A DNA stretch of 64,000 bases from a virus, in IMG/VR virus record IMGVR_UViG_3300006793_000015, positions 32,001 to 96,000 of that record. One strand, 5' to 3'. Under the pieces are notes generated by a model. That model searched no databases. It saw only the letters and a list, made by a program, of their open reading frames with translations, and had not been told where the DNA came from. A program made the translations under genes and the position numbers. Below, in pieces: positions 1 through 64,000 of this stretch. Each line of letters opens with the position of its first letter. Position 1 is the first letter of the stretch.

Positions 1-188
1 AAAACAAAACGTTCTGTGTCACTTGCCTCTGCCGCCGCTTTGTGTGCCGCATCGGATCCATAAACACCATCTACGTGTTTTGCCCACGGAACCATGTTAA
101 GTATCTTAGCCCAAAACTCGTCCTTCTGTGGTTCATCATATGTTAAGTAGATGCAGTCTAAATCTGCCACATCAACTATCTCAGTCAT
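1..188 (-). CDS. Partial CDS running off the window, probable glycosyltransferase-like protein (MTEIVDVADLDCIYLTYDEPQKDEFWAKILNMVPWAKHVDGVYGSDAAHKAAAEASDTERFVL...)
   Basis: Translated by hand; ATG at 188 overlaps the end of the 181..408 ORF; frame open to window edge; N-terminus resembles a GT-A/GT2 fold start; sits in a GT cluster. Confidence 0.6.
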   Translation of the reverse strand, partial: MTEIVDVADLDCIYLTYDEPQKDEFWAKILNMVPWAKHVDGVYGSDAAHKAAAEASDTERFV

Positions 189-408
189 TAAATGTTTCCT
201 CAAATAACTTTGCTTCTGTTGGACGCCTAAATGTTACTCTAACTCCATCAGCGTAAACTTTATCGTCTACTTTAAACTCACCTTTACAGTTTGTTTGGCA
301 CCACTCTTTAACAGTCCTGTAAATTTTAACTGCTTCTTTAAATTCTTTGTTTTTAATTACTTCTCCTTGCTGTGCTTCCCAAGGATATTTTGCGTGTTTT
401 GTTACCAT
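181..408 (-). CDS. Hypothetical protein (75 aa)
   Basis: ORF with upstream AGGA, co-oriented and tightly packed in the operon. Confidence 0.65.
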   Translation of the reverse strand: MVTKHAKYPWEAQQGEVIKNKEFKEAVKIYRTVKEWCQTNCKGEFKVDDKVYADGVRVTFRRPTEAKLFEETFND

Positions 409-431
409 TATTGATTCCTATTTTGTTTCTC

Positions 432-821
432 TTATTGTAATTGATAATAACTTTCGTCTCTATTAAACATCACCTGATCTGGATCAATGACATGTTTAAT
501 TAACCTATGATCCTTCTCTGTTACTAAAACTGGTTGACTATGATCTAACTCCGAAGCGTGTGTTACTTGTCTATACTTTGACGCTGAACTGCTATGTTTT
601 TCTATAGGCTTTAACTTACCATCTTCGACAGTCCAGTCAGTGATAAAGTTATTCTCTGGCCAGTTCCATGGAACTTTTATATAACTTAATTCTTCTCTTT
701 CTTCTGGCGATGCCTCGTATATTTTACCTGCATCATCATAGTATAAGCAATAGTCTGGCTTTTCCTTTTCACTATAGTCAAAGCCTTCCAATGCTTCTAA
801 AAACTCATTAAGTCCTTTCAT
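432..821 (-). CDS. Hypothetical protein (129 aa)
   Basis: ORF overlapping the upstream gene end, same operon. Confidence 0.75.
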   Translation of the reverse strand: MKGLNEFLEALEGFDYSEKEKPDYCLYYDDAGKIYEASPEEREELSYIKVPWNWPENNFITDWTVEDGKLKPIEKHSSSASKYRQVTHASELDHSQPVLVTEKDHRLIKHVIDPDQVMFNRDESYYQLQ

Positions 822-1671
822 AGTACTCTATTGTTTTATCAGCCAAGTACTCCTTACATTCAGCACCATGTACTGGATATATTTGTGGCTCAACACCAAT
901 AAGTAGTCCAATGCTATCACTATAACTTATATTAACAACATCCTCTATCTTATGCTGTTCGGGCCACTCTAAAATGCTTGGCTTTAAATGTACAAACGTT
1001 GGATAATCCAATACGCTGTTAGTAGCAGTATACTCTTGCTCCTGTAATACTAACGCAATGGCTAACGCAACATCTGTTGTGGGTTTACTGTCTCTACAGT
1101 TTTTAATATTCTCTGTTACAGTATTCCAGTTCTTGTAAACCCATTTAAGTGTTTTAAACAGTTTTAAACTTTCCTCGCCGTAACGAAAATACATAAACCC
1201 ACTATACGCATTAGGCAGTTCGTTTTCATCAAATACTTTTCTGTATTTGCGCGATGTAGCAATGCTTCCATCTAACTTGCGAACGTTTGTAGCAATAAGC
1301 ACTTCCTGCTCACGCATAAACGTCCACCAGTGGTCAATGTTTCTCGTAAACACTAAGTCACAGTCTATCTTAACTGTTTCTTTAAATGGTGTTATTGCCC
1401 ACGCTTTCCACTCGTTACCTAACTTCCAACTATCTTCTTCGCTTTCATCTCCCCACGGTATGTCTATAACGTAGTCAAACACTTCGTGGTGCTTATCCTC
1501 TAAACACTGTTTAGTCGCTTCGTCTACTGCTACGGCAAATTTGTTTATACGTTGCGTTGCCTTTAAACTTAATCCACATGCGTAAGCAAGTTTTAAATAG
1601 TCTGTTGTCTCATTGTTTTGAACAAAAGTAAAATATCCTAGTTGTTCGTTGTGATCTTTAATTCTCTTCAT
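808..1671 (-). CDS. Glycosyltransferase-like protein (GT-A fold, GT8/mannosyltransferase-like)
   Basis: DxD-type motif TPFKETVKIDCD, N-terminal YLKLAYACGLSLK helix, late TDVALAIA and FVHLK motifs typical of GT-A enzymes. Confidence 0.7.
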   Translation of the reverse strand: MKRIKDHNEQLGYFTFVQNNETTDYLKLAYACGLSLKATQRINKFAVAVDEATKQCLEDKHHEVFDYVIDIPWGDESEEDSWKLGNEWKAWAITPFKETVKIDCDLVFTRNIDHWWTFMREQEVLIATNVRKLDGSIATSRKYRKVFDENELPNAYSGFMYFRYGEESLKLFKTLKWVYKNWNTVTENIKNCRDSKPTTDVALAIALVLQEQEYTATNSVLDYPTFVHLKPSILEWPEQHKIEDVVNISYSDSIGLLIGVEPQIYPVHGAECKEYLADKTIEYYERT

Positions 1672-2497
1672 TTGGTGTATGGATTAAAGTAGGCTGTGTT
1701 GCATATCTTATAATACTATTAGCATGTTCGAGTATGCTATACTTGTTCATAATATGTAAATTAGCATTGCGTATCATCGATACTTCGTTGTCAAACTCAT
1801 AAACTACCATACCATCTTCTCTAACATCTGTTAAAGTATGCTGAGAAGGTAAAGTAAGGAGGGAGTTGTCGAAATAACCTTCTAAACTTAAAAGGTTATA
1901 TGCAATACTTATAGCATAATCGTTGCGGTATGGCCCTTTCTTGAAATTATATAGATTGTAATAATACATATAATTTTCTTTTACCGTACTCACTAAATCG
2001 AAAAATGTTTTAGCAGTTTCTCCTTTAGTAAAGTATAACACGGTTGCCCACAGCATGGGTATGCTACTCCAATGCAATAACTTATCATCAATAAAACTAT
2101 TCTTACCTGTTATATCAAACACATTCTTATGGCATACTAACTCTTCTTGTGTTTCGAATATTCCTTGCAACGAATTGTTAAACATTAGATAGTCTACATC
2201 TAATAGTAAAGTTTTTTGGAATGGAGACAATTCGTATGCTAATGGTCTAGTTTTATTGTGCCATGTAAGTTCTTCGACTTCTCCCTCGGGGTTTCTAAAC
2301 GTTCTTCTTCCGCTATTGCCAGCATCAATATGTATTACGTGGTCAAACGGTCCATCGACAGGATTGTTAGTAACTAACGCTATTCCTGTTCCTGGTAAAT
2401 GTTTGCGTACTAACAAAGCACAAATAATGGCGAGATTTGTGTAACTTATTGATTCGTTATCATACGCAAATAATAATACGCCTTTATCATCGGGCAT
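1658..2497 (-). CDS. Glycosyltransferase-like protein (GT-A fold), paralogue of 808..1671
   Basis: SPFQKTLLLDVDY DxD motif; RNDYAISIA and LHIMNK align with TDVALAIA and VHLK of the neighbour. Confidence 0.7.
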   Translation of the reverse strand: MPDDKGVLLFAYDNESISYTNLAIICALLVRKHLPGTGIALVTNNPVDGPFDHVIHIDAGNSGRRTFRNPEGEVEELTWHNKTRPLAYELSPFQKTLLLDVDYLMFNNSLQGIFETQEELVCHKNVFDITGKNSFIDDKLLHWSSIPMLWATVLYFTKGETAKTFFDLVSTVKENYMYYYNLYNFKKGPYRNDYAISIAYNLLSLEGYFDNSLLTLPSQHTLTDVREDGMVVYEFDNEVSMIRNANLHIMNKYSILEHANSIIRYATQPTLIHTPNEEN

Positions 2498-2847
2498 TAA
2501 ATTTGATCTGGTTTTCTAATTTGTCGAATTTTGTTTAGTTCGGCATAGTATTCGTTGGTTACTTCGTAATACCGTTGCCATAGTTTTTGTGTAAAGTCTA
2601 CTGGATCCTCAATTATAATTGGATTTTCAAATTGATCTAATACAACAGTTGGATTTGATTCTAAGTCATTTCGTTCAGCAATTTGTTGCCTTAAAGACAT
2701 TAGTTCGCAAAAACTAATTAATTCATAGGATACTTTGAATAAACCGCCGTTGTATGGGAGGGAGAGTAACCCCAAAGTGGTCTCACGCTTTGTTGCATGA
2801 GCCACTTTTTGGTTAAACTTTTTCTTTACAATTTCTTTTGCACTCAT
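2497..2847 (-). CDS. Hypothetical protein; likely start is ATG 2847 (MSAKE), not TTG 2865
   Basis: ORF; the TTG at 2865 lies inside the sigma70 promoter spacer, ATG 2847 lies 6 nt after its -10 box. Confidence 0.7.
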   Translation of the reverse strand: MSAKEIVKKKFNQKVAHATKRETTLGLLSLPYNGGLFKVSYELISFCELMSLRQQIAERNDLESNPTVVLDQFENPIIIEDPVDFTQKLWQRYYEVTNEYYAELNKIRQIRKPDQI

Positions 2848-2853
2848 AGACTC

Positions 2854-2882
2854 ATTATATAACAAATGCTTCTAATTGTCAA
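2854..2882 (-). promoter_or_regulatory. Perfect sigma70-type promoter TTGACA-17-TATAAT driving the glycosyltransferase cluster
   Basis: + strand tgtcaa 2877-2882 and attata 2854-2859, 17-nt spacer. Confidence 0.85.
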
Positions 2883-2892
2883 TATTAATTAA

Positions 2893-3804
2893 TTAAGATT
2901 GTGTAAAGCCTGTACTACTATATGTTGGTGCACCTGTCCAGGCTGCATTGTTCAATGCTGTAGTGTTTGGTGTTCTGTGTGTAATAGTATTTGTTACTGT
3001 ACCGTCAACGCTATCATCAAAGTTATCAGCGGCTGCATCAGCCCATGTAATAGTGAATGTTAATACACTACCACTGTCGCCGTTTACGCCCTGAGCACCG
3101 TTTGATTTTGCTTGTACAGAAATATAGTTTGATGTATAAGGACTGTCACCTTCATATTGTCTAAATACCAACTGATTAGAGGTTGACATGTCATGATAAC
3201 CAACTGTTGTTGCTTCTGTATCTGCTGTTCCAGAACCGCCAGACTTAGTTGTACCTTGTGCGGCAAAAATAATTGTGCCACATGCGGTTGCTAAATTTGA
3301 CCACTCAGTATTCTTTGTATGTGTTGTGCCACCTGTTCTACTAAATGTGAACTGTGTGCTACCACCTGCATTAAAATAGTATCTTGCTTCGTCGCCACTT
3401 GCCCATGTAAGTGTAAACTCATGAACTGTACTTGTTGTCCAACTAGCAGAGCCATCGCCTGTACTGGATGTGTCTGTATAGTTGGGGGACGTAATGTTCA
3501 ATCTGTTTGTGTCAATTGTGGTAATATTACCTGATAGAGCGGAGTATGCACTGATTGTATCACCTGCGCTGGGTGAGCTAATCGCTGTAATTGAGCTACC
3601 TTGATGGGATGAGGCTGAGGAAATTCTTGCTAACAATGTTGACCACTGGGTTGCTGTAACGGTTGATGATGCGGAAGTAGAAGCAATTGTGTTTGATTGC
3701 CCGTATCCATGATCACCTGATCCAGTCCCCCATATAGCGTTAACGCTAGTAGTAAAGTCATTATAGTGTGTAGCGAGAATTGTATCACCTGTTACGTATG
3801 CCAT
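2893..3804 (-). CDS. Virion structural protein (Ser/Thr/Gly-rich, fibre/baseplate-associated)
   Basis: 303 aa, S/T/G-rich, ARYYFNAGG motif, GGAG SD, late promoter upstream. Confidence 0.65.
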   Translation of the reverse strand: MAYVTGDTILATHYNDFTTSVNAIWGTGSGDHGYGQSNTIASTSASSTVTATQWSTLLARISSASSHQGSSITAISSPSAGDTISAYSALSGNITTIDTNRLNITSPNYTDTSSTGDGSASWTTSTVHEFTLTWASGDEARYYFNAGGSTQFTFSRTGGTTHTKNTEWSNLATACGTIIFAAQGTTKSGGSGTADTEATTVGYHDMSTSNQLVFRQYEGDSPYTSNYISVQAKSNGAQGVNGDSGSVLTFTITWADAAADNFDDSVDGTVTNTITHRTPNTTALNNAAWTGAPTYSSTGFTQS

Positions 3805-3937
3805 CTTTCTTATATTCTCCTATAGGGTTTTACTGTTTTTTCTCGAGATTTTGTTAATTAAATTCAAAGTATTATTCATTTGTTAAGTTATGTACAGCGT
3901 ACAAAGGAATAATTGCCTTTTATAAAAGTAACAACAG

Positions 3938-3945
3938 TATTTATA
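3938..3945 (-). promoter_or_regulatory. T4-type late promoter TATAAATA
   Basis: tatttata on + strand, intergenic, upstream of 2893..3804; gp55 is encoded in the window. Confidence 0.75.
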
Positions 3946-3956
3946 CTTTTTCTTAA

Positions 3957-5495
3957 TTATACTACTCGTACAATACAAAGAACTAGTTTCTCGTTTTCAT
4001 TTTTATTGCTTTCTAACGCCCTTCCAATACAATTAAAAGCAGTTATTTCACTATCAGTTGCTTTTCTTGCTGTACCATTACCTGCTGACACTAGTCGGTC
4101 ACCTTTTGTAACCGAACCAGTAACTTTAACTGGAACTCTACCAGCCAATGCTACTTGAATACCATCTTCTTGTTCACTGTTCATTAAGTATGCTGGGTAT
4201 GAACTTACAACACCTAACACATCTTCTGATGCTGTTGTTTCACACATTGTAACTTCACGCTCTCCACCAATCTGTACAACAGTACCTGCGTCATAGTCGT
4301 AGTCTGCTTCAAACTTTTCTGCTAAGTCAGCATATTGTGCTGAAGTTGCCAAACCTGTTAATGTGGCTACGTGCATGTTTGCGTAACTATCAATTGTTAC
4401 ATTACCTGCTGTGCTACCTGTTTCTGTTGTGGTAACGGCTGCCCATTCATCAGCAGTCTCATCCCAAATCATACCAGTATTTGCGCTTGTTCCGCGCTCA
4501 ACAATAATACCTGCGTCATAAGAAGGCGTACCTGCAACATTTTTAGCAAGAACAATTAATGGATCTTCTACTAATAAGTTAGTAGTGTCAATTGTTGATG
4601 TTGTGCCATTAACTGTTAAGTCGCCTGCGATTGTAACAGCAGTAGTTGACCCATCAATTTCAATGGCGTTGGTAGGAACACCACCTACGTTAACGTTCAT
4701 GTACATATTACCATTGCTAGTATTATTCTTAAACGTTACATCGTCACCCGACACTGATAATGTAATATCAGAGTCAACACCAATTACTACACCATTATCA
4801 TTTAAAACACTAATCGAACCTGATGTTGTTTCGTTTGTGTCAGATCGCATGTAATTGGCGGCCGCTACTCCTGCTAGTGAGTCAGAGTCAGTTGCTGTTC
4901 CGTGCCATTTAGCATCTGTTACTGTAGTGCTAAGGTTATAACCAGGACTTACTGTAGCAAATCCACCAATTGCTACGTTTGGTGTAAAGACACTATCTTT
5001 AGATATAATAGCAACTCTTGTGTCTGCTACATACATTGAAATTACAGTATGATCTGCCGCCAATGTATCTGTGATAGTTTCTACAAGTGGGCCTGTTTTA
5101 ACGCCAGCTGCGTATAAAGGACCAACAAGAATCCATGATGTGTTGTCCCAAGCAAATAATTGGTCATTTACGGTATCAAACCATAACTCACCTTCTGAGG
5201 GACTAGTAGGAGCAGTTGATTGTCTCGTTAAACCGCCCGCGCCTTTCCAATTTGTTCCGGTATAAACTTTTAATGTACTCGTTCCTGTATCCCACCATAA
5301 TTCACCAGCAAGTGGTGAACTTGGTGCAGTTGTATTTGCAAAGTTTTCTAGTAAGTATACAAAGTTCTCGTTTTGAATCTCACCGTAACCGGCATAGTTC
5401 TTACCAATGAGGGTAAGATCTGAAGTTGTGTCTAGGGTCGAATCCGCAACTGTTGTTAAGACTGACCCATCCGTTTTATTAACTGTATATGCCAC
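3957..5495 (-). CDS. Tail fibre/baseplate-associated protein with C-terminal intramolecular-chaperone (peptidase G2/IMC-like) domain
   Basis: N-terminal LIGKNYAGYGEIQNENFVYLLENFA; C-terminal SAQYADLAE...GVVS..PAYLMN...VALAGRVPVKVTG..KGDRLVS...IGRALE signature. Confidence 0.75.
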   Translation of the reverse strand: MAYTVNKTDGSVLTTVADSTLDTTSDLTLIGKNYAGYGEIQNENFVYLLENFANTTAPSSPLAGELWWDTGTSTLKVYTGTNWKGAGGLTRQSTAPTSPSEGELWFDTVNDQLFAWDNTSWILVGPLYAAGVKTGPLVETITDTLAADHTVISMYVADTRVAIISKDSVFTPNVAIGGFATVSPGYNLSTTVTDAKWHGTATDSDSLAGVAAANYMRSDTNETTSGSISVLNDNGVVIGVDSDITLSVSGDDVTFKNNTSNGNMYMNVNVGGVPTNAIEIDGSTTAVTIAGDLTVNGTTSTIDTTNLLVEDPLIVLAKNVAGTPSYDAGIIVERGTSANTGMIWDETADEWAAVTTTETGSTAGNVTIDSYANMHVATLTGLATSAQYADLAEKFEADYDYDAGTVVQIGGEREVTMCETTASEDVLGVVSSYPAYLMNSEQEDGIQVALAGRVPVKVTGSVTKGDRLVSAGNGTARKATDSEITAFNCIGRALESNKNENEKLVLCIVRVV

Positions 5496-5579
5496 TTTAT
5501 TTCTCCATTTTATAATCGATTATGTTTGCCACGGCACTACGCCGTTAAATGTTTGGCATTGCATATAATATGCTACTAT

Positions 5580-5598
5580 TATTTATATTCTATTTATA
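5580..5598 (-). promoter_or_regulatory. Tandem T4-type late promoters (two TATAAATA)
   Basis: tatttata at 5580-5587 and 5591-5598, intergenic, upstream of 3957..5495. Confidence 0.75.
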
Positions 5599-5641
5599 GA
5601 AAGACTCAATAATAGACAAGAAAAGTGGCTTTTCCGGTGCC

Positions 5642-6313
5642 TTAAGTTGCGGAACTTAGGTTTGTAAGCGTTTGAATGCGTATTGTATAGTCGATTTGAA
5701 TCAAACGGTTTAATGACTTCTGTACAGGGTGGAAAACTACGTGTGTAAGTAAGTTACCCTCGCCTAACACACCTTCCCAACTCTTTAGGCCTAATTCGTC
5801 AAATACATACGTGCCGTCTAGTGAAGCAGAGTTATCAAATGCTTCTTGACCTGCTGGTTCACCGTAATCTAGCAAGCATGAAACTAAAATATCGGAATAA
5901 ACTGTGCCTGCAACGTGACTGACAGTCATTTTGTTTCGTGTTGGATCTGGATTGGAACTACTAGTATCGTCAACAACCTTATAATAAGTTTTATTGTATA
6001 AGTCTGCCGAACTGCCTGAGTTATTTGCAGGTAGGTATGTAATGATACCAGTAGTAGATACTGAGGTACCACCGTTACCAAAATGCATTTCGTGAATAAA
6101 CCCTGTTGTCTTATTAGCGACGCTCTGTGCCAGTGCTAAAGAAAAGTTTTCATAATGAATAGCGTTACGCTTATCTACAAAAACCTCTTCTGTTTCGGGA
6201 TCAAAGATTTTAATGTGACCTTCAATGTTCACACTAGGAATTTCATTAGGTTGTTTTGTTTCCATATCTTGTTTTTCTTCACTTTCGTTGACTTGTTTAT
6301 TTTCATTTTCCAT
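5642..6313 (-). CDS. Conserved-looking baseplate-region structural protein (223 aa)
   Basis: EGHIKIFD...KRNAIHYEN, FGNGGT, FDELGL, THVVFHPVQKSLNR motifs; position directly after the giant baseplate gene. Confidence 0.65.
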   Translation of the reverse strand: MENENKQVNESEEKQDMETKQPNEIPSVNIEGHIKIFDPETEEVFVDKRNAIHYENFSLALAQSVANKTTGFIHEMHFGNGGTSVSTTGIITYLPANNSGSSADLYNKTYYKVVDDTSSSNPDPTRNKMTVSHVAGTVYSDILVSCLLDYGEPAGQEAFDNSASLDGTYVFDELGLKSWEGVLGEGNLLTHVVFHPVQKSLNRLIQIDYTIRIQTLTNLSSAT

Positions 6314-6330
6314 CTGAAGTATTTATCCTA

Positions 6331-9300
6331 TTAATATGCCTTTGGAGTAGTTAACGGTGCTTCCTTAAGGAATTTTGCCTGTGCTGACGTTGCTAAACCT
6401 AAACCTTGGCCGTTTGTTGCTGTACTTGTGCCTTGATCATACCATACATTAGTATGTGCTTCAGTCTTACCTGGAATTGCTTGTTGCTTACTTCCATCAA
6501 CAACTTCAGTTTGTGCGTTATAAGTTGTTTGGACACCTGTGCCCCAAGTTCCTCTACGAACTCGTTTTAATGTATTTCCGTCAATTTCCCAATATTCTAT
6601 TCTCTCGCCTCCAATGAATATCACACCTGGAATACCATTTGTTGGTTGCGGTGTTAATAACTTGGATGCGTCAGTAACACTAATTGTTAAATCTGTGTAT
6701 GCAAGATCTGTAGATAATGTTGTTGTATTTGCTGTGGAAATTCTATAGTATGCAACTTGGTCAAACATATCTTTCCAAATTCTAAATCCAATACCTTGTC
6801 CTTGCTCAGCTTCGGCTCCGCGCATAGTAGTCACTGTGATCTTATCTGATGCTAATATCAACCCACTTAGTGGTGTCATTACCAAATAACCATCACTAGT
6901 GATATAGTAATCATGGTTTGCTATTTGATAAACTCCGTTTAACCATACCCAAGCATAGTTAGTGTTGTATTCTTCCATCATTACTCTAATATCGTACACT
7001 GGTGTAGCAATAGAAACGCTAATATCGCCGGCGTACGCAATATCATCATATACGACTGTGTCAAACCTTTCAAGTCCTGTTGAGGTTGCAATTGATGATC
7101 CCTCAATAGTAATAGTGTTTCCTTGGCTGTACTTTTGATTAATATATGACTGTACAAAAACTGAATCACTAGTAGATGCATTAGCAGTTCTTGATAACCC
7201 TGTACCATCTTCTAAAATAATACTTTGATCATTTTCAATCCAGTACTGCCCGTTTCTAACAGATATAGCAATCTCTAAGCCGTCTGCAGGTGCTGTGACA
7301 AATGTTATTTCTGCTCTTGCTGGAGTTCCTGTAAACGTATAATCTGTTGTGAGTGTCTTTAACTCTCCGCCAACGTGTACTTGAATGTCTGCATCAGTTG
7401 CTAATGCGTAGTCTACTGTTGGATTAGATGGACTCGCAAATACAGTTGTGCTACCATCACCAGTGTAATATTCTGTGTCACCTGGTGCTAGTCTAGTCTT
7501 GTTTAAGTATACAACTACTTTAGCATAATCCGGACCTTGCTCTATAAACTGTGCTGGATAAGTTAATATGTAATCTGTAGGCCATGTTGTTAGTGTTGGA
7601 AGAGTAAATTCTTCCGAGTCAACTCTAATATAAGGTTGTGGAATACCAATTTTATCATCATAAACTGATGCGGTTGCCGTTGCTTGCACACCCCCTGCTC
7701 CAGGAGTGCCTATTGTAACTGTTGGCGCACTAGTATATCCTGTGCCTACGTTTGTTATAATAAATCCTTCAACTTCTCCGTTGTCGTTAACTACTGCGGT
7801 TGCGGCTGCGTTTGAGCCTACACCACTAATAGTAACTGTTGGTGGATTGCTAGGATCATATTTAGATCCTGGATTTGTTACTTCTAGTCCAGACATGTTG
7901 AATGTATGTACTCTTATTCTAGAATTAGCAATAGGAGCGGCATCAAATGTAATTTTTGTTCTCTTATAATAACTAGTTGCTGTATAAGATTGATTGCCAC
8001 CATTGACTGTAACATATAAACTTTGCGCGTATTGATATGGAACATTGACAATAAACTCAGTTGTTGATTCATCACCAACAAAGTCTTGCTGGAATGAACT
8101 AAAGTTTTCACCGCCCGTTTCAACTAAAACAATATGTACTAGTTGTCCATTCAACGCAGGTGAATTTAAGTTAACTGTGTTGTTAGTAAAATCTAATGTA
8201 TAATCAACTAAGCGAATTTTTAGTACGTTATCAACATATACCTCTGCGCCAAATGACGCAGTAGGTAAGCCGCCTAAGTCACTGAAATTGTAAGCAGTGG
8301 TTGAGCCATTGCCATTATACGTATACTTTCTAACAGTTACACCTGAATTTCTTGGAGTAGGCATTTCATACACTTTCATATCCAGTGTATCAAACAATCT
8401 ACCTGGAATTTGTTCTTCAGGAGCATGTGATGTGTATGTTGTAACAAATCCATCACCATCGACTACAACATTAGCAGGGTCAACACCGCCAGTACTGCTA
8501 AAATCACCGCCGCTCATATCTGTGTCAACAGACGCGATAACCCTAATGCCTTCTTCTGTTATAGCAAAGTCATCAAAAGCATTTCTAGCATACGCGGCTC
8601 TGTCATAACCAGGTTCTAAACTAAACTCCGCACCAAGGACCTTGTTTGCTTTATACTCCAAACCTGATTCGGATATAACCGCTTCATAAGTTGGAGTATT
8701 TACCTGCTCGTTTTTCCAGTTCTTATCACTGTTTGTGCCTGTTTGCCCACCTGCGTAATAAAGTGTTAAACGATCACTGTTCTTTTTACTTGTTAGTTCA
8801 TGATTTGGCTCTAATCTATTGTACGTAGTAAATGAAATTGTTGCGGTTGCTGTAGCATTTGAACCTCCGCCACCGCTAATAATAACAGTAGGGGCTGTTT
8901 GGTAATCTCTGCCTTGTTGAGTGACTGTAATTCCTGCTACTGCGCCGCTTGAAATATTTGCTACTGCCTGTGCGCCTGTGCCACCAAGTCCGGTGCTCAC
9001 TGCCGTTGCCCTTGCTTCTGTTATTGGATTAGGGTCAGTTGGGCTATTTTTTATAAACTGTACAAATGGAGTTTTAGTATATCCACTGCCAGGCTCTGTT
9101 ACTGTAACACTGGTCACTGAACCATCAATGTCTAACACCAACGACGCAGTTGCTTGCACTCCGTTTAACTCATCTGGTGGTGATATTACAATCAATGGCG
9201 CCACTGAGTAACCCATTCCCTTTTCTGTTACTGTAATTTCTGAAACAGTTCCTGTTATTGTAACTGTTGGAATTGATGTGTATCCTGTGCCGCCAGTATC

Positions 9301-12300
9301 TACAGCAATTGTTTTAACATGTCTAGGGCCATCCACACGATCAAACTTAATTGTTTCTAAAATATCTCTTACTTTAAAGTTTTCTAAGTTAGCGTATACT
9401 ATCGCGCCGCTACCTGCGCCGCCTTGTACTGTAACTTTAGGCGTGGTTACATAACCTGTCCCAGGATTTGTTACAGTGACTGATTCTACTTCATCTAAAC
9501 CTGGTGACTTCATTACAGGAACAGCGGTTGCGCCGCTTCCGTCTCTATGTGTACCATCTTCTAATGCTGAGAATCTAAAATATCCTTTGGCGGCATTACT
9601 TGCGTCTGTTTGCGTAAAGGTATATGTTGAACCTCTATACAATATTAAATTAGGACGCTCTACACCGTCAATATAAAAATCTGGATTGCCTTCGCCATCA
9701 ACTACTACAGTAACAGCAAATGTTTTTGTTTCTGGAGTGGGTAATGCTGGCTGTACTCTCACCTTCCAACCCATGTCTTTAATATCACTACTGTAATACC
9801 ATAATGTATCTGGGCTATGGGTTGGAATAGTTAAAACTGCTTGCGCGCCACCTTCTCCTGGTCTTACCAGGCTAGTGTATGAATATCCAAGTTCCCATTG
9901 GGCACCACTTTCAATAATAACTACCGGAGGAGTTGTTGTTGTTTCTTTACCATCATACTTCGTTGTATCATATGATGACTCTGCATACTCTGAAAGATCA
10001 GTTGTGCCGTAGCCGCTACCACCATCAACAACAGTCATAGATTCAATATGCTTAGTGTAATGATTGGACCAATTGACCCATGGGCCAGTCTGCATTCTTT
10101 CGTCATCGTCTGCGTTATATACATTTGGTGAACGGAATATTTCTTGTGTCGCATCCCAGTAACCTGGAAGATCAAAGTCTGTAACCGCAGTCAATGCTAC
10201 ATCAAGGTATGGATATCTATATACATACTCTCTTAAATTTGTTCTATATGGTTTTGCTTCCTTAATATAATTTTCTATACTATCCTGTACGTCATAACTG
10301 TAGTTTGTAATTTCAGTAAGTTCTCTTACTGTTTGTATTACTTTTACAAAACTGGTTTTAAATGCCCAGTCAATTTGTAGGTTTTGGTCGTGTAGTGCAA
10401 AACGAACTAACTCAAACCAAACTTTATTAAAATGCTCTTCTAATTCATCAATAAACAAATTGTCTTGTAACGCACTAACGATGTACCTCAGTTCTTGTAG
10501 AGGTTCTGTTAATGTATATAGTTCTGTCTTTAATTTAACAGTTGCATTTTCTTCGCCTATTAAAGTATATGAATCAGAGCCTTTTACATATAGTTCCCAT
10601 CTAGATTGACCATTATTAATTACTTTTACCACATCACCTATAGCAGTGGTAATTTTTTCTAAATCGTTTCTTAGAGGAACAATTTGATCAATAACTGTGT
10701 TGCTACTATAGTTAGTAGCATACCAATCTACATAATCCCAATATTTGGTTGTGTCATATTTTTGTTTTTTATTAAAATTCCACAATCCTTGTGCTGTTGA
10801 CCATGAATATGATGTCCAATAATTTTCTCTTGTTTCGTCTTTCCTAACTATTACAGTGTAACCTTCTGAAACTGTATTAGTGTTTATATACGTTAATTCT
10901 GTATATGTTTCTACAATTTCATTGTAGCCAGTTGATGGAATTGGATCTGCGGTGCTAAGAGTAGTTAGATCAAAGTCTATCGCCATTTTATTAGTTGCAA
11001 ATACTGTATTACAGTAATTAACTAAAATTTTAATAGCGCCTGCTTTGTCAACAAACATTGTTTGTCTTGGATAATTTAATATTCCGTAACGTTGTCCAAT
11101 ACGCACTGTTGGGTCAGGTACACTTTTTTCTGTAATATCTAAACCAACTAAACTATCTGATAGTTTAGTTACCAAGTAACTATTTGGTTTAGACAATTTA
11201 TTATCTCTTTGCATTAACTGCCATTCAGTGTGTAAAGGAATATTATTTTTCTTTGTGTCATAATTAACGCTGAGTACAATATTCTTGTTAACTAGGTTTT
11301 TATTTAAATTATAACCAACAATTGCGTTTTGAGCAACTACACCTATATAAGCAAGTCCGTTACCTTCCGGATCTTTTAACATGTTAGCAACTGTATTGGC
11401 TGGAAGTTTTCTTGTTGCGGCTGGTATAAAACTTTGCAACTCTAATTCTCTTCCACGTGATGTAAATCTAATTTGTCCTGTCGCGTCTAAATATGCTCTA
11501 GATTTTTGTGGAATTGATGTTTTATTTTTAACCCAGTAATAATATACTGATTCAAGTAAGCCTGTTGCGTCGTCTTTTCTAACGTATTCAACATAAGCAC
11601 TATCGCTCGCAAACTTAGGAGTTCCGTCGCCATCATATACAGCGTAACTTGAAGGCAACGTATCACTTTCTACCCACTCATATACGCTAATTTGTGTGCC
11701 TGGGAATAGTTTACCCCATGATTTTTTTCTATACTCCAAATCACCTTGTTCATAATCAACATACTTGGTGTTTGTTAAATCCCACCACAATGTTCCAACT
11801 TGGTTAGGTCCCCAATGGTTATCTGAGTCTGTGGTCACTGTAGTATCTGTGGCCACATTATAAACTGCTGGATCATAGAATGTTTTGAAACTTATTTCTT
11901 GGTTTACAACGCCAGGTATCTTTCCTTTTACTGGATCCAAGTAGTCAACATAGTTTATAAACTTATTAGTTTTCTGATTGTATGTGAATACTTGATTAAT
12001 TGTGTCAATGTCAACTCTGGAATTTTGTTGTCGCTTAACATTCCAGGAGCCTTTGTTATTTGCGTCAATCGCCTCTAGTACTGAACCAGTATTAGACGTA
12101 TACTTACTAAACTTAATAGTATACGCAAGCGGTGGATTATCAAATGTAACTGTGCTATTAGGTGATGCATTGTCGCTTGTAAAGCCAGATAATATCTTTT
12201 TATCATTAATAGTAACTTCAATATTATCAGTACTATATTGTCCAGTTATTGCAAATGCTGTAGTTACACCATCTCCAATTGTTGTCTCTGTTTCGAAGTA

Positions 12301-15300
12301 ATCATCTCCTGGAGCACCAACGAACGCGGTGTTATTTGTTAATGTAATGCCTGAACCGTATTTGTCATACTGTCTGCGTTCTCTCCAATCTAAACGTTGA
12401 ATTAAACTGTTTGTCATATCGCTATTAATATCGTATATTAACGCAGACCCTGACTCTAATTGGATATCACTAATTGCCGTATTAGACTGATCAAATGTTG
12501 TTAAACCGTCATCTATACCTATCTCAACAATTGAGTTTCCTGCTGGACTACTAATTAACAATTTAGAAGCGTCTTCGTTAAACTTTATTCTTTCTCCATA
12601 ATAAGCGTTTTGTAAACCGTCTGGATGTACTAACGATGCTTTAAATTCATACAATGTAATACCAATTGCTGTAAACACTGCCACACCATTTGTATTACCT
12701 ACTGTAATACTAAGTTTATTATTTGTTGTGGTGCTAGTACTAGTAATTTTTAATTTATTATCCGAAGTGCTTTCTGCGGTGATGAATGTAATACTTGCGT
12801 CATTAATATCTTGTACAATATCAGTCAATGCTGTACCTGTAAATGTAACCTGTGTGCCGTTAATAACAATTTGATCACCAATACCAACAGTTGGATTAGC
12901 AACTGTTCCTGTTATTGTACCAGTTACTTTCATATTATTAATAAAGTAGTCTACTTCACCTGTATTATACGCTAAGGCAGCAGTTGCTCCTATGTAGGTG
13001 TAATCTGCACCTGTGGCACCAACTGCGACAATGTGACCACTGTCGCCTGATTCTACTTGCTTACCAAAAAATTCCAACTCGCTTGTTATGTTACTAGAAA
13101 GTTCTTGAACTTCGCTATACGTTTCGTTAGGTGACTTAGCATAAACTTTAGTGCTTCCTACTTGCAATTTTCCGCCGGCTGCTTTGTCTGGCTGGCCGAC
13201 AAATGCAAAATCTCCATTATCGTTTATAGCAACACTTCTACCAAAGTCTGTTGCTGATGCTCCTGATAGAGTTTGAACCTGATAAAAATAATTTCCAGTA
13301 CGCATCTCAACATTGTTAGAACCTAATGGTGGGAAGGTAACAAATGTAATTGTTCCTGCTCCTAATGTATAATCTAATCCTTCAATTTTAATTTGTCCAT
13401 CAACATACACTGTAACTTCTCTATTGTCACTGTATGATATTGTTGTCGCAAACGTTGGAGTTGCGCCTGTTCCGTTAAAGAACTCACTATTCGTTGTCGT
13501 AACAGTATTTGTTAGTCCATAAATGTGTGCCTTTAACTCTCCTGGCTCGCCAATAATCATATAGTTTCCGTTGTTACTAAGAGCAACATCATAACCAAAA
13601 TATCCATTTACTGCTGGCGCCGGTGATCGAAGTATATCAAATGCCTCATATGTTTTATCATCTTTTTGTTTTAAAACAATAACATAGCCTTCGTTACTAT
13701 TACTTCCTGGTGCTGTTGTTACAACGTAATCGTGTTCTTTAGTATTATCAAATCGCCACCCAAGAAGTCCGCTGTTGCGAAGTTTACTGCCGTCAATTAT
13801 ATTACTGTCAAAAGCAAAGTCTGCCGGCACTAAGGCAACCGTCTGTGTATTACTACCTCCTGGATCTTTAGGAACGGTATCTGCTTCTAATACAGGATAT
13901 TCCTTCATTGTTGGTCCTACTACGTAAGGATAAACTACAGAACCATCTACCTTAATTGTCAAAAAGTATGCGTATGTGCCGTCTGGATAATCAGGAGTTA
14001 CACCATAACGTCCATTGTGTTTGTCTAACGTGCCTGATCCATCTGAATAATAATAATCTTGTATAAAAGATCCTTTAGAATATTGGGTATAATTGTATTC
14101 TCTATCAGCAAGAGGAGCGTCATGTAACAAGTATGATGAGGTCATTCTTACTGGTGTTGTAGCAGAGTTAGTAGGAGTTTGATATCCAAAAGGTCCATAA
14201 ATTGGATAACCATCATAAGCATAGCCAATTATTTTAGAGTGCCCATCCGCGTGTCTCCAATGATCGCCGCTGTAATTAGTATCATTATAATAACTATTTT
14301 CTAAGTATACGCTGTCATTCCATTGGCTTAAAAACTTACCACTATAATAATTATAATGGTTGTCATCCAACGGTTGTCCGTCGCCACTGTCCAGTCCTAA
14401 TTTGCTTCTGTTTACTACAGCGTTCCATTGCCAATTTAATGGTGCTTTTCCTTTGGCACTGCCAGTGTCGTTAGTTAATTCTCCTTCAACTATAGGACTT
14501 TTAATAGTAACACCAGTTGCTGTAATACCAATACTATCACTTCCAATTTCTCTTGGAGTAGTAGTTGTGGTATTTGTTCCAACACGGATGTTTATAGTGT
14601 GTTCAAAAACTTTTGGTGTAACTCTATTAGAATTACTATCATTTGGAAATGTACCAAAAGATGATGGCTGTGGCAATCCGTCAGTATTAACAGTTAACAA
14701 GTATCCAGAGTTGTTTAAGTAACCTGACGTTAGTGAACCATCGCCACTTACAAAAATACTCTTAACATCAAATACTGTTTTGATGTCTCTTGTCCATTGT
14801 TCAATGTTGCCTGCTGAGGTGCCATCGTACACTGATCCTACTAATAATGTGGAAGTGTCTTTGTTAGTGGAAACTGCCTGCCCAAATCCAGTATTAATTG
14901 CTTTACTGTTAGGATATATTTGCTCTCTTAGCGTGTAAGGATTCTTTTTCTCTAATACTGCCCATTTCCCTGTATCAGCGTAGTCATCAACCCATGCTAA
15001 ATCACCGTCTTGCCAACCATATCTTGGTTCATCTGTTCCGTATAAACTGTCTGAACTATTATATCGAGCATTGGATAATACTACCATCTCGCCGCGTGTT
15101 ATAGTAGGTGCTTGTGAATCACCCAAACTTGCGTATGGTTCCAGTGACGTTGTTGCGTGTAATTTTAGTACATAAAGTCCGTTGGAGGATAAGTTTTCTT
15201 TTACTTTGTAAATTCCACTAAAATCTACTCCACTGTTTGACGTGCTTGTCCAGCGTCTTAAAATAATATATTCGCCTACTAGTATGGTACCAATGGGATA

Positions 15301-18300
15301 CAAAAATGCAACAGTTAATTCATTGTCGTTATCTTTAGATACACTTATAGGTGAATTCCCTGCGTTAGTAATTCTATATACTGCCCAATCTTTTGAATCC
15401 TCTTTAAACTGCGGTGGGAAACTGTCAGCACTAGAGACCCAAACTTTGTCACCAATTGCTAACGAATTAAGATACGCAGTTTTTTCAGTTAGTACTATAG
15501 ACTCACCTACTCCAGTTACTACGAAGTTTTTACCTCTATAACTGGACGGTATAATTTGTGTGCTATCAAAACTTACTACGGCACCATTATATAATGTAAC
15601 AGAGCCACTAGTAGTATAACTTGTTCTTCCAATTAACTGTGTTTCGATATTAATTGTTTCTTCTATTATAATAGTGTTAGAAGAAACCCACTCTGATAGG
15701 CTAACAACTGAATGTTTCGTATCGTCAGTTCTTACATACCCTGCTGTTGGAAGGGTTAGTCTATCATCTATTGTGTCTGATTCTATAGAGAATATATTTT
15801 TATTAAAGTGTAATGGTTCTAATGGCTTTTGGTAAAGATCGCTTGGACGAACTGTAATATTTTCATTCTTATATTGCTCGTCAGCATTAATAAGCTCTAT
15901 TAAGTCAGGACTTTCTTTAAATTTATTCTCTTCTAAGTAAAAATCAATACTTTGTGTGCTGTCTACAGAACCATACTCGCCAATTCTAAATGCCCATTCC
16001 TCGTATAAGTTAATTGAGGTATCCAAAGCAGGAACTTTTGCTCTGAGCAATTTATCAACAACCGCTGTTGTTCCTTTTTCTTTAATAAATCCTTGATAGA
16101 ATTTCTTTTGAGCAGTTTCGTCAATCTGCAGATTCTCTAAATATTTTCTACTTTGGTAACCTATTAGGTTAGAAGAAAGTTTCTCAGTGCTAAACTTCCT
16201 CACATCTTCTTCAATCTCGTAGAAGGCTCTAAACTGATCTGCTTTTGTATCCAAGTTAGGAAGCAAGCCAGTGTTAACTTCATCTAGTAGTTTCCATTTG
16301 CTAAAATCAAACTTTCCTTGTTCTGTTAAATCCGACGGAGCGTGTTTTATATTAGCGACATAAAATTTACTTTTAAATCTTATAATCTCGCCGAGTTCAT
16401 AATTATTGTTAACATCCCAATCATCAACGCTGTCATCTAATAAGACATAGCCTGGCAATTGTTGCGTTCCGTCCCACAATCTTGTCTTATAGCCTACTAA
16501 CTTAATTCTGTTTTGTCTGCTACCAGTGGTTAAGTTCCAAATAACATCATTAAATACAGTTTCATTTTCTACAATTAACAAATGTTCTGTTTGTATTGGA
16601 TTTAAGACGCAAGCGTATACACCATCTACTTCTTGGCTAGTGCTTAATTCAAATGTGTTATCTTCTCTCTTATAAAATAAATCTTGAACTAAAATCTTTT
16701 GCTTGTTTTGGTTGATAACTGATGACGGAATAATCTCGCTAGTTAAACTTCCGACCTGTGCGTTACTTAGATTAAACTTTAGAACTGAGCTACCAGCACT
16801 CATTGTAAGCATTGATCCGGGACCAAAGTTTGTTTGTGTCCAGTATAAAAATTCAACTCCTGACTGATCCCAATCTTCAACTAGTCCAAAATCATCGCTA
16901 ATATTATCAAATTGTAAACCAGTAGACTCTAAATATCTACCATAACTAATAATAAAATCATAAACATCTTGTATAGTTTTGTATTCTGTTCTATAAGGCA
17001 CTTTGGTTGGAGTATTTTTAAAATCTCCATATCGTAATACTGTAACTCCGCCTTGCGTTGGAATTTGCTGAGTCCTTGTTAAATATTGCCTATCATTTTC
17101 AAAATCATCTGTTGATGAAAAAGGAATATTAACAATGTAATATGACCCAGAGGTTGTTTCTAATATTTGTCCAGCTGCGTAATCATTATTAGGCTCGTAA
17201 GGAACGGTATCAAGTTGTATTCCACCAACTGAAACTTGTCTTTTATTTCCTGAGGTAGTAATACTTTGCAGAACATTAAAGTAAGGAGTATCGACAGAGT
17301 AACCATCAATAATGTAGCCAGACTCAGTTCTTTCAACTATCACACCCGAGTAATTAATTCTTTCTAATGGCTTTCCTTCTAATAGATAAAAGGAATAATC
17401 TTCTTGTGGTATAAACACGTCATTGGAAGAGCGTGTTGGTGAAATTTGCTCAAGTATAATCTTTAACTTTTCTTTATCTGTAAACCCTGCCATTTTATAA
17501 GCAAGATTAAGACTTAAACTATTAAGATTCTCATTAAACTTTATTGTGCTACCGCCCAAGTAAACTGTATAATCAACTATCCAGTTACCATAACCAGCAG
17601 TGTATTCAACAGTACCATCTGCGTTAACAAACCCATGTGTGCTTACTGCGTTAGGAACAATTGGTAACCCAGTGTCCTTGTGTACATAATGTCCTACTAG
17701 GTTTGTGGTTATTTTAGACACATCGTACATTAGTTCAAAATATTTTGCCGGCTTTGTTAACGCCATCAACTTCTGTAACGCGAACGGATAACTGCTAGAT
17801 CTTTTCCATGCTGTTTCAGCCGGACCGTCGTCACCTATTGCCCAATCTGCGCTTGTACTTGAATCAATTCTATCAATTAATCCAACATCTACAGGATGCA
17901 TTAAGTTACCAGCACTGTCTGTAGGAATATAGTTAGCAACTAAACCTGTGCGTTTGTATTTGTCATATGTGCCTGCTTTGGGTCCGGACGCAATCACGCC
18001 ATCCTCTAAGTCTTGCCACAATATTAAGTTATCTCTTGTGTAAGGTGCTGGGCCATAAGTAAGTTCCCACCACGATGGCTTATCTGTAAATCCAAGCATT
18101 TCCCACGGGCGTGTATGTGGTCTGTCTGTATCATAAAAATACTTGTAAATGCCTCTCCAGTAGCCAGGCAATAATTGTGTCGAATCAAATTTATTCTTTA
18201 TTAAACTATAGTTCCAAGTAAACGGATCGCTTACGTCGTAAGTTGAGTTTGTGATGTAATTTATTCCGTTTTTGTTAGCCCAATTGGATATGTAGGCACT

Positions 18301-21114
18301 TAATATATTGTTAATCTCTTGAGTAGTGTAGTCTACTTTTCTAGTATGACCGTTAATCAAGTTACATGTATCAAGTAAATTACTATTATACTCAACTTTA
18401 AGATTGTTGTAAATTCTTTTTTCTAACTCTAGTAAAACATCATCTTTATAATCACCATACGCTGGTGTGATGGAACCATCGTGTCCTTGAATAACATCAA
18501 TTGATGTCTTGTATGTGTCATCTGTAAACTTACTTGGAACATACTTTGGATATAATCCCAACTTAGTAGGAGTAGGCGGCACAAAGTTACCACCTGTAGT
18601 AATATACTCAACGATCTCAAGTTTTTCGTTTGAAACTAATGTTACACTGTCCGCCAATGTAACAAACGGAGTTGTTGTAGAGAAAGTATAATCTCTATCT
18701 TTTACCAGCATAACACCATTGTTGTATATTAATACACCAGTTTCACTTGGAACTGTGTCGTTGTAAGTTTTATTAAGTTCAAACTTCTTATTATCAATAT
18801 CAAAAATTGTATATGTTAAAGTTGTTGTATCTGTTGAGAACGGAACCATATCACTATTGTGATATGCCATTGTATTATTTTTACCAGCGAACATTGTCTG
18901 TAAAATAGAATCAACAAACCTAGATGTATTTGAATCATACTCGAGGTTGTCAGCAGTAGTTAAAAATAAGTTCTTAAATCTATTGTATTGTACTTCTGCG
19001 TGGTCAATTGAAGTGAAAAAGTCATATTCGTTGTTTGTTAGTATGTACCCTGCTTTTGCTAAACTAGCAGAGTTTTGAACAATGTTTGTTCCTAACAGAC
19101 TGATGTCGCCAATGTCTCTAGTATTATTATAACCAAAGTATGTGCCCTCAAATTCTAAACTATTATCAACGCACGTTCCGATATGGTCTCTAATTTGTCC
19201 AAGGGTGTATGTTGTTGTTACGTCCAAATTATTAAGCGGGTTATTATTTAAGTTAACAGGAATGTTATACACTTCTCCATCTACTAAGTTTTCAGTAGTG
19301 TCGTCAGTATAGGATTTTATAACAAGTACGTCACCAGTGGTAAGGGCTGTTGTGAAATTAACATACTGTACATTATCAGTTGTTAAAATATAAAAATCTT
19401 TTGTGGTGGAGGAGTTTTCTCCTTTCTCCTTCAACTTTCCGTTAACTTTTACAATTAAATTCTTTGCGTTAGTTTCTTCCTTTGGAGTTGTCGTAATTTT
19501 AAACTGTTGTAATTCAGATCCTACTGAAATTGTTTGTTGTATAAACTGTCTACTCTCAAACGGTGCTTTTGTCCAGTTATTTTCTACTGTATAATCAGAA
19601 ATACTATTATAGTTGTGTAAAAAGCCTTTTGCGTTTCTTACACTACTAGTGACATTGTTTAAAACATCAGTAGTATATGTAAAACTATCTCTAATAATAT
19701 TATCGTAAAAAACAATGTCGCCAATGTTATTAAAGTTTCTATATGTTAAAGCAAAACCTAACTCAGTGTCTGCCACTCCTGCTGAGTTTACTGCGTAACT
19801 GAACACTGGAGAACCAGCGAACGTGCTGTTAGTATATGTTGAAAAACTAACACCAGTCTCATCAAACATATCAAACAATGGGGCTTGGTTTACTCCTGCT
19901 TTAATTTGTCCTTTATTCCATTTGCTGTTTTTATAATACCACTGTGTTCCTGCATTATTGCCATATTTGGCAATAAGTGTATTATGCTCTACAGGATCTG
20001 CGATAGTAGTTGACTTTTCCAAGTGTATAGTATCTACACCAGCAATTCTAAGAATTTGTATTTCGTATACAAAGCCATTAACAAAAGGATCTGCATCGCT
20101 TGTAAATACTATTAATTGTCCTTCTTCAACCAACTTTCCGTCTATGTAAGTACCAGCACTTGGCTGTCCTTCTAAATCAGAGAACGCATCTGTAAATAAA
20201 GTGTCAACTAAGTCGACATCTGTTAACTTAGCAGTACCAAAATCATAAAGTTTTAAGTTTTTATCAAACTCAATAATAGGACGTTTTGCTCTAACTGCTG
20301 AATCAAATACAGGAACTGTGTTTGTATATTCTGCTGTTTTGGTAATAATATCTTCATGGAACCAACGGTTATTATTACTCCATTGGTTGCCATCAAGTGC
20401 GCCAGGCTTAATAGTTATGTAATCTTTAGTTAGAGAATAAACTGCTGACTCAGGTGTGACTAAAGTGCTCCACTCAATCAATTCAATGCTCTTTCCAACA
20501 TTTGCAACCAGGTATTCTTTGTTTTGGTATGATGATGGATACGTAGATGCGTTAGTGAACTTAACTTTTAGTCCAGAGGAAAACACCACTGATTGTGTGC
20601 CACTAGTAGCAGTAAAAGTTGTTTTGCCTATTAAATCTGATTCTACATTAATTTCTTGATCAATCTCTATAGTATCTGGACCGTCTTGTAACCAAAAGTA
20701 TTTTGTATAACTGGAAATTTTATCTTGGTCAATAGGTGGTGTCCACACATAGTATTCACTAGAAAACAATCTGTTATGATTATAACTACTACCGCCCTTT
20801 ACTTTAACTGAGTTAATTGTGTCAATATATGTGGCGGCAAAGGCATAAGCAGATTGCTCTAAGTTTGCCGTTGCTAAATCTTTTTTAATTGTTATTGCAG
20901 GTTCTAACTGATAGTTTCTTCTATCAGATGTTGTTTCAACTACATAACTATCAGTTGTTTCAAAGTTGTTAACATCTCGCCTTCCAACGAAACCATTAAC
21001 AACATCCAAAGTCCCTGGGGACATTAACTGATCCAATGTTGCGTTTAAAAACTTTTTATTAACATCAGTTTGAAACTGTCCAGGTAATAGGTTAACAGTC
21101 TTTCTTATTGCCAT
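6331..21114 (-). CDS. Giant (4,927 aa) baseplate wedge/fibre protein with beta-propeller-like repeats, YHYH-like domain and beta-rich repeats
   Basis: Single 14.8-kb ORF following gp6; KKFYQGFIKEKGT (gp7-like) segment, FG..VA repeats, GYAYDGYPIYGP, GxGYTxxPTV repeats. Confidence 0.8.
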   Translation of the reverse strand: MAIRKTVNLLPGQFQTDVNKKFLNATLDQLMSPGTLDVVNGFVGRRDVNNFETTDSYVVETTSDRRNYQLEPAITIKKDLATANLEQSAYAFAATYIDTINSVKVKGGSSYNHNRLFSSEYYVWTPPIDQDKISSYTKYFWLQDGPDTIEIDQEINVESDLIGKTTFTATSGTQSVVFSSGLKVKFTNASTYPSSYQNKEYLVANVGKSIELIEWSTLVTPESAVYSLTKDYITIKPGALDGNQWSNNNRWFHEDIITKTAEYTNTVPVFDSAVRAKRPIIEFDKNLKLYDFGTAKLTDVDLVDTLFTDAFSDLEGQPSAGTYIDGKLVEEGQLIVFTSDADPFVNGFVYEIQILRIAGVDTIHLEKSTTIADPVEHNTLIAKYGNNAGTQWYYKNSKWNKGQIKAGVNQAPLFDMFDETGVSFSTYTNSTFAGSPVFSYAVNSAGVADTELGFALTYRNFNNIGDIVFYDNIIRDSFTYTTDVLNNVTSSVRNAKGFLHNYNSISDYTVENNWTKAPFESRQFIQQTISVGSELQQFKITTTPKEETNAKNLIVKVNGKLKEKGENSSTTKDFYILTTDNVQYVNFTTALTTGDVLVIKSYTDDTTENLVDGEVYNIPVNLNNNPLNNLDVTTTYTLGQIRDHIGTCVDNSLEFEGTYFGYNNTRDIGDISLLGTNIVQNSASLAKAGYILTNNEYDFFTSIDHAEVQYNRFKNLFLTTADNLEYDSNTSRFVDSILQTMFAGKNNTMAYHNSDMVPFSTDTTTLTYTIFDIDNKKFELNKTYNDTVPSETGVLIYNNGVMLVKDRDYTFSTTTPFVTLADSVTLVSNEKLEIVEYITTGGNFVPPTPTKLGLYPKYVPSKFTDDTYKTSIDVIQGHDGSITPAYGDYKDDVLLELEKRIYNNLKVEYNSNLLDTCNLINGHTRKVDYTTQEINNILSAYISNWANKNGINYITNSTYDVSDPFTWNYSLIKNKFDSTQLLPGYWRGIYKYFYDTDRPHTRPWEMLGFTDKPSWWELTYGPAPYTRDNLILWQDLEDGVIASGPKAGTYDKYKRTGLVANYIPTDSAGNLMHPVDVGLIDRIDSSTSADWAIGDDGPAETAWKRSSSYPFALQKLMALTKPAKYFELMYDVSKITTNLVGHYVHKDTGLPIVPNAVSTHGFVNADGTVEYTAGYGNWIVDYTVYLGGSTIKFNENLNSLSLNLAYKMAGFTDKEKLKIILEQISPTRSSNDVFIPQEDYSFYLLEGKPLERINYSGVIVERTESGYIIDGYSVDTPYFNVLQSITTSGNKRQVSVGGIQLDTVPYEPNNDYAAGQILETTSGSYYIVNIPFSSTDDFENDRQYLTRTQQIPTQGGVTVLRYGDFKNTPTKVPYRTEYKTIQDVYDFIISYGRYLESTGLQFDNISDDFGLVEDWDQSGVEFLYWTQTNFGPGSMLTMSAGSSVLKFNLSNAQVGSLTSEIIPSSVINQNKQKILVQDLFYKREDNTFELSTSQEVDGVYACVLNPIQTEHLLIVENETVFNDVIWNLTTGSRQNRIKLVGYKTRLWDGTQQLPGYVLLDDSVDDWDVNNNYELGEIIRFKSKFYVANIKHAPSDLTEQGKFDFSKWKLLDEVNTGLLPNLDTKADQFRAFYEIEEDVRKFSTEKLSSNLIGYQSRKYLENLQIDETAQKKFYQGFIKEKGTTAVVDKLLRAKVPALDTSINLYEEWAFRIGEYGSVDSTQSIDFYLEENKFKESPDLIELINADEQYKNENITVRPSDLYQKPLEPLHFNKNIFSIESDTIDDRLTLPTAGYVRTDDTKHSVVSLSEWVSSNTIIIEETINIETQLIGRTSYTTSGSVTLYNGAVVSFDSTQIIPSSYRGKNFVVTGVGESIVLTEKTAYLNSLAIGDKVWVSSADSFPPQFKEDSKDWAVYRITNAGNSPISVSKDNDNELTVAFLYPIGTILVGEYIILRRWTSTSNSGVDFSGIYKVKENLSSNGLYVLKLHATTSLEPYASLGDSQAPTITRGEMVVLSNARYNSSDSLYGTDEPRYGWQDGDLAWVDDYADTGKWAVLEKKNPYTLREQIYPNSKAINTGFGQAVSTNKDTSTLLVGSVYDGTSAGNIEQWTRDIKTVFDVKSIFVSGDGSLTSGYLNNSGYLLTVNTDGLPQPSSFGTFPNDSNSNRVTPKVFEHTINIRVGTNTTTTTPREIGSDSIGITATGVTIKSPIVEGELTNDTGSAKGKAPLNWQWNAVVNRSKLGLDSGDGQPLDDNHYNYYSGKFLSQWNDSVYLENSYYNDTNYSGDHWRHADGHSKIIGYAYDGYPIYGPFGYQTPTNSATTPVRMTSSYLLHDAPLADREYNYTQYSKGSFIQDYYYSDGSGTLDKHNGRYGVTPDYPDGTYAYFLTIKVDGSVVYPYVVGPTMKEYPVLEADTVPKDPGGSNTQTVALVPADFAFDSNIIDGSKLRNSGLLGWRFDNTKEHDYVVTTAPGSNSNEGYVIVLKQKDDKTYEAFDILRSPAPAVNGYFGYDVALSNNGNYMIIGEPGELKAHIYGLTNTVTTTNSEFFNGTGATPTFATTISYSDNREVTVYVDGQIKIEGLDYTLGAGTITFVTFPPLGSNNVEMRTGNYFYQVQTLSGASATDFGRSVAINDNGDFAFVGQPDKAAGGKLQVGSTKVYAKSPNETYSEVQELSSNITSELEFFGKQVESGDSGHIVAVGATGADYTYIGATAALAYNTGEVDYFINNMKVTGTITGTVANPTVGIGDQIVINGTQVTFTGTALTDIVQDINDASITFITAESTSDNKLKITSTSTTTNNKLSITVGNTNGVAVFTAIGITLYEFKASLVHPDGLQNAYYGERIKFNEDASKLLISSPAGNSIVEIGIDDGLTTFDQSNTAISDIQLESGSALIYDINSDMTNSLIQRLDWRERRQYDKYGSGITLTNNTAFVGAPGDDYFETETTIGDGVTTAFAITGQYSTDNIEVTINDKKILSGFTSDNASPNSTVTFDNPPLAYTIKFSKYTSNTGSVLEAIDANNKGSWNVKRQQNSRVDIDTINQVFTYNQKTNKFINYVDYLDPVKGKIPGVVNQEISFKTFYDPAVYNVATDTTVTTDSDNHWGPNQVGTLWWDLTNTKYVDYEQGDLEYRKKSWGKLFPGTQISVYEWVESDTLPSSYAVYDGDGTPKFASDSAYVEYVRKDDATGLLESVYYYWVKNKTSIPQKSRAYLDATGQIRFTSRGRELELQSFIPAATRKLPANTVANMLKDPEGNGLAYIGVVAQNAIVGYNLNKNLVNKNIVLSVNYDTKKNNIPLHTEWQLMQRDNKLSKPNSYLVTKLSDSLVGLDITEKSVPDPTVRIGQRYGILNYPRQTMFVDKAGAIKILVNYCNTVFATNKMAIDFDLTTLSTADPIPSTGYNEIVETYTELTYINTNTVSEGYTVIVRKDETRENYWTSYSWSTAQGLWNFNKKQKYDTTKYWDYVDWYATNYSSNTVIDQIVPLRNDLEKITTAIGDVVKVINNGQSRWELYVKGSDSYTLIGEENATVKLKTELYTLTEPLQELRYIVSALQDNLFIDELEEHFNKVWFELVRFALHDQNLQIDWAFKTSFVKVIQTVRELTEITNYSYDVQDSIENYIKEAKPYRTNLREYVYRYPYLDVALTAVTDFDLPGYWDATQEIFRSPNVYNADDDERMQTGPWVNWSNHYTKHIESMTVVDGGSGYGTTDLSEYAESSYDTTKYDGKETTTTPPVVIIESGAQWELGYSYTSLVRPGEGGAQAVLTIPTHSPDTLWYYSSDIKDMGWKVRVQPALPTPETKTFAVTVVVDGEGNPDFYIDGVERPNLILYRGSTYTFTQTDASNAAKGYFRFSALEDGTHRDGSGATAVPVMKSPGLDEVESVTVTNPGTGYVTTPKVTVQGGAGSGAIVYANLENFKVRDILETIKFDRVDGPRHVKTIAVDTGGTGYTSIPTVTITGTVSEITVTEKGMGYSVAPLIVISPPDELNGVQATASLVLDIDGSVTSVTVTEPGSGYTKTPFVQFIKNSPTDPNPITEARATAVSTGLGGTGAQAVANISSGAVAGITVTQQGRDYQTAPTVIISGGGGSNATATATISFTTYNRLEPNHELTSKKNSDRLTLYYAGGQTGTNSDKNWKNEQVNTPTYEAVISESGLEYKANKVLGAEFSLEPGYDRAAYARNAFDDFAITEEGIRVIASVDTDMSGGDFSSTGGVDPANVVVDGDGFVTTYTSHAPEEQIPGRLFDTLDMKVYEMPTPRNSGVTVRKYTYNGNGSTTAYNFSDLGGLPTASFGAEVYVDNVLKIRLVDYTLDFTNNTVNLNSPALNGQLVHIVLVETGGENFSSFQQDFVGDESTTEFIVNVPYQYAQSLYVTVNGGNQSYTATSYYKRTKITFDAAPIANSRIRVHTFNMSGLEVTNPGSKYDPSNPPTVTISGVGSNAAATAVVNDNGEVEGFIITNVGTGYTSAPTVTIGTPGAGGVQATATASVYDDKIGIPQPYIRVDSEEFTLPTLTTWPTDYILTYPAQFIEQGPDYAKVVVYLNKTRLAPGDTEYYTGDGSTTVFASPSNPTVDYALATDADIQVHVGGELKTLTTDYTFTGTPARAEITFVTAPADGLEIAISVRNGQYWIENDQSIILEDGTGLSRTANASTSDSVFVQSYINQKYSQGNTITIEGSSIATSTGLERFDTVVYDDIAYAGDISVSIATPVYDIRVMMEEYNTNYAWVWLNGVYQIANHDYYITSDGYLVMTPLSGLILASDKITVTTMRGAEAEQGQGIGFRIWKDMFDQVAYYRISTANTTTLSTDLAYTDLTISVTDASKLLTPQPTNGIPGVIFIGGERIEYWEIDGNTLKRVRRGTWGTGVQTTYNAQTEVVDGSKQQAIPGKTEAHTNVWYDQGTSTATNGQGLGLATSAQAKFLKEAPLTTPKAY

Positions 21115-21122
21115 ATTATTTC

Positions 21123-24100
21123 CTATGCACTTGTTGTAATTGTGCCGCTTGCTCTAATCTTAGATGCTGTTACTGCATCAATAATCTCAACGTTTTCTAC
21201 TTTAGCATCACTTATAAAAATCTCATCGCTTGTACACTCAATTTCAAACAAACTACCAAAAGTTTGCTCAGTACCCTTTGGAACAATTAATACTGTTGCA
21301 ACGTGTGGTGATAATTCAGTGTGAATATACGCTGATAATTCTGTAAAGTAAAATGTATCTCCAAAGTCCCAATTTACGCTATCAAAATATTCATTAATAG
21401 CACTCACTGCCTTTGTTTTAATTTCAGTGTCAGTGATTGAAGACTGTGGATTTTTTACAATCTTAAACTCTGCTTGCAGATAGCTATCTGCTTTGCTTCC
21501 AAACAATACTTTATACTTTACTGGATGGAAAATAATCTCATCACTTAGCATTTTATAATCTAATAAATTACTAAATTGTGACGATAACTCTGTTGTAGTA
21601 CTTTCTTCTGGTTTAATAACAACACCAGTATTATCTTTTATGTAACGAATAAATTGGTTACTATATGATTGGGTTAATATATACAAATCAATAATATTAC
21701 TCAACCCAGGGTTAATTCTTCTGTCGCTTGGTGAGTTATGCTTGTAGTTAAAGTATAAGTCTTTTCTACCAATATATGCCAAATAATCTGTGCTATCCAA
21801 CAATGTACTATCTGCTGAATTGTTTACTTTAAACTTCTTATCTAGAGTTAAGTATATAACTTCTCCGTCACTAAAAATTGACAAGTCTGTTGGCAAGTTT
21901 GTTGCTAAATCGTAATCTAAATTAACTTCTTTTGTAGTTAATCTATATTGTTCTCCACCGTCTGCCTCAGTTAACTTTTCAAAAAATACTAATTTGTTAT
22001 TTGGATTAACTGTTGGATCAATTACTGTGGTAAACTGATCTGGATTATCTGGAATGCCGTCGTCATCGCTATCTAAAAATGTAACTAATACTCTACGTGT
22101 GTTTGTGCTTCCTGAAAACTCTGTGTCTAAACCGTAAATTTGCCAAATGTAATCTTGATCTAATGCGTCATTAGAATCAGGCTTGCTATTCATTTTAAAT
22201 ACATTAACGTGGTCTGCTAATGTTTGTCCAGTTCGTGAGTCATAAATTTTAACTGAATCGTCAAAGTAAAATCTTGTTTCCAAATCACTTTCAAAACTGT
22301 ATTTTAAACCTCTATATGTTGATGTATAAATTACGCCAGTACTACTAAAACGTATCATCCAACTTGAGTCTTTACGTAGTCCGGAAGTGTCGCCCGCAAA
22401 GCTAAAACTAAATGCATTTGTCGTATTTAAATTTTCTGCTAATACAATAATCCATTCTCTAGTAGTTGCATCAAAGCGTAAGCCAAACTCTTCATGATTA
22501 AATATTTTGTTTAGCATTGCGGTTTCAATTGCAGAAGTCAAGTCTGTATCAAACTGCGGAATAATTTCCGCTACTTCTGCACCATCACCAATCTTTTCTG
22601 TTAGTGTTACTGGGCCGGAGCCGTCGGATAGATTGCCGGTGCCACCATTCATGCCATCACCTACTACGTTTTTAACCATTGCCCATATGGAACTAAATGT
22701 TCCTGGAGCACCAACTACACCAGTGTGTAAACTGCCATCTGACTTAAAGTATTTTCCAGACGGTGCATTAAACTTAACTAGTGAGTTTGTTGTTAACCAC
22801 ACTCTGTTGTCTGGTGCCCCTGAACCAATTGGAACTGGAGAGCCGATGTTGTTTTTAAAATAACCAGTGCTGATATTAGTGCTTGTAGTTGACTGTTCCC
22901 AAGTTGTGGTGGATACTGATATTCTTGGGTAATTTTTATAGTAGTATTGTTTACTACTAACGTTACGTAGAATAGGTTCAATAGTATCGCGAATAATTCG
23001 CAATATATCCATTTCATTAGAAAACTCAAAATCAAAATTGTTAGTAAATAATTCTTGGAATAATATTCCATCCTCACAAAATACGTTTGTGGATGAATAC
23101 TTTGCTGAAGGATCAATGACATCTAAATATCTAGATATACCACTTGATGTTCTATTAACTGCCTTTGCTTTAATAATTTCGTTTGTTGCTGTTACTGGAA
23201 AAATATTATAATCTTCGCCATTAACCATTCTGTTTTGTGAATAATAACTCTGCGGTGCCTTTGTTCTAATATCTTCAATAGTTTCTCTTTCGGCTGCATT
23301 ATAAACTTGCTGTTGTAGATCAAGAACCATTGTTAATGTATGTTGAACATTATATTTGCTTAGGTAACTAATGTTTAACGTTACACCTTGCATATCGTCT
23401 GAGTTAATGTCGTATGACAATCCGTTACCTTGTCTAAAGTATGATCTAAAACTACCGCGTGGCATATCAGAAAATATACCGTCGCCAAACACATATGTAA
23501 TTTGATCTGCTTCACGTGATTGTACACTGTATAATGATCTTATATCTCTTGATAAACTATTGTAAATCACGTTATTACCTGTTACCGCTGGCACTTGCGT
23601 CCATAGTCTATATAAGTCATTGTTAGAATCTAACTCATATAACCAAACATCATTTTGGCTAACGTTACTAGTATTAATTAATACTTGTCTATTAGGAATT
23701 GCTTGGTCAATAGTAAAATCAGATGCTCTTAAAGTACCTTGTTTAAAGTAAGCAAAGAAGCCAGTGTTGACACTGCCGTTACCTTTGCCGTCACTTCTAT
23801 ATAAAAAACTAAATGGTGAGATAGTGCTAGGTTCTTTTTCATAAACATAGTCATAACCTTCAAAAGTAGCACTAACAATTTCAAAATCAATATTAACGCC
23901 ATCAATTGATGCTTGGAATGGAAACACTGGCAGTGTTCCAGTTGCTATGTTAATTTGGTATTCTTGAGTCTCGATACCATTTAACGTTTTAGAACTATTA
24001 GGGTTACCAACTTTTTGTGTGTTCACCATTGCCGCATTTAATACTAAATTAATTTGTTCTGCGTAATCATCATTATTAATGTCATTCCAATCAATTCTAG

Positions 24101-24518
24101 TGTTTGCTAAATTCTCTCCATTGGAATCATAAACATCTTCCGTTGTAGAGATGCTTGATAACTTTAACATTCCGCTTGCGTTTACACTACGCTTTGCGTT
24201 ATAACTTACGAGTCTCGCAAGTCTTAAAATACTTTCTCTGCGTTCAGCAGTTGCTAGGAAGTTTTCTCTAGCGTTTAAATCTACTCTGTAACTAATGTTT
24301 TGTGTTACATAAGATATGAGGTCAATTAACGCAATAAATTCTGAACTTTCAATGTAGTCATTGAAATCTTCAGGATAGTATGCTTTGATGTAATCAATCA
24401 TTGACTTACGCAATGTTTGGAAATCATAACTCTCAAAGTCTGCGTTAATAAAAGATTGGTATAATACTTGCCAATCCTCTGCGTTGTATATGTTATTTTG
24501 TCGTGTTGTTAATGCCAT
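21123..24518 (-). CDS. gp6: Baseplate wedge subunit, T4 gp6-like
   Basis: DFQTLRKSMIDY, ENFLATAERRESILRLA, FGDGIF, ETIEDIRTKAP, QNRMVNGEDY motifs; follows gp25. Confidence 0.88.
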   Translation of the reverse strand: MALTTRQNNIYNAEDWQVLYQSFINADFESYDFQTLRKSMIDYIKAYYPEDFNDYIESSEFIALIDLISYVTQNISYRVDLNARENFLATAERRESILRLARLVSYNAKRSVNASGMLKLSSISTTEDVYDSNGENLANTRIDWNDINNDDYAEQINLVLNAAMVNTQKVGNPNSSKTLNGIETQEYQINIATGTLPVFPFQASIDGVNIDFEIVSATFEGYDYVYEKEPSTISPFSFLYRSDGKGNGSVNTGFFAYFKQGTLRASDFTIDQAIPNRQVLINTSNVSQNDVWLYELDSNNDLYRLWTQVPAVTGNNVIYNSLSRDIRSLYSVQSREADQITYVFGDGIFSDMPRGSFRSYFRQGNGLSYDINSDDMQGVTLNISYLSKYNVQHTLTMVLDLQQQVYNAAERETIEDIRTKAPQSYYSQNRMVNGEDYNIFPVTATNEIIKAKAVNRTSSGISRYLDVIDPSAKYSSTNVFCEDGILFQELFTNNFDFEFSNEMDILRIIRDTIEPILRNVSSKQYYYKNYPRISVSTTTWEQSTTSTNISTGYFKNNIGSPVPIGSGAPDNRVWLTTNSLVKFNAPSGKYFKSDGSLHTGVVGAPGTFSSIWAMVKNVVGDGMNGGTGNLSDGSGPVTLTEKIGDGAEVAEIIPQFDTDLTSAIETAMLNKIFNHEEFGLRFDATTREWIIVLAENLNTTNAFSFSFAGDTSGLRKDSSWMIRFSSTGVIYTSTYRGLKYSFESDLETRFYFDDSVKIYDSRTGQTLADHVNVFKMNSKPDSNDALDQDYIWQIYGLDTEFSGSTNTRRVLVTFLDSDDDGIPDNPDQFTTVIDPTVNPNNKLVFFEKLTEADGGEQYRLTTKEVNLDYDLATNLPTDLSIFSDGEVIYLTLDKKFKVNNSADSTLLDSTDYLAYIGRKDLYFNYKHNSPSDRRINPGLSNIIDLYILTQSYSNQFIRYIKDNTGVVIKPEESTTTELSSQFSNLLDYKMLSDEIIFHPVKYKVLFGSKADSYLQAEFKIVKNPQSSITDTEIKTKAVSAINEYFDSVNWDFGDTFYFTELSAYIHTELSPHVATVLIVPKGTEQTFGSLFEIECTSDEIFISDAKVENVEIIDAVTASKIRASGTITTSA

Positions 24519-24907
24519 TATGCTGTACTCAGTGTAGCGGTAGTTGTTTGTGTGTTAAAATCAATTAGCAAATTTTCTATTATCTGGTCTGGAATAAACT
24601 TTAAGTTTAATTCTATTAATAGACCGTGCTCATATTGTTTAACCACTATATTTTCTGCTTCTATTCTCGGATCATAAGCAATAACATCCTGTATGTCTTG
24701 TCTTATTGTTTCTATTGTGGTTTCATTCAAGGGCTCGTAAACCATATCCCATACCACAGATCCAAAATCAGGTAGTTGTAACTTTTCACCTTTTCTTATA
24801 TTAAAATGGTTCATAAGATCTTGTTTTGCAATATCAAAACCAGTTAATGTGTAAGAATTAGAGAAGTTTTTGCCCAGAGTATTGAAGCCTTTATATGTAA
24901 TCGCCAT
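24518..24907 (-). CDS. gp25: Baseplate wedge subunit, T4 gp25-like
   Basis: DLMNHFNIRKGEK..PDFGS..YEP...YDPRI motif; 129 aa; synteny gp5-gp25-gp6. Confidence 0.9.
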   Translation of the reverse strand: MAITYKGFNTLGKNFSNSYTLTGFDIAKQDLMNHFNIRKGEKLQLPDFGSVVWDMVYEPLNETTIETIRQDIQDVIAYDPRIEAENIVVKQYEHGLLIELNLKFIPDQIIENLLIDFNTQTTTATLSTA

Positions 24908-24955
24908 ACTAATATTTAGTTATTTTAATTATATACTACTATTAACCTACGTAGA

Positions 24956-26491
24956 TTAATTACTACTGTCAGCAATATGTGAGGTGGTTCCTGCTTTAGG
25001 TTCCTTTTTCTTTGATTGGTTAATTCTTGGATCTGGCTCGTGCATTGGAACTCGTTGCATTGCGGTATAATAAGAGTAGCTGCCATCAACAGCATAACGT
25101 TTACCACCGTGCGTGTTGGATGCTCCTTTGTTTACCCAGTTATTTTCATATATAGCAACTCTGCCTGCTTCTTCAGCAACGTTTCCGGCTTCAGTGTTGA
25201 GTTTAATAGGATACTTTGTTCCGCCGCCACTTTTAAGAAAAATACATGCTGTGCTTGTAAGGCTAATTGCTTCCTTGCAAGTAATATTAAACCAGTCAGT
25301 GGACTTAAAGTTCATAGTGCCTACTGATGTTGCTTTTAAATTACCATTTATATAGAAGTGAGCGTGTCCTTTGCCTTGAGCATTTGTTGGATTTGTTTCT
25401 ATTTTAAAGTTATGCCCTGCTAGTAGATTAATATCCTCGCCCGCTTGTATATTAACATCAACATCTGCTAACATATTAACATTACCTTCGGCATGAACGC
25501 TAACGTCTTTAGCACTAAACACATCTACTGATCCGTCATTTCTCAACTCAGCCCAAGCACTCCCGCTTGCAGTTCCTAAATAAACTGTGCCACCGTCGTC
25601 ACTTAATAAAATTTGATGCCCTGTACCTGTTCGTAATCTTATTAACTGGCTAGTACCATTATTGTCGCCGTCGTCCATAACAAAAGTATGTCCGCTTTTT
25701 CTGTTAACAGGCCACTCATATCCTTCTTTATTTTCCTCAGTAACAAGTCCTTGCGTAATTGTTCCAAAGTCATAATCTAAAGGACCAGGCGTGGAAATAC
25801 CAAACACATTAGACGGACTCTCGCGTTGAACACTAGAAGTTGTAAGTCCTCTAACATAGTCTGTTTCTAATCCTTGCATAAGCAAAGTATCAAACATTGG
25901 GTGTACAGGTTTTTCTACATTTTTCCAAGCAGTAGTTTTGTCAAATTTCTTGGTACTTAACTTATTATATTCCGCAACAGGCACTTCAAACTTTGGTGAA
26001 GTTATACCAGCTGCTTTAGTAGAACTTGAGCCTTTAAATGCTGGCGATGCGGCGATACCCGGAACCATATGTAACATTAATGCGTCAGGAATATATGAGA
26101 TAATATAACCACTTCCTAGTTTGCCTTCTGCAAACACTACCATAACTTGGGTATCAATATCAGGTGTAGGGAAGGTCATACCATATGATTTAGTGGTCAT
26201 TTCATACTGATCATTATTATCAGCTAATGCATTCGTTCTTCCGTAAAAAGGCAATGCTAATGAGCAAAGTATAGTGTTAGATTCATACTCTGTCTTATCG
26301 TAACCTGATTCTTTGGATTTACGCTGTTGTGCTAATGCAGGAATATAAACCGCAATACGATTCATACCGCTGTCATCACCATATCCTTTGACAATACCTA
26401 TATAAGGACCTGGGTCTGTTTTCGCTGTATAATCTCGTCCAGCAGTGGGTAATCCTACTGTAGGCTTTTTAGGATGATTTGCTTGAGGCAT
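24956..26491 (-). CDS. gp5: Baseplate hub/central spike, gp5/VgrG-like (no lysozyme domain seen)
   Basis: OB-fold-like GPYIGIVK...RIAVYIP...VMVVFAEG, SGHTFVMDD...IRLRTGTGHQI, then short beta-helix-like repeats. Confidence 0.75.
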   Translation of the reverse strand: MPQANHPKKPTVGLPTAGRDYTAKTDPGPYIGIVKGYGDDSGMNRIAVYIPALAQQRKSKESGYDKTEYESNTILCSLALPFYGRTNALADNNDQYEMTTKSYGMTFPTPDIDTQVMVVFAEGKLGSGYIISYIPDALMLHMVPGIAASPAFKGSSSTKAAGITSPKFEVPVAEYNKLSTKKFDKTTAWKNVEKPVHPMFDTLLMQGLETDYVRGLTTSSVQRESPSNVFGISTPGPLDYDFGTITQGLVTEENKEGYEWPVNRKSGHTFVMDDGDNNGTSQLIRLRTGTGHQILLSDDGGTVYLGTASGSAWAELRNDGSVDVFSAKDVSVHAEGNVNMLADVDVNIQAGEDINLLAGHNFKIETNPTNAQGKGHAHFYINGNLKATSVGTMNFKSTDWFNITCKEAISLTSTACIFLKSGGGTKYPIKLNTEAGNVAEEAGRVAIYENNWVNKGASNTHGGKRYAVDGSYSYYTAMQRVPMHEPDPRINQSKKKEPKAGTTSHIADSSN

Positions 26492-26518
26492 TATGCTTTT
26501 CCATTGTTATTTAAAGTT

Positions 26519-29410
26519 CTATTGTCCTGTTAGAGGATTTACTGGAAGTATGTCTGACAAATATCCGTGTTCTTTCCAACTATTATAACCGTTTCCATAT
26601 TTACCGTGTGTAATCTTACTACTTTCACTCGCTGAGTTTCCGGCCGCCCAAGCAGTTACGGCTGCCGCTATCGCACCTGCAGACACGGCATTAATAACAT
26701 CTTTTCTCGCACTGCGTTCAGTATTGTTATTATTTGATATAGTAGTTTGGTCTTGGGACGCATAACTGCTTGTATTAATAATTGGATTTAATCCAACTAC
26801 GCCAAGCGATTGTCCAGTAGGCTCGGTCAAAACAGTGCCTCCTGTACTAGTTACAAATGACGGCGATGATCTATAACTCTCAATAGCAGGACTTGCACTA
26901 AATGTAAAAGATCCTGATGCGTCTCCTGGATTTGGACGCATAGGAGTAGTTCCACGCGAAGTATTGGAAATTACTGCTGATGTAGTGCCTGACTGCGCCG
27001 ACGTTGTGTTTAAAGAATTTAACTGAAATGATCTTGCTTCAGCCGCTCTAAACTCTTGTGCGCTTTGAGGAGAAGATTGTATTGCTTGGGTATTAAAATC
27101 TGCATGTGGATTTACACTGTTTCTATTTGACGCTGTTTCAGTTACAGGGCCACTAACTGAGTCAAACTCACCTGCCCATTCTCTGTCAGCTGCTTCTGAT
27201 GCAAGTTCGCGTTCTTTTTGTTCTTCTTGGCTGGCTAATGATTGCACTGGTGTTCCGTCAAATTCGCCAGCGGCGCTGTCAACGGCTGCTTCACTTCCAG
27301 GCGCGGTTGTTGTTGCTGATGCGGCCGCGGCTTTAGCATCTTCAAAATCATAATTTGCGGCTTCGTCATCTGACATTAACTCTTGACCTGGTTTCTCAGG
27401 GTTGTCTATGTTTTCGCGCCATTGATTATAAATTCTTGTGGCCTCAACAGCTTGTGTAAATTCACCGCCTTGGAAAGTACTGTTTACCTCCCAAATTCTA
27501 TAGTAACCTGACAATGTGCTACCGCCATCACTCTCAGCAAAGTTTGCTAATCCAGTTGCTTCATCATAATCTCTTGGAGTTTTGAACACTAAGTAAAAAT
27601 GCGAATCGTCAAGATCACTAAGAATTGCTCCGTTTGCTGGATCGTGTCCTTCGGTGCCGCCTTGGGCTCCTGTTTTATTAGGAGTAGTCATTGTTAGAAT
27701 ACCGTCTTGTTGTATATAACCAGGATCTCCAACAATCTCTAAACTAATAGTTATCATATCAGACCCAGGAGTTCTGTATAGATTTTCCATCAACGTGGCG
27801 CCAGTTCTTTGCTTTTGGTTTGCGTGTTCATCTGCATTAAATTTGTTATTTTTTGGTTTAATGCTTTGTGCGCCACTAACAACAGCCTCTCCATCTTGCT
27901 GATTCCCTGACTCAGGTGACACATTTGCTTCAGTTTCTTCAATAATAGGGTTTTCAGAACCTTCGTTTGATGTTCCAATACCCGACATTGCCATTATAAA
28001 AGCATTGTTGAAGGTCAAATCTAAGTTTCTTATATCTAAGTTTTGTCCAGTGTAGATATAGCTATAACTTCTAGCAGGATTACGAAGGCCGTTTTCTCCA
28101 GGTTTAGATTTCCCGCCAGTAACTTCAGGATCAACTACTTTGTAAGGATCTATTTGTATAACTGTTTTTCTAGCATACTTGTTTCGTATTTTATCAAAAT
28201 CTTTTAATGTCTTAACATACGTAATTTTCCACCAATTTAGGCCGTTTTCTGGATTTTTCAGTACTGACCTAGCATCCTTCATTTTATCAAGCGTGGTGTT
28301 TTCTTCTAGTTGATCAGTGACGTATGTACTATCACGTATTATTTTTTCAAGAAATGCTAACATGGATTGCCCAGGTGCTGTTATCTCAACCTTGTAGTCG
28401 CCTCTCTCACCTTCACCATAATACCTTATGTCTCTATTAAATTTAAATTTTTTCTCGGGAGGCACTTGACGCCCCCTCTCGCCAGGAGCTGTAGTAACCG
28501 GGCCTACCCTCAATAAAGTTTGTTTAGCAACATTTGGTTCTATTTTTGCATTTTTTAGCTTTTCAGCAATTGGGCCACCACCTGACCCTAATTTAAATTC
28601 AATTTCATCAGGAAATTCCTGTGTTTTCGGTGCGACGACAGTTCCGGCAGAATTTGGTTTTAGTCCTGCACCACCTATTTTGTCTGTTGATCTTTCCACT
28701 TGCTCTCTATTAAATTCTTTCTCAAGAATTTTACAAAAGTCTTGAAGTGATTTTCCTTTAACTTGTTTTAAATTAAGTGCTTGGGTCAATGGATTGTTAC
28801 TTCCTTCTAACACAGCCATTGCGATAAACTCAACTGAATAACTAGTACCGACTGACGTAATATTAAAATCTAAACTTACTAATCTGACAGGAATCCATCG
28901 AGTAGCTGGTTTTATTCTAACCGGCTGGCCTGCATCATCGTACCCAAGAAAATCAATTTGAATTAGTAGCGGTTTCTCTGTCCAATTTGGTCCGTCTTCG
29001 GTTAGTACTTCGTGAAGTCTTTCCAACAATGTGGTGCCAGCTGGCTCTACAATGGCCATGTTCATATCCATCACGTTGGTTGCACGACTGGTGGAATTCA
29101 TACCCATCATTCCTGATATTGACATAGAATCTATGTAAAAATCCAATCCAAAGGCTGGGTGCCGGGCTGGTATAAACTCTGTGGCGCTGTCTGCAATTCC
29201 TCCGGAAGATATTAATGTGTTACATATAGAAGGAATATTTCCATGGCACCATTCCCAACTGCCGTTTTCAGCCAAATCGTTATACATCTGAAAAGATTTA
29301 AAACTTAACAAACTAATTTTATAAGTGTAGTTTGTGAACTGATGTAAAATATTATCAGGTGCTGGAATGGGCTTGTTAGGATCTATTTGTAGGTTTGGAT
29401 CACCTGACAT
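26519..29410 (-). CDS. Baseplate hub-region protein (963 aa), possibly gp27/late-control-D-like, with low-complexity C-terminal tail
   Basis: NILHQFTNYTY, LLIQIDFLGYDD, LEIVGDP, SGYYRIWEVNSTFQGGEFTQ; lies between gp53-like and gp5-like genes. Confidence 0.55.
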   Translation of the reverse strand: MSGDPNLQIDPNKPIPAPDNILHQFTNYTYKISLLSFKSFQMYNDLAENGSWEWCHGNIPSICNTLISSGGIADSATEFIPARHPAFGLDFYIDSMSISGMMGMNSTSRATNVMDMNMAIVEPAGTTLLERLHEVLTEDGPNWTEKPLLIQIDFLGYDDAGQPVRIKPATRWIPVRLVSLDFNITSVGTSYSVEFIAMAVLEGSNNPLTQALNLKQVKGKSLQDFCKILEKEFNREQVERSTDKIGGAGLKPNSAGTVVAPKTQEFPDEIEFKLGSGGGPIAEKLKNAKIEPNVAKQTLLRVGPVTTAPGERGRQVPPEKKFKFNRDIRYYGEGERGDYKVEITAPGQSMLAFLEKIIRDSTYVTDQLEENTTLDKMKDARSVLKNPENGLNWWKITYVKTLKDFDKIRNKYARKTVIQIDPYKVVDPEVTGGKSKPGENGLRNPARSYSYIYTGQNLDIRNLDLTFNNAFIMAMSGIGTSNEGSENPIIEETEANVSPESGNQQDGEAVVSGAQSIKPKNNKFNADEHANQKQRTGATLMENLYRTPGSDMITISLEIVGDPGYIQQDGILTMTTPNKTGAQGGTEGHDPANGAILSDLDDSHFYLVFKTPRDYDEATGLANFAESDGGSTLSGYYRIWEVNSTFQGGEFTQAVEATRIYNQWRENIDNPEKPGQELMSDDEAANYDFEDAKAAAASATTTAPGSEAAVDSAAGEFDGTPVQSLASQEEQKERELASEAADREWAGEFDSVSGPVTETASNRNSVNPHADFNTQAIQSSPQSAQEFRAAEARSFQLNSLNTTSAQSGTTSAVISNTSRGTTPMRPNPGDASGSFTFSASPAIESYRSSPSFVTSTGGTVLTEPTGQSLGVVGLNPIINTSSYASQDQTTISNNNNTERSARKDVINAVSAGAIAAAVTAWAAGNSASESSKITHGKYGNGYNSWKEHGYLSDILPVNPLTGQ

Positions 29411-29414
29411 GATA

Positions 29415-29726
29415 TTATAACTCCAATGATTTTTGAAGAGTTGTTATTTTTGGTACAAATATAGTTACGCCCGCAACAAAATCATATACTGGGTCAATTA
29501 GAGTGTCTGGGTTTCTCACCGCAAATACCCACCACAGGTTAGCATTGTTATAAATGTCATGTGCTAATAAATCAGGGCGATTATTATAACTCTCTTCAAT
29601 TTGATATTCTAAATCGTCGTTTTCGAATGGAAAGGATCTCTTTCTCATTATGCCTAATCTACTATTTACAGTGGGAGTTAAGTAATAAGGACTATCTGCA
29701 AAATAACTGTATCTTGTCTTTGCCAT
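29415..29726 (-). CDS. gp53: Baseplate wedge subunit, gp53/LysM-like; likely start ATG 29726
   Basis: RPDLLAHDIYNNANLWWVFAVRN motif; ATG 29726 immediately follows the upstream stop. Confidence 0.8.
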   Translation of the reverse strand: MAKTRYSYFADSPYYLTPTVNSRLGIMRKRSFPFENDDLEYQIEESYNNRPDLLAHDIYNNANLWWVFAVRNPDTLIDPVYDFVAGVTIFVPKITTLQKSLEL

Positions 29727-29727
29727 T

Positions 29728-30396
29728 TTATATAAAGCCTCCTTCACTGTCACTTCCTAATAATCCGCCAGATGCGAATTTTTTCAGTCCAAAACGTTTG
29801 GATGTTGCTTTTCTTGAATACGTTGGCTTTGCTGTTATAGTAACTGTAGTGCTTGATGGAATCATTGTTTTACCATCAGAAGTTCTAATGTAATCAACAC
29901 TACTTGGAAGTTCCATCGAAAATGATTCTACTACAACAGGTACATTTGAAAATATGTAATCTCCAGATGCATTTAATCTTAGTACAGGTGGCGGCGTGCC
30001 TGCTACAGGCTCCGCATCTTGTCCAAAAAACATTTTTGTAACAGTTCTTAAAAAGTGTAACACTCCTCTTAAATAGTCCGCCTCAGCAGAACTATTTGCT
30101 GTAAACTGTCCTGTAATTTGTATTGAGCCAATTTGATGACTTTCAAACGTAGGATGATCATAGTTTGTATGAGTAAGTCCAGCCGCGCCATAAGCCGCGT
30201 TGTGTTGAACAAACAGTGTCGGAGTGTAAGGAAAAATAATTCCTTTTCCGGCTGCCAATGGACTTAGCACTGGTCCTCCCAAGAGGTCAGTGTTGACTGT
30301 TAATCTTGTTCTCCAATCCTCACCTACATCGCTAAACGCAACTATTGGCGCCGCAATGCTACCTAATAATATTCCACCAAATGGTATTGTTGCCAT
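29728..30396 (-). CDS. Tail-tube initiator/baseplate protein (gp48/gp54-like); likely start ATG 30396
   Basis: FPYTP, HFLRTVTKMFFG, GTPPPVLRL, NVPVVVESFSMELP motifs; first gene of baseplate operon; the longer start would overlap the gp55 promoter. Confidence 0.6.
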   Translation of the reverse strand: MATIPFGGILLGSIAAPIVAFSDVGEDWRTRLTVNTDLLGGPVLSPLAAGKGIIFPYTPTLFVQHNAAYGAAGLTHTNYDHPTFESHQIGSIQITGQFTANSSAEADYLRGVLHFLRTVTKMFFGQDAEPVAGTPPPVLRLNASGDYIFSNVPVVVESFSMELPSSVDYIRTSDGKTMIPSSTTVTITAKPTYSRKATSKRFGLKKFASGGLLGSDSEGGFI

Positions 30397-30426
30397 AAAA
30401 AAGTTCCTGTATGCCTTGTTATTTAT

Positions 30427-30455
30427 TTGACTTTTTAATATACGTGTATTATAAT
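30427..30455 (+). promoter_or_regulatory. sigma70-type promoter TTGACT-17-TATAAT for gp55
   Basis: ttgact 30427-30432, tataat 30450-30455. Confidence 0.8.
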
Positions 30456-30476
30456 AAATACTATATTGGAGCATAA

Positions 30477-31283
30477 ATGAACAATAAAAAAACAGTTTAC
30501 CTTAGAAACAAAGATATTTTAGAAGAAATACACAAATCAAAGAATACCTACAGTAGTTACACTACACCAGAAGATGCTGATTACGATATCATTGTACCAG
30601 AGATTGAAAAAATTAATATAAGATCTGTTGCACAAGCGAAGCGTAATCGAGCGGCAAAACTTTCCAAGATAGAACACGCAAAAGCAGTAGAGGAAAATAC
30701 ATCTCGTAAAAAACCTCGACTTATTGACTTTCAAATTAATTGGAAAAAGATTCCTAAAGAAGATCTTGTGTTTAGAGTTATGACTTTTGACCATATTCCT
30801 TTACAACACGGAAGGGTTAAAACACCAAAGCGTGTAGCGGATCACTATGAAAAACTTCCTTTTCCGCCATATCAACACTTTCGTTATGATGACAATAAGG
30901 AACTTTTTTGCGTAGGCAAAAGTCACTGGATTGGTGACTTAGAAACTGGATATTTTAACAAGGATCATGGTCAAATGACTGAAAACCTCGCTAAAATGTT
31001 TATGAAGTTATGTGATCGTTATGGCACAAGATCTAACTGGCGCGGATACACATATAATGATGAGATGCGCGGTACTGCGATATTACAATTAATTCAAGTA
31101 GGGTTACTATTTGATGAAAGTAAAAGCCAAAACCCATTTGCGTATTACACAGCAATTGTCACTAACTCGTTTACCAAGATTCTTAATATGGAAAAGCGTA
31201 ACCAAAACATTCGTGATGATATATTAGAAATGAATGATATGGCGCCAAGTTACACAAGGCAAAATCAAAACGCAAAAACTTGA
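30477..31283 (+). CDS. gp55: Late-transcription sigma factor, T4 gp55-like
   Basis: YLRNKDILEEI, NWRGYTYNDEM, FDESKSQNPFAYYT motifs; directly upstream of gp47/gp46 as in T4. Confidence 0.9.
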   Translation: MNNKKTVYLRNKDILEEIHKSKNTYSSYTTPEDADYDIIVPEIEKINIRSVAQAKRNRAAKLSKIEHAKAVEENTSRKKPRLIDFQINWKKIPKEDLVFRVMTFDHIPLQHGRVKTPKRVADHYEKLPFPPYQHFRYDDNKELFCVGKSHWIGDLETGYFNKDHGQMTENLAKMFMKLCDRYGTRSNWRGYTYNDEMRGTAILQLIQVGLLFDESKSQNPFAYYTAIVTNSFTKILNMEKRNQNIRDDILEMNDMAPSYTRQNQNAKT

Positions 31284-31308
31284 CAATTTACTTTAACTTT
31301 AGTATAAT
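31280..31308 (+). promoter_or_regulatory. Perfect sigma70-type promoter TTGACA-17-TATAAT for gp47/gp46
   Basis: ttgaca 31280-31285, tataat 31303-31308. Confidence 0.85.
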
Positions 31309-31320
31309 ATTTAATTATAT

Positions 31321-32346
31321 ATGAGTAACAATAATCTATTTAAAAAAGTAGCAGTTTGTACAGATATACACTTCGGAAATAAAAGCAATTCAACTACACA
31401 CAATCAAGATTGTGAAGACTTTATTGACTGGTTTATAGAAACGGCGCACAAAAACGATTGCGAGACTTGCATGTTTTTAGGCGACTGGCATCACCAGCGA
31501 GCAAGCATTAACGTCCATACGTTAAACTATAGTTTGCGTAGTTTGGAAAAGTTGGGTAAATCTTTTGAGAAGTTTTACTTTATTACAGGCAACCATGATC
31601 TCTACTACAGAGATCGTCGTGATCTAAACAGTGTTGAATTTGCTAGTAGATTTCCTGGAATTTCTATTGTAAATCAAACAATTAACGAGGGCAATGTTGC
31701 TATTGTTCCGTGGTTAGTTGGTGATGACTTTAAGAAAATTAAAAAAATTAAAGCAAAGTATATTTTTGGACACTTTGAACTGCCTCACTTTTACATGAAC
31801 GCTATGGTACAAATGCCGGATCACGGCGAACTTTATGCTGACGACATGGGACATGCAGACTACGTGTTTAGTGGTCATTTCCATAAAAGACAACAGCAAA
31901 AGAATGTAATATACATTGGTAATTGCTTTCCACACAACTATGCTGATGCGTGGGACGATGATCGTGGCATGATGATGTTGGAATGGGATGGTGAGCCAGA
32001 GTATGTTGCTTGGCCTGATGCTCCATCATATAAAACACTAAAACTATCGCAACTGTTAGAGAATCCTACGCAGTATTTAGATAGTAAAACATACGCAAGA
32101 GTAACAATGGATATTGACATTAGTTACGAAGAAGCAAACTTTATCAAAGAAACATTTACAAAAGAGCAAAGTGTTCGCGAGTTAAGTTTATTACCGAATA
32201 AAGAGAAACAAGACCTTGACATTATTGATGAGGATATTCAACTTAACTTTGATAGCATCGATTCAATTGTTAGTGACCAATTAGCCAACATTGAAAGCGA
32301 GCATTACAATCCACAAACGTTGTTAGAAATATATAGGAACATTTAA
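31321..32346 (+). CDS. gp47: Recombination endonuclease subunit, gp47/SbcD/Mre11-like metallophosphoesterase
   Basis: DIHFG, GDWHH, GNHD, GHFE, SGHFH motifs. Confidence 0.93.
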   Translation: MSNNNLFKKVAVCTDIHFGNKSNSTTHNQDCEDFIDWFIETAHKNDCETCMFLGDWHHQRASINVHTLNYSLRSLEKLGKSFEKFYFITGNHDLYYRDRRDLNSVEFASRFPGISIVNQTINEGNVAIVPWLVGDDFKKIKKIKAKYIFGHFELPHFYMNAMVQMPDHGELYADDMGHADYVFSGHFHKRQQQKNVIYIGNCFPHNYADAWDDDRGMMMLEWDGEPEYVAWPDAPSYKTLKLSQLLENPTQYLDSKTYARVTMDIDISYEEANFIKETFTKEQSVRELSLLPNKEKQDLDIIDEDIQLNFDSIDSIVSDQLANIESEHYNPQTLLEIYRNI

Positions 32347-34106
32347 TGTTAGTCTTAAAATCTCTGACAGTAAAGAATTTTATGAGCGTGGGTAACCAAA
32401 CCCAAGCAGTTAGTTTAGACAGACAGGATCTCACACTTGTTTTAGGTGAAAACTTAGACTTAGGCGGCGATGATGCCGGCGCTCGTAATGGTACAGGCAA
32501 GACTACTATTGTTAATGCGTTGAGTTATGTGTTGTATGGACAAGCATTAACAAATATTAAAAAAGATAATTTAATCAATAAAACAAATGCCAAAGGCATG
32601 TTAGTCACTGTTGAGTTTGAAAAAGACGGTGTACATCATCGTATAGAACGTGGCAGACGACCGGGTATTTTAAAATATTATTCAAACAATGACGAGGTTG
32701 ATCAAGCGCAAGGCGAAAATAGACAAACGCAAGATCAAATAGAAGAAGCAGTTGGTATGTCGCATACAATGTTTAAACACGTTGTGGCACTTAACACATA
32801 CACTGAGCCGTTTCTTGCTATGCGTGTATCAGATCAACGTGACGTTATTGAGCAGTTACTCGGTATTACTTTGCTGTCTGAGAAAGCAGAAAAACTTAAA
32901 GAGATTATAAGACAAACAAAGGATCTTATTACTGAAGAAGAATACGCAATCAAAGGTAAGCAACAAGCAAACGAGAATATTGAGAACACTATTAAAAGTC
33001 TCGGCATAAAACAAAAAGCGTGGGTAGAGTCTCGCAACAAAGATATTGAGAAAATAGACAATGCTGTTAAAGAACTTGAAGCTGTCGAGATTGAAGAGGA
33101 AATAGCACTACACACTAAAAAAGCAAACATAGAGCAGTTAGAGTCTAAACTGCGTGGATATAACAGAGAACAGTCAACTTCTAAGAACTTATTATCCAAA
33201 TATAACAAGGAGTTAGCGCGGTTTGAGAAGAATATATCACAAACCGAGGATAAAACATGCCATACTTGCGGACAAGCATTACACGACGAAATACACCAAA
33301 AGATGCTTGCGGATTTGGAAGAACAAATAACTGAGCATAAACAATCTATTAAAGCAGAAGAGAAAAACTTAGCAACTGTTACTAAAAAAATAGAAGAAAT
33401 TGGTACTATTGATTGGTACGAAGAAACGTTTTATGATGATATTGCTAGTGCTTATAAGCATGATAGTAGTTTAGAGCATTTGCGTAATACTTTAGTAGAG
33501 AAGGCAGAGGAAGAAGATCCGTATAAGTCTCAAATTGAAGATCTACAAAATTCTGTTTTACAAGAAATTAATTACAATAAATTAAATGAATTAGTGTCTC
33601 TTAGAGAGCACCAAGAGTTTTTAGCACGATTGCTAGTTAATAAGGACTCATTTATTCGCAAAAGAATTATTGATCAAAACTTAGCATTGTTAAATAAAAG
33701 ACTAAGTTATTACTTAGACAAGATTGGATTACCACATGCTGTAATGTTCTTGAACGATTTAAGCGTTGAAATTACAGAGTATGGGCGTGATCTAGACTTT
33801 GATAATCTTAGTAGAGGCGAACGAAATAGACTTATTTTAAGTTTATCTTGGGCGTTTAGGGATGTTTGGGAACACTTATACGACAACATAAACCTGCTAG
33901 TTATTGACGAATTAGTTGATAGTGGTATGGATGCGTTAGGGTTAGAAGGTAGTATAAGTATTCTTAAGAAATTTTGTAGAGATAGAAATAAAAGTGTATT
34001 TCTTATCTCGCATAAAGATGAACTGGTCGGGCGTGTGCATAACGTTCTGACAGTTACAAAAGAAAATGGTTTCACAAATTACAGTGACGATATAGAAATC
34101 ATGTAA
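32346..34106 (+). CDS. gp46: Recombination ATPase, gp46/SbcC/Rad50-like
   Basis: Walker A NGTGKTT, CHTC zinc hook in coiled coil, LSRGE signature, LLVIDE Walker B, ISH. Confidence 0.94.
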   Translation: MLVLKSLTVKNFMSVGNQTQAVSLDRQDLTLVLGENLDLGGDDAGARNGTGKTTIVNALSYVLYGQALTNIKKDNLINKTNAKGMLVTVEFEKDGVHHRIERGRRPGILKYYSNNDEVDQAQGENRQTQDQIEEAVGMSHTMFKHVVALNTYTEPFLAMRVSDQRDVIEQLLGITLLSEKAEKLKEIIRQTKDLITEEEYAIKGKQQANENIENTIKSLGIKQKAWVESRNKDIEKIDNAVKELEAVEIEEEIALHTKKANIEQLESKLRGYNREQSTSKNLLSKYNKELARFEKNISQTEDKTCHTCGQALHDEIHQKMLADLEEQITEHKQSIKAEEKNLATVTKKIEEIGTIDWYEETFYDDIASAYKHDSSLEHLRNTLVEKAEEEDPYKSQIEDLQNSVLQEINYNKLNELVSLREHQEFLARLLVNKDSFIRKRIIDQNLALLNKRLSYYLDKIGLPHAVMFLNDLSVEITEYGRDLDFDNLSRGERNRLILSLSWAFRDVWEHLYDNINLLVIDELVDSGMDALGLEGSISILKKFCRDRNKSVFLISHKDELVGRVHNVLTVTKENGFTNYSDDIEIM

Positions 34107-34137
34107 ATAGATTTTTACACATTAAGGAGTAAACAAT

Positions 34138-34317
34138 ATGTCAACAATTCATGAGCAAATCTTAGAGCAAGTCGAAACATACGTTAGCGAATCTTCAAAG
34201 TTTGAGGATAAGGGTGTAAAAGCCGCGGCCGCTCGCGCTCGTAAAGCGTTAGGCGAAATTGGTAAATTAGCTAAAACACGCAGGGCTGAGATTCAAGACA
34301 AAAAGAACGCAATGTAA
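34138..34317 (+). CDS. Histone H1-like (Hc1-type) small basic protein, 59 aa, not in the ORF track
   Basis: Hand translation MSTIHEQILEQVETYVSESSKFEDKGVKAAAARARKALGEIGKLAKTRRAEIQDKKNAM; strong SD TAAGGAG; KGxKAAxxRARK motif. Confidence 0.8.
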   Translation: MSTIHEQILEQVETYVSESSKFEDKGVKAAAARARKALGEIGKLAKTRRAEIQDKKNAM

Positions 34318-34320
34318 TTA

Positions 34321-34824
34321 ATGCCCAGTAAGCAAAAAATTAAAGGCTCTACATGGGAACGCGACGTTGCTAAACACTTATCTGATTTATACAGTGAGAC
34401 GTTTATTCGCGTACCTCATAGCGGGTCTTACATTGGTGGAGTAAACAAAGCAAGGAAGGAATTTTTACACGAAGGACAAATACGTTCTTTTAAAGGAGAT
34501 ATCATTCCAGGTCAAAGTATGCCTTTACTCAATATTGAGTGTAAGGCATATAAAGACTTTCCATTTCATCATTTGTTTGGACAAGACGTAAAACTTTTAG
34601 ATGATTGGATAGCACAGTTGTTAGAGCCTGCTGACGAAGGAGACTTTAACATCTTAATAATGAAATTTAATAGAAAAGGCAAATACATAGCAGTAGAAGA
34701 TAGGCACACCACACTAAAATTCAATAGGCACATTAACTATAAAGGTTGGAACTTTTGTGAGTACGATAATTTTTGGGCTCACAACACTGACCAAGTTAAG
34801 CTTCTCTCAAGTACACAAAACTAA
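34321..34824 (+). CDS. Holliday junction resolvase-like PD-(D/E)xK nuclease
   Basis: KGSTWERDVAK...RVPHSG...GDII...NIECK motif typical of Hjc-like resolvases. Confidence 0.78.
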   Translation: MPSKQKIKGSTWERDVAKHLSDLYSETFIRVPHSGSYIGGVNKARKEFLHEGQIRSFKGDIIPGQSMPLLNIECKAYKDFPFHHLFGQDVKLLDDWIAQLLEPADEGDFNILIMKFNRKGKYIAVEDRHTTLKFNRHINYKGWNFCEYDNFWAHNTDQVKLLSSTQN

Positions 34825-34844
34825 ACTAGGCACAGACACAAGAC

Positions 34845-35180
34845 ATCTACAATGCGGTTAAGACCCGCTCTCCTTGACGGTGTAGCATAAGCACACTGGG
34901 ATTCTGGAGATGATGACAAAAATTTAGCGTATTAATTATTTCAGGGCTAAAAAGACGAGGGTAAAAACCTCGCGTCTATTATTTGTTGAAACTGTAGCAC
35001 TTAATAGATACCGTTTGTTGGCGTGATAGCCAGGAGACTGTGGTAGGGAGTACAGGACAACCGCTTCCGTGTTTAACAACAATCCACAACAGTTTACAGG
35101 TCGGGACTGAAGGAAAAAGTCTAACCACACTTCACCCAGTCGGGTGGAGTGTGAACGGAACTTCGGGAAAAAGTTAATCA
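34845..35180 (+). ncRNA. Candidate large structured non-coding RNA (family not recognised)
   Basis: Non-coding on +, GC-richer than flanks, about nine hand-identified stems with several G-U pairs favouring the + strand and a 7-bp loop-to-3' pairing. Confidence 0.6.
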
Positions 35181-35282
35181 AAAGAACTTTAGTTAAATAG
35201 TATTATACTCTTTTAAAAGTGATTTATATAAATTTAGTTCGAGCTGTAAGCGAAGAACTAGATGAACGTAGTTCATCTCATA

Positions 35283-35993
35283 ATGCAGAAACAAATAAAA
35301 ACATCTTTCGGAAAACAAGAAAATAGAGAAATTATTATTAATGAGATATCTTTGACTGATGTTTCTGCAGAAGAAGAACATTTAGCAATAGAGCAAGGAT
35401 TTCTTATTGATGTTTTAGATGATGAATATTGGTTTATGTCGCGATCCACTCGTGTTATTACTAATAGCGTTGATGCGAAGGAATACGACGGAAAATGGGA
35501 ACTAGTAGAAACTCTTACTCCAGACCTTATTAAGATTCTGCGTAAAATATTAAATCAATACGTACAAAAACATAACTTCAAAGACTTTGAACGGTCATTA
35601 AACGAAACTAAAAGAACAAAGTTTTTTATCTACTATCATAATAGTAGAATAGTTGCGTTTACCAAGATGCAATTTTATCCTGAAATTGATCAAAGCGTAG
35701 AGCATCCACATAAAAGTGTTGAAACATGTATGTTTGCGTGGGACTATAAAAATCCAGAACTACGTCTCGGAGAAGTAACACTACAGCACGAAGTATATTG
35801 GGCACAACAAGAAGGATTTAAGTATTTGTATATAGGTCCTGGGTATGAGAAAAGCAGTATCTATAAATCAAATATTTCTGGATTTGAATGGTGGACAGGT
35901 ATGGAGTGGAGTAAAGATACTGTTGAGTATAAAGAGTTGTGTAAGCGTGACAGTAAAATAAGAAGTTTTAAAGCGTTAACTTCTTTAGACTAG
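35283..35993 (+). CDS. Arginyl/aminoacyl-tRNA--protein transferase (ATE/Bpt)-like GNAT-fold protein; likely start ATG 35283
   Basis: C-terminal FAWDYKNPELRLGEVTLQHEVYWAQQEGFKYLYIGPGYEKSSIYK matches the ATE_C pattern (YDP...LG...L.EI..A...G..YYYLG......YK); ATG 35262 is buried in a hairpin. Confidence 0.6.
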   Translation: MQKQIKTSFGKQENREIIINEISLTDVSAEEEHLAIEQGFLIDVLDDEYWFMSRSTRVITNSVDAKEYDGKWELVETLTPDLIKILRKILNQYVQKHNFKDFERSLNETKRTKFFIYYHNSRIVAFTKMQFYPEIDQSVEHPHKSVETCMFAWDYKNPELRLGEVTLQHEVYWAQQEGFKYLYIGPGYEKSSIYKSNISGFEWWTGMEWSKDTVEYKELCKRDSKIRSFKALTSLD

Positions 35994-36510
35994 CTGGAAT
36001 TTCTTCAAAACGCCAAAGCGTAACCCACTCTAAATAATCTTTAGGCCAATTTTTATAATAGTCTGTGTTTTTTGCAAGTTGTTCTGATGCATGGTTTAAC
36101 ACACTTAGTCTTGCCATTAAACATAAAATACATTTACCAAAGTTTAACACTAATTTACCTATACGCTCTTCACGTTCCGGATGATCATCAAGTATAACAA
36201 TGTCTAGTGGCATTAGTTCGTCATTTACTGCTTCTGTAATATTGGCAACTTCTTCTTCAGAATAGTTTTCAGTTGGAGTTAGTATAGCGATAACCTCTAC
36301 TTTGCCCTCATTGTCCTCGTCAGTCCAGTTACGCCCTAAGTCTAACAAGTGTTCTTCTAAGTCATCATATACAAATTTAAAACGAATTGTATTGTTATCT
36401 ACAGTTGGCTTTGCATAAGGACACACAGGTAGATTACCTAACTCTGCTTGCGGTTTAGCAAGGAAAGTTTTTATCCAGTCTTTTAAATCGTTAATAAGTT
36501 CTTGTTCCAT
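35968..36510 (-). CDS. DUF1415-like protein
   Basis: WIKTFL...NLPVCPYAK and DHP motifs resemble DUF1415. Confidence 0.5.
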   Translation of the reverse strand: MEQELINDLKDWIKTFLAKPQAELGNLPVCPYAKPTVDNNTIRFKFVYDDLEEHLLDLGRNWTDEDNEGKVEVIAILTPTENYSEEEVANITEAVNDELMPLDIVILDDHPEREERIGKLVLNFGKCILCLMARLSVLNHASEQLAKNTDYYKNWPKDYLEWVTLWRFEEIPASLKKLTL

Positions 36511-36749
36511 TAGAAGTATGGTAGCCCCGAATCTTTTGTTATTTTTAAGTTTTCTTCTACAATCTCTGTTAGCAATTGTCTTTCTTTTAAAGAAGTATTG
36601 AACATTTCATTAATAGTAAAGCCACCTCTCATAAACCAAGCAAATTTGTAAATTTCTTTTTTAATGACTTCTACCTGTTTCTCGTAATTAGCAATTAATT
36701 CTAATACTTCTTCAAAACCTAATGATAAAAGCCTTAGGCGAAAAAATTT
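36510..36749 (-). CDS. -1 frame extension of the gp26-like gene (gp51-like/GT-like tail-assembly chaperone segment)
   Basis: 80-codon open frame KFFRLRLLSLGFEEVLELIANYEKQVEVIKKEIYKFAWFMRGGFTINEMFNTSLKERQLLTEIVEENLKITKDSGLPYF*; first ATG only at 36632; frame begins at the slippery site. Confidence 0.7.
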   Translation of the reverse strand, partial: KFFRLRLLSLGFEEVLELIANYEKQVEVIKKEIYKFAWFMRGGFTINEMFNTSLKERQLLTEIVEENLKITKDSGLPYF

Positions 36750-37573
36750 GCATAATCAAAAATTATTGGAGAGTCAAACGCATGGTTACATTTAGGACAT
36801 TCTATATGCAATGGTTCTAGTGCAGTTTTATCTTTTATTTCTTGTATAGTATTTGTAATTTTCTTAAAAAGTTTTACACTAGCATTATTCACAAAACCTA
36901 TAATTTCGTCTTTATCTGTAACCATAGTCCCATCTGGTAATTCAATACCTTTAATACCAGATGATATGCTATTAATATTAATTTCAGTCATAGTGTTTAA
37001 TATTTCATTATATATTTCTTTTAGTTCTTCCTCTGACTTATCTTCCATAGTTCCTACTGCTTCAATGGCTCTTTGCTCTTCAAAAGTTCTTCTTTGAATT
37101 AGAGATAAATCTTTATAAGATAGAGGTTTAATATGAACTTTAACTTCACCGTATTTGAGAATATTACTTTCTACAGACATACTGGCTTGACTTAAATGAT
37201 CTATGTAATGATTTAAAGTGACTGCATAATTAAATTCTTCCTCACATTCTGAACATTTAAATTCTAATTCCATGTCGTTTCCGTATGATGCTATTCTAAT
37301 AGCAACTAAAATAAAATCAACATCAGTAGCAGGAATTTGCCACGGATCCAAAATAGCAGGAATACAACTTTTAATAACTTGTGCTACCGCCTCTCCTGAA
37401 ATGAGGGCGTCAGGTGTTTTTAAAATAATATCGTCCTTTGCGGTCATAGCATAAACTGGCACCTCGCTGGTTGGTGATAAATCTAAACTACCTTCAGGGT
37501 AAAATTTTCCCTCATGTGGAATTGAGATATAAATCTCAGGTTGGCGATAATATTGTTCTAGTATGTTACTCAT
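36734..37573 (-). CDS. gp26: Baseplate hub assembly chaperone, T4 gp26-like
   Basis: MTAKDDIIL, DVDFILVAIRIASYG, two CxxC motifs (CSEC, CPKC), C-terminal NFF. Confidence 0.78.
   Translation of the reverse strand: MSNILEQYYRQPEIYISIPHEGKFYPEGSLDLSPTSEVPVYAMTAKDDIILKTPDALISGEAVAQVIKSCIPAILDPWQIPATDVDFILVAIRIASYGNDMELEFKCSECEEEFNYAVTLNHYIDHLSQASMSVESNILKYGEVKVHIKPLSYKDLSLIQRRTFEEQRAIEAVGTMEDKSEEELKEIYNEILNTMTEININSISSGIKGIELPDGTMVTDKDEIIGFVNNASVKLFKKITNTIQEIKDKTALEPLHIECPKCNHAFDSPIIFDYANFFA
36740..36749 (-). other. Programmed -1 ribosomal frameshift slippery site (A AAU UUU and U UUU UUC)
   Basis: Coding strand GCA AAT TTT TTC GCC TAA; two overlapping X XXY YYZ heptamers in the correct phase just before the stop. 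Confidence 0.7.
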
Positions 37574-37595
37574 TTAGAATCCTCGAAAAATAATG

Positions 37596-37619
37596 TATAA
37601 ATAATGTAGCGGTATTTAC
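37596..37619. promoter_or_regulatory. Face-to-face late promoters: TATAAATA (+, 37596-37603) and GTAAATA (-, 37613-37619)
   Basis: Intergenic between divergent gp26-like and tape-measure-like genes. Confidence 0.6.
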
Positions 37620-37646
37620 TCTATTTTATAATATACGCATATAATT

Positions 37647-39779
37647 ATGGCAGACGACGCAATATTACAACAAACTAAAGCAAGCATAGACGCACTATTT
37701 AATAGCGTTAGCAAATCTTCCAATAGAGCCAAAACAAGCCTTGATGGGTTAAGCAGATCTGCAAATTATGCACAAGATAGTCTTAATAATTTAGGTGCAA
37801 GTTTTGGTGGCACAACGACAGCAACTGATCAACAGTCACGTGCATCTTACGTTGCAGCCGGCGCCTTAGGTGTTGCCGCCGGCGCTACCCAACAATACTC
37901 TGAGGTTATGAATGCACAGTCTCAAGTAATGGCAGCTGGAATAGCTCAGTCTATGGAAACAATTGAGGAAGAAGCATCAAAAGGCGGTAGTGGAATGGCA
38001 GCCTCAATGAAGGGTTTAATGGCCAAGCTTGGCCCAGTGGGCAAGATATTAACTGGCATCGGAACTGCCGGATTTGCATTAGGGAAGCAGATGGTAGATA
38101 TTGGTGATCAAGCATATGCAGGTTGGCAAGAACAAGCAAAAGTGGGTGCAAGTTTTGGCGGTAGTATGGTTGAGTATACTAAAGCAGTTGGTGTTTCTAA
38201 ACTAGGTTTTGAAGGATTCAACTCTGTTGTGAGAAACAACGCTGAAGCATTATCAGTTCTTGGCGGCACAGTTAATGCTGGTGCTGAAAGATTTGCTAGA
38301 ACTATGGCAGTTATGGGAGATTTTACTAGAGGCATGACCCAAGGCGTTCATGCAGGAAGATCATATATAGAAGTAACAAGAATGTTAGGTTTAAGCACAT
38401 CTGATACTGCTGATTTAATGGCTGATATGAATAGCCAAACTGCGTTAGCAACTAATCTCCGGAAACTTGACGACACCGGGCAAGCGAATGCCACCGCTAA
38501 CTATATTAATCAAATGTCCCAATTAAGTATGCTTACTGGTAAAAGTATTAAAGAACAATCAGCACAAAGAAAGAAACTAGCAGCCGATGCTCAATTCCAA
38601 GCGGCAATTTATAAAATGCCTCTAGAACAACAAACAGCGATGATGGAGGCTTATGAAGAAGCAGTTTCGCTTGGCGGGCCACAAGCAGGCGAACTATTCA
38701 AAGCCGGTGTTACTGGTTCGTTTAAAGGAGTATCTGCAGAAGCCAAGCAGTTAGCGTCAACGGAAATGGGGCAGGCGTTTCTCGATATGGGACAAACTAC
38801 GAAATCAGCTGGTATTAATGCAGCTAATGTTTTTGAAGAATCCTTACCGGCATTAAAGGCCGCAATAGAAAACACAAGGGATACATTTGCTGATTCAGCA
38901 GCTGCAGGTGTAGGCGCTGGATTAAATGCATTTAAGCAAAGTTTTAAAACATCTGTTAAACTCGATGCTATTCAAGATGCGGCTAACGAGATTGCTCAAA
39001 AGACTGGCGTTGCAGGCGGCAATATTGCCAACGCTTTGGAACTTGTATATAAAGATATACACGGTGTAAGAACAAAGATGGGTCCAGATGGACAACAAGT
39101 TGTCGAAGGACAAGGTGACGAAGTTACCCTCGGGTACGCAAATATAGACGCAGTTAAAGAAGAACTTGCTAACGGAGCGTTACTTGTTGGTATAACCCAG
39201 CTAGGGACGCATCTCGAAAGTTTGGCTGGAGGCATGAATTCCCTCGGAGAAAAATTAGGTATAGGACTTACTGCTGGTACAGCAACAGATGCAAAGGAAT
39301 ACGAAAATCTACCTATAGAACAGTTAAACGCAACAAACCGTTTTGTAACTAAGGAGCTCCGGACCATTGGCAATTTTTTCTCAACTCTAACTGGTGTTTT
39401 GACAGGTGAAGTAAGTAAAGAAGACTTACAGAAGTCTATGAGTGTTGGCTTTGCGAATTTAGAGACTCAATATACAACAAGAGCTGCCAATGCAAAAGAA
39501 AAAGAAGTAGGTTCAAAAGAATTTAAGTTGCAAGAACAAGCAAAAATGGCAACTGGGTTAGCATATAATGAACGCCCGGGACTGGCCATTGAAAAAATGA
39601 CAGAACTTAATCAAACTCATGGTGATGAGGTAATATCATTGTCAAAACAACAGGTAGAACTTCTTGATCAAATTGTAACAAATACTAAGTCTGGAAACAA
39701 CGCTAATCAAACAGATCCGGATGTTCGCCGACGTAAGCCGGTTGACCCAACCGGCTCCAGTTTGGAGGCCTTTCAATGA
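37647..39779 (+). CDS. Tape-measure-like protein (710 aa)
   Basis: Ala/Gly-rich helical composition, LSMLTGKSIKEQ motif, adjacent to the chaperone gene and upstream of portal. Confidence 0.6.
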   Translation: MADDAILQQTKASIDALFNSVSKSSNRAKTSLDGLSRSANYAQDSLNNLGASFGGTTTATDQQSRASYVAAGALGVAAGATQQYSEVMNAQSQVMAAGIAQSMETIEEEASKGGSGMAASMKGLMAKLGPVGKILTGIGTAGFALGKQMVDIGDQAYAGWQEQAKVGASFGGSMVEYTKAVGVSKLGFEGFNSVVRNNAEALSVLGGTVNAGAERFARTMAVMGDFTRGMTQGVHAGRSYIEVTRMLGLSTSDTADLMADMNSQTALATNLRKLDDTGQANATANYINQMSQLSMLTGKSIKEQSAQRKKLAADAQFQAAIYKMPLEQQTAMMEAYEEAVSLGGPQAGELFKAGVTGSFKGVSAEAKQLASTEMGQAFLDMGQTTKSAGINAANVFEESLPALKAAIENTRDTFADSAAAGVGAGLNAFKQSFKTSVKLDAIQDAANEIAQKTGVAGGNIANALELVYKDIHGVRTKMGPDGQQVVEGQGDEVTLGYANIDAVKEELANGALLVGITQLGTHLESLAGGMNSLGEKLGIGLTAGTATDAKEYENLPIEQLNATNRFVTKELRTIGNFFSTLTGVLTGEVSKEDLQKSMSVGFANLETQYTTRAANAKEKEVGSKEFKLQEQAKMATGLAYNERPGLAIEKMTELNQTHGDEVISLSKQQVELLDQIVTNTKSGNNANQTDPDVRRRKPVDPTGSSLEAFQ

Positions 39780-39852
39780 CAGCCCTTAGTCACAATACAG
39801 TGAATATATTATAAAATAGGGTAAATAGTAGTACAGAATAAAGATTATAATT

Positions 39853-41508
39853 ATGACTTGGAAAAAACATTTTACACAACCTAGTAACGTTGTTCCGATG
39901 AGAAACGGAACTCCTGATGTTGGCTTTAAAAACTATAGTTCAGTATTGCCTGAAGTTTATTCAGGGCATCCTAATCGTATCGAACGTTATATTCAATATG
40001 ATGCAATGGATCAAGATAGTGAAGTAAATTCAGCATTAGATATTTTGGCAGAATTTTGTACACAACAAAGTTCAGAATCTGGCATCGCGTTCCAAGTTCA
40101 TTACCATGACGAAGCAACAGCAACAGAAACAGAAATTTTAAATACACAATTAAAGCATTGGTATAATTTGCAAAGTTTTGAACGTAAAATTTTTAAACTG
40201 TTCCGTAATACATTAAAGTACGGCGATCAAATGTTTATTCGTGATCCGGAAACACAAAGATGGTTTTTTGTTGATTGTGCCAAAGTTGAAAAAATTGTTG
40301 TTGATGAAAGTGCTGGTAAAAAGATTGAGCAATATGTAATTCGAGATTTGTCAATTAATTTCGAAACAATGCAGACTGCTGAAAAAGATACAGCCGGTAC
40401 TACAGTTCCTAATCTTATGAATAGAAATGGATCACAAACTGCTGAAAACGTATCAAATGCATCAAAATTTTCATACGGTAAAAAAGCCGTTGCTATTGAT
40501 GCAAACCACATTGTGCATATTAGTTTAACTGAAGAAATGGACGGTTCATGGCCGTTTGGTAACAGTATTTTAGAAAATATTTTTAAAACATACAAACAGA
40601 AAGAATTATTAGAAGACGCTATTATTATCTATCGCGTCCAACGTGCTCCAGAACGCCGCGTATTTTATATTGACGTAGGCAACATGCCATCACACATGGC
40701 TATGGGTTTTGTTGAGCGTGTTAAAAATGAAATTCACCAACGCAGAATTCCAAGTTCAACAGGTGGTGGTTCTAAGATGATGGACTCAACATACAATCCT
40801 CTTTCCATTATGGAAGATTACTTCTTTCCACAAACAGGAGAAGGGCGTGGTAGTAAAGTTGAAACATTGCCTGGCGGTGAGAACTTAGGACAAATTGATG
40901 ATCTAAGATACTTTACAAACAAGTTATATAGAGCATTGCGTATTCCAGCAAGTTATTTGCCAACAGGCCCTGATGAAGGTGTTGCCGCATATAACGATGG
41001 TAGAGTAGGCACAGCACTAATACAAGAATTTAGATTTAATGAATACTGTAAACGATTACAAACAGTGGTTTCGTCAACAATCGACGATGAATTTAAACTA
41101 TTTTTAAAGACACGCGGTGTTAATATTGACAACAGTATTTTTGAAATTAAGTTTAACGAGCCACAAAACTTTGCTTCATATAGACAAGCGGAGTTAGATA
41201 ATACAAAGATTTCAGCATTTTCACAATTAGAGCAATTGCCATATATGAGCAAACGCTTCTTGTTAACACGTTACTTGGGTCTAACAGAACAAGAGTTGAT
41301 TGAAAACACAGAGATGTGGGAACAAGAAACTGGCAACACCAAAGCGGCACAAGTTTATGGTTCAGACATGCGTAACGTTGGTATTACACCTGGTGGATTG
41401 GATTCTGATATGTCAATGGCAGAAGAACCAGAACTTCCTGAAGGTGGTGAAGATATTGAAGGTGTTGAAGGCGGTGAAGCACCTGCTGAAACTCCAACAA
41501 CTGTATAA
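39853..41508 (+). CDS. gp20: Portal vertex protein, T4 gp20-like
   Basis: LEDAIIIYRVQRAPERRVFYIDVGNMP, EDYFFP, VETLPGGENLG, YFTNKLYRALRIP. Confidence 0.96.
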   Translation: MTWKKHFTQPSNVVPMRNGTPDVGFKNYSSVLPEVYSGHPNRIERYIQYDAMDQDSEVNSALDILAEFCTQQSSESGIAFQVHYHDEATATETEILNTQLKHWYNLQSFERKIFKLFRNTLKYGDQMFIRDPETQRWFFVDCAKVEKIVVDESAGKKIEQYVIRDLSINFETMQTAEKDTAGTTVPNLMNRNGSQTAENVSNASKFSYGKKAVAIDANHIVHISLTEEMDGSWPFGNSILENIFKTYKQKELLEDAIIIYRVQRAPERRVFYIDVGNMPSHMAMGFVERVKNEIHQRRIPSSTGGGSKMMDSTYNPLSIMEDYFFPQTGEGRGSKVETLPGGENLGQIDDLRYFTNKLYRALRIPASYLPTGPDEGVAAYNDGRVGTALIQEFRFNEYCKRLQTVVSSTIDDEFKLFLKTRGVNIDNSIFEIKFNEPQNFASYRQAELDNTKISAFSQLEQLPYMSKRFLLTRYLGLTEQELIENTEMWEQETGNTKAAQVYGSDMRNVGITPGGLDSDMSMAEEPELPEGGEDIEGVEGGEAPAETPTTV

Positions 41509-41511
41509 ATA
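41504..41511 (+). promoter_or_regulatory. T4-type late promoter TATAAATA 5 nt before the ATG of 41517
   Basis: Exact consensus overlapping the portal stop codon. Confidence 0.75.
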
Positions 41512-41516
41512 GTATT

Positions 41517-41756
41517 ATGATTTTACTAGAACTATTTGGTCAAAATGAAGAGAAAGATGATGACGGTCGTTACGATCCAGAGTCTGACCAAACTATTATT
41601 AAAAAATCAGATACACGTAAAACAAGATTAACATTAACACAAATTAATAAGCTTAGAAAAATTTCAGAGTTAAGAGCGGCTGAAAAAATACAAGACGCTG
41701 AAAAATATCAAAAGCAGTATGGTGCAACGCCAGAACCTGCTATGCCTGCTATGTAA
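41517..41756 (+). CDS. Small head-module protein (79 aa)
   Basis: DTRKTRLTLTQINKLRK; between portal and core genes; own late promoter. Confidence 0.7.
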   Translation: MILLELFGQNEEKDDDGRYDPESDQTIIKKSDTRKTRLTLTQINKLRKISELRAAEKIQDAEKYQKQYGATPEPAMPAM

Positions 41757-41783
41757 TAAAAATAAACAGAAAAACCCTTTTTC

Positions 41784-42034
41784 TTGTCGCTTTGGCATCA
41801 TTCGAGTATAATATTAGTCTCCTTTGTTAAATATATAAAAGGAATGATTTCGCTATGAGTAATAAATTTGAACAGTTGCTTGAATATATCATCAACGAAG
41901 AGCAAGATAAAGCTAAAGAGCTTTTCCATGAAATTATTGTGGATAAATCTCGCGAGATTTATGAAGGCTTGATTGATGAGCAAGATCTTGAAGCTATCGA
42001 AGAGGAAATTGAAGAAGTAGATGAAGAAATTTCC
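41784..42034 (+). repeat. Diverged direct repeat, copy 1 (upstream region plus first 60 codons); copy 2 at 43130..43405
   Basis: Shared TCCTTTGTTAAATATA and TAAAAGGA(A/G)TGATTTCGCTATGAGTAATAAATTTGAACAGTTGCT; 52/60 amino acids identical. Confidence 0.92.
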
Positions 42035-43111
42035 AAATTTTATAATCAAATATTAACTGAAGCAGATTTGCCGCCAGGCGAATTGAAAAAGCTCCATAGC
42101 GATATAGCCAAGATTCGTCGGGATACAGGTACTCAATCTGCTGAACATAATGCTTTCTTTAAAAAATTAACGAAGGAAATTATTAATAATAATGTAGAAG
42201 GATTTAAGAATTTTATTAATAAAAAACCTGAGCCTTTAATGCCTTACCAAAAAGGATCTTATGTTGATCAACCTGAGAAGGCGCAAGATTTAGAATATGT
42301 TAAACGTAAGGCACCTGAGCAATGGGAGGCAATTATGGCTGTCCCGGCTGACAGTTCGATGCCCCCTGAATTTAAGCCAGGAACTGCAACAGTATATATG
42401 CAATTTCATGGTTCAGTAGAAGATGATATTGCTATGTGGGTCAGTAGAGTGTTTGGTGGTGAAGACGCAGAGATTGAAGATGAAGATGAAGGTGCTCGTC
42501 CAGGGCAACATCCTTTTCGGAAATTTTGGGATTTGGTTCATGATGAAGAATTTATGAACAATGCAAACCCTGGTATTGTAAAAAAACTTACTGCTGTTAA
42601 AAAGAAATACATCAATGGCACATACAATCTTTATAATCTTGAAAAAACAACAAAAAAGCTTATGGCTGACCTCGGTCAAAGATGGAAACATGATAAAGTA
42701 GAAAGGCAACGTTTAGAGACAGAAGCACCAATTATAATGAGATTTGATAATGGTTTTATGTGGGTGCGTTTAGATTCTATAGAAGAAATGCAACGCGAAG
42801 GCGACATGATGCAAAATTGCATTAGTGGTTATTGTCCAGTTGGCATAGAAGCCGATGATGATATAGAAACTGGAGCAACTCCCGGTGGCCATTTAATTTA
42901 TAGTTTGCGTGATAAGAATGGGGAATCTCATATATCTGCAGAATATGATCCAGATGTAGATATGAATAATATACAGCCAACAGAAGCATTAGGCAAACAA
43001 AATAAAACAGCCATTAACAAATATAAACCATATATTAAAAAATTAAATGACTTCTTTGCAGAGAATCCTGAAACATTTGGTCCTAAAGGCAACACACAGG
43101 AAATGCAATAA
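41855..43111 (+). CDS. Chimeric putative internal head protein: duplicated core-protein N-terminus fused to unrelated domains ending in a PcfJ-like domain
   Basis: First 60 aa match 43226..43936; ILTE/A putative gp21 site; C-terminal EMQREGDMMQNCISGY...IYSLRD...ALGKQN. Confidence 0.7.
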   Translation: MSNKFEQLLEYIINEEQDKAKELFHEIIVDKSREIYEGLIDEQDLEAIEEEIEEVDEEISKFYNQILTEADLPPGELKKLHSDIAKIRRDTGTQSAEHNAFFKKLTKEIINNNVEGFKNFINKKPEPLMPYQKGSYVDQPEKAQDLEYVKRKAPEQWEAIMAVPADSSMPPEFKPGTATVYMQFHGSVEDDIAMWVSRVFGGEDAEIEDEDEGARPGQHPFRKFWDLVHDEEFMNNANPGIVKKLTAVKKKYINGTYNLYNLEKTTKKLMADLGQRWKHDKVERQRLETEAPIIMRFDNGFMWVRLDSIEEMQREGDMMQNCISGYCPVGIEADDDIETGATPGGHLIYSLRDKNGESHISAEYDPDVDMNNIQPTEALGKQNKTAINKYKPYIKKLNDFFAENPETFGPKGNTQEMQ

Positions 43112-43129
43112 GCAGATCTGCTTATTTTT
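43107..43129 (+). terminator. Putative intrinsic terminator (20-bp perfect palindrome plus T run)
   Basis: AATAAGCAGATCTGCTTATT followed by TTT at the stop of 41855..43111. Confidence 0.45.
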
Positions 43130-43225
43130 ATGCCATTTTGGCACTGTTTGAGCATAGAAACAGTTTCCTTTGTTAAATATAGATGATATTTTGTAACTTT
43201 TATATATAAAAGGAGTGATTTCGCT

Positions 43226-43936
43226 ATGAGTAATAAATTTGAACAGTTGCTAGATTACATCATCAACGAAGAGCAAGATAAAGCTCGCGAACTTTTCCAC
43301 GAAGTTGTTGTTGAAAAGTCACGTGAAATTTATGAAGGCTTAATTGATGAACAAGATCTTGATGCTATCGAAGAAGAGATTGAAGAAGTTGAAGAAGCAA
43401 TCTCAGACGAGGAAGTAGAAGATTTTGTTAGTGATATTGAAGGCGACGAAGAAGGTATGTCTCTAGAAGACGCAAGTGAAGAACTTGACGACGCTATGGA
43501 CATGGAAGATGAAGGTGACTACGAAGGTGACGAAGAAGAAGCCGACGAAGAAACCGACGAAAGAATCAGTGATTTAGAATCTGCATTTGATGAACTTCAA
43601 GCAGAATTCGACAAGTTAATGTCAAGCGTTGAAGGCGATGATGCTGAAGAAGAAGCTGACATGGACGACATGGAAGACGAAATGGAAGAATCCGTTGAGT
43701 CAGACGAAGATTTAGAAGAGTCAGAAGAAGTAGTTGCTGAAGCTGCTGAACTAAAGCCAGTGCCTGCCCCAACAGGCGGCGCAAGTGAAGGTTCATCACC
43801 AGTTGCATCAGGTGGTAAGGCAAGCAATGATGCTCATGAACCAGGTGCAATGTCATCAGGCGAAGGTAAGAGTGCCCCTGCTCCAAAGGCAGACGATATG
43901 GACATGACTACAGAACCAGACATGAAGAAGGTTTAA
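43226..43936 (+). CDS. Highly acidic prohead core protein (gp67/gp68-position)
   Basis: Very E/D-rich 236 aa; between portal and prohead protease; AAGGAG SD. Confidence 0.72.
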   Translation: MSNKFEQLLDYIINEEQDKARELFHEVVVEKSREIYEGLIDEQDLDAIEEEIEEVEEAISDEEVEDFVSDIEGDEEGMSLEDASEELDDAMDMEDEGDYEGDEEEADEETDERISDLESAFDELQAEFDKLMSSVEGDDAEEEADMDDMEDEMEESVESDEDLEESEEVVAEAAELKPVPAPTGGASEGSSPVASGGKASNDAHEPGAMSSGEGKSAPAPKADDMDMTTEPDMKKV

Positions 43937-43948
43937 CAGGTAAACGAA

Positions 43949-44572
43949 ATGACTTATCTAAGAGAACACTTGACATTTGACCAAGCTCGTATTGTAACTG
44001 AGACCGATTCAGAAGGCAAGAATTTATACATGAAGGGTATTTGCATCCAAGGTGGTGTAAAGAACGCTAATAAACGTGTATATCCTGTTGATGAAATCCA
44101 AACGGCGGTATCAAGTTTGAATGAGCAAATCAATCAAGGTAACTCTGTTCTAGGCGAAGTTGACCATCCAGACGATCTTAAGATTAACTTAGATCGTGTT
44201 TCCCACATGGTTTCAGAAATGTGGATGGATGGCCCAAACGGTTATGGTAAACTTAAAGTCCTGCCAACACCAATGGGTAACTTAGTTAAAACGATGCTAG
44301 AGTCAGGTGTTAAATTAGGAGTTTCATCCAGAGGAAGCGGCAATGTTCGTGAAACCTCTGGAGACGTTTCAGATTTTGAAATCGTTACTATTGATATAGT
44401 AGCACAACCCAGTGCTCCAGACGCATATCCAACAGCAATTTATGAAGGTCTCTTAAACATGAGAGGCGGGCATAGAGTGCTTGAGGCAGCTGCTGAAGTA
44501 CGTGAGAATCAAAAGGCGCAAAAATACCTAAAAGAAAGTATTTTACGCCTCATAAAGGACATAAAAATTTAG
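43949..44572 (+). CDS. gp21: Prohead core protease, T4 gp21-like
   Basis: NANKRVYP, GEVDHP, RVSH, LGVSSRGSG, DIVAQPSAPDA. Confidence 0.95.
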   Translation: MTYLREHLTFDQARIVTETDSEGKNLYMKGICIQGGVKNANKRVYPVDEIQTAVSSLNEQINQGNSVLGEVDHPDDLKINLDRVSHMVSEMWMDGPNGYGKLKVLPTPMGNLVKTMLESGVKLGVSSRGSGNVRETSGDVSDFEIVTIDIVAQPSAPDAYPTAIYEGLLNMRGGHRVLEAAAEVRENQKAQKYLKESILRLIKDIKI

Positions 44573-44581
44573 GAGAACATT

Positions 44582-45691
44582 ATGTTAGACGTATTTAAAC
44601 CACTTATCGAAAATAACATTATCTCTGAAGAAGTTCAAGCAGAACTAACAGAAGCTTGGGATGCAAAGTTGGCAGAAGCCACTGAGCAAAACAAGGCTGA
44701 GTTGCGCGAAGAATTTGCACAAAGATATGAACACGATAAAGAGGCGATTGTCGAAGCCCTAGATACAATGGTTACAGATTCTCTAAAACAAGAAATCAAC
44801 GAATTTGTAGAAGATAAGCAAGCATTACTAGCTGAGCGAGTAGCATACAAGACAGCAGTAACAGAGCATGCCGATATTCTAAGCAAGTTCGTAACAGAGA
44901 ATCTAGCATCTGAAATGGGCGAGTTCCGTGCTGATAGAGGCACACAGGCTCAAACAATTCAGAAACTAGAAGATTTCGTAATCAAAGCATTAAGCGAAGA
45001 GATTGTTGAATTCAACGAAGACAAAAAAGACGTAGTTGAAACAAAAGTAAGACTAGTAGCAGAAGCAAAAGCAAAACTAGCCGAACTTAAGAAAACATTC
45101 ATTGAGCGTAGTGCTAAGATGGTTGAAGAGACTGTCACTAAAACTATTAAGGGTGAGATGTCACAACTTAAAGAAGATATCCAGATTGCTCGTGAGAACA
45201 ATTTTGGACGTCAATTATTTGAAGCATATGCCGCGGAGTATGCCCATTCATATTTGAATGAGAATACAGAAGTAGCTAAGCTAAGCAAAGAACTTTCAGA
45301 GATGGAAGAGGTGTTGGCTGAAGCCAATAAAACAATTGAAGAAAAGGATGCACTCGTAGAGGCAAAAATGAGTGAAATCAATATTATGAACGACCAAGCA
45401 AGCAGAAAAGACGTTCTTTCACAACTACTTTCACCATTGGCGAAAGAGAAGAAAGACGTAATGGAAAGTTTACTTGAATCAGTTCAAACTGAGAAACTTA
45501 AAGCATCTTTTGACAAATACCTACCAGCGGTTATTAATGGCGATGGTAATGGTATTAAACGCAAACTTACAGAAGGTACAGCAAAGAAAGAAGTAACTGG
45601 TGACCGCGAAGTTGTTACGGAAGAACGTGCAACAGAGCAACAAGCATCTACATCTAACATTGTTGACTTGAAGAAGTTAGCAGGATTATAA
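44582..45691 (+). CDS. gp22: Prohead core scaffold protein, T4 gp22-like
   Basis: Acidic coiled coil between protease and capsid; FGRQLFEAY motif. Confidence 0.85.
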   Translation: MLDVFKPLIENNIISEEVQAELTEAWDAKLAEATEQNKAELREEFAQRYEHDKEAIVEALDTMVTDSLKQEINEFVEDKQALLAERVAYKTAVTEHADILSKFVTENLASEMGEFRADRGTQAQTIQKLEDFVIKALSEEIVEFNEDKKDVVETKVRLVAEAKAKLAELKKTFIERSAKMVEETVTKTIKGEMSQLKEDIQIARENNFGRQLFEAYAAEYAHSYLNENTEVAKLSKELSEMEEVLAEANKTIEEKDALVEAKMSEINIMNDQASRKDVLSQLLSPLAKEKKDVMESLLESVQTEKLKASFDKYLPAVINGDGNGIKRKLTEGTAKKEVTGDREVVTEERATEQQASTSNIVDLKKLAGL

Positions 45692-45721
45692 ATTTATAAT
45701 TAAGGAGTTTAGGAGACTAAA

Positions 45722-46894
45722 ATGTCAGAACTATTAAATGAAAACTGGAGCGAAACCAAAGACGCACTTTTAGAGGGTCTTTCAGGTTCAGCTCGTAGTA
45801 CAATGGCAGTAACTCTAGAAAATACAAAAAGTTATCTAGCAGAAGCTGCAACAGCCGGCGCATCAACATCAGGTAATGTTGCAACACTTAACAGAGTAAT
45901 TTTACCAGTAATCCGCCGTGTAATGCCATCAGTAATTGCTAACGAAATCGTTGGCGTTCAACCAATGGCAGGTCCAGTGGGCCAAATCCACACATTGAGA
46001 GTACGTTACGCAGACGCATTCACAGGCAGTGCAGGTGGTAACACAACAGCAGGCGAAGAGGCATTAAGCCCATTCAAAGTTGCTGAAGGTTACTCAGGCA
46101 ACGTTGCTTCAGCTGATACAGCAGGCGCAACAGCAGCTAATGAAGGCTCAGCAGGTAACAGACTAAGCATTCAAATCTTGAAGCAACCAGTAGAAGCAAA
46201 GACACGTAAGCTATCAGCACGTTGGACTTTCGAAGCTGCTCAAGATGCTAACTCAATGCACGGTATTGACATGGAAGCAGAAATCATGTCAGCACTAGCA
46301 CAAGAGATTACAGCTGAAATTGATCAAGAGATTCTACGTTCACTACGTGGTATCGCATCAACAGACTTCACATTCGACCAAACAGGCGTTTCAGGTACAG
46401 CAACATACGTTGGTGACGAACACGCCGCATTGGCAGTAACAATGAACCGCGCAGCCAACGCTATCGCACAACGCACACGTCGTGGTGCCGGTAACTGGGC
46501 AGTTGTAGGTACAGACGCACTAACAGCAATTCAATCTGCTTCAACAAGTGCATTTGCTCGTACAACAGAAGGTTCATTTGAAGCACCAGTTAACCAAAAG
46601 ATGGTTGGCACACTAAACGGTGCAATGAAAGTTTACGTTGATACATACCAAGGTACAAACGATTCAGTACTAGTAGGTTATAAGGGTTCAAGCGAAGCAG
46701 ACGCAGCCGCTTTCTATTGCCCATACATTCCTCTAATGTCATCAGGTACAGTATTAGATCCTGATACATTCGAGCCAGTCGTAGGCTTCATGACACGTTA
46801 TGGTTATGTTGCACTAACAAACACAGCATCATCACTAGGTAATGCTGGCGACTACCTACAAAAAATCAACATCTCAAACCTATCATTTGTATAA
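45722..46894 (+). CDS. gp23: Major capsid protein, T4 gp23-like
   Basis: RRVMPSVIANEIVGVQPMAGP, AKTRKLSARWT, AFYCPYIPL, GFMTRYG; YLAE/A cleavage site. Confidence 0.97.
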   Translation: MSELLNENWSETKDALLEGLSGSARSTMAVTLENTKSYLAEAATAGASTSGNVATLNRVILPVIRRVMPSVIANEIVGVQPMAGPVGQIHTLRVRYADAFTGSAGGNTTAGEEALSPFKVAEGYSGNVASADTAGATAANEGSAGNRLSIQILKQPVEAKTRKLSARWTFEAAQDANSMHGIDMEAEIMSALAQEITAEIDQEILRSLRGIASTDFTFDQTGVSGTATYVGDEHAALAVTMNRAANAIAQRTRRGAGNWAVVGTDALTAIQSASTSAFARTTEGSFEAPVNQKMVGTLNGAMKVYVDTYQGTNDSVLVGYKGSSEADAAAFYCPYIPLMSSGTVLDPDTFEPVVGFMTRYGYVALTNTASSLGNAGDYLQKINISNLSFV

Positions 46895-46917
46895 GGTTTA
46901 GAACTTTTTGTAAAGAT

Positions 46918-46943
46918 AACCCCCCGTTATTTGGGGGGTTTTT
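46918..46943 (+). terminator. Rho-independent terminator after major capsid gene
   Basis: AACCCCCC-gttattt-GGGGGGTT then TTT. Confidence 0.85.
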
Positions 46944-46948
46944 CTTGA

Positions 46949-47046
46949 CTAAATAATACTGCTTACTAATGGGTAGTAAGTTTATGGGGACTAACCCTCC
47001 TCGTAGCGGATAGAACCCGCAACGGACTTCTAAAAGGAGAAATAAA
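46949..47046 (+). promoter_or_regulatory. Late promoter (CTAAATA) and structured 5' leader of 47047..47700
   Basis: Hairpins gcttacta/tagtaagt and cgt-a-gcgg/ccgc-a-acg; CTTCT and CTCCT both complementary to the AGGAG SD. Confidence 0.5.
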
Positions 47047-47700
47047 ATGGGTAGACCATTAAACAAAAAATATTTTGGTAATACAAATGATTCAGGACTA
47101 GGCGGCGAAGGCGTTGCTTCAGTAACAGTCACAGGCGCTGGTACAGGCTATACAGACGGTGATGCAGTAGTTTTCAGCGCACCTCAACTTCCAGGCGGTG
47201 TTACTGCAACTGGTGTTGTTGTTGATGATGGTGCCGACGGCACAGTTAATTCAATATCAATTACTAATGCAGGTTCAGGCTATACATCAGCACCAACTAT
47301 TGACTTAACAGGAGAAGGTAACGGAGACGCCACAGCAACAGCCACATTAACCACATCTGGTGTTAACGCAATCGCATTTTCATCATATGTTGATGGCGGT
47401 AGCAATCAAACAGACGGCGATATTGTTAAACAAGTAGCCGCAAGACGCTTCAAAGTTACAAACTCAGACGGCACAGGCACATGTAAACTAGTTGCAGCTA
47501 CACCAAGCGCAGCTGGAGAAATGATGATGAGTGCTACGGACTCATCTGGTAAGACATACTATGTAACAAAGATTTCTGCTCGCAAAGCAACTTTAACACA
47601 GTATGGTGCAGGTGGTCATGAATTTACTGACGGCACATCACAAAAGTGGTCATTTGATTCAGCAGTATTAAATGATTCAGTACAATTAGATAATAACTAA
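47047..47700 (+). CDS. Virion structural protein (possible head decoration), 217 aa
   Basis: Directly after capsid; strong SD; capsid-like codon bias; GxGYT..P beta repeats shared with the giant protein. Confidence 0.65.
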   Translation: MGRPLNKKYFGNTNDSGLGGEGVASVTVTGAGTGYTDGDAVVFSAPQLPGGVTATGVVVDDGADGTVNSISITNAGSGYTSAPTIDLTGEGNGDATATATLTTSGVNAIAFSSYVDGGSNQTDGDIVKQVAARRFKVTNSDGTGTCKLVAATPSAAGEMMMSATDSSGKTYYVTKISARKATLTQYGAGGHEFTDGTSQKWSFDSAVLNDSVQLDNN

Positions 47701-47723
47701 GATAGTTATTTTATATTTTATGG

Positions 47724-47750
47724 AAAAGGGTCAGACGTCTGACCCTTTTT
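47724..47750 (+). terminator. Rho-independent (potentially bidirectional) terminator
   Basis: 26-bp perfect palindrome AAAAGGGTCAGACGTCTGACCCTTTT. Confidence 0.8.
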
Positions 47751-47764
47751 CTATTGTAAAAATG

Positions 47765-47772
47765 TATAAATA
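47765..47772 (+). promoter_or_regulatory. T4-type late promoter TATAAATA
   Basis: Exact consensus after the terminator, upstream of 47810. Confidence 0.75.
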
Positions 47773-47809
47773 ATAGTAACATTAGAAGTAACAATGGAAA
47801 ACACAAAAT

Positions 47810-48691
47810 ATGGCACAGAATCTAATTGTCAACAGCGATTATAATATTGACGTTGGCGCGAACGAAGTAAACATTACAGCATCAGAAGTTAACGTTATAG
47901 GTAACTTTGTTGTAACAGGTACAACTACAACAGTTGACTCTGCTAATATGTCTGTCACAGATAATAATATTGTTCTTAACCAAGGCGAAGCCGGTGCAGG
48001 TGTAACATTAGGATCTGCAGGTATTACTGTAGATCGTGGTAGTGTAGATGACGCTACACTTATTTGGGACGAAACAACAGATAAGTGGAACTTTAAAGTA
48101 GGCGCAAGCACAGCAGACCTAGTAGCAAACGTTTCAATGGACGCGTTAGAATTAGACGGTGTTACTGTTACGGATATTATTACAGAAGCAGAAACAATTG
48201 CCGCTAACGACAATGACACATCTCTTCCAACATCAGCCGCAGTAAAAGCTTATGCAGACGCAATTGCGACATCATCAGCGGCAGGTGGCGCACAATACGA
48301 TGTACAATACAACACAGGTGCAGGATTAGGTGGTAATAGTAACTTTACTGTAAACTATACTACAAACGTTGTAAGTATTTTAGGCGAACTTAATGTTGAT
48401 AACATTAACATTAACGGCAATGATATTATTTCATCTAATGTAGATGGCAACATTACATTAACACCAAATGGTGTTGGTAATATTATTTTAGCAAAAGAAA
48501 CAGGAGTTTCAGTACAGTTAGACTTTACAGATCAAGGCAGTGATCCAAGTGCAACAGCGACAGTGAATAAGATTTATTCTAAAACACCAAGTGGTGGCGG
48601 CACAGGTTTATATTTTGTTAATAATACAACAACTGGTGAGTTTATTAGTAAAAGCAAATCAATTGCTTACTCATTAGTATTCGGCGGATAA
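47810..48691 (+). CDS. Virion structural/fibre-like protein (293 aa)
   Basis: VTGTTTTVDS...AGITVDRG...LIWDE module shared with the 3957 and 55785 proteins. Confidence 0.7.
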   Translation: MAQNLIVNSDYNIDVGANEVNITASEVNVIGNFVVTGTTTTVDSANMSVTDNNIVLNQGEAGAGVTLGSAGITVDRGSVDDATLIWDETTDKWNFKVGASTADLVANVSMDALELDGVTVTDIITEAETIAANDNDTSLPTSAAVKAYADAIATSSAAGGAQYDVQYNTGAGLGGNSNFTVNYTTNVVSILGELNVDNININGNDIISSNVDGNITLTPNGVGNIILAKETGVSVQLDFTDQGSDPSATATVNKIYSKTPSGGGTGLYFVNNTTTGEFISKSKSIAYSLVFGG

Positions 48692-48699
48692 ATATAATT

Positions 48700-49101
48700 A
48701 TGGCAATAGCAATCGCAAATTTAGCAAATACAACAGCAACGGCAGTTATTACAGCGGCAAGTGACATCGCTGTTACTGATATTATTATCTTTAATACAGA
48801 CTCACATACTGGATCACTTTTTGAATGGAGTTTAAATTTAATTCCAAGTGGTGATTCAAACTCCATTGATAACTTACTATATTCTTCAAGTTTAGTGACA
48901 ACAGGTTATGCAAACTCATTGTATCCTGGGTCAAACATTCATGTTAATACAATAACAGGGTTTATTGGTAATAAATGGTTGCTATCAACTGGTGATTCAT
49001 TTGAAGTTACATTGTTTGACGCAAGTAATACATCACCAACATGGTCTGGTACACCAGCATTAGTTCCAGTAAACGTATTTGTTAACTACATAGGATTGTA
49101 A
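48700..49101 (+). CDS. Small virion structural protein (133 aa)
   Basis: Beta-rich ORF tightly packed in structural operon. Confidence 0.6.
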   Translation: MAIAIANLANTTATAVITAASDIAVTDIIIFNTDSHTGSLFEWSLNLIPSGDSNSIDNLLYSSSLVTTGYANSLYPGSNIHVNTITGFIGNKWLLSTGDSFEVTLFDASNTSPTWSGTPALVPVNVFVNYIGL

Positions 49102-49102
49102 A

Positions 49103-49531
49103 ATGCCTTTTGACGCTTCACAACCACAATACTTTACTCATAATAAAGTTAACTTCGGTAGACAAGACGCTGTCGGTCTTCCTGCAGGTACTACCCTTGA
49201 ACGTCCTGGTACACCAAATCCAGGTGATATAAGATTTAATACACTACTTAATTCATTAGAAACATATGATGTTGTTAATTTTTGGCAACCTATTAGAATT
49301 CCAGGAACTGCTACTATTACTAAAGATACAGACACAGGTGATGGTTCAACAACTGCTTTCAATATGTTATCATCAACTCCAGATTCAGAAGAAAATGTTC
49401 TTATTTTTATTAATAATATTTTTCAAGAAGCAACAACTGCATATACAGTATCAGGAACAACAGTTACATTTACATCTGCCCCACCTAACGCACATGTTAT
49501 TGTAGCATTAAGCGGATTTGACACTGTTTAA
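49103..49531 (+). CDS. Small virion structural protein (142 aa) built from shared fibre modules
   Basis: LPAGTTLERP..GDIRFN and GDGSTTAF...YTVSGTTVTFTSAP modules. Confidence 0.7.
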   Translation: MPFDASQPQYFTHNKVNFGRQDAVGLPAGTTLERPGTPNPGDIRFNTLLNSLETYDVVNFWQPIRIPGTATITKDTDTGDGSTTAFNMLSSTPDSEENVLIFINNIFQEATTAYTVSGTTVTFTSAPPNAHVIVALSGFDTV

Positions 49532-49546
49532 TATTTTAAACTCTTA

Positions 49547-49554
49547 TATAAATA
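49547..49554 (+). promoter_or_regulatory. T4-type late promoter TATAAATA
   Basis: Consensus in the intergenic gap upstream of 49587. Confidence 0.7.
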
Positions 49555-49586
49555 CTAGTATAAAGTAATTTTAAACGGAGAATAGT

Positions 49587-52500
49587 ATGGGTATAGGTCG
49601 CGTCTCGGGACCAATGTTACAACCAAATTTGGTCAGGCAAGGTACTGACTTAGCATTTGAAACGGATTTATTATATCTCGATGTAACAAATTCACGCATT
49701 GGTATTAATCAAAACACGCCGGGTTATTCGTTAGACATTTCAGGCGACCTGCAAGTTGGTAATATCGAACTTGATACCAACACTATTACTACAACAAATA
49801 CAGATGGTAATTTAATATTAAATGCCAATGGCGCCGGTCAAATACAAGTATCAAGTAAGAACATTCAAAATGTTCTTGATCCTGTATTAGCACAAGACGC
49901 CGCAACAAAAGCATATGTTGATGCACAAATTGGCGGATCCAGCGGTGGTAGTATTACGTTAGGAACTCCCACTGATGGTAGTTTAACAACATGTAGTGCG
50001 TATTTAGGTTGGACCGGATCCACCTTTGTAACAGATGCTATAGATGATTTAAATGAAGTAGTTGAAAATATTCGCAATAATACGTTTGTTAAAGAAGTAG
50101 ACTTTACTGCTGACCAAACAGTAGGCGGTGCTGGGCTTGTTGTAACGCTAACTATTACCGCAACAGGTAATGCTAACAGATATGATATTACTTGGGGTGA
50201 CGGTAATACAACAACTGGAACAAGTGATAGCACACCAACGCATACATATAACTCTAATGTTGGCTCGCCATTTGATGTAGAGGTTAGAGCATATAACAAC
50301 AGTGGTTGTGGAACAGGTAGCGAAGCAACAAAAGTAAGAGCAAGTTATATTATTATTTACACTGCTAACCCAGTAGTAACATTTGCCGCATATACTGCCG
50401 CTAGCGGTGGTAGTCCAATTACATATTGGGACGACGGCGATACAGTATACTTTGAAAACGACACAACAAACATCGGTGGCGCCACAATACAATACACTTG
50501 GGATTGGGGTGACGGAAGTAGTGATGATGTTATCAATACAGACAGTGATGCAGGAGGCAGTGCCGGCGCAAGACTAGCACACACGTTCACTACCAGTACC
50601 GAACAAGAACAAACAAGAACAGTTAGTTTGACACTTGACTCGCATAATACAGCAGACCCAAGTGTTATTCCAACAGATGATGACACTGCTTATAAAATTT
50701 ACGATGACCATACTCCAACTGTTACATTAAGTGGAACAACTGGTATTAACGAAGAAGGCACAAGCGGATTACCAATTACTTTTACTAACACTACTGAAAG
50801 TACAATTGGCAGTTACGCAACATATGGTATACAATACCAATATCAGTGGGGTGACGGCACTTCAAATACAACAGTAAATGTCGGCACAGGCGGAAGTGGT
50901 GACACAGGTAACACCATTGCTCACACATTTGCACTAAGTTCTGGAAATCAAGCATCTGGAACACCAGTAGATTATACTGGTAACTTAAGAGTTATTAGTA
51001 ACCACTCAAGTAGCCCATTTATTAGTTCCAACTTTACAGTTCATGTTGAACCCGATGTTAGAGCAAACATTGCGGCTACAGCAGTAACAGTAAGCGATAG
51101 ATCCGGTGATAATCAATATGACATTTACGATTACACAGACTATAGTGGAAATAACAGAGCATTAGTAAGAGCAACAAACACTTCGCAAAACGCAGACGAT
51201 TATGTTTATACGTGGGCAGACGGAGATTCAGATTCTCCAACAGAGGATGGTGTGAGCGCAGGTTCAATTGGAGCAACATTGGATCACGACTATACAGGCG
51301 AATCAACAGGCAGCTATAACTTGTCATTCACTGCGAATGGTACTCCGGACATTACAGCACAAACAGATGTTGATACAAGCATTACATTTACAATGAATGC
51401 AACACCATCTGCTCCTGCTGATTTAAGCACAAAGTCTATTACACTAAGTGACTCGTATCAAGGAACAAGCCCAAAACTTTGCGCTGGGTTTACAGACAAT
51501 AGTGCTACAAGTCCATTGGTTGCTGGCGCGTCATTAACAACAACGACAGCAAGACGTTATACAAGTGGCACAATTGATACAAGCACAGTTGCTAATGCGT
51601 ATAATGGATTAAGCGGAACATTAACAGCAAGTATTAACGGTGTTGATAGTGGTAACAAAACATTTACCTCAGCACTAAACGAAAACGGAACATTTACTTC
51701 ACTTGTTGTAAGTGACCAACGCGACGCGAATGACACAATTAGTTCAGCAACATACCCAACAGGTTTTTACCAAACATTTGATGCTAAGATTACACAATCA
51801 CTTGGCAGTTACTCTGTTGGTGTAAACGACGAAAGATTAGAACATAGCGCAACAGGTAACACAAATTATGTTTCTGTTGTATACGATGATGTCACAGCAT
51901 CACCGACTATTTCCAGTGTAGGCACATTATCAGAAGGAACTGCTGGCACAAAACGATATATCTCAGGTATTCCATACTACAACACAGGAAGCCCAACACT
52001 TAACCTAACTGGTGTACAGATCAGTAATTTAACAGGGCAGGCTTATAGAGACACAGGCTCTATTGTTGAAGTAGATAACGGAACAAACCAAGAAGGTACA
52101 TCAAGTGCAGGCACAAGTAATACAAACTTTACATACGCACAGATTGATGGTGCTAGTTCAATGCTAACAGGCGGCATTCCAAACACTGACACAGGTGTTG
52201 CCTCACCTTACACAATAGGAACATTATCCGTACCTATAACATCAAGTAGTGTAAGAACTGTAGACAGAGTAAAAGTTAGAGCATCTAACTGTAACGGAAA
52301 AAGTAGTTACTCTGAAGTTACAGCAACAGATATTAACGTCCATACTGCCTCACAATCAGGCATTAATGAACTTGTTATTGCTGTAGCAGACAGTTTAGGT
52401 AATGGAACATATACAGACGATGGTATTCGAAGCACAGCATTTTTAGCAGAGACTACCGACACGCCAACGTTTAATGGCGCAACAAACTTTTACACTAGCA

Positions 52501-53033
52501 GCCTTTATACTGAGTCAAGTGACCCGGGTGTTAGTGGAACAAAAGAAGCAACAATTAGACTTGGTGTTTTAGAGTATGACGTAACAGATTACAGTACAGG
52601 CTTCCTACCAGTCGGACCTGATCGCAGTAGCGACACTGGAACACAATATTTTACATTTGCTTTCCGTAGACAAGTTGTTGCTAACTTTGATATTAACATT
52701 ACATCAAGTTCAGGAATAAGTGGCTTATGGATTGCCGCACCAGGCACTGCTATTGATAGTGCTAGTGGACTCAACGGTTGGATAGATTCAAGCACAACAT
52801 ATGGTGGTAGTGGTGTTCCAGGTAGTGATGTAGGCAACGGCGGTAACGGTAGTGATGGTTGCGCGTTTACATCAGGTGATAGAATTGCAACAGGTGTTTC
52901 ACTAAGTGGTGGTTATACAATGACACTTGGTGCAGAGAACATGTCAAACGCTACAGGTAATGTAGTGTTGGTAAGAATAGCGTTAGCAAGTGGCGAATCA
53001 GTAACCGCACTTAGCGTAGGGGAGGCGGCATAA
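49587..53033 (+). CDS. Large virion protein with tandem PKD/Ig-like domains (1,148 aa)
   Basis: Four YxWxW(G/A)DG...HT(Y/F)-type repeats; QDAATKAYVD fibre motif. Confidence 0.75.
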   Translation: MGIGRVSGPMLQPNLVRQGTDLAFETDLLYLDVTNSRIGINQNTPGYSLDISGDLQVGNIELDTNTITTTNTDGNLILNANGAGQIQVSSKNIQNVLDPVLAQDAATKAYVDAQIGGSSGGSITLGTPTDGSLTTCSAYLGWTGSTFVTDAIDDLNEVVENIRNNTFVKEVDFTADQTVGGAGLVVTLTITATGNANRYDITWGDGNTTTGTSDSTPTHTYNSNVGSPFDVEVRAYNNSGCGTGSEATKVRASYIIIYTANPVVTFAAYTAASGGSPITYWDDGDTVYFENDTTNIGGATIQYTWDWGDGSSDDVINTDSDAGGSAGARLAHTFTTSTEQEQTRTVSLTLDSHNTADPSVIPTDDDTAYKIYDDHTPTVTLSGTTGINEEGTSGLPITFTNTTESTIGSYATYGIQYQYQWGDGTSNTTVNVGTGGSGDTGNTIAHTFALSSGNQASGTPVDYTGNLRVISNHSSSPFISSNFTVHVEPDVRANIAATAVTVSDRSGDNQYDIYDYTDYSGNNRALVRATNTSQNADDYVYTWADGDSDSPTEDGVSAGSIGATLDHDYTGESTGSYNLSFTANGTPDITAQTDVDTSITFTMNATPSAPADLSTKSITLSDSYQGTSPKLCAGFTDNSATSPLVAGASLTTTTARRYTSGTIDTSTVANAYNGLSGTLTASINGVDSGNKTFTSALNENGTFTSLVVSDQRDANDTISSATYPTGFYQTFDAKITQSLGSYSVGVNDERLEHSATGNTNYVSVVYDDVTASPTISSVGTLSEGTAGTKRYISGIPYYNTGSPTLNLTGVQISNLTGQAYRDTGSIVEVDNGTNQEGTSSAGTSNTNFTYAQIDGASSMLTGGIPNTDTGVASPYTIGTLSVPITSSSVRTVDRVKVRASNCNGKSSYSEVTATDINVHTASQSGINELVIAVADSLGNGTYTDDGIRSTAFLAETTDTPTFNGATNFYTSSLYTESSDPGVSGTKEATIRLGVLEYDVTDYSTGFLPVGPDRSSDTGTQYFTFAFRRQVVANFDINITSSSGISGLWIAAPGTAIDSASGLNGWIDSSTTYGGSGVPGSDVGNGGNGSDGCAFTSGDRIATGVSLSGGYTMTLGAENMSNATGNVVLVRIALASGESVTALSVGEAA

Positions 53034-54310
53034 TGGCAGTTTCAGATAACCAGAAAGTCGACTACCTTTGGAAAAAGTTAGGATACGGCGCCACCAAAAC
53101 AGATACAAACGCACTTAAAAAGGCTCCTAACGAAGCCATAGCAAGTCCGCTATTGCTACGCGGTGACAAAGTTTGGAAGAACGCATCAAGCATTCCTTCC
53201 TCAATACCAGGCTCAAGTGCTGGTGTTGTTACTGTTTATACAACAGCCGCACCGCAGGAGTGTACGCAAGATATCACATCAACAGCGAACAGAACTTGGA
53301 AAACAACATTAACAGATTGGATATCACCTGAGATTGGCTCAACATATCAAGTAAAAGTTTATATACATACTGCATCTGATGCAGGGAACGCCGCCGCAAG
53401 TGGCACACAAGTATTTGCTACAGGTTCCGGTAATGATGACGAATGGTTCTTTGATTACCAAAGTGGCGTATTACACTTTGTTGGAGATAACTTACCTAAT
53501 GGTGTAAGTTTTACAGGCAAGAGTGTTTACATTAGTGGCGCAAGATATACAGGCGACTTCGGCGTAGGTGGTGATACAGGAGACTTTATATTCTCAACAA
53601 ATGTAATGTCAACAGGTACTACAAATGGTGACATACAAATTGATCCGGATGGCACAGGGCAGTTAGTAGTAGTAGGAACTAACTCAATGCTACCCCCTAG
53701 TGGTACTACATTAGAACGTCCTGGTTCACCATCAGCAGGTGACTTCCGCTATAACAGCACAGAAAATAAACTAGAATACTATAACGGTAGTGATTGGGTA
53801 TTTTTAGAAAGTTCTAACTATGCGTTAGTAACAAGTGATACATTTACAGGTGATGGATCAACTACTACGTTTACTTTAAGTACTTCAGCAACAACCAATA
53901 ATACTATTGTTAGCATTAACGGTGCGTTACAACAGCCAACAACAGCATACAGTGTAAGTGGCACAACACTTACTATGGTTGAAGAAATTCATTTAAATGA
54001 TGTTGTTGAGGCAAGAATTTTTAGCACAGCACTTGCAAGTGTACAAACATTAATTAGAGATGCAGACAATGATACTCAAGTAAGAGTTGAAGCAACTACT
54101 GACGAAGATACTATTCGATTTGCAACAGCCGGCACAGAAGTTGCTACAATGACTTCTAGTGCTACAGTTTTTGCTAATGCAGTACAAGTAGCAAGTATGA
54201 CAACAACAGAACGAAATGCATTAACTGCCGCCAATGGAATGAATATTTACAATACTACAGATAATAAATTTCAAGGATACGAGAACGGATCTTGGGCAAA
54301 CTTTATATAA
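53033..54310 (+). CDS. Virion structural/fibre-like protein (425 aa)
   Basis: KVDYLWKKLGYG, WFFDYQSGVL; GTTLERP and GDGSTTTF modules shared with neighbours. Confidence 0.7.
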   Translation: MAVSDNQKVDYLWKKLGYGATKTDTNALKKAPNEAIASPLLLRGDKVWKNASSIPSSIPGSSAGVVTVYTTAAPQECTQDITSTANRTWKTTLTDWISPEIGSTYQVKVYIHTASDAGNAAASGTQVFATGSGNDDEWFFDYQSGVLHFVGDNLPNGVSFTGKSVYISGARYTGDFGVGGDTGDFIFSTNVMSTGTTNGDIQIDPDGTGQLVVVGTNSMLPPSGTTLERPGSPSAGDFRYNSTENKLEYYNGSDWVFLESSNYALVTSDTFTGDGSTTTFTLSTSATTNNTIVSINGALQQPTTAYSVSGTTLTMVEEIHLNDVVEARIFSTALASVQTLIRDADNDTQVRVEATTDEDTIRFATAGTEVATMTSSATVFANAVQVASMTTTERNALTAANGMNIYNTTDNKFQGYENGSWANFI

Positions 54311-54369
54311 GTTAATGTAAATAGCACAACAAACAGTTAACCTAGGTATTATTCAAAATTAAGTGTGCC

Positions 54370-55509
54370 GTGAAAATCAAATTAATATTACTTAAAAATA
54401 CAGATAAGAATTGCGAGCAGATTGCTGATAGATTGTTTGACTTTACAGAATTTTGTGTTCAGCAAAGATATCCTATACACTCACAAGACGACACAGATCC
54501 TATTACTATTGCAGACGAAGATTATATTTTTGTTATAAAAGCGGGGCATGTGTTTTGGGACAGATCAATTTTTGATCAGTGTATAGAAGAATCTACCGAA
54601 GCAGTAATGGGAAACGAAAACTGGTTTCTAATTAATTGTAAATTACTTGAAGTAGATCCGGTAGAAGCACAGTTACGTTTCGAAGCAAACTTCTACGGTG
54701 ATTGGTATAGCAAATCTATACTAGATTCATATGTAAGCAATAGACCAACAAAAACATTTTCTAACAAGATAGAAACACTAAAAGCATTTTGTTATCCTGA
54801 AACTTACTATAGCGAAGTAGAACAATTAATGGAAAACTTGGATTATCCTGTTCCTAAAAAGATAGAACCGTTTGCGTTTGAACTGCGTGAAGCCGCAAGA
54901 AATTTAAAAGATGGTTACTATATTATAAACACAGAAGAAGTTAATACATCACATAAGATTGAAAATAAGTTTGACAACTATATGGGAGTCTGTGGCGGAT
55001 TAAAAACTTATATTTTATTAGGACAAGATTATTTTACAGATGATACAACTGTACTAATGTTTGATATTAGTCCTGCGGCAATAAAATGGCAACAATATTT
55101 AAGAAACAACTGGGACGGCGAAGTAGAATCTTTTAAACAAGTAACAAATAAGTTTATAGACGCAAATCCAAACTTAGTAGGAATACAAGATGGAGATCGC
55201 ACAATTGAAAAATATATTAGTGAAAATAATATTACACAAGAAGATTTAAAACAGTATTGGAATAAGTTTTTAAGTTTAAATGTAGAGTATAAACAATTAG
55301 ATCTCTTTAATAACAAGCATATTGAACAACTATTAAAGCATACAGAAGGCAAACATAATACATATTTTTGGCTCAGCAATTGCTTTCAAATGGAACGCTT
55401 AGTATTTCAATATGGATCACACATTAATTTACAAGATAAGTTTATAAAACGCTTCAGAGAAGGGTCTAGTTCAACGTGCGTTTTTGATATATCCGCGGAT
55501 TTATTTTAA
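54370..55509 (+). CDS. Hypothetical protein (379 aa), possibly SAM-dependent/Rossmann-like C-terminal half
   Basis: AT-rich non-structural composition; YMGVCGG...VLMFDISPAAI...QLDLF pattern only weakly suggests a methyltransferase fold. Confidence 0.5.
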   Translation: MKIKLILLKNTDKNCEQIADRLFDFTEFCVQQRYPIHSQDDTDPITIADEDYIFVIKAGHVFWDRSIFDQCIEESTEAVMGNENWFLINCKLLEVDPVEAQLRFEANFYGDWYSKSILDSYVSNRPTKTFSNKIETLKAFCYPETYYSEVEQLMENLDYPVPKKIEPFAFELREAARNLKDGYYIINTEEVNTSHKIENKFDNYMGVCGGLKTYILLGQDYFTDDTTVLMFDISPAAIKWQQYLRNNWDGEVESFKQVTNKFIDANPNLVGIQDGDRTIEKYISENNITQEDLKQYWNKFLSLNVEYKQLDLFNNKHIEQLLKHTEGKHNTYFWLSNCFQMERLVFQYGSHINLQDKFIKRFREGSSSTCVFDISADLF

Positions 55510-55784
55510 AAATAATATGCTACTATAACTATTTTTATTAGGCAAAATAGTTATTCTAGGCACTTTAAGTAGCGATTATGTGCTAACACTAAATCATCAA
55601 AAATACATTTAAATACTCGCATACTATATATGCTCGAGCATATAGATGACCTTTATATATTTTTTCGAGATGAAATATGAAGGAATTGTCTGTCATTGGC
55701 AGACGAGATCATTCCACAATATGTATATATGGTATATGATAGTCTTCTGAAGGAAGACTTTAAACAGGAATGGAGAAATAATAA

Positions 55785-58700
55785 ATGGCTTTAACTAGAA
55801 TAGATACCGATCAGTTATCAGATGGTGCCGTAACCAACGTTAAGATCGCAGCCGATGCCGCAATTGTCGGTAGTAAATTGGCAGACGACTTAACATACGG
55901 ATCCAACTTAACTGTATCAGGTAACCTAACAGTTAACGGTACAACAACAACAGTTGATACCACAAACATGTCTATTGAAGATCCTCTATTAGTATTCAGT
56001 GCAAACGCAACTGGGTCCGCTACAGCAGACGCTGGTTTCGTTGTAGAGCGTGGTGACGACGCAAACGTAGGTTTCATCTGGGATGAATCTGCAGATGAGT
56101 TTGTCGCTATTACAACAACAGAAACTGGTGGCACAGCAGGTAACGTCACAGTATCAGCATATGCTGACATTCAAGTTGCTGATATTACAGCAGTAAATAT
56201 CGCAGGTACATTGTCAACTGCAACGCAAAACAGCGTTACAACAATGACTGGTTTAACAACAACTGGCACCATTGGTACAGGTACTTGGGAAGCAACAGAC
56301 GTTGGCGTATCACACGGTGGTACAGGTAGTTCAACCGCTTCAGGCGCACGAACAAACCTAGGCGTTGCTATTGGCTCAGACGTACAAGCATGGGACGCTC
56401 AATTAGATGATATCGCAGCTCTAGCCGTAACAGACGGTAACATTATCGTAGGTGATGGTTCTAACTGGGTTGCTGAATCAGGTGCAACAGCAAGAACATC
56501 ACTTGGTGTAGCAATTGGCTCAAACGTACAAGCATGGGATGCTCAATTAGACGACATTGCAGCTCTAACCCCAACAGATAGCAACATCATCGTTGGTGAT
56601 GGCACTAACTGGGTAGCAGAGACAGGTGCAACAGCAAGAACATCACTTGGTGTAGCAATTGGTACAGACGTACAAGCATATGATGCAGAACTAGCAGCTA
56701 TTGCTGGTTTAACATCAGCTGCCGACAAAGGTATTCAATTTACAGGCTCAGGTACAGCCGCAACTTACGACTTAACAGCCGCAGGTAAAGCACTACTTGA
56801 TGATGCAAACGCAGCCGCTCAATTAGTAACACTAGGCTTAACAGCAACAGCCGCTGAACTTAATACTTTAGATGATATCGCTTCAACAACAGCAGAGTTG
56901 AATATCGTAGACGGCGACACAGCCGCAACATCAACAACACTTGCTGATGCAGATCGTGTTGTAGTAAACGATGGCGGTACAATGGTACAAGTGGCTCTAA
57001 CAGACTTCGAAGTTTACTTTGAATCTGCACTAGATACACTAAACAATGTAACATCAGCAAGTTCACTAGCAACAGTAGGTACAATCACTTCAGGTACATG
57101 GAACGGTACATCAATTGCTGATGCATACGTTGACAATGACCTAACAATTAGTGGTGGTACAGTAAACAGTTCAGTAATTGGTGGAGTAACACCAGCAGCT
57201 GGTACATTTACAACATTAACAGCCAACGATCAGTTGGTAGTAGCCGCCGGCGCAACAATTACCGGTGATACAACAGATGAGATTACACTAGCAGTTAAAG
57301 GTGTAGGCTCACAAACAGCAAACTTAATAACTGTCGAAATTAGCGATGGTACAGATAAGTTTACAATCGCAGCCGACGGTTCAGTCGTAATTGCACAAGA
57401 CTTAACACTTGCTTCAGGTGCAACAGTCACAGCAATCCTAGACGAAGACAATATGGCAAGCGATAGTGCAACATCATTAGCAACACAACAATCTATCAAA
57501 GCATACGTTGACGACCAGGTCGGTGCATCCGCACTGGACATTGCTGGTGACTCTGGCACAGACACAGTAACAGTTGGCACAGATACACTAACATTTGATG
57601 GTGGTGCAAACATTACATCAGTGGCTACAGATAATCAAATATCTTATGCACTTGATGCAGACGTTACTGGCTTGACATCATTGGTAGTTGATGATTTAAC
57701 ATTAGATGGTTCAAGCATTACAAACGGTAGTGGTAATATTACACTTAGTGCCAACGGTGGCGCAGGTGACGTTATTATTACTGGTGACTTAACAGTTAAC
57801 GGTACAACAACAACAGTTAACTCTACAGTTACAACACTCGACGATCCAATTATGACATTGGGTGGTGATACAGCTGGTTTAGATGATGACAAAGACCGCG
57901 GTGTTGAATTTAAATGGCACAACGGTGTAACAGCAAAAGTTGGTTTCTTCGGTTACGATGATTCCGCAAGCAAGTTTACATTTATTCCAGATGCAACAAT
58001 CACTAGTGAAGTAGCAGCTGGTACAGCAGGTGACGTAATCTTTGGTAGCATCGAAGGTACTATTGCAACTGCAACACAAAACAGCATCACAACAATGACT
58101 GGCTTAACAACAACTGGTACAATTGGAACTGGTGTTTGGGAAGCAACAGATGTTGGCGTAGCACATGGTGGTACAGGCGCATCAAATGCATCTGACGCCC
58201 GTGATAACTTAGGCCTAACAATTGGTACAAACGTACAGGCATGGGATGCACAGTTAGATGACATCGCAGCTCTAGCAGTAACAGATGGTAACATCATCGT
58301 TGGTGATGGCACTAAATGGGTAGCAGAGTCAGGTGCAACAGCAAGAGCATCACTTGGTGTAACAATCGGTACAAATGTACAAGCATGGGATGCACAGTTG
58401 GATGATATCGCAGCTCTAGCAGTAACTGACGGCAACATTATTGTTGGTGACGGTACTAACTGGGTAGCAGAGTCAGGCGCAACAGCAAGAACATCACTTG
58501 GTGTAGCAATTGGTTCAGATGTACAGGCATATGATGCAGAGTTAGCCGCAATCGCAGGCCTAACATCAGCTGCTGATAAAGGTATCCAGTTTACTGGTTC
58601 CGGCACAGCCGCAACATATGACTTAACATCCGCAGGTAAAGCGTTGTTAGACGACGCTAACGCCGCCGCCCAACGTACAACAATGGGTGTAGCAATTGGT

Positions 58701-60479
58701 TCAGATGTACAGGCATGGGATGCCCAACTAGACGATATCGCAGCTCTAACTCCAACAGATAGCAACATCATCGTAGGTGATGGTTCTAACTGGGTAGCAG
58801 AAACAGGAGCAACAGCACGAACATCACTAGGTTTAACCATTGGTACAGATGTACAAGCATATGACGCAGAACTAGCCGCTATCGCAGGTCTAACTTCAGC
58901 AGCCGATAAAGGTATCCAGTTTACTGGTTCCGGAACAGCCGCAGTATATGACCTAACAGCAGCCGGTAAAGCACTTCTAGATGACGCTAATGCCGCCGCT
59001 CAGTTGGTAACATTAGGTTTGACAGCAACTGCCGCCGAAATTAACGTACTAGATGATATCACATCAACAACAGCAGAACTAAACATTGTTGACGGTGATA
59101 CAGCTGCAACATCAACAACATTAGCAGACGCAGATCGTGTAGTTGTTAACGACAACGGTACAATGGTTCAAGTAGCATTAACAGATTTCGAGACATACTT
59201 CGAAACAGCACTTGATACATTGAACAACGTTACATCAGCAAGTTCACTAGCAACTGTAGGTACAATTACTTCAGGTACATGGAATGCTGACGTTATTGGC
59301 GTACAGTACGGTGGTACAGGTGCCGCAACTTTAACATCCAACAGCCTACTAACAGGTAATGGTACATCAGCAGTACAAGCAGAAGCAAACATCACATATG
59401 ATGGCACAACATTCGGTGTTGATGACGCCGCAGTCTTTAACGAGAGTGCAGGTGACAACGACTTCCGTATTGAATCTGTAAACAGTGCTAATATGTTTTA
59501 TGTTGATGCAAGTGTAGACTCAGTTGGTTTATTAACCGCAACACCTAACGCAGGTACAGTACTTGACATGAGTGCTTCAACAGAATCATTCTTGTTACCA
59601 AAAGGTACAACAGTACAGCGTCCAGGTTCACCAGTAGCAGGTATGATGCGTTATCACTCAGATGACAACGTATTTGAATTCTACAATGGTACAGAGTGGA
59701 AACAAACAACAACAGAGTTCACAATTGTACAAAGTGAAACATACACAGGTGATGGTAGCACAACTGCATTCACAGGCTTAAACGCTGATCTAACAACTAA
59801 TAGTTGTTTAGTAACTGTAAACGGTGTTGTACAATTACCAACAGCCGCTTACGCTATTTCAGGAACAACAATTACATTTACAGAGGCACCAGCCACTGGC
59901 GATGCAATTGAAATTCGTGAATTTACTACAACACAAACTATTACACGTTTAGAAGATGCTGACGGTGACACCAAGATCCAAGTAGAAGAGTCTTCAGACG
60001 AGGACGTAATCCGCTTTGACGTAGCAGGAAGCCAAATTGCTTATATGGATGGAACTGGTTTGGTTCTTTCATCAGGCACTTTCCAAGGTACAGCAACATC
60101 AGCACAATATGCTGACTTGGCAGAACGTTACACAAGTGACACAATCTATGAGCCAGGTACTGTTGTTTCCTTCGGCGGCGACGCAGAAGTAACAATGTCT
60201 ACTGAGTCCATGGATTCACGTATTGCAGGTGTAGTATCCACAAACCCAGGTTTCTTAATGAACGACGGTCTAGAGGGTACAAACGTAGCAGTAGCACTAA
60301 CAGGTCGTGTACCTGTTAAGGTAACAGGCACAATCCGTAAAGGTGACATGCTAGTTTCCGCAGGCGAAGGTTACGCAAAAGCAGAAGCAAATCCACGTTT
60401 AGGATCAGTAATTGGTAAAGCACTTGAAGACTTTAACGGTGTTTCAGGTATTATCGAGGTAGTTGTAGGTAGACTATAA
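55785..60479 (+). CDS. Long tail fibre-like protein (1,564 aa) with internal repeats and C-terminal IMC/peptidase G2-like domain
   Basis: 48-aa and ~62-aa repeats; ATSAQYADLAE...VALTGRVPVKV...IGKALE C-terminus. Confidence 0.8.
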   Translation: MALTRIDTDQLSDGAVTNVKIAADAAIVGSKLADDLTYGSNLTVSGNLTVNGTTTTVDTTNMSIEDPLLVFSANATGSATADAGFVVERGDDANVGFIWDESADEFVAITTTETGGTAGNVTVSAYADIQVADITAVNIAGTLSTATQNSVTTMTGLTTTGTIGTGTWEATDVGVSHGGTGSSTASGARTNLGVAIGSDVQAWDAQLDDIAALAVTDGNIIVGDGSNWVAESGATARTSLGVAIGSNVQAWDAQLDDIAALTPTDSNIIVGDGTNWVAETGATARTSLGVAIGTDVQAYDAELAAIAGLTSAADKGIQFTGSGTAATYDLTAAGKALLDDANAAAQLVTLGLTATAAELNTLDDIASTTAELNIVDGDTAATSTTLADADRVVVNDGGTMVQVALTDFEVYFESALDTLNNVTSASSLATVGTITSGTWNGTSIADAYVDNDLTISGGTVNSSVIGGVTPAAGTFTTLTANDQLVVAAGATITGDTTDEITLAVKGVGSQTANLITVEISDGTDKFTIAADGSVVIAQDLTLASGATVTAILDEDNMASDSATSLATQQSIKAYVDDQVGASALDIAGDSGTDTVTVGTDTLTFDGGANITSVATDNQISYALDADVTGLTSLVVDDLTLDGSSITNGSGNITLSANGGAGDVIITGDLTVNGTTTTVNSTVTTLDDPIMTLGGDTAGLDDDKDRGVEFKWHNGVTAKVGFFGYDDSASKFTFIPDATITSEVAAGTAGDVIFGSIEGTIATATQNSITTMTGLTTTGTIGTGVWEATDVGVAHGGTGASNASDARDNLGLTIGTNVQAWDAQLDDIAALAVTDGNIIVGDGTKWVAESGATARASLGVTIGTNVQAWDAQLDDIAALAVTDGNIIVGDGTNWVAESGATARTSLGVAIGSDVQAYDAELAAIAGLTSAADKGIQFTGSGTAATYDLTSAGKALLDDANAAAQRTTMGVAIGSDVQAWDAQLDDIAALTPTDSNIIVGDGSNWVAETGATARTSLGLTIGTDVQAYDAELAAIAGLTSAADKGIQFTGSGTAAVYDLTAAGKALLDDANAAAQLVTLGLTATAAEINVLDDITSTTAELNIVDGDTAATSTTLADADRVVVNDNGTMVQVALTDFETYFETALDTLNNVTSASSLATVGTITSGTWNADVIGVQYGGTGAATLTSNSLLTGNGTSAVQAEANITYDGTTFGVDDAAVFNESAGDNDFRIESVNSANMFYVDASVDSVGLLTATPNAGTVLDMSASTESFLLPKGTTVQRPGSPVAGMMRYHSDDNVFEFYNGTEWKQTTTEFTIVQSETYTGDGSTTAFTGLNADLTTNSCLVTVNGVVQLPTAAYAISGTTITFTEAPATGDAIEIREFTTTQTITRLEDADGDTKIQVEESSDEDVIRFDVAGSQIAYMDGTGLVLSSGTFQGTATSAQYADLAERYTSDTIYEPGTVVSFGGDAEVTMSTESMDSRIAGVVSTNPGFLMNDGLEGTNVAVALTGRVPVKVTGTIRKGDMLVSAGEGYAKAEANPRLGSVIGKALEDFNGVSGIIEVVVGRL
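56346..59285 (+). repeat. Intragenic repeats: 144-nt unit A x5, ~186-nt unit B x3, ~280-nt unit C x2 (AABC ... AABABC)
   Basis: A=ARTSLGVAIGSDVQAWDAQLDDIAAL...NWVAESGAT starting near 56346, 56490, 58197, 58341, 58671; B near 56634, 58485, 58815. Confidence 0.9.
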
Positions 60480-60521
60480 GTTGTTATATTAATAAGTTTA
60501 ACTTACATTATTAAGTTGTAC

Positions 60522-60552
60522 AGTGAGGGGGACGAAAGTCCCCCTTACTTTT
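60522..60552 (+). terminator. Rho-independent terminator
   Basis: AGTGAGGGGGAC-GAAA-GTCCCCCTTACT then TTT. Confidence 0.88.
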
Positions 60553-60592
60553 CTTATTAAAATAAATACAGTATACACAGGAGGCTTATGCT

Positions 60593-61348
60593 TTGGCAAA
60601 GATAGAAATCGCACGTTATTTAGAAGATTATGATGGTGAATATGTTGTGTCTGGTATTGTTGTAAAAAATGGTAGACGACACCAAGATAGATATTGGATT
60701 CCAAATATGATATCGAACAGTGATCATAAAAAACATGCGTTTGTTGTCGGCAATGGTGTTTCCCGCACGTCAATGAGTACGTTTAGATTAAGTTTTCTTA
60801 CCAATTCCGGCGGCGGCCATTTAGGAAAACACAAAGCACAATGTTATGGATGTAATGCTGTATATAGAGATTGGAACCCTGATTTTTTAGTATGTACAAA
60901 TGATAAAATGGTCGACGATATTGTTGAAGAAGGTTACGCAGAAAATAATGTAGTTTTTGGAAGAGCAACCTCTTTATTAAAGTATCCAGAATATGTATCT
61001 CTTATTCCGCATGATCCGAGAATGAACTGCGGCGCAACAGCAACATATCTCGCTTGTTTTCACGGACATACAACAATTTATCTATTAGGGTTTGATAATC
61101 AACCAAACTCAAAATCCACAAATAATAACGTATACGCAGGATCAAAACATTATGCTCCAGTTACTGAAAATTCTGGAGATGAAGTTTGGCGCAATAACAT
61201 GTCAAAAGTGTTTAACACTTATAAAGATGTAGAGTTTATTAGAGTAACTACAGAAGGCATGGAAGGTGAAATGCCAGACGAGTGGAAATGGCACAGAAAT
61301 TTAAGACAAATTAGTTTAAAAAAGTTTTTTATCGAAGCAGATATTTAA
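60593..61348 (+). CDS. Sialyltransferase/MAF(MptE)-like glycosyltransferase-fold protein
   Basis: AFVVGNGVSR, YGCNAVYRD..PDFLV, G..A.YLA...IYLLGFD motifs; TTG start 8 nt after AGGAGG. Confidence 0.6.
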   Translation: MAKIEIARYLEDYDGEYVVSGIVVKNGRRHQDRYWIPNMISNSDHKKHAFVVGNGVSRTSMSTFRLSFLTNSGGGHLGKHKAQCYGCNAVYRDWNPDFLVCTNDKMVDDIVEEGYAENNVVFGRATSLLKYPEYVSLIPHDPRMNCGATATYLACFHGHTTIYLLGFDNQPNSKSTNNNVYAGSKHYAPVTENSGDEVWRNNMSKVFNTYKDVEFIRVTTEGMEGEMPDEWKWHRNLRQISLKKFFIEADI

Positions 61349-61767
61349 ATTGTATCTACTATTACTTTAATTTTATCTTTTATAGAATCTAATTTTAGTG
61401 TTGAAAAAACACCAGGGTGTAATGGAGCAGGCCATCCTTCCATCGATACCCAAGCATACCCACAATGTTCGCTATTAAGATTTGGCATAAATTCTTTTTC
61501 GATGATTAATATAAACGTATGATAACAAAAATTACCGTCGTCAGAAGTAAATAATTCTATAGGAATAGTTTTTTCTATGTCTATTTGTATTCCTAATTCT
61601 TCGTTTATTTCTCTTTCCAAACCGCCAATAATAGTTTCGTTTGATTCTATTTTACCGCCAGGAAATCCCCATTTGTTTTTATACTTTGTATCATCTCTTA
61701 GTAAAAATAGGAAACGCTTTGTACTGCGGCAATAGAAAATACCACCAGCACCAATAACTTTTTTCAT
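61345..61767 (-). CDS. NUDIX hydrolase
   Basis: GGKIESNETIIGGLEREINEELG Nudix box. Confidence 0.9.
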   Translation of the reverse strand: MKKVIGAGGIFYCRSTKRFLFLLRDDTKYKNKWGFPGGKIESNETIIGGLEREINEELGIQIDIEKTIPIELFTSDDGNFCYHTFILIIEKEFMPNLNSEHCGYAWVSMEGWPAPLHPGVFSTLKLDSIKDKIKVIVDTI

Positions 61768-61789
61768 AGTAATACTTATTGGATAGAAG

Positions 61790-63250
61790 TTATGGTAATA
61801 ATAAAATGGACCATAAGCCAGCAGTGTACTCGCCTTCGTATGATTTAATCCACTCTCCAGTATTCGTTGGCATGTCTTCGTTTATAGCGCCAGTCCACTT
61901 ATATTGAATTCCTGTTTTTGTATTAGATACATAATGAATTCCATTATTAGCACTAGCATCAAAGTCAACAGACCAATCAGTTCCGTCATATTGAATAATA
62001 TCAAACTTATTTGCTACTAAACCAACACCTGCAGGTCCTTTCCAACCATCAGCGCCGTCTGTGTTATCCGCATCACCGATATCTTCTAATATTAGATAAC
62101 GCTGGCCAGTAGTTGCAGCTGGTAATCCAGCACCTGGTACATTTTTAAGAGGGTTAATAATTGCGTTAATAGCCGTTTGCGTGTTTGCTGGTATAGTATC
62201 CGCATCTACAGTAAAGTTTAATACATAATCATCATCCGGATCGTATTCTACTGTACCAACAATCTCTGAGAAGTCATCAACACCGCCTGTTGTGTTTTGG
62301 AAGTTAGTTAATAGTTTTACCTGGCTAATGCCTTCTTTAAGATCACCAAATTGTGCAATAACTTTTTTCCATGGAATATCCACACCATATTTTACAGGAA
62401 CATGATCAAACGTAACATCCTCTTTTGTATCACCACTAATAGGTTCACCAACACTTAATGCTTTTAGTTCGCCGTTTAGTAACAATACACCATAATTTAG
62501 CGGCGTAAAGTATTGTCTACTACCCATTAGTTTTGTTTCATCAAGGACACTATCTGCTAAGTTACCACTGCCATCGAATATACCCATAACAACTTTGGAA
62601 ATAACACCAAGTCGTTTAATAATAGCAGGTGGATTAACCCAAACAGGAATCTCAAAAGTTAGTGTAGCAATATCAATTTGATCTTCAGTTCCTACTGGAA
62701 CTGTTCTATTACTAAATGAGATGTCAGTTAACTCTACGTATGAAATAGAAGTCCAATCAACATAGTTGTCTGTTGTTTGAATTTCTAAACTTGGATTAAA
62801 CATGTAAAATAATTGCTCAGTAAGTTGTAACTTTTGTTCCATATTACTGGTCCATATATCGGCATTTACTGTTAGTTTATACGGACTTGGCATACTTCTC
62901 TCAATAGTATAACTATCTCCAGGACCGGCTGTATACGTTCCTGTGTCTTTATCGTAAAAGCGTTCTTTAATATGAACTTTGTCTACATGAGATGGAGACA
63001 TAACTCGGTCACGGTCATATTGTACGCCTGTAATATAGCATGATACTCGTGGAACTGTATTAAGAGCGTTCTCACTATTTTTACGAACAATACTTGCTAC
63101 CTGACGGGAAATATCACCGTAAGTTACTGGAACTCTTATTAACGCAGAGTTACCATCTGAATCTTTTCCAGTTTCAACATAAAAGTGAGATAAGAGACGA
63201 ATAAATTGAGCCATATATCGTCTTATCTGACCGTCGTAATAGAAATCCAT
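61790..63250 (-). CDS. gp15: Tail sheath stabiliser/terminator, T4 gp15-like, with C-terminal extension
   Basis: FYYDGQIRRY, VPVTYG, PSPYKL..DIW..EQKLQLTEQ..FNP; follows gp14. Confidence 0.8.
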   Translation of the reverse strand: MDFYYDGQIRRYMAQFIRLLSHFYVETGKDSDGNSALIRVPVTYGDISRQVASIVRKNSENALNTVPRVSCYITGVQYDRDRVMSPSHVDKVHIKERFYDKDTGTYTAGPGDSYTIERSMPSPYKLTVNADIWTSNMEQKLQLTEQLFYMFNPSLEIQTTDNYVDWTSISYVELTDISFSNRTVPVGTEDQIDIATLTFEIPVWVNPPAIIKRLGVISKVVMGIFDGSGNLADSVLDETKLMGSRQYFTPLNYGVLLLNGELKALSVGEPISGDTKEDVTFDHVPVKYGVDIPWKKVIAQFGDLKEGISQVKLLTNFQNTTGGVDDFSEIVGTVEYDPDDDYVLNFTVDADTIPANTQTAINAIINPLKNVPGAGLPAATTGQRYLILEDIGDADNTDGADGWKGPAGVGLVANKFDIIQYDGTDWSVDFDASANNGIHYVSNTKTGIQYKWTGAINEDMPTNTGEWIKSYEGEYTAGLWSILLLP

Positions 63251-63999
63251 TATTCTTCATCCTCTCTTGCACGTAGTACATTAGATAAACTTTGTTTTGA
63301 ATCAAGTTTTGTTCCATCAGCTAATGTAATAGAAGTTTTGTCATTGAAGTTTTTAGTTTTATAAGTGTAGCGGTCTGTATAATTAGTAATCTGCATACGC
63401 ACATTATCTTCAACATATACCCACTTCTTGCCGTTAAAAATATACAGTCTATTGGGCATGTAATCCACTCGCAATACGTATTCTCCCTTTACAGGAGTAG
63501 CAGGGAAACTTGTTAGTGTTAATACCGGCGCACCGTTTGGAGGTATACCATCGCCAGACAAATAGTGATCAATTTTCTCAACAGGCATTCCGTAAAATAC
63601 ATCAGCACTTTCTTTTCCGGCATCAGTTGTTACTTCGCCCTCGTCTGCGGTTACTAGTAAAATGGATCCGTCTTCTTCAGCAGGAGCAATCCAAAAACGT
63701 GTTGTGTCATAACCACTTCTTCCATCAACTACATCTTGTACGTAAGGTGCCATTGCTTCTGCTTGCTGTACTATGGCATCGTTAATTTCTAAATTCTTAC
63801 TGTAATCACTAAGCAGGCTTTTTAGTGTATCATCTGTTCCGTCTACTCCCGCTGTAATGTCACCAATAATATCTCTATATTCTTGTGCATCAACTAGTGG
63901 TGTACATTTTACACGCCATAAGTGCGGATACCATGTTTGACTGAAGCCTTCAGACGCTCTACTACCGTCTTGGATTACGTAATATCTTTTTAAACTTTC
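63250..63999 (-). CDS. gp14: Neck protein, T4 gp14-like (5'-truncated by window edge)
   Basis: Frame is open from the window end (ESLKRYYVIQDGSRASEGFSQTWYPHLWRVKCTPLVDAQEY...) into the listed 167-aa ORF; directly upstream of gp15-like gene. Confidence 0.7.
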   Translation of the reverse strand, partial: ESLKRYYVIQDGSRASEGFSQTWYPHLWRVKCTPLVDAQEYRDIIGDITAGVDGTDDTLKSLLSDYSKNLEINDAIVQQAEAMAPYVQDVVDGRSGYDTTRFWIAPAEEDGSILLVTADEGEVTTDAGKESADVFYGMPVEKIDHYLSGDGIPPNGAPVLTLTSFPATPVKGEYVLRVDYMPNRLYIFNGKKWVYVEDNVRMQITNYTDRYTYKTKNFNDKTSITLADGTKLDSKQSLSNVLRAREDEE

Positions 64000-64000
64000 A

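What the first reader, a model, noticed from the sequence alone, without database searches (positions are those of the whole stretch)
34845..35180. Candidate novel large structured RNA with a pseudoknot downstream of the resolvase
Seen: the longest non-coding gap in the window, GC-richer than flanks and tiled with stems: GCGG/CCGC (34854-68); TCTCC/GGAGA (34869-910) enclosing CGGTGT/ACACTG; TTTAGC/GCTAAA (34923-51); CGAGG/CCTCG (34956-72); TCTATTA/TAATAGA (34975-35008) whose loop AAACTGT (34989-95) is complementary to ACAGTTT (35089-95), immediately 3' of TGTGG/CCACA (35039-88), which encloses GGGAGT/GCTTCC; TGGC/GCCA; a 12-bp stem CACACTTCACCC/GGGTGGAGTGTG (35126-53) flanked by two small hairpins that each contain GGAAAAAGT. 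Several pairs are G-U on + (A-C on -), favouring a + strand RNA. I cannot match it to tRNA, tmRNA, RNase P or group I/II introns. Inference: an undescribed multi-domain ncRNA (ribozyme-sized) or an RNA-primed replication origin linked to the recombination genes.
Basis: partly seen in the sequence, partly recalled or inferred. Interest (0 to 1): 0.82.

Follow-up and report, generated by a model that had tools for sequence, protein, structure and literature searches.

The report
Knotted twin-box RNA of T4-like phages
The gene-free gap behind the nuclease gene of this uncultured marine T4-like phage encodes a real, doubly knotted non-coding RNA of about 335 bases. It is a divergent member of a large phage RNA family that is only partly catalogued (Rfam Polynucleobacter-1), shows the same short word twice, and has no known job.

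Summary
Window 34851-35185 (+) folds better than shuffles on the + strand only (z -3.7 against -1.2). It is 82% identical in relatives whose flanking proteins are 78% and 50% identical.

The RNA is not wholly undescribed. Its 3' 220 nt (34966-35185) belong to a domain I modelled (R1). R1 matched all 100 non-redundant IMG/VR loci searched. In 57 of 124 family representatives that domain sits directly 3' of the orphan Rfam motif Polynucleobacter-1 (RF01718, Weinberg 2010). The window has a different 5' domain and fails RF01718.

Family hallmarks, all present here:
- two pseudoknots
- an invariant GUAC.G...ACCGC hairpin
- a 12-bp hairpin
- two 7-nt 'twin boxes' (here GGAAAAA, 35112 and 35166) that differ between phages but stay identical within each RNA

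The upstream nuclease is interchangeable (GIY-YIG or PDDEXK), so it looks like a neighbour, not a partner. Function is unknown. My best guess is a stand-alone trans-acting RNA that presents two identical loops to a paired reader. The origin and primer readings are not supported.

This scan has met the same family before on other DNA (at least 39 genomes). Those notes agree with my independent results.

The parts
34851..35185 (+). Whole structured RNA, about 335 nt. Ends are inferred from where conservation starts and stops, not mapped.
   Evidence: Alignment with L001, L002, L007, L009 and L011; + strand z -3.73; 82% nt identity in L002-6 while flanking proteins are 78% and 50% identical.
34854..34868 (+). 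5' domain hairpin H1 (GCGG/CCGC, loop UUAAGAC)
   Evidence: 100% paired in six sequences, with one compensatory GC to AU change.
34869..34910 (+). 5' domain stem H2 (TCTCC/GGAGA) enclosing hairpin 34878-34898 with the conserved loop AGCAUAAGC
   Evidence: The L007 group reads TCGCC/GGCGA and CACGT/ACGTG (by eye). The MAFFT register is off by one column, so undercounts these pairs.
34923..34951 (+). Hairpin H3 (TTTAGC/GCTAAA), specific to the closest clade. Its 3' arm is part of the junction word GGCUAAAAAGAC (34944-34955), which is shared with Polynucleobacter-1-type loci.
   Evidence: Only 56% of cells paired. The junction word is seen in L036 and in the published flanks.
34956..34972 (+). 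Hairpin H4 (CGAGG/CCTCG)
   Evidence: Kept as TGTGG/CCACA in L007, and as UCGAGG/CCUCAG and similar in distant members.
34966..35185 (+). Shared 3' domain (model R1, 214 positions)
   Evidence: 150.4 bits, E 9e-25. All 100 non-redundant loci searched match end to end or nearly so. It is the only copy in the 114-kb genome record.
34974..35009 (+). Long hairpin P_a whose loop carries the 5' strand of pseudoknot 1
   Evidence: All 12 pairs show changes on both sides in 100 sequences (helices 1-2).
34989..34995 (+). Pseudoknot 1, 5' strand (AAACUGU)
   Evidence: Loop against its own 3' strand gives a helix of mean 7.3 bp, against 4.8 bp with other sequences' strands; 71 distinct helix sequences. 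100% paired with two compensatory changes among close relatives.
35089..35095 (+). Pseudoknot 1, 3' strand (ACAGUUU), directly 3' of P_b
35015..35020 (+). Pseudoknot 2, 5' strand: the linker word UUG(U) after P_a. The register is ambiguous here because the window reads UUUGUUGG.
   Evidence: Mutual information places A3 columns 74-76 with 174-176 among the top signals, with Watson-Crick types UA/CG, GC/AU and AU/UA/GC/CG. 100% paired, helix 9.
35057..35060 (+). Pseudoknot 2, 3' strand: tetraloop ACAA of the invariant core hairpin
35019..35032 (+). Small hairpin TGGC/GCCA, an insertion of the window's clade
   Evidence: Absent in most family members (alignments); 62% of cells paired.
35039..35088 (+). 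Stem P_b (TGTGG/CCACA) enclosing the core hairpin 35046-35068 with invariant G-U-A-C-n-G ... A-C-C-G-C
   Evidence: All five P_b pairs covary. The core hairpin is 93-98% paired with invariant letters in 100 sequences.
35105..35121 (+). Hairpin A carrying twin box A (GGAAAAA at 35112-35118; identity runs to 35120)
   Evidence: Exact repeat. Same-letter covariation of the two boxes gives the strongest mutual-information signals. Boxes are identical over 7-8 nt in 86 of 100 RNAs, with 24 distinct box words among them.
35126..35153 (+). 12-bp hairpin P_e, followed by the conserved GUGUGA
   Evidence: 85.5% of cells paired; 9 of 11 pairs changed on both sides. Annotated as a putative terminator in the 2010 alignment.
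35159..35175 (+). Hairpin B carrying twin box B (GGAAAAA at 35166-35172; identity runs to 35174)
35235..35260 (+). Separate conserved hairpin (stem, GAGC, loop, GCGAA, stem) just before the ATG at 35262. It may be a 3' appendage of the RNA or a signal of its own.
   Evidence: The same motif, with covarying stems, lies roughly 10-130 nt (mostly under 85) 3' of the R1 domain in 64 of 100 loci, whatever gene follows.
34321..34824 (+). Upstream neighbour: PDDEXK_15 nuclease (annotated as a resolvase), last gene of the gp55-gp47-gp46-Hc1 block
   Evidence: Pfam E 2e-24, PHROG 244.

Best explanation
Shown: 34851-35185 (+) is a gene for a structured RNA of about 335 nt with two pseudoknots. It is a divergent member of a large family confined, as far as sampled, to uncultured T4-like phages. 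The family's 3' domain is uncatalogued. Its 5' domain in about half of the members is the Rfam motif Polynucleobacter-1.

Inferred: the RNA is made as the tail of the + strand gp47-gp46-Hc1-nuclease transcript, because no promoter-like or terminator-like site of its own was found. It then acts as a stand-alone, trans-acting RNA.

Proposed mechanism: the knotted core is a rigid scaffold that holds two hairpin loops on either side of a 12-bp helix. Each loop shows the same 7-nt word (here GGAAAAA). The two words are read by a partner that comes in two equal copies. That partner could be a repeated or symmetric nucleic-acid sequence or a dimeric protein. Identity of the two words is therefore selected, while the word itself drifts between phages.

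I put about 0.95 on the identity part and about 0.3 on this mechanism.
For: Real RNA on the + strand:
- Fold z -3.73 on + against -1.22 on -.
- On 100 homologues, 83.5% of cells are paired against 45-51% for slid controls; the covariation score is 0.486 against about 0.10; 30 of 37 pairs changed on both sides; 0 of 500 shuffles reach these values.
- Pseudoknot 1 is kept by 71 different helix sequences.
- Pseudoknot 2 was found by mutual information.

Family:
- The core pattern gave 120 stretches in IMG/VR, of which 116 are members. The same pattern gave 0 members among 120 stretches of bacterial and archaeal genomes.
- R1 hits RF01718-bearing loci (L069 109 bits, L036 99, L042 78, L043 76).
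- 57 of 124 representatives have the Polynucleobacter-1-type 5' domain.

Stand-alone gene:
- Upstream genes vary: GIY-YIG in 61, PDDEXK_15 in 25, others in the rest.
- Both 5' types occur with both nucleases.
- ORFs are inserted between nuclease and RNA in L016, L017, L021 and L035.
- The downstream gene is mostly convergent, so the RNA is not a 5' leader.

Twin boxes:
- Same-letter covariation (A-A 44 / G-G 47 with 3 mixed, and similar columns) gives the strongest signals.
- No complementary partner within 260 nt upstream, 300 nt downstream or the core.
Against: No transcript evidence: nothing here shows that the RNA is made or where it ends.

Neither the box word nor its complement is enriched in up to 14 kb of flanking phage DNA or in the window.

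In most members the word varies only within RGAURAW. Fast coordinated change fits neither a co-evolving protein nor a triple mutation easily. Box divergence is about equal to that of the rest of the RNA.

Co-transcription with the operon is inferred only from the lack of consensus sigma-70 promoter and terminator matches. Phage middle and late promoters are not covered by that scan.
Confidence: 0.5

Rival explanations
1. A cis-acting 3' end element of the recombination operon. The knotted fold blocks 3' exonucleases or stops or insulates transcription where the + strand early or middle unit meets the convergent late baseplate genes.
For: The RNA always sits at the 3' end of a + strand gene block, and in most representatives it faces a convergent T4_baseplate gene (45 directly downstream, 46 as the second gene downstream). 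No promoter of its own was found. The 12-bp hairpin was read as a terminator by the 2010 pipeline.
Against: About 335-440 nt, two covarying pseudoknots and twin boxes are far more than known stabilisers or terminators need. No U-run follows the hairpins. The twin-box identity has no role in this model. The element stays the same when the upstream gene is swapped.
Confidence: 0.2
2. A ribozyme, for example self-processing that releases the RNA from the operon transcript.
For: The size, the two pseudoknots and a handful of strictly invariant nucleotides (GUAC.G...ACCGC, GURUGA) resemble catalytic cores.
Against: No match to any ribozyme family in Rfam, even at E 10. No conserved cleavage-site context was recognised. 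No assay was possible.
Confidence: 0.08
3. A guide or cofactor RNA of the adjacent nuclease. The two identical boxes would pair with the same-sequence strands of the two arms of an inverted-repeat DNA site.
For: A small nuclease gene (GIY-YIG or PDDEXK_15) lies directly upstream on the same strand in about 86 of 124 representatives. The boxes vary between lineages in a guide-like way.
Against: Two unrelated nuclease folds are interchangeable, and both occur with both 5' domain types. Other genes or inserted ORFs can separate nuclease and RNA. Homologues of both nucleases occur widely in cultured phages, and in the four cultured phages searched the GIY-YIG homologue is there without the RNA. 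The position after gp46/gp47 fits an ordinary recombination nuclease. No box complement is enriched nearby.
Confidence: 0.07
4. A replication origin or primer RNA, or a DNA-level element (two direct repeats as iterons around a palindrome).
For: The two boxes are direct repeats about 54 bp apart around an inverted repeat. The element lies next to recombination genes, and T4 origins use transcripts as primers (general knowledge).
Against: Compensatory changes keep pairing rather than sequence. G-U pairs make the signal strand-specific. Pseudoknots 1 and 2 make no sense for duplex DNA. The GC-skew turn near 36000 coincides with the switch of gene strand, so it says nothing about an origin.
Confidence: 0.05

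Closest known systems
Polynucleobacter-1 RNA motif (Rfam RF01718; Weinberg et al. 2010, Genome Biol 11:R31, PMC2864571)
   Same: Same genomic slot: the paper says it lies downstream of GOS11034-family genes resembling P-SSM2 PSSM2_218. In my loci RF01718 sits right after PDDEXK_15 homologues (L036, L042, L043, L059, L066, L069).

The sequence that follows RF01718 in those loci is homologous to window 34966-35185. The junction word GGCUAAAAAGAC is shared. The flanks of the published alignment, including the Polynucleobacter chromosome copy, already contain the core hairpin, the long hairpin and twin boxes (ACUCAGCGAAAGU / AUCUAGCGAAAGU). Function is unknown in both.
   Different: The 141-nt Rfam model covers only the 5' domain. 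The window and its close relatives do not match it, even at E 10, and carry another 5' domain.

Neither the main text nor the supplementary note of the paper mentions the 3' domain, its two pseudoknots or the twin boxes. The family was listed there with 16 members and none in purified phage.
Large ornate bacterial and phage RNAs of unknown function (GOLLD, ROOL, HEARO, OLE, raiA)
   Same: Large, elaborately folded, conserved non-coding RNAs, some phage-borne, found by comparative genomics and lacking a known job (general knowledge).
   Different: No Rfam match to any of them. This RNA is smaller, and twin identical boxes are not a feature described for them, to my knowledge.
Kissing-loop copy-control RNAs (ColE1 RNA I / RNA II)
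   Same: Seven-nucleotide hairpin loops whose sequence sets specificity and changes between lineages (general knowledge). This is an analogy for how the boxes might be read.
   Different: There the partner loops are complementary and come from antisense transcripts. Here the two loops are identical, lie on one strand, and no complementary partner was found.

Membership tests
Polynucleobacter-1 RNA (Rfam RF01718) | Match to the Rfam covariance model at or above its gathering score (37 bits) | tested here: not met
   No RF01718 hit in the window at gathering, nor at E up to 10 on 34700-35350. The close relatives L002 and L007 also give none. L036, L042, L043, L059, L066 and L069 score 87-103 bits.
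Polynucleobacter-1 RNA (Rfam RF01718) | Position directly downstream of the small phage gene family named in the paper (GOS11034 / PSSM2_218-like), on the same strand | tested here: inconclusive
   The window RNA follows a PDDEXK_15 gene, and the RF01718 hits in my loci follow homologues of that gene. I could not check that GOS11034 is this family.
   150.4 bits, E 9e-25, positions 1-214. Note that the window was one of the 18 seed sequences. 82 non-seed loci also match, nearly all full-length.
   7 bp, 34989-95 with 35089-95. Family-wide test; close relatives.
   UUGU (35015-18) or UUG (35018-20) pairs with ACAA (35057-60). Covariation. The register in the window is ambiguous.
A-C-C-G-C, and GURUGA after the long hairpin | tested here: met
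   The window reads GUACAGGACAACCGC (35050-64) and GUGUGA (35149-54).
   GGAAAAAGT at 35112 and 35166; family statistics. The window's flanking letters (CUGAA / CUUCG) depart from the family's usual ACUC / AUCU.
tRNA, tmRNA, RNase P, group I/II introns, riboswitches, known ribozymes | Match to ARAGORN or to the Rfam models | tested here: not met
   ARAGORN finds 0 genes in the window. The only Rfam matches in the gap have E 0.4-6.6 and lie far below gathering.

The most novel reading that the evidence does not exclude
The twin boxes are a new recognition device. One option: the two identical 7-nt loops, held at fixed geometry by a double-pseudoknot scaffold, read a two-fold symmetric or duplicated nucleic-acid target (for example both arms of an inverted repeat, or two copies of a host RNA), making this a phage-encoded programmable RNA. 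The other option: the boxes pair with each other as a parallel-stranded homo-duplex, which would explain same-letter covariation directly. Either would be a principle not described for natural RNAs.
Probability: 0.12. Interest if true: 0.9.

Novelty: new variant of a known kind. Interest (0 to 1): 0.62.

Why it matters
A large, doubly knotted RNA kept at one genomic slot in hundreds of uncultured T4-like phages from lakes and seas is one of the more elaborate orphan RNAs of viruses.

The catalogued motif of 2010 turns out to be only an exchangeable 5' module of it. The conserved heart of the RNA (two pseudoknots, an invariant hairpin and twin boxes) is in no database.

The same-letter covariation of two loops is an unusual evolutionary signature. 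It calls for a partner or a pairing mode that is still unknown. Finding that partner could reveal a new way in which phages use RNA during infection.

For annotation, model R1 together with RF01718 would let these gaps be labelled instead of being left as 'intergenic'.

Tried and rejected
1. Rfam at gathering and at E 10: nothing for the gap.
2. GenBank phages by blastn, with the window RNA and with a typical member: no true match.
3. R1 on four cultured T4-like phages that carry the GIY-YIG homologue (Melnitz, ACP17, BUCT-ZZ01, P-HM1): no hit. This shows nothing about the wider group.
4. Metatranscriptome contigs of four runs, laid on 34300-35700. They cover only pieces of the two flanking genes and leave the RNA uncovered. 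These are contigs from RNA libraries, so this gives no verdict on expression either way.
5. Search for a partner of the boxes, all at background level:
   - complementary helices in 260 nt upstream, 300 nt downstream or the core
   - box or complement counts in the flanking phage DNA
   - the 9-mer complement in the window
6. Ideas tried by eye that did not fit all variants, and dropped: the boxes as Shine-Dalgarno mimics, CsrA-type GGA sites, C/D-box k-turns, complements of tRNA anticodon loops, the 16S 3' end, or a target-site duplication.
7. GC skew as an origin signal: the turn at about 36000 coincides with the change of gene strand.
The 2010 paper reports one Polynucleobacter chromosome copy.

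Full report
**Context.** The window is part of a 114-kb IMG/VR record of an uncultured T4-like myovirus, estimated 32% complete. Upstream on the + strand lie:
- the gp55 late sigma factor
- gp47 (SbcD-like) and gp46 (SbcC-like)
- a 59-aa Hc1-like protein
- a PDDEXK_15 nuclease annotated as a resolvase, at 34321-34824

Downstream lie a + ORF (35262-35993, a weak ATE_C match below cut-off) and then minus-strand genes, including a T4 baseplate protein. Runs that hold this DNA are labelled marine or seawater metagenomes.

**Observation.** The 437-nt gap 34825-35261 is GC-richer than its flanks: 0.44 against 0.29-0.36. The + strand folds at -121.8 kcal/mol, z -3.73, with no shuffle out of 100 as good. 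The reverse strand gives z -1.22.

In IMG/VR relatives found through the nuclease gene, the gap is 97% (L001) and 82% (L002-6) identical. The flanking proteins of L002-6 are only 78% and 50% identical. More distant loci keep a core.

This includes the proposed pseudoknot, where AAACUGU/ACAGUUU becomes AUACUAU/AUAGUAU. Three small stems are clade-specific: TTTAGC/GCTAAA, TGGC/GCCA and the stems of the two small hairpins.

**Family.** A profile of the gap found homologues in 44 of 87 loci, always on the gene strand. The same word in 185,579 bacterial and archaeal genomes gave 120 stretches and no member.

I built a covariance model of the 3' domain (R1, 214 positions, 37 pairs). It matched all 100 non-redundant sources, nearly all end to end, with the window at 150 bits. 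On that alignment:
- 83.5% of cells pair, against 45-51% when partners are slid.
- The covariation score is 0.486 against about 0.10.
- 30 of 37 pairs changed on both sides.
- No shuffle out of 500 reaches these values.

One caveat is that the alignment was fitted to the model. However, the earlier sequence-only MAFFT alignment already gave 76.5% against 45-51%.

**Pseudoknots.** For each RNA I compared the loop of hairpin P_a with the strand just 3' of stem P_b. A loop with its own strand forms helices of mean 7.3 bp. A loop with another RNA's strand forms 4.8 bp. There are 71 distinct helix sequences.

Mutual information then showed a second pseudoknot. The linker word UUGN after P_a pairs with the tetraloop of the invariant core hairpin, with Watson-Crick switching at three columns. 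In the window this is 35015-20 with 35057-60.

**Twin boxes.** The strongest mutual-information signals are not base pairs. They are same-letter covariation between two hairpin loops on either side of the 12-bp hairpin: A-A 44 / G-G 47 with three mixed cells, U-U 55 / A-A 35, and so on.

- In 86 of 100 RNAs the two words are identical over exactly 7-8 nt. Among RNAs with matching boxes, 24 distinct words occur, mostly RGAURAW.
- The window has GGAAAAA(GU) at 35112 and 35166.
- The words diverge about as fast as the rest of the RNA, yet always change together.
- I found no complementary partner in the RNA, in 300 nt around it or in the flanking phage DNA.

**Relation to the known motif.** Rfam finds nothing in the window. 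In six related loci it finds Polynucleobacter-1 (RF01718, 87-103 bits) immediately after the nuclease gene and immediately 5' of the R1 domain. By nhmmer, 57 of 124 representatives have that 5' domain. The window and the others carry a different one.

The 2010 supplement says the motif lies downstream of GOS11034 genes, that its 3' half is not always detected, and that no purified phage had it. The flanks of its Stockholm file, including the Polynucleobacter chromosome copy, contain the core hairpin, the long hairpin (marked there as a terminator) and twin boxes.

So the catalogued motif is an exchangeable 5' module of a larger RNA. The conserved part of that RNA is uncatalogued. The window is a divergent variant that the Rfam model cannot see.

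**Neighbours.**
- The gene just upstream is a GIY-YIG (SegE-like) protein in 61 representatives, PDDEXK_15 in 25, and something else in the rest.
- Both nucleases occur with both 5' types.
- In L016, L017, L021 and L035 an extra ORF separates nuclease and RNA.
- The next gene downstream is usually a convergent baseplate gene, so the RNA is not a leader.
- Homologues of both nucleases occur in cultured phages. In the four cultured phages that I searched with R1, the GIY-YIG gene is there without the RNA.

The nuclease therefore looks like a syntenic neighbour, the recombination nuclease that follows gp46/47, rather than a partner.

**How it may work.** Shown: the RNA, its strand, its fold and its family. 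Inferred: transcription as the tail of the recombination operon. The only basis is that no consensus promoter or terminator was found, and that scan does not cover phage middle or late promoters.

My preferred model, at about 0.3, is a trans-acting scaffold RNA. Its double-pseudoknot core fixes two identical 7-nt loops for a partner that comes in two equal copies. The rivals are a cis-acting 3' end protector or insulator, a ribozyme, a nuclease guide, and an origin or primer. They are listed with their tests. Nothing here shows expression or rules it out.

**Earlier notes of this scan.** After reaching these results I looked the family up. It had been met in at least 39 other genomes, with the same reading: twin-box RNA, relative of Polynucleobacter-1, nuclease a neighbour, function unknown. 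Those notes are not independent evidence. One speaks of three pseudoknots, and I found two.

**Verdict.** This is a real RNA and a new variant of a partly known orphan family. The 'origin' reading is not supported. Function remains open and is interesting.

Noticed in passing
window 46962-47049 (+): A freshwater-2 RNA (Rfam RF02980, 70.4 bits against a gathering score of 49.9) fills the 152-nt gap between two + ORFs (45722-46894 and 47047-47700). It is a second orphan RNA motif in the same phage.
   Followed up: no
window 35235-35260 (+): A conserved hairpin (6-bp stem, GA, GC, loop, GC, GAA, stem) lies directly before the ATG at 35262. The same motif, with covarying stems, lies 3' of the RNA in 64 of 100 family loci, whatever gene follows, and is often followed by AGAC or AGAUG. 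The tandem G-A internal loop suggests a protein-binding or processing signal.
   Followed up: partly
window 35262-35993 (+): This ORF has a weak ATE_C (arginine-tRNA-protein transferase C-terminus) match: E 6.6e-4, 20.7 bits, below the 25-bit cut-off. Homologues follow the RNA only in the closest clade and in L087, where a weak R1 hit (36.8 bits) also precedes the gene.
   Followed up: partly
window 34138-34317 (+): A 59-aa ORF between gp46 and the nuclease matches Pfam Hc1 (histone H1-like protein, E 5.8e-12).
   Followed up: no
PMC2864571, supplement file 101 (NC_009379.1 2130672-2131206): The only cellular copy of the family on record, in a Polynucleobacter chromosome, carries the full 3' domain with twin boxes in the flanks of the published alignment. 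Whether it lies in a prophage remnant was not checked.
   Followed up: no
A3 columns 148 and 365 (window 35034 and 35145): These two columns covary as A-C (39 sequences) and G-U (37 sequences), which are isosteric wobble types. One lies in the purine-rich word before stem P_b, the other in the 3' strand of the 12-bp hairpin. This may be a tertiary contact or just shared ancestry.
   Followed up: no
window 34300-35700; runs X1-X14: Most runs that hold this exact DNA are labelled marine or seawater, the rest plain 'metagenome' or unlabelled. The Rfam motifs linked to it are named for fresh water.
   Followed up: no
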